Shown in pieces: positions 1 to 64,000 of a DNA stretch of 64,000 bases. The stretch is taken from positions 2,304,001 through 2,368,000 of the forward strand of contig CM000155.2 of the NCBI GenBank assembly GCA_000004695.1, given 5' to 3'. The DNA comes from Dictyostelium discoideum. Its lineage: Eukaryota. The translations under genes and the position numbers were made by a program. The notes beneath the pieces were generated by a model. The model was not told the origin of the DNA. It saw nothing but the letters and a program-made list of their open reading frames with translations, and did not search any database. Position 1 is the first letter of the stretch. Every line of letters begins with the position of its first letter.

Positions 1-42238: not shown

Positions 42239-42746
42239 GTTATTATTTCATTTTTTCATATTTCTTTAATTTTTTATTTCATTTTTACGATCGTGGAACA
42301 AAATATAATGGTTCGAGCAAAAATTGAAAAAAAAAAAAAAAATTGGAAAAATTGGAAAAAAAAAAAAAAAAAAAAAAAAAAATTGGCGCTAAATGAAAGT
42401 AAATTGTTATTTATTCTCAAAACAATCTAATAACCTTTTTATAAATAGTTTTTTTATTGTTTTGGTTAAATTAATAGTTTTTAATATTTAAAAAAAAAAA
42501 AAAAAATAAAAAAATAAACAAAAAATAAAAAAAAGAAATCACACTATTTTTTTTTTAAATCAAAAATAAATTAAAAAATAAAATTAAAAAAAAAAAAAAG
42601 AGGCAAGGCTGATGGTTGAATTGTTGTTATAAAAAAAATAGATAAAAAACATTGATATTTATTTATTAAATTTGGATATTTGTGAAAAAAAAATAAGGAT
42701 TGAGAATGATACAAAAAAAAACCTTTTTTTACCTAAAGTTGAAACA

Positions 42747-43244
42747 CTAATGAGTGCAGTTATCTGGTAAATGGTCAGCATCGTAATCACATTTTGTTCC
42801 ATCAGGAAGATCACATAATCTGACTGGCTTTCCATTAAGAATTCCAACTTTGAAATTTATTAACACAAGTTTATATTCCCTATCAATTGGGTCAACTTTT
42901 ATTTCATTTGAATTGATAAATTTGTATTTTCCATCGATTGGGTCCTCTGTTAATTCTTTTAATTCGAAAAATCTTTCATAATAAATAAGGTCACTATCTT
43001 CTGCTTTTTTAGCATATTCAAAGATTCTAGCATCTTCAAAATATCTTTGGGTTGAAGTTAAAAACTGTTCTATTGATATTTTATAAATCTCTTTCATTTT
43101 TGTTTTACATTCTTCGTTGCAATGACCATTTATCATTAATGGAAAACGGTCAGGGTCGAACAATATATCAAAATATAAACGATAACCATATTCTTTTAAA
43201 CTTTCAAGGGAAAAATCATCATGTTCACATTTGTACTTTAGCAT
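42747..43244 (-). CDS. Small Cys-containing hypothetical protein, paralogue of 39104..39613
   Basis: MLKYKCEHDDFSLESLKEYGYRLYFDILFDPDRFPLMINGHCNEECKTKMKEIYKISIEQFLTSTQRYFEDARIFEYAK...KLVLINFKVGILNGKPVRLCDLPDGTKCDYDADHLPDNCTH. Same conserved upstream region at 43260..43480. Confidence 0.7.
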   Translation of the reverse strand: MLKYKCEHDDFSLESLKEYGYRLYFDILFDPDRFPLMINGHCNEECKTKMKEIYKISIEQFLTSTQRYFEDARIFEYAKKAEDSDLIYYERFFELKELTEDPIDGKYKFINSNEIKVDPIDREYKLVLINFKVGILNGKPVRLCDLPDGTKCDYDADHLPDNCTH

Positions 43245-43675
43245 TTTAATGTATATTAATGAGTAAAATTGAAATAAAATGTATGTATTGCTTTGTAAAT
43301 TAAAATTTATAAAAGGTTATTGTAAAAAATAAAAAATAATAAAAAAATGTTTTTTCAAATTATTAATAAAAGAAAAAAATAAATAATTATTAAAAAAAAA
43401 AAAACTTTTTTTTGGGAGTATTTTTGTGAACCCCCACTCTCATCCACAACTAAAATTATATTTTCCAATCAACACTGTTTAACTGACCACTCGCATATGT
43501 TTTTTTAATAAAAAAAATTAAAAATTGAGGCACCAAAAATAGAAACTTAAATAATAGTAAAAAATTGAATAGATTTTAAATATAATAATGAAAAAAATTA
43601 TTTATTTAAATGTTCAACTTTTATATACTGGTAAATGAGTTATTAAAATAAAAATATTTCCGATCAACATGCGAA

Positions 43676-43695
43676 CCACGATTCGAACCTACGCC
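43676..43695 (-). promoter_or_regulatory. External B-box (ex-B) ~22 bp downstream of tRNA-Ser(GCT)
   Basis: The reverse complement reads GGCGTAGGTTCGAATCGTGG, a T-loop-like GGTTCGAAT element outside any tRNA structure. D. discoideum tRNA genes commonly carry an extra downstream B box (established knowledge). Confidence 0.55.
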
Positions 43696-43716
43696 TTTGG
43701 TTGGCTACTAAAAATT

Positions 43717-43797
43717 CGACACCTGCAGGGTTCGAACCTGCGCCTCCGAAGAGAACGCCTTAGCAGGGCGCCGCATTAACCACTTTGCTAAGGTGTC
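43717..43797 (-). tRNA. tRNA-Ser (anticodon GCT), 81 nt
   Basis: The reverse complement reads GACACCTTAGCAAAGTGGTTAATGCGGCGCCCTGCTAAGGCGTTCTCTTCGGAGGCGCAGGTTCGAACCCTGCAGGTGTCG. It has a 7-bp acceptor stem, anticodon stem GCGCC/GGCGT with loop CTGCTAA (anticodon GCT), a long variable arm and T-arm GCAGG-TTCGAAC-CCTGC. It is closely similar to the tRNA-Ser(AGA) at 36655. Confidence 0.9.
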
Positions 43798-44090
43798 ATT
43801 GAAAATAATTTTGGGTGATACACTTACTTAAGATGTCGTTGTATATTTTTTGGGTCGTTTAAAAATATTTGTAATTTATTAAAAATGTAAATAAAACTAT
43901 TTTCAGAAATAATACTTGTAACGAATTATTTTTTTGAATGGAATAAGGCAATTATTAGTAAATAAATAGATAAAAAAGTCAGTAAATCTTATATTTTAAA
44001 AAGAAATCACTAATTTCAAATGAATTTGTAAAAATAAAATTTATATAAAAACAATTTATTATAATTTTAAAATTCTCTTTGAAACATTGT

Positions 44091-46995
44091 TTATTTTAAT
44101 GAATTTAAAACTGAATCACATGGTTTACAAACTTTATCATTTTCAATACTTGTATGTCTCCAACATCTTGGACATTTAAATTTATCACTAATTTTTAATA
44201 ATACTTCAATACGACCTAATTGTTTTGAATTATTTGAAATTATAGTATTGAAAATAAATTCACCCTTTGAATTTGGTTCAATTTGTTGTGGTTGTTGTTG
44301 TTGTTGTTGCTGTTGTTGTTGTTGTTGTTGTTCAACATCTTTTTCAAAAGTATTAAATTTTTTTAATAAAACATTTGAAACACAGAAAATATCATCCAAT
44401 TGAGAATTAATAGCAAATAAATTATCATAAAATGGGGAAGATTCTTCATTTGTAACTGTTAATTCCATAATAGTTTCATCGGATCTACCAATTATACCTT
44501 GAGATCTCATTGATTGTAAAACTCTATTTACTACATCACGAATGGCAATGATATTAGTGAATTGATTAGAGATCAATTCATTTTCATATTGAGAAGGTAA
44601 TTGATCCCAACCGTGAGCAAATACTGAATTTTCAATTAAATTTTTATCTAAACCTTTACCATTGTTTTTAAATTGATATTGATGAAGGAAAACATCTTCA
44701 GAAGTATGAACTGTAATTGGAGCCAAAGCGATATTGATAACATCCAACATTTTGAAAAGTACAGTTTGAGTACTTCTTCTTGAATGACTATTTGGTGATT
44801 CAGCATAGAGATGTCTTTTGATAACATCGAAATAAAATGAAGAGATTTCAATGGAGAAATTAATGATTTCAGTGTGAACTTTTTGGAATTGGAATTGATC
44901 ATAATGACGAGTTACCGATTCTTGAAGTTTAAAAACTCTATGAAGTGCATATTTATCTAATGAAGATAATTTTTCATATGGAATCGCATGAATGGTTGGA
45001 TCGAAATCGAAATTTGAAGCCAACATAAATCTAAGAGTATTTCTAATTTTTTTAATACCATCTAAAATTTTAATTAAAATATTTGGACCAATAGAGATAT
45101 CTTTGGAATAGTCAGAAGATGCAACCCAAGTTCTTAAAAGATCAACACCATATGGAGGATTTTGAACTTTATTTGGACCACCTTTGATAACAGTTGATGG
45201 TACAATGGTATTACCAATTGATTTTGACATTTTAATACCACTTTCATCCAAAAGGAAACCATGTGTAACAACATTTTTATATGGTTCAATGTCTCTAACA
45301 CAAACACTAGTCAATAGTGAAGATTGGAACCAACCACGATGTTGATCACTACCTTCTAAATAGATATCGGCTCTACCAGTATCTTTATCGATGATACCAC
45401 GTTCAACCAATACACCTCTCCAAGATGTACCACTATCAAACCAAACATCCATAGTATCGGTACCTTTTACAAAGTTTTCATGTTGATCCTTTAATGATGG
45501 TGGTAATAATTGTTGAGTTGACATTTCAAACCAACAATCTGAACCAAATTTACCAAATAACTCTTTAATATGATTAATTGACTCATCGTTAATTAATGGT
45601 TCATTGGTTTTACAATTGTATAACACTGGAATTGGACAACCCCAAACACGTTGTCTAGAGATACACCAATCAGTTCTTTTACCAATCATACTTGATAATC
45701 TATTACTACCAGATGGTGGTACCATATTAACTCTTTCAATAGATTGTAATGCAGTTTTTTGAATATTTTTTAAACCAACAAACCATTGAAGTGTTGTACG
45801 AATTATAATTGGTTTCTTTGTTCTCCAATCATATGGATATTTATGAATATAATCTTCTTTATGAAGTAGTGAACCAATAGTTTCAAGATCATTAATTACT
45901 GCTTCATTACCATCACCCAATACTTCAAGTCCAACAAATTTTTCACCAACTTCATCAGTAAAACAACCTAAATCATTAACTGGTGATAAAACTTTAAGGT
46001 CTGGATATTGTTGTTGACAAATTTGAAAATCTTCAACACCATGACCTGGTGCAGTATGAACTAAACCTGTACCTGAACCTTCAATAACATGATCACCAGT
46101 TATAATTGGTGATTCTCTATCATATTGTGGATGTTTTGTAATTGTACCTTTTAATTGTTCACCTTTAAATTCTAAAATCACTTTTAACTCTCCAATATTA
46201 AATGATTTTGTCAATGATTCTAATCTTTCTTTTGAAATTATAAACATTTCATTTCTATATTGTTCAGATTCAATTGGTTTAACTAAAATATAATCCATTT
46301 CACTATTGACACAAATTGCTTGATTTGCTGGAATTGTCCATGGTGTAGTTGTCCAAATTATTGCTGATATCACCATTTCAGCTTTATTAATGTCGCTTGT
46401 CGTTGGTAAATTGTTTAAAATATGATTTGATAACGATTTAACATTAAATTTAACAAATATTGATTTACTTGTATGATTATTATTATATTCCAATTCTGCA
46501 TCAGCTAATGCAGTTCTTGAAGATGGTGACCAATGTACTGGTTTAACACCTCTATAGATATAACCTTTATTAAACATATCATAAAAGGTTTGAATTTGTT
46601 CAACTTCATAACCATAGTCCAATGTTTTATATGGATTCTCCCAATCACCTAAAATACCCATCTCTTGGAAACCTTTTGATTGTTTTTCAATCTCTTTTCT
46701 TGCAAAATCACCTGCTATCTTTCTAATATCTGAGGCTTTCATATCAGATGATTTCTTTAATTTCTTAAAAGCTTGTTGTTCAATTGGTAAACCATGACAA
46801 TCCCAACCTGGAATATAATTAACTTTAAATCCTTTTAAAACTTTATATCTATTAACAATATCTTTTAAAATTTTATTTAATGCATGTCCCATATGTAAAT
46901 CACCATTTGCATATGGTGGTCCATCATGAAATACCCAATTTTCACCTTTATTATTTTCTAACTATTTTTTTTTTATAAAATTAATTAATTTTAAT

Positions 46996-47026
<31 letters not shown>

Positions 47027-47327
47027 TTATTTTATTTATTTATTTATTTATTATTATTTTTATTTTTTTTATTTTTATTTTTTTTTTACTTACTTGCCAT
47101 TTATAGAGTTTATATGGATCTTTTAATAATGTTGGTTCTCTTGTTGCTGCATTTGCTTTCATTGAAAATGTAGTTTTTGGTAAATTTAATGTATGAGCAA
47201 ATGAATGATTTGAATCTACTATTGCTGATTCTTCATTTTGTGATTTTGTTCCAAATGATCTTTTATAATTATTAAATGAATTAACTATAACTCTTTTGTT
47301 AAAAAAAGAATTATTTAATGATATCAT
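44091..47327 (-). CDS. mileS: Isoleucyl-tRNA synthetase, bacterial/mitochondrial type. Two exons: 47327..47094 and 46961..44091 (intron 47093..46962). ~1034 aa.
   Basis: Exon 1 has an N-terminal presequence-like stretch and TLNLPKTTFSMKANAATREP..., ending KWQ|GTAAGT. Exon 2 starts LENNKGENWVFHDGPPYANGDLHMGHALNKILKD (HMGH = class I HIGH motif). It continues with ...WTIPANQ..., KMSKS (GIKMSKSIGN) and the C-terminal zinc knuckle CPRCWRH...CKPCD typical of eubacterial/organellar IleRS. The symbol mileS is an assumption from the mitochondrial-type features. Confidence 0.85.
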
Positions 47328-47369
47328 TCTTTTTTTTTTATTCGTTTTTTAAAAAAAAAAAAATGATTG

Positions 47370-47403
<34 letters not shown>

Positions 47404-47623
47404 AATGAAAAATGATCACAAGCGAAACCAAAAAAATAATAAAAAAAAAAAAAAAAAAAATGAATGGAAATCAAAATCAAAAAAAAAATAAAAATCTAGA
47501 TATTTTTTTTTTTTTTTTTTCATTAATTATTATTTTTTATTTATTATTTTATTATTTTTTTTTTATTATTTATAATTTTTATTTGTTTTTTTTATTATTA
47601 TTTTTTTTTTTTTAATAATTAAA

Positions 47624-50600
47624 TTAATAATCATTATTATATAATTCTTGATTATATAATAATTTTAAATGATGAATTTTACCAGTATAATCTGATAAAA
47701 TTGAAGATAATTCACCATAATTATCAACCTTAAATAAAATATTTGAAGTTGAAATTGAACCTAATGGAAAAGCGGAAATGATTTCAGAAGATTCAACATC
47801 CCAAAGTATTGAATGTTTTTCATAGGAAGCAGAGAATAAATATTTGCCATTTGGAGAGAAAGATAAACCATGAACTTGGAAAACATGACTTTTTAAAGTT
47901 TTCCAATGATTGAAATTTGGTTTAATAGTGTACAATTCAATATCACCAGTTGATAAACAAAGTGCAAAATGATTTTTACTCCATGCCAAAGATGTAATTG
48001 GTTGAGATGAATTTGATTTGAAAACAACTGAATATTTTGAAGATGCATTCATTCTAAGGATATTAAAATAACCCTTTGAATCTCTTGTTAATAATAATTC
48101 ACCAGTTGAATTGAATTTACATTCATTTAATGAACCACAAAGACGTTCATTAAAAACTTCAACGTTGGTATTAATATTATAAATTACAATTCTACCAGTT
48201 TTACTTGAAAAAGCAACATCACCGTTACCATTTGGATTTACAGAGAAATAAGTTACCATTTCTGATTGTTGTTGTTTATCAGTAGTATCTATTGGATTTT
48301 TTAAATTTAATTGTAAAAATTCCTTAAATTGTATTTGTGAAGTATTGGCTGAAATTGATGCTTCATCAGGTAAACCATTTTCATTTAAAAATTGTTGGAA
48401 ATCTTTAATAATTACAACTCTACCATCTGATAATAAAATGATAAAAGTCTTTTCATCTGATAAAAGTTCAAATTGAGTAGCATAAATATTTAAAGTCATT
48501 CCTAATGATAGTAAATCATTTTTAGAGAAATAATTCCAAATTCTAATTGATTTATCTTCAGAGGTAGATAAGAGTATATCGAGTGATTTAATGTATTGTA
48601 AATAGGTTACAGCTTTTCTATGACCTTGAAGTACTTGAGTATTATTTTGACCTAATTTTGGATCCCAAATTTTAATGAATTTATCAGTGGCACCAGTAAT
48701 GATACGAAGTTTTTCACTATTTGGATGGAAAGCACAAGAGATGATTCTACCTGAATGACCAGTCATTAATGAAACTTGTAACCAATCTTTAGTTTCGAAA
48801 ACTCTAATAGTTTTATCATCGGAACATGATACCAAATATTTACCATCATAAGAGAAACGTGAACTAATAACCGCTTCAATATGACCTTCCAATTGTGCAA
48901 CCTTTGTCCATGTAGAGGTATTGAAAACATGAGTAAAAGTATCAACTGATGAAACTGATAAAAATTGATCATCTGGTGAAAATTGTAAGAATAAAATGGT
49001 TGAATTACAAATTTTGACGGTTTTAATTGGTTGAGCAGTTTTTGAATCCCAAATGATTAATTCACCATTCCAACAAGCGGTTGCAATCAATTTGTTATTA
49101 TGAGAGAAGGCACAAGTTGAAAGTTTATTGGTATGTTTCTTTAATTGAAATAATTTCACTTTCTTTTCAATATCCCAAATGATTGCACTTTGATCCCAAC
49201 TTGCAGTGACTAAACGTTTACCATCACCACTTACACTACAACCCCAAACTGCATTTGAATGACCACCTGCGAAATCGGCTAAAACTTTACCATATTCATC
49301 CCACATTAAAATCTTTTTGTCTCTACCAACGGAAATCAATTGATTACCTCTCCAAATGAGACTTGTAATTTTATCAGTATGAACCTTTGGGAAAACTCTA
49401 ATCAATGAACTAGTTTCACCACTCCAAATTCTAATGGTTTTATCATCGGAACATGAAGCAATCAATTTACCATCATCACGATATAAAACACATCTAATGA
49501 AATCTTCATGACCTGCCAATGTACCAATGACATAATCACTCAATTGTAATTTGTTAACCCATTTAAAGTATGGTTTCTTTGATTGATCTAAAAGTTTCTG
49601 TGATAATTGATTACAAATTGAACCATCTGGTAAATTATTTGCTTGTTGACATGTAATCATTGGGAATCTCTTTAAATTATGAACTTGATATTGAACAAAT
49701 GCACAAAAATCTTCAACTGAATTCACTGATGAAAAATTATTACCAACCCATCTTTCACCTGATAAACTTGGACTTTGAATCTCTTGTAATGATCCAATAA
49801 AATTCTCAACTAAATCTTTTGATAATCCAATTTTAATTTTTGCTTCAATAAATCTTAAATCCATAAATAAATTTGATAATAAATCCCAACGTTTTGATTT
49901 CATTAAATGATATGGTAATTCTTCAAATGGTTTTAATTTATTACTATTCGATAGTAAATTATTATTATTATTATTGCTATTGTTATTATTATTATTACTA
50001 TTATTATTATTATTATTTAATGACCAAGTTTTATTATTTAATGGATCAGCTAATGATAAATAATAATCAGCTAAATTAGATTGAATTAAAATTTGACTTT
50101 TTTCAGTTGGTAAATATTTATTAATGATTACTTTTACAATTGTATTATGAAAGAATGTAATAGTATTATGATCACCACCTCTTAACAATGGTGAAATTGA
50201 ATTTAAAAGTGGTGCCCAAACATTAAATGGTAAAGTATTTTGTTGTTGTTGTTGTTGTTTCTTTTCTTTTAATAAACCTAATAATTCTTCTTCTGATAAA
50301 CCAAATCTTGAAAGTGCAATAAAACATAAAGTTTTTTTAATTAAATCTTTACCCATATCTTCTTCCAAACGATTAATTATATTTAAAATTAATTGATCGA
50401 TTGTATCTGGTATACCTTTGGTAACGAATTGATTCAATTTCTCAAATGAACCAAATACTCTTAACTCTTCACAAGCCAATTTAATGAATAATGGGAATTT
50501 TGCATGAGTTTTTGAAATGAATCTATCTAATAACTTTGGTTCCAATTTTTTAGAAAATTTCTCTAAAGTTTTAGTTGCAATTAAATTCTTTTCATTGATT

Positions 50601-51964
50601 TCTAATGGTGGTAATGAAAGTGTAAATGGAATATTTGAACGAAGATGTAAATATTCCCAACAATCTTTACCATGATAACATGATAATAAAATTTTACATT
50701 TATCATTTAACTCTGTACTATCTGGTAACCAATCCATTTGATGTGCTTGATTTGATGTTGACATTTCATCTAAATCATCAATAACCAATAGAATATTTTT
50801 ATATTTACTTGCTTTCTTTAAAATCTCTGGGAAATCAATACGTAATTTCTCATGATTATCTGAAACTTCCATCTTTAAATTAAATTGTTGATTAAGTTCA
50901 CATGAGAATTTATAAAGAATATTTGTACTTTGAGTTGAATCAATTGAACAACCAACGAAATGATATAAAACCTTCCATGAATCACCATGATTATTTGTAA
51001 TCTCTTTGGCAAAATATGCAAGTGTTGATGATTTGCCACTACCTGGTTCACCATAAATAATACCAATTTTATCATTACTTTGTTTATCAGTTACAAATTC
51101 TTTAAGTTTCTTTTGAATATTCTCTCTACCATAATAATCTGATGATTTTGTATCGAAACAATTCTTATGAAATTGTAATTCTTGTTCAAATGAATCCAAT
51201 GGTTTCAATGGTGTTGGAAATTCAACTTCAATAATTGACCAAAGTTTATTGAAAACGTAATCGCCAAATGTTTCTAAATTGCTTACAAACACTTTAGCCT
51301 CCTTATCAACACCACCATATTTGCATGGATAATTCTCCAAAACATTACAATGATCATTCTCAATGAGTTTACGTTTTAAATCATTTAAAAGTTTTTCAGA
51401 TTCTTTATTCTCAACTTGAAATGATGCTTGATGGCTCAATGGTACTGACGATTGGAATGATGGATCTCTAAAGGCGGCTATACAATGTTTTGATGTCACC
51501 AATGAGTATTGCACCTCCAATGATGTAATGGAATGTCCAAGAGGCATTGAATTTAACCATTGTGAATATTGATCGTTATTATCCGATACTTTATATTCAC
51601 TTGGTACCCAACCAAATCTTGAACCCAACATTGTCAACATAATTGGACATTTATCAATCTGTTTCAAACATAACTCAATTTGACCTTGAACTGTAGTCTC
51701 ATCTTTTGTTAAACCCCATCTTAAATCAATTGGTACAATTGTAAGATTCTTTTCTTTGGCTTTAACATTCAATGCTGGAAATGTTACCTTTATTAAATGA
51801 TCTCTTTCACCCGACATATCCTTAAATGTTGATGATAAAAATACATAAAGTATTGTACCATTTAATTTATTTTCAATATTTTGTTTCTTTATAATTTTTT
51901 CATGTTTAATAATATTATTTTTTAAATCATTATCATTATTTAAACTATTCAATGTTGTTGATAA

Positions 51965-52002
<38 letters not shown>

Positions 52003-52078
52003 CTTTTTTCTTTAAATCAATTTTTTTAAATGGTGATGATAATGATTTTGATTCTGTATTAAATTTTGATTTAAATGG

Positions 52079-52109
<31 letters not shown>

Positions 52110-52321
52110 TAACTATCCTGAGAAGTAGATTGTTGTTGTTGTAACTTTAATTGTTTTTTTTTTTCTTTTTCAATTTCAATAACCATTTTTTTATTTGAAT
52201 TTACAACTTCTAAAAGTTCTTCTTTTTTCATAAATGGTGTATAAGAAATTTTGTAAGATTTTAACCATTTTTGAATTTCATATTTTGTTAATTCCTCTCC
52301 TGGAAATTCAACTTTAACCAT
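47624..52321 (-). CDS. NACHT/P-loop NTPase plus WD40-repeat protein (NWD1-like STAND ATPase), 1565 aa, single exon
   Basis: The N-terminal block LYVFLSSTFKDMSGERDHLIKVTFPAL resembles the DUF4062 module that precedes NACHT in NWD1-type proteins. The Walker A motif is GEPGSGKSSTLAYFAKEI and Walker B is ILLVIDDLDE. The C-terminal third contains >=10 WD40-type repeats (…GHEDFIRCVLYRDDGKLIASCSDDKTIRIW…, …GHSGRIISCAFHPNSEKL…, …SASYEKHSILWDV…). Confidence 0.85.
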
Positions 52322-52594
52322 TTTTATAAAAAATAAAAAAAAGAGTAAGTTTTTAATTAAAAAAATTATATATACAATAGTAAATATAATTAATAATGTA
52401 AAACTTTTTCTAAAAAAAAAAAAAAAAAAGAAAAAAAAAAATGAATGAGTTTTTTTATTTTTTGCTATTTTTTTTTTTTTTTGGAATCTGGGAAAAATCT
52501 ATTTAAATTTTCTCATAAAAATCCTTTTTTCAAATCATTTTTTTTTATTATTGTTTAAAAAAAAAAAAAAATCAAAATTTGATCTTGAATTTTT

Positions 52595-52628
<34 letters not shown>

Positions 52629-53195
52629 AAAAACACAAAAATATCTTTTTTTAAAATGTACAAAAAAAAAAAAATAAAGATATTTTTTTTTAATACGTAA
52701 AATTACATAAATAAAATATATACTAAAAAGTGTGTTAGATTTGAACCCCTTTTTTATTATTTAATTATTTTTATAAATTTTATCTACAAATTGTGTGGAA
52801 AAAAATAATAAATAAATTGAGAATTTGATATACAAAAATAGAAAAAAAAAAAAAAAAAAAAAAAAAAAATTAAAAAACACACAATGAAAAAATAAATAAT
52901 TATTTCTTTTTTTTATTTTAATTTTATATTTTTTACTATATAAATAATTTATTTTTTAATTTTATTTTTTTTTTATTTTTTTATTTTTTATTTTTTATTT
53001 ACCACTTAATAAGTATTCTTATTTTTTAAAAATATAAAAAAATTTAAAAAAAAAAAAATGATTTAAAAAAAGGGGGAATTTTGGGGATTTTTAAAAAATT
53101 GTTTTTTTTTTGTTCAAAGTTTGGAAAAAAAAGGGGTTTTATAAAATTTTAAAAAAAAAAAAAAAAAAAATTTTAAATTTTAAAAAATTTTTAAA

Positions 53196-53379
53196 ATGAT
53201 TACAAAAAACTTTCCCCCAAAAAAAAAAAAAAAAAGGATTTACAAAGATAATAGAGACTCAGGTAAATCATTGGTTTTGGATGGTAAGAGTGATTATTTA
53301 TCAAGTTCAATTATAAGTAAGTGCTAAATATTATTATTATTTAAAGAATAAAAAATAAAAATAATTAATTAATTATTAA

Positions 53380-53414
<35 letters not shown>

Positions 53415-53705
53415 GTTGGATTTGATACATTTAATGTAATTATTGATACAACTTTAAATTATTTAATTGTTGCTGAAAGAAAATGTGATGGTTGTACTCA
53501 ATATCCACCTTATTATAGAGAATCTCAAGTTTTTGAAAATATTCAATGTGATTCTCCTGCTTGTCATTCAATTGGTAATACTTGTGATAAACCAAATAAA
53601 TATGATCCACCAACATGTGGTTATGAAACAAAACTTCAACAATATGGTGCCAATATAAAAAGTATAATAAAAATTATTTTTTTTAAATTAAATTTTATTA
53701 ATTTA

Positions 53706-53752
<47 letters not shown>

Positions 53753-53892
53753 GCAATTTTATACAGAGATATAATATCAATAGATGATTTTAAAAATATA
53801 CCAGTTATCATATCTGCAATTTATGAACAAAGGAATGGTTTATCATTAAATTCTGCAATTTTAGGTGTTGGTCCAAGTGTATGTTTTATTAT

Positions 53893-53934
<42 letters not shown>

Positions 53935-54371
53935 AAGATATTAATATTTTAATTTTATTTTAAAATAAAGTGTTCAACATGCCCACCAAGTCCATTACAA
54001 TCATTATTATATACTTTAAAGAAACCATATATTTTTGGAATTTCATTAGATAAGAATTATTTTGGTGGTATTTCAATTGGTAAAATTGATCCATTATTAT
54101 ATACTGGTGTTATTAATTATACAACTATGAGTAAAAGAGATGGAGTTTATTCAGTATCTCCAATTTTTATTGGGTCACATTGGAATGATCAAATATATAA
54201 TTCAACTCGTAATGATATTAAAAGATTTATTATTTCATCCTCTTCATCACTTTCCTATATTCCAACTTCACCATATAAACAATTAAAACAATTTATAAAA
54301 TCTGCAGGTTGCAAATCTGGTGATTTAGATTTTTGTTCAAAAATTGATTCATTATTTAATTCTGTAGGTCT

Positions 54372-54420
<49 letters not shown>

Positions 54421-54689
54421 TAATTAATAATAAAATTTAGTGTATAAATTCAAGTCAAATTTCAATTAGTAGGTTCCCAGATATTGATCTTTACTTTGAA
54501 AAAGGTTTTATTTTAACAATTCCACCAAAAATCTATTTCCATTCAATTTCTAGAAACAACCAAGTTTTTATTTGTATGGGTATTTTGGAATCAACAGACA
54601 CAAACGCAATTTTGGGTATAAATTTAATGAGAGAACTTTATACAGTTTTTGATAATGAGAAAACATTAATTGGTTTCTCCAGAAAATAA
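53196..54689 (+). CDS. Pepsin-family (A1) aspartic peptidase homologue with degenerate catalytic motifs. Five exons, approximately join(53196..53315, 53416..53653, 53750..53877, 53971..54363, 54441..54689).
   Basis: Exon 2 reads VGFDTFNVIIDTTLNYLIV, with DTT in place of DTG. Exon 3 has ...AILGVGPS. Exon 4 has ...NYFGGISIGKIDPLLYTG...KRFIISSSSSLSYIPTSPY, with ISSSSS where the second hhDTGTS motif should be. Exon 5 reads ...C...ILGINLMRELYTVFDNEKTLIGFSRK*, the canonical A1 C-terminus. The N-terminal exon (MITKNFPPKKKKKRIYKDNRDSGKSLVLDGKSDYLSSSII) lacks an obvious signal peptide, so 5' exons may be missing. Confidence 0.6.
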
Positions 54690-54955
54690 TACTTTTATAT
54701 TAAAACAAAAAAAAAAAAAACAAAAACAAAAAAAAAAAAAAAATATATAAAAATAAAATAAAAAATAAAAAAAAAAAACAAAAAAAAAAAAAGCAATAAA
54801 GAAAAAAAAACAATTGATTTTTGAAAATACAGTTGCCCATTTTTTTTTTTTTTTTTTTTTTTTCTCATTCAATCTTACAAACAACGACCACATCTTTTGA
54901 TTATTTCAAAAAATTTTATTTAACACACATCAAATCACACAATCATTTCCCAAAC

Positions 54956-54993
<38 letters not shown>

Positions 54994-55093
54994 AAAAAAA
55001 AAATAAAATCTTTTTTGATTTAAATTCTGACCCTAACCACCAAATCCTAAATGTCAGGTTTTAATTTTTTATTTTTTTTTTAATTTTAATTTT

Positions 55094-55128
<35 letters not shown>

Positions 55129-55311
55129 TTTTTATTTTTTTTATTTTTTTATTTTGGTCCTTGTTTTAAACTATTGCGATTAATTTAATATATAAATAAA
55201 TTTTTTTTTTTTTTAATTCAAAAAAATAAACAATTATTATAAACAAAACAAAACAAAATAAAAAAAAAAAAAGATTAAAAAAAATATAAAAAAAAATAAA
55301 AAAAATTTGAA

Positions 55312-55749
55312 ATGAAAAATTCAACATCATTAGAACGTATTTCAAATAATGGATTTAATATTGATTATAATTCAATTAAAGACCAAGCATTAAAATATGG
55401 ATATTTAAAAAAGTTGGGAGGAAAAGGAATTTCAAAAAATTGGAAAAAAAGGTTTTTTATTTTAACAAAATCGGGAATATTTTATTATTTTAAACATAGA
55501 ACCGTGAGTTTTTTTTTTTTATTCTATATTTTATTTATATCATATTTTATTTTTATATATCTAACTTTTTTTTATCAAACAATTTATTATTATTCAAAAA
55601 TAATAAAATAAAATAAAATAAAATAAAAATAAAGAGTAAAGAACCTGTCGGAATTATAAATTTAGAAGAATATACAAAGATATATAAAGATAAATCAAAA
55701 AAGAAATATTTTTTATTAGTAAATGAAAATAATCCACAACAAGTAATTA

Positions 55750-55797
<48 letters not shown>

Positions 55798-64000: not shown

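Follow-up and report, generated by a model that had tools for sequence, protein, structure and literature searches.

The window analysed here, a stretch of 64,000 nucleotides of Dictyostelium discoideum DNA, contains one long open reading frame that an earlier note, made from the sequence alone, had described as an NWD1-like STAND NTPase with a DUF4062-NACHT-WD40 layout. We asked whether this description holds, where the protein stands among TEP1, NWD1, NWD2 and their relatives, and what such a protein could do.

The gene and its product

The ORF scan located a complete single-exon coding sequence at 47624..52321 on the minus strand, with 1565 codons and a TAA stop. With the base composition of the window, a stop-free run of this length would occur by chance with a probability of ~1e-63, and the longest open runs in the remaining five frames of the same interval were 36-96 codons. 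An A-run lies directly 5' of the start codon (AAAAATG), and further upstream there is homopolymer-rich non-coding DNA. Since the ORF is continuous, aligns end to end with its orthologues and was called as one exon by the annotators of four assemblies, we consider the gene intron-less; the identical product is annotated as one exon in assembly GCA_054883475.1. Thus, the single exon of ~4.7 kb was correctly recognized, and so was the difference from its neighbours. Among these, mileS presents an intron (GTAAGT...AG, ~47093-46962) and the Asp-protease gene takes 1609 bp to encode 389 aa. The analysis confirmed a real gene, whose product of 1565 residues is a switch protein in the TEP1/NWD family.

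Most likely, this gene is DDB_G0293032 of D. discoideum AX4 (UniProt Q54CE3, 'NACHT domain-containing protein'), an assignment based on gene order and accession order that is positional and not proved by sequence. In the source data of PMC13100048, Q54CE3 was enriched with MVPA-TurboID when compared to cytosolic TurboID (21 unique peptides, log2FC +1.38, q=5.6e-8). Ribosomal eL30 (+1.37) and mitochondrial mileS (+0.97) were also 'significant' in the same data, so the proximity to vaults is weak evidence. Provided that the Q54CE3 assignment is right, the protein is expressed and modestly near the major vault protein.

Domain architecture

Each module of the DUF4062-NACHT-WD40 layout was matched by Pfam, and both motifs quoted in the earlier note were found in the protein (VFLSSTFKDMSGERDHL at aa 160-176 and GEPGSGKSS at aa 424-432). 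All the features described below lie on the minus strand.

The protein begins with a conserved motif at aa 1-60 (MVKVEFPGEELTKYEIQKWLKSYKISYTPFMKKEELLEVV...; 52142..52321), which resembles HeH/SAP domains below threshold (Pfam Ish1, 22 bits, under the 26.6 cutoff). It is kept in those dictyostelid orthologues whose N-terminus is complete and its omega is <=0.06; a PDB sequence search with this motif gave no match. A low-complexity linker follows at aa 61-158 (51848..52141), with poly-Q, poly-S and poly-N runs and a near-neutral omega of 0.65-1.4.

The NIR/DUF4062 domain at aa 159-368 (51218..51847) is TIR-like and the predicted NADase effector. Pfam DUF4062 (PF13271) scored 51.5 bits (cutoff 24.7, E=1.2e-13), and aa 159-365 aligned to the crystal-structure sequence of the human TEP1 domain (11gz_A) at E=1e-38, broken by no more than two short gaps. 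The AF2 model had pLDDT >90 across most of the domain, and its omega of 0.05-0.09 makes it the most strongly constrained large domain of the protein. In the alignment to 11gz_A, E269 (codon at 51515..51517) is the counterpart of E1008, the catalytic residue in human TEP1, and E269 was invariant in 100/100 family members and 13/13 dictyostelid orthologues. Two active-site arginines of TEP1, R908 and R976, are those whose mutation lowers its activity: R976 corresponds to R235, invariant across the 13 dictyostelid orthologues, and R908 to K167, a conservative substitution shared by every orthologue. At the position of R954, the BB-loop arginine of TEP1, this protein has G213. Overall, 67 of the 80 family-conserved positions are kept, with R159Y, R185N and F282A among those altered in this lineage. 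The loss of R185 is not diagnostic, since human TEP1 itself has Gln at the equivalent position of the 11gz_A alignment.

DUF4062 ('NIR'), whose function was not known to the earlier note, has recently been described as a TIR-like NADase in two 2026 preprints (bioRxiv 10.64898/2026.05.01.722283; 10.64898/2026.09.04.749371). The NADase activity of human TEP1 depends on E1008 and is activated in a concentration-dependent manner (bioRxiv 10.64898/2026.05.01.722283), and it was independently confirmed together with Avs-NIR systems (bioRxiv 10.64898/2026.09.04.749371). However, no NADase activity was detected in vitro for full-length human NWD1, NWD2 and NPHP3, which keep the Glu, and apart from that of TEP1 the eukaryotic NIR domains were not toxic in E. 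coli (2026 NIR preprints). A kept catalytic Glu does not, therefore, predict activity, and NAD+ cleavage by the NIR head of this protein is a prediction made from its sequence.

The NACHT-type P-loop NTPase occupies aa 395-620 (50462..51139), with Pfam matches to AAA_16, NPHP3_N, nSTAND1 and NACHT. Walker A (GEPGSGKS, aa 424-431, nt 51029-51052) agrees with the pattern GxxxxGK[ST], and Walker B with its following acidic residues (LLVIDDLDE, aa 511-519, nt 50765-50791) agrees with hhhhDD/GhDE. Across the family, residues G424, G427, G429, K430, S431 and D515 are conserved; the first five are kept in all orthologues, and the 100-sequence alignment shows no variation at D515 (there D366).

A winged-helix and helical (HD2) regulatory module was located with Pfam and Foldseek at aa 621-925 (49547..50461). 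It matches HTH_NWD1 at aa 640-740 (29.9 bits, cutoff 27) and APAF1_C at aa 792-889 (27.5 bits, cutoff 22.8); aa 769-788 are a poly-N insert. The C-terminal part comprises two WD40 propellers. Propeller A (aa 926-1270, with an approximate boundary; 48512..49546) was defined from its repeats and the AF2 model and presents 8 canonical repeats, pLDDT ~95-98 and omega 0.07-0.13. Propeller B (aa 1271-1565; 47627..48511) was defined from the AF2 model, in which its ~6 blades are degenerate and ~aa 1320-1349 form a disordered insert. It is the least conserved region of the protein, with 33% identity to Acytostelium and omega 0.22-0.25, and is presumed to be the ligand-sensing end. Pfam WD40 scored 195 bits in 7 scoring stretches, and the AlphaFold model of aa 926-1565 had 54 beta-strands and tandem double propellers as its best matches (TMq 0.51 against APAF-1). 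The earlier note had given at least ten WD repeats, and the two propellers together contain ~14 blades.

Place in the family and competing readings

An exhaustive search retrieved 10,688 relatives, whose top matches had the full NIR-NACHT-WHD-WD40 layout. Many homologues are NIR-NACHT-TPR proteins of the NPHP3/TTC41 type. We conclude that the gene is a TROVE-less paralogue of TEP1, in the STAND family with NIR-NACHT-WHD-HD2-2xWD40 architecture that includes human TEP1, NWD1 and NWD2. The term 'NWD1-like' was adequate for the architecture (NIR-NACHT-WHD-helical-WD40 without TROVE) but not for the scores, by which the protein is much nearer to TROVE-type TEP1. A Tieghemostelium TEP1-type protein reached 567 bits vs. 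111 bits and 21% identity for the lone named metazoan NWD2-like protein, the metazoan NWD comparison being this one retrieved sequence, with no named NWD1. The HTH_NWD1 match is non-discriminating, because true TEP1s match the model too. In a neighbour-joining tree, the query fell outside the clade holding all 23 TROVE-bearing proteins and TPR-type NIR-NACHT proteins fell in other clades, with <15% bootstrap at the deep nodes of the backbone.

The domain search suggested in the earlier note placed the NTPase among STAND proteins and not in classical AAA+. NPHP3_N (34.9 bits, cutoff 24.8) and nSTAND1 (29.4 bits, cutoff 27.1) exceeded their Pfam cutoffs, and NACHT (PF05729) was borderline, with 26.7 bits being exactly its cutoff. 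In the AF2 core model (pLDDT 84, pTM 0.83), the top Foldseek hits were closed ADP-bound APAF-1 structures (3sfz, 1z6t; ~497 columns aligned with closed APAF-1), followed by CED-4, Dark, NLRs, MalT and Avs4, with RFC, p97 and ORC lower. A classical AAA+ or Orc1/Cdc6-type ATPase would find some favour in a weak NCBIfam match to an Orc1/Cdc6 subfamily (32 bits vs. a cutoff of 181) and a weak PDB sequence match to Drosophila Cdc6 (E=9e-4). These Orc1/Cdc6-type scores are far under the family cutoffs, whereas HTH_NWD1 and APAF1_C reach theirs together with the three NTPase models, the Foldseek alignments to STAND proteins extend over ~500 columns spanning NBD-HD1-WHD-HD2, and NACHT annotations are present on all close homologues (PF05729 on most). 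The protein also presents the STAND layout of NBD, helical lid, winged helix, second helical domain and repeat sensor, and the order effector-NTPase-WHD-HD2-repeat is the hallmark of these proteins; we regard an AAA+ identity as exceedingly improbable. Another reading is TEP1 itself: the gene could be the Dictyostelium TEP1 orthologue, a canonical minor vault and telomerase subunit binding vault RNA. Both proteins share the NIR-NACHT-WD40 core, and the MVPA-TurboID enrichment of Q54CE3 is akin to that of the published TEP1 candidate (+1.61). Against this, the TROVE/vWA module is absent. Pfam detected no TROVE in aa 1-930, while it was readily detected in true TEP1-type relatives; only 158 aa precede the NIR domain, and the DNA 5' of the ATG is non-coding. 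Heterostelium and Tieghemostelium each have an orthologue of our protein (48-52% identity) plus a separate 2400-aa TROVE-NIR-NACHT-WD40 protein (29-30%), so that two paralogues coexist. The NIR domain of human TEP1 is nearer to the TROVE-type protein, with 201 bits and 44% identity for Heterostelium TROVE-TEP1 vs. 148 bits and 35% for this protein, and among the 151 sequences compared with the human domain the dictyostelid TROVE-type TEP1 ranked 7 and this protein 72. Besides, the query lies outside the TROVE-bearing clade of the tree, and analyses with BLAST, Foldseek and OMA chose a different gene, Q54CB5/DDB_G0293070, as the D. discoideum TEP1 candidate (PMC13100048). We rejected TEP1 orthology on these grounds and consider it very unlikely.

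Two further readings concern function rather than descent. One is a fast-evolving NLR-like pathogen receptor, whose WD40 region would keep pace, in an arms race, with changing ligands of bacteria or viruses. Bacteria are the food of Dictyostelium, the bacterial antiphage systems Avs, Swarozyc, Vulcan, Vesta and Evangelion use a NIR-STAND architecture, and conservation is lowest in propeller B. However, orthologues were found across dictyostelid genera, from Dictyostelium to Cavenderia, Heterostelium and Acytostelium; they are 1:1 and single-copy, synteny and the single exon are conserved, and the family is neither expanded nor variable. The overall omega was 0.13-0.15, vs. 0.10-0.16 in the neighbouring mileS, and even propeller B stayed at the value given above; as omega is a domain average, a few positively selected sites or the sensing of a conserved danger signal could escape it. 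A danger-sensing role, as put forward in the earlier note, is conceivable. Between two D. discoideum isolates, this gene and mileS have diverged to the same degree (dS ~0.07). The gene is under strong purifying selection without an arms-race signature, and since this selection equals that on the housekeeping mileS, it speaks against an arms-race receptor, which we hold to be unlikely. The other reading, which is a real though lesser possibility, is a non-catalytic STAND scaffold, with a NIR domain serving only for interaction or oligomerisation as in most animal TIRs; human NWD1, NWD2 and NPHP3 appear to be so in vitro. It gains from the loss of the otherwise highly conserved R159 and R185 in this lineage, from G213 in place of R954, and from a NIR domain in which the resemblance to human TEP1 is weaker than in the dictyostelid TROVE-type TEP1. 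It loses from the invariance of E269 and R235 across the 13 dictyostelid orthologues, from the constraint on the NIR domain, the strongest of any large domain here, and from human TEP1 also being without Arg at the R185 equivalent.

A proposed switch and its known relatives

The reading that we favour, with modest confidence, is a TROVE-less TEP1 paralogue in which ligand-gated NACHT oligomerisation switches on NAD+ hydrolysis, a proposal modelled on APAF-1, bacterial Avs-NIR and TEP1. At rest, the propellers and the winged-helix/helical module would keep the ADP-bound NACHT closed. A ligand, probably a conserved one, would bind the WD40 propellers, and nucleotide exchange would then lead to NACHT-driven ring assembly. 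The ring would cluster the N-terminal NIR domains, which could release ADP-ribose and nicotinamide from NAD+ (or NADP+) by means of E269. In this scheme, the NADase activity, its dependence on oligomerisation, the ligand and the cellular role are what we infer. Within a family that has only lately been characterised, the protein is an ordinary case, but its gene is a useful entry point to the biology of vaults and NAD+.

Among known systems, TEP1 (the human protein and the TROVE-bearing orthologues, including XP_020426893.1 of Heterostelium album) has the same core of NIR, NACHT, WHD, APAF1-like helical domain and WD40. The catalytic Glu and the R976 equivalent of human TEP1 are kept here, the beta-hairpin before the last helix of the TEP1 TIR-like domain is also present in the model of this protein, and both Q54CB5 and Q54CE3 were enriched near MVPA. 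They differ at the N-terminus, where TEP1 has a TROVE and DUF5920/vWA RNA-binding module and this protein the HeH-like motif of 60 aa followed by the low-complexity linker, and in length (~2400-2700 aa vs. 1565 aa). At the positions of TEP1 R954 and R908 this protein has Gly and Lys, and its NADase is a predicted one. Metazoan NWD1 and NWD2 share the NIR-NACHT-winged helix-helical-WD40 layout without TROVE, and human NWD1 is of similar length (~1564 aa); human NWD1 and NWD2 were, however, inactive as NADases in vitro.

With APAF-1, CED-4 and Dark, the protein shares the logic of an effector followed by an NTPase and a WD40 sensor, as well as the APAF1_C match and the tandem propellers. The effector of APAF-1-type proteins is a CARD adaptor, whereas here it is a putative enzyme with a NIR/TIR-like fold; by sequence, the NTPase of this protein goes with the NACHT-clade Pfam models and not with NB-ARC, and identity is only ~14-16%. 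Proteins of the NPHP3/TTC41 type, such as D. discoideum DDB_G0287407, have in common with it the NIR-NACHT core and an above-cutoff NPHP3_N match, but sense through TPR instead of WD40 repeats. Finally, the bacterial Avs2-NIR, Swarozyc, Vulcan, Vesta and Evangelion systems and the bacterial DUF4062-NACHT-WD40/TPR proteins have a homologous NIR domain, catalytic Glu included, which in Avs shares one protein with a STAND NTPase and a repeat sensor, as here. Bacterial DUF4062-NACHT homologues were significant in our searches, for example from Gemmataceae and Acidobacteriota, together with a Chloroflexota protein that has WD40 repeats. The output of bacterial NIR defence is NAD+ depletion, and eukaryotic NIR domains carry inserts that are absent from KpSwz. 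The bacterial defence genes are mobile, patchy and triggered by phage proteins, whereas this gene is vertically inherited, single-copy and under purifying selection.

Gene structure and domain architecture

On the reverse strand at 47624-52321, one open reading frame of 1565 codons runs to a TAA stop. At the window's G+C of about 25%, where each codon has a probability of about 0.088 of being a stop, so long a frame would arise by chance with a probability of about 1e-63; the longest open runs in the remaining five frames span 36-96 codons. The ATG sits in an A-rich setting (AAAAATG), preceded by non-coding DNA that is rich in homopolymers over several hundred bases, and an AT-rich spacer separates the stop codon from the next gene, which starts at about 47327. 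An earlier note on this DNA had read the gene as a single exon. We confirmed this: the frame is unbroken, and the annotators of the D. discoideum assembly GCA_054883475.1, which carries the identical protein on JBTAPE010000034.1, likewise give one 1565-aa exon. The gene is also single-exon in a second D. discoideum isolate, D. citrinum, and D. firmibasis, all of which keep the local gene order (DEAD-box, PH, aspartic protease, target gene, mileS). Both peptides quoted in that note are present in the product, VFLSSTFKDMSGERDHL at aa 160-176 and the P-loop GEPGSGKSS at aa 424-432.

We resolved its anatomy by scanning the full-length protein and its sub-regions with Pfam (scores as bits/cutoff). 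The conserved motif at aa 1-60 is HeH/Ish1-like, with a sub-threshold match only (22 bits, under the 26.6 cutoff) and no PDB sequence match. It is followed by a poly-Q/S/N linker without Pfam evidence (aa 61-158), the DUF4062 domain (aa 159-368; 51.5/24.7), and a P-loop NTPase (aa 395-620) matching NPHP3_N (34.9/24.8), nSTAND1 (29.4/27.1), AAA_16 (36.1/32.6), and NACHT (26.7/26.7), with Walker A GEPGSGKS at aa 424-431 and Walker B LLVIDDLDE at aa 511-519. Then come a winged helix (aa 640-740; HTH_NWD1 29.9/27), a helical domain (aa 792-889; APAF1_C 27.5/22.8), and WD40 repeats (aa 926-1565; PF00400, 195 bits in 7 scoring stretches).

The AlphaFold2 model of aa 150-930 (100 sequences) was confident (pLDDT 84.2, pTM 0.83). 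The model of aa 926-1565 (pLDDT 84.5) has 54 strands in two blocks –equal to roughly 14 blades– with a disordered insert between them at about aa 1320-1349, and resembles tandem double propellers such as 2ymu, APAF-1 (TMq 0.51), and AIP1. When the core model was compared with the PDB by Foldseek, closed ADP-bound APAF-1 came first (3sfz, E=1.2e-10; 1z6t, TMt 0.50 over ~497 columns), followed by CED-4, Dark, plant resistosomes, NLRP7/14, MalT, and Avs4, with RFC, p97, and ORC further down. This ranking, the profile matches, and the effector-NTPase-WHD-HD2-repeat architecture place the protein among the STAND/NACHT switch ATPases, as the earlier note had proposed; neither Foldseek nor the profiles placed it in AAA+ or another non-STAND clade. 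PADLOC gave no meaningful defence-system match.

Family placement and locus identity

Searched exhaustively with phmmer, 1.84 billion representatives yielded 10,688 relatives. The top match, Acytostelium subglobosum XP_012748461.1, is 57% identical and has the same layout and N-terminal motif. Among the best 150 of these relatives, 23 carry a TROVE (+DUF5920) module ahead of the DUF4062 domain, and are thus true TEP1-type proteins; one is Heterostelium album XP_020426893.1 (2401 aa, annotated 'WD40 repeat-containing protein'). With the full-length protein as query, orthologues in Dictyostelia were 96% identical in the second D. discoideum isolate, 88% in D. citrinum, 86% in D. firmibasis, 66% in D. 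purpureum, 58% in Polysphondylium violaceum, 52% in Tieghemostelium lacteum, 51% in A. subglobosum, 49% in Cavenderia fasciculata, and 48% in H. album (PPL_05758). In addition, both H. album and T. lacteum encode a TROVE-TEP1 of ~2400 aa as a separate protein, with 29-30% identity to ours.

In a bootstrapped NJ tree of 150 cores, which resolved shallow clades alone (deep nodes <15%), all 23 TROVE-bearing proteins and one short fragment grouped in a single 24-member clade (43% support). The target fell outside it, amid other TROVE-less protist proteins, pairing with Acytostelium (100%) and joined by Rigifila at 59%. The DUF4062 domain of human TEP1 resembles the Heterostelium TROVE-TEP1 (rank 7, 44% identity, 201 bits) more than the target (rank 72, 35% identity, 148 bits). 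The gene had been described as NWD1-like, which suits its architecture; by sequence it is nearer to TEP1, the sole named NWD2-like protein retrieved scoring 111 bits. HTH_NWD1 was dropped as a marker of NWD1 versus TEP1 because the model also matches TROVE-type TEP1s. On these sequence comparisons we conclude that the protein is a TROVE-less paralogue of old standing in the TEP1/NWD family, orthologous, on the present data, to neither NWD1 nor TEP1.

DUF4062-NACHT-WD40 proteins of ~1400-1600 aa also occur in bacteria, e.g., Chloroflexota MFC1892852.1, and this three-part layout is the core of the eukaryotic NWD/TEP1 proteins. MFC1892852.1, the one member traced to its organism, belongs to an NJ clade of 11 such proteins (100% bootstrap).

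Gene order in the window runs from an ABCG transporter through a THH1/TOM1-domain protein, a CHD-type remodeller, an S28 peptidase, a tRNA-Ser with a retroelement fragment, mileS, the target gene, an aspartic protease, and a PH-domain gene to a DEAD-box helicase. In the AX4 source data of PMC13100048, Q54CF8 is a Chromo-domain protein (DDB_G0293012), Q54CE4 is mileS, Q54CE3 is a 'NACHT domain-containing protein' (DDB_G0293032), and Q54CE0 is ddx17, a DEAD-box helicase. Q54CE3 thus adjoins mileS, with ddx17 three accessions on and the Chromo gene beyond mileS; Q54CE2 and Q54CE1, undetected in that table, correspond to the positions of the protease and PH genes. Since the accession run mirrors the gene order and the window holds no second NACHT or WD40 gene, we assign the frame to DDB_G0293032/Q54CE3 with high confidence, on positional grounds. 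The N-acetyltransferase DDB_G0293062 was tried as a positional marker, and no such ORF was found nearby. In the literature, we found no paper with this gene in its main text.

The published D. discoideum TEP1 orthologue, Q54CB5/DDB_G0293070, was picked via BLAST, Foldseek, and OMA (PMC13100048), and is also annotated 'WD40 repeat-containing protein'. Our gene was first suspected to be this candidate, which accession order and gene order ruled out. Q54CB5 lies outside the window, its gene ID 38 above that of the target (about 19 ID steps); given such close IDs, the two TEP1-family paralogues may be loosely linked, on what we take to be chromosome 6.

Other features of the window deserve a mention. 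The CHD-type remodeller (17369-26731) comprises three consecutive plus-strand ORFs with Chromo, SNF2, and Helicase_C domains and a sub-threshold trace of the CHD1 HTH, and is probably DDB_G0293012. At the end of its last ORF come a ubiquitin-like region and then a Rad60-SLD/SUMO-like domain; this end may be a separate gene or an unusual C-terminal fusion. At 8391-13424 (-), a 1677-aa ORF has a C-terminal THH1/TOM1/TOM3 domain (30 bits) as its sole recognisable domain, the N-terminal ~1380 aa being unannotated. About 150 bp separate a tRNA-Ser(AGA) at 36655-36736 (+) from a reverse-transcriptase ORF fragment downstream of it (36885-37652, +). The fragment clusters with retroelement proteins of D. 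discoideum and D. citrinum (55 members); the stretch 36655-37652 looks like a tRNA-gene-targeted, TRE-type retroelement insertion. A tRNA-Ser(GCT) at 43716-43798 (-) follows the mileS stop codon after ~300 bp. Finally, a tRNA-Glu(CTC) at 61116-61187 sits inside the 5' end of a 502-aa mechanical ORF without Pfam match (61088-62596), so the 5' part of this ORF is probably non-coding.

Retained residues, constraint, and modest MVP proximity

DUF4062 was recently reported as a TIR-like NADase (Osinski et al., bioRxiv 10.64898/2026.05.01.722283). The same preprint described a bacterial homologue, Swarozyc, as a portal-activated abortive-infection effector, and found NAD(P)+ hydrolysis for TEP1 only among human TEP1, NWD1, NWD2, and NPHP3. 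The TEP1 activity depended on E1008, with contributions from R908 and R976; its specific activity rose with concentration, and the domain was active within vaults. Le Mouellic et al. (10.64898/2026.09.04.749371) confirmed the human TEP1 NADase activity and renamed the domain NIR, reporting it as an Avs effector and in 76% of amoebozoan genomes, mostly N-terminal in NLR-like proteins. A third 2026 preprint describes Evangelion, a DUF4062 defence family.

The NIR domain of our protein matched the sequence of PDB 11gz ('Telomerase protein component 1', 220 residues, mapped here to TEP1 residues 894-1113) at E=1e-38 with two short gaps only. E1008 of TEP1 corresponds to E269, R976 to R235, R908 to K167, and R954 to G213. 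In a 100-sequence family alignment, E269 is invariant, R235 is conserved in at least 90%, and the protein keeps 67 of the 80 positions with at least 80% conservation. Within NIR, the non-conservative changes R159Y, R185N, and F282A fall at positions also altered in the Acytostelium orthologue (His at 159).

Nei-Gojobori dN/dS, as domain averages, gave an omega of 0.13-0.15 for the whole gene. By region, omega was <=0.06 in the N-terminal motif, 0.05-0.09 in NIR, 0.05-0.16 in NACHT, 0.07-0.13 in propeller A, 0.22-0.25 in propeller B, and 0.65-1.4 in the low-complexity linker. Domain by domain, we found no signature of diversifying selection, with the caveat that averages could hide a few selected sites. 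Genome-wide divergence accounts for the 96% identity of the two D. discoideum isolates, because dS is ~0.07 at both the target and mileS; the locus is not specifically hypervariable. That dS separates GCA_054883475.1 from GCA_054859355.1 (counterpart of the target at L002, 5001-9689), both labelled D. discoideum; so high a value for one species points to a divergent lineage or a cryptic species.

In the comparison of MVPA-TurboID (major vault protein) with cytosolic TurboID (PMC13100048, Fig. 5D source data), Q54CE3 was enriched with 21 unique peptides, log2FC +1.38, and q=5.6e-8. The TEP1 candidate Q54CB5 reached +1.61, vault-associated PARPs +1.37 to +3.49, the ribosomal protein eL30 +1.37, and mileS +0.97. 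Both Q54CB5 and Q54CE3 were significant, and the paper discusses Q54CB5 only. The protein is thus expressed in growing cells and modestly MVP-proximal; its enrichment lacks the specificity that would make it a vault component.

A candidate NADase and its alternatives

The best-supported model, to which we lean with modest confidence, is a ligand-gated STAND NADase, and it builds on the architecture, homology, residue retention, constraint, and expression described here. The propellers and the WHD/HD2 module would keep the ADP-bound NACHT closed until a ligand, probably a conserved one, frees it; NACHT oligomerisation would then bring NIR domains into clusters, which are predicted to cleave NAD(P)+ via E269. 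Catalysis, like oligomerisation, the ligand, and the downstream biology, is postulated here. The main rival, which we regard as somewhat unlikely, is a non-catalytic scaffold: human NWD1, NWD2, and NPHP3 appear non-catalytic in vitro.

Other readings are unlikely. That the gene is itself the TEP1 orthologue conflicts with the separate TROVE-TEP1 of H. album and T. lacteum and with Q54CB5 as the published orthologue. Against a receptor in an arms race with pathogens stand an omega comparable with that of the mileS exon used as control (0.10-0.16) and dN/dS results that lack the pattern typical of pathogen receptors. Against a non-STAND NTPase, APAF-1 tops Foldseek, with RFC, p97, and ORC lower.

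The function of DUF4062 and the enzymatic vault role of TEP1 were reported only in 2026. Dictyostelium is haploid and genetically tractable, with abundant vaults. It shows two old TEP1-family genes conserved separately, one with TROVE and the target without, and both proteins seem to turn up near the major vault protein. This gene pair offers a clean genetic system for probing a putative NADase activity of TROVE-less NIR-STAND proteins and the ligands of their WD40 sensors, and for asking whether vaults exist for NAD+ turnover. The target is a tractable test case of whether such TROVE-less proteins are NADases, acting with vaults or not.

The gene was already annotated and the family described, including its prevalence in Amoebozoa. 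As far as we could find, new here are its distinctness from, and coexistence with, the Dictyostelium TEP1 orthologue, the conserved N-terminal HeH-like motif where TEP1 has TROVE, the housekeeping-like constraint, and the presence in the MVPA proximity proteome. A likely annotation trap is also corrected, since the TEP1-looking gene beside mileS is not the TEP1 orthologue.

A bolder and decidedly improbable reading is that dictyostelid vaults, or the MVP-proximal compartment, host two NIR-STAND NADases, TROVE-TEP1 and the target, with the HeH-like motif replacing TROVE in the latter. If so, this motif would be its targeting or nucleic-acid-binding module, and the protein would provide a second, differently gated NAD+ hydrolysis, feeding or competing with the vault PARPs. 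Such a division of labour would be unseen in mammals, whose only active member is TEP1.

Follow-up and report, generated by a model that had tools for sequence, protein, structure and literature searches.

A pepsin-like gene with six exons

The window, as referred to here, is the whole 64,000-nucleotide stretch of Dictyostelium discoideum DNA that was analysed. It is extremely AT-rich, and its introns are short, AT-rich, and bounded by GT and AG. The pepsin-like gene at positions 53196-54689, on the forward strand, is DDB_G0293164 of strain AX4. Five open stretches (53196-53316, 53416-53661, 53754-53878, 53971-54363, and 54441-54689) can be joined in frame via GT..AG introns. The resulting open reading frame, of 377 amino acids, is identical to the public protein (XP_629277.1 / DDB_G0293164 / Q54CE2). 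Introns between the five stretches are 77-99 nt long with a GC content of 3-8%, compared to 25-27% for the exons. Note that the exact AX4 protein sequence had no match on the contigs searched. A catalogue entry already exists for the gene ('Peptidase A1 domain-containing protein'), and inactive A1 homologues are a well-known kind. The gene itself is uncharacterised, and we found no mention of DDB_G0293164 or Q54CE2 in the main texts of the literature searched.

A preliminary description of the locus proposed five exons. The internal exons, and the reading frame, were borne out. However, there are six exons, and the first of these, upstream and only 77 nt long, was missed. The start at position 53196, common to the preliminary description and the RefSeq model, must also be abandoned; this ATG is intronic, and exon 1 begins at 53237 after an acceptor AG. 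The same intron includes a run of 17 A residues, once translated as KKKKK (in 'PPKKKKKR'). All features are listed in Table 1. Two other assemblies of D. discoideum, and also D. firmibasis, have the same exon lengths (77/80/246/125/393/249).

Gene order was also compared. In D. discoideum, D. firmibasis, and D. purpureum, a NACHT/WD40 gene (- strand) is followed by DDB_G0293164 (+), a PH-domain gene (+), and a DEAD helicase gene (-). The PH-domain gene, at approximately 55.3-56.5 kb in the window, is a separate downstream neighbour in each case. In two EukProt models (P0005 and P0007) the A1-like protein is fused to the PH-domain protein. Since the genes are separate in the three species, these fusions are probably read-through models. 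They show that the A1-like and PH-domain pair is syntenic across distant dictyostelids.

Table 1. Features of the DDB_G0293164 locus, in window coordinates
Feature	Positions	Strand	Remarks
Exon 0 (signal peptide)	53058..53134	+	True first exon; corrupted here; placed by alignment with L002 and L001; 77 nt in exon maps of L001, L002, and L003
Intron 0	53135..53236	+	Donor GG here, GT in other assemblies; acceptor AG at 53235-53236
Exon 1, 80 nt	53237..53316	+	Short N-terminal segment and first beta strands (…KSLVLDGKSDYLSSSII)
Exon 2	53416..53661	+	Motif 1 D-T-T at 53445-53453; six-Cys nepenthesin-type insert; flap Leu (53634-53636) replacing Tyr
Exon 3	53754..53878	+	N-lobe strands; orthogroup-invariant DFKNIPV; ends in ILGVGPS block
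Exon 4	53971..54363	+	CxxC motif; highly conserved central sheet; former motif 2 S-S-S-S-S at 54235-54249
Exon 5	54441..54689	+	End of C-lobe (GINLMRELYTVFDNEKTLIGF) and stop codon; AX4-only G to A at 54501
Probable low-quality reference patch, 176 nt	53043..53218	.	18 substitutions and 3 indels compared to L002

The signal peptide exon lies in a probable reference error

The preliminary description held that the gene seems to lack a signal peptide, and proposed a search for upstream 5' exons. That search was productive and overturned the claim. Exon 0, which encodes a signal peptide, is undamaged in D. firmibasis and in two further D. discoideum assemblies. The N-terminus MIYKKWIILVFLINCFLFVQS is found in proteins P0001, P0014, and P0017. 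Other D. discoideum-group proteins have close variants and, with the exception of one D. citrinum model, all start with a version of MIYKKWIILVFLINCFLFVQS followed directly by LDKKG. The more distant orthologues also have hydrophobic N-termini, and D. purpureum has its own hydrophobic first exon. In orthologues and other D. discoideum assemblies, the signal peptide comprises a basic n-region, a hydrophobic core of 14 residues, and V-Q-S before the predicted cut. Mean hydropathy of the N-terminus reaches 2.4, compared to -2.9 in the AX4 model. At the junction of exons 0 and 1, …GATAAAAAAGG would be joined to GATTTACAAAGATAAT.

As written in the window, exon 0 encodes MI*KKGEFWGFLKNCFFFVQSLEKKG, rather than MIYKKWIILVFLINCFLFVQSLDKKG as elsewhere, and is unreadable as a signal peptide. 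A stop occurs at codon 3, the exon has one deletion and one insertion, and the donor GT has become GG. Hence, the apparent lack of a signal peptide results from corruption of exon 0. In turn, because exon 0 is corrupted in the AX4 reference, the public gene model is wrong; XP_629277.1 / Q54CE2 starts within an intron.

The corruption is confined to a small patch. Over 13.7 kb, the window differs from a near-identical strain (L002, GCA_054883475.1) by 22 substitutions, and 18 of these fall between 53043 and 53218. Across this region, L002 reads ATGATTTATAAAAAGTGGATAATTTTAGTA…. In a MAFFT alignment of the patch, every substitution (21/21) gives the window a base identical to a neighbouring one, as in TAT to TAA, GTGGAT to GGGGGA, AGTA to GGGG, and AATAAA to AAAAAA. 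The patch contains 50 homopolymer runs in the window and 77 in L002. A more distant assembly (L001) agrees with L002. Such 'smoothing', always in one direction, is expected of poor base calls and does not resemble a mutational spectrum. Hence, judging from this pattern, we conclude that the patch is probably an error in the AX4 reference sequence.

The form that includes the signal peptide is 389 amino acids long. With exon 0 restored, the AX4 protein and that of the near-identical strain differ only by a Glu to Lys change, encoded at 54501. This G to A change (FEEGF to FEKGF) is present in the AX4 sequence only; every other protein of the D. discoideum group has Glu here, as do most orthologues farther away. 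The change is either a genuine laboratory-strain substitution or a further base error. We also compared window positions 47044-60727 with L002. Where the lengths differ, the cause is almost always a homopolymer run with extra bases in the window (for instance, 20 additional T residues at 55752-55771 and 8 additional A residues at 54411-54418). This suggests that such runs have been systematically shortened in the newer assembly or, alternatively, over-extended in the reference.

Orthologues and relatives of DDB_G0293164

The protein matches Pfam PF00026 (Asp) with an E-value of 6.8e-15 and a score of 55.7 bits (cutoff 19.9) over residues 39-375, which takes in both lobes. It also matches TAXi_C (E=6.3e-12; 46 bits against a cutoff of 23.9), and the TAXi_N score of 21.7 bits is under the 30-bit cutoff. 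Note that the TAXi models also take in active plant proteases. Orthologues were found in D. purpureum, D. firmibasis, D. citrinum, D. dimigraforme, Polysphondylium violaceum, Tieghemostelium lacteum, Cavenderia fasciculata, Heterostelium album, and two EukProt dictyostelids. We take this set of species to represent the major groups of the dictyostelid class.

How relatives were sought matters here. Word-indexed searches, with either the single sequence or an orthologue profile as the query, returned only 8 orthologues, and a mixed profile missed the dictyostelid paralogues. The paralogues were recovered by an exhaustive search of representatives. An alignment of 144 sequences, used below, combines the orthologues with relatives from the exhaustive profile search. 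In that search there was a wide gap: members of the orthogroup had E-values of 1e-113 or lower, and the next matches ranged from 1e-53 to 1e-29. Ten of the latter were looked up, and proved to be eight dictyostelid proteins, one D. discoideum-type sequence, and one Clastostelium transcript. In these next-nearest matches the DTG/DSG motifs are intact, and the Cys pattern is that of DDB_G0293164.

That pattern includes a six-Cys insert (C..C…C….C……C……C.[YF]) after motif 1, formed by Cys 76, 79, 97, 102, 109, and 120. The insert Cys residues are kept in the orthologues and in approximately 100-108 of 136 relatives, and the pattern, shared with plant nepenthesin-like proteins, also appears in an alignment of plant protein P0172 with plasmepsin V. 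A separate CxxC motif (C-P/S-T-C-P-P; residues 177-180), encoded at 53971-53990 where exon 4 starts, is invariant in the orthogroup. Its first Cys is also present in ten relatives in the family alignment, dictyostelid paralogues among them. Within this region, Ser is found in AX4 and the near-identical strain, at a position taken by Pro or another residue in every other orthologue. The CxxC motif could be either a local disulfide or a metal site.

Some orthologue models have peculiarities. The C. fasciculata protein (P0006) carries roughly 60 additional C-lobe residues, with many Ser, Thr, and Asn among them, at alignment columns ~362-423; every other orthologue lacks them. This insertion closely follows the position of conserved Cys290 (Ala in P0006) and precedes Cys298; Glu occupies the position of the lost Asp. 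The D. dimigraforme model (P0009) omits 11 residues, IGFDTFNVIID, around the motif-1 Asp at the junction of exons 1 and 2. One D. citrinum model (P0011) starts without a signal peptide, and P0016, from a second D. citrinum assembly, has one. The oddities of P0009 and P0011 are probably differences of annotation or assembly rather than biology.

The catalytic centre has been dismantled

The PF00026 match, and motif columns aligned to relatives, uphold the preliminary view of a pepsin-like protein in which both catalytic motifs are degenerate. Motif 1 reads IIDTTLNYL, so that the Asp is retained and the Gly is gone. Motif 2 reads FIISSSSSL. Here, the first Ser (codon 54235-54237) is equivalent to the Asp, and the motif Gly is also lost. 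When phmmer was run against PDB sequences, 'krFIISSSSSLsyiP' paired residue for residue with 'dkaIVDSGTTLlrlP' of BACE2. The preliminary description was therefore right that the second catalytic Asp is lost, being Ser here and not Asp in any orthologue. However, motif 1 keeps its Asp and lacks only the Gly.

The 144-sequence alignment places these changes in context. In the column of the motif-1 Asp, all 130 covering rows have D. The adjacent Gly column has G in 116 rows and T, S, or A in the orthologues. At the motif-2 Asp column, 134 of 144 rows have D, and the eight orthologues have S, S, K, K, N, E, K, and K. One further row has Ser at this column; it may be the orthologue fragment P0055. 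The flap is altered too. At the column of pepsin Tyr75, Y occurs in 113 of 136 relatives and L or I in 8/8 orthologues (Leu in DDB_G0293164), and the flap Gly is replaced by T or A in the orthologues. The Thr or Ser after each catalytic, or formerly catalytic, Asp is kept. In A1 enzymes, these are the structural 'fireman's grip' positions. An active enzyme has two Asp residues, each in a hydrophobic-hydrophobic-D-[TS]-G context, together with the flap Tyr and Gly. Neither DDB_G0293164 nor any orthologue has this set. The catalytic losses are common to all orthologues from the sampled dictyostelid genera and, within the 144-sequence alignment, loss of the second Asp appears confined to the orthogroup.

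Origin and selective constraint

In a simple neighbour-joining tree, made without bootstrap, the orthogroup is monophyletic and sister to active paralogues. Its internal order resembles the species tree. The most economical reading of the sequences is one duplication followed by loss of catalysis. Thus, a dictyostelid aspartic protease that was still active, and that had a nepenthesin-type Cys insert, would have been duplicated before the sampled lineages split, and one copy would then have lost catalysis. Since the nearest relatives of the orthogroup are active dictyostelid proteases with this type of insert, its inactivation was independent.

Rates of substitution were estimated using the Nei-Gojobori method. 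The dN/dS ratio was 0.072 compared to D. firmibasis (dS 0.38), 0.12 compared to D. purpureum (dS ~1.1), and 0.155 between two D. discoideum lineages. These coding sequence comparisons show DDB_G0293164 to be under strong purifying selection, and the gene is retained in all sampled dictyostelid genera. We considered, and rejected, a decaying or processed pseudogene: dN/dS is 0.07-0.15, exons 1-5 are open, and the only disruption is in exon 0, inside the error-like patch.

Constraint is unevenly distributed. Twelve Cys residues are conserved across orthologues. The most constrained stretches specific to the orthogroup are DFKNIPV (146-152), YIFGISLD (196-203), and GINLMRELY (366-374). Conversely, residues 256-265, leading into the lost Asp, are the least conserved 10-residue window of the orthogroup and among the best conserved in paralogues. 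Hence, constraint has shifted off the catalytic centre.

Predicted fold

When AlphaFold was supplied with only the 8 orthologues, the model was unusable (pLDDT 50.6) and was replaced by a run with the 144-row alignment. This gave a pLDDT of 92.8 and a pTM of 0.86. The model has two beta-rich lobes and an N-terminal helix at the signal peptide. Structure prediction had been among the checks suggested at the outset, and it returned the complete bilobal pepsin fold that characterises family A1, subject to the accuracy of the model. A Foldseek search with the model matched plasmepsin V and BACE (E ~1e-20; TM ~0.70) and also Plasmodium histo-aspartic protease (HAP; 3fns). In the structure comparison, inactive homologues came after other matches: Bla g 2 scored 28.8, basic 7S globulin 28.4, and TAXI-IIA 27.0.

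Expression and proposed function

Expression was another of the suggested checks, and it was answered in part. In a life-cycle proteome, XP_629277.1 was quantified at low abundance during culmination. However, the detection is marginal, being in a single replicate at 1.27e6, near the low end (PMC12821622, Suppl. S1). The detection hints at expression late in development, at a low level, or as a secreted protein.

Other features concern the fate of the protein. An N-Y-T sequon is invariant in orthologues. The last beta strand is followed directly by the end of the chain, and DDB_G0293164 has neither an anchor nor an extension at its C-terminus. No propeptide-like region is present, as the signal peptide is separated from the first strand by just a short, variable segment.

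The preliminary reading of the gene as a pseudo-protease is sustained by replacement of the second Asp, the Gly of both motifs, and the flap Tyr and Gly; by purifying selection; and by the complete bilobal fold predicted. We think it likely that DDB_G0293164 is an ancient duplicate, kept as a non-catalytic protein of the secretory pathway, which is rich in disulfides and combines a complete A1 fold with a dismantled catalytic centre. Such a protein would be exported, or routed to the endolysosomal lumen. By analogy with other inactive A1 homologues, it would act by binding a protein or peptide ligand that it does not cleave. A narrower proposal, which we offer as speculation with a small chance of being correct, is that the protein is a secreted or phagosomal 'decoy' found dictyostelid-wide. 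In this case, either the pepsin-fold cleft or the unusually conserved Cys insert would bind a specific partner. A microbial hydrolase is one candidate; the protein would then be convergent with plant inhibitors of the TAXI/GIP1 type. Alternative candidates are an active paralogous protease of the amoeba itself or a developmental peptide signal. With a partner of this latter sort, DDB_G0293164 would be a pseudoenzyme regulator around culmination.

Alternative explanations

The AX4 allele might be truly broken. If the changes at 53043-53218 were real mutations, the signal peptide would be lost or the protein not made. DDB_G0293164 would then be a strain-specific pseudogene, or yield a truncated cytosolic product from the ATG at 53196. 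Consistent with this, the window has the stop at codon 3 of exon 0, GG instead of the donor GT, and a Glu to Lys change, unique to AX4, at a conserved position (54501); protein detection in proteomics of the AX4 lineage was also marginal. Nevertheless, we consider real mutation distinctly unlikely. Of the 22 substitutions in 13.7 kb, 18 are packed into 176 nt, and the neighbour-matching of 21/21 patch substitutions, and the drop from 77 runs to 50, are a base-calling signature. Furthermore, the other 1.1 kb of coding sequence is intact, with one non-synonymous difference from the near-identical strain.

Two other explanations concern the catalytic motifs. Logically, a protein that keeps the motif-1 Asp in every orthologue covering motif 1 could still be a protease with non-canonical chemistry, pairing this Asp with another residue. 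HAP, in which one catalytic Asp is replaced, offers a precedent and is among the structural matches; C. fasciculata even has Glu at the second position. However, the flap Tyr and Gly, and the Gly of both motifs, have gone too, no window in the orthogroup varies more than the segment before the second position, and no segment of propeptide length separates the signal peptide from the first strand. Moreover, because the residue at the second position varies (S/K/N/E), there is no common catalytic partner. We regard this explanation as very improbable. The degenerate motifs could also be an artefact of the gene model, with true DTG/DSG motifs hidden in mis-spliced exons, as the preliminary description allowed. 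The 5' end of the public model is indeed wrong. However, a six-frame search of 52000-55800 turned up no hydrophobic-D[TS]G motif, and the sole D-S-G ('NRDSGKS') is N-terminal of the domain and unconserved. In addition, nine related genomes, annotated independently, have the same internal exons and motifs, and each motif lines up, column by column, with BACE2 and 134 relatives. An artefact is scarcely credible. We therefore retain the reading of DDB_G0293164 as a non-catalytic A1 protein.

Implications

DDB_G0293164 provides a clean and datable case of an aspartic protease becoming a pseudoenzyme, across all sampled dictyostelid genera. Since the host is genetically tractable, the question of what an inactive pepsin fold binds is testable. 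The practical yield is a corrected six-exon gene model and a flagged, probable, reference error of 176 nt. Note that secretome and localisation predictions made from XP_629277.1 / Q54CE2 will misclassify the protein, because that model has no signal peptide.

Comparison with known aspartic proteases and inactive homologues

The closest known systems are active dictyostelid A1 proteases, such as D. discoideum ACTFIR_004271 (P0023), D. purpureum DICPUDRAFT_152520, H. album PPL_02456, and a T. lacteum 'putative aspartyl protease'. Like DDB_G0293164, these have the six-Cys insert after motif 1, a CxxC near positions 177-180, and the C-lobe Cys residues, and they occur in the same taxa. Unlike DDB_G0293164, they have DTG/DSG at both motifs and the flap Tyr. 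Several also have long C-terminal extensions, which DDB_G0293164 does not. Plasmepsin V shares the nepenthesin-type Cys insert. However, plasmepsin V, BACE1, and BACE2 are active and membrane-anchored, with both Asp residues, whereas DDB_G0293164 lacks an anchor and the second Asp.

Several A1 homologues are without proteolytic activity and bind other molecules, including TAXI proteins, EDGP, basic 7S globulin, pregnancy-associated glycoproteins (PAGs), and Bla g 2. The preliminary description likened DDB_G0293164 to TAXI proteins and PAGs. As a comparison between inactive A1 homologues this is apt, but it does not extend to membership, the nearest relatives being active dictyostelid proteases. 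Indeed, relatedness rules out membership of either group: the dictyostelid paralogues are closest, with the plant inhibitor clade farther away. TAXI xylanase inhibitors, soybean basic 7S globulin, and carrot EDGP are the inactive A1 homologues of plants, and are secreted and non-proteolytic. They resemble DDB_G0293164 in having the pepsin fold and a Cys-rich insert. Yet they are not its closest relatives, and its inactivation occurred independently, inside the dictyostelid clade. In animals, PAGs and the cockroach allergen Bla g 2 keep the pepsin fold with substituted catalytic motifs and are thought to bind ligands rather than cleave; many homologues of this type retain both Asp residues. These are A1 proteins of the pepsin/cathepsin type, without the nepenthesin-type insert, and arose from duplications unrelated to that of DDB_G0293164.
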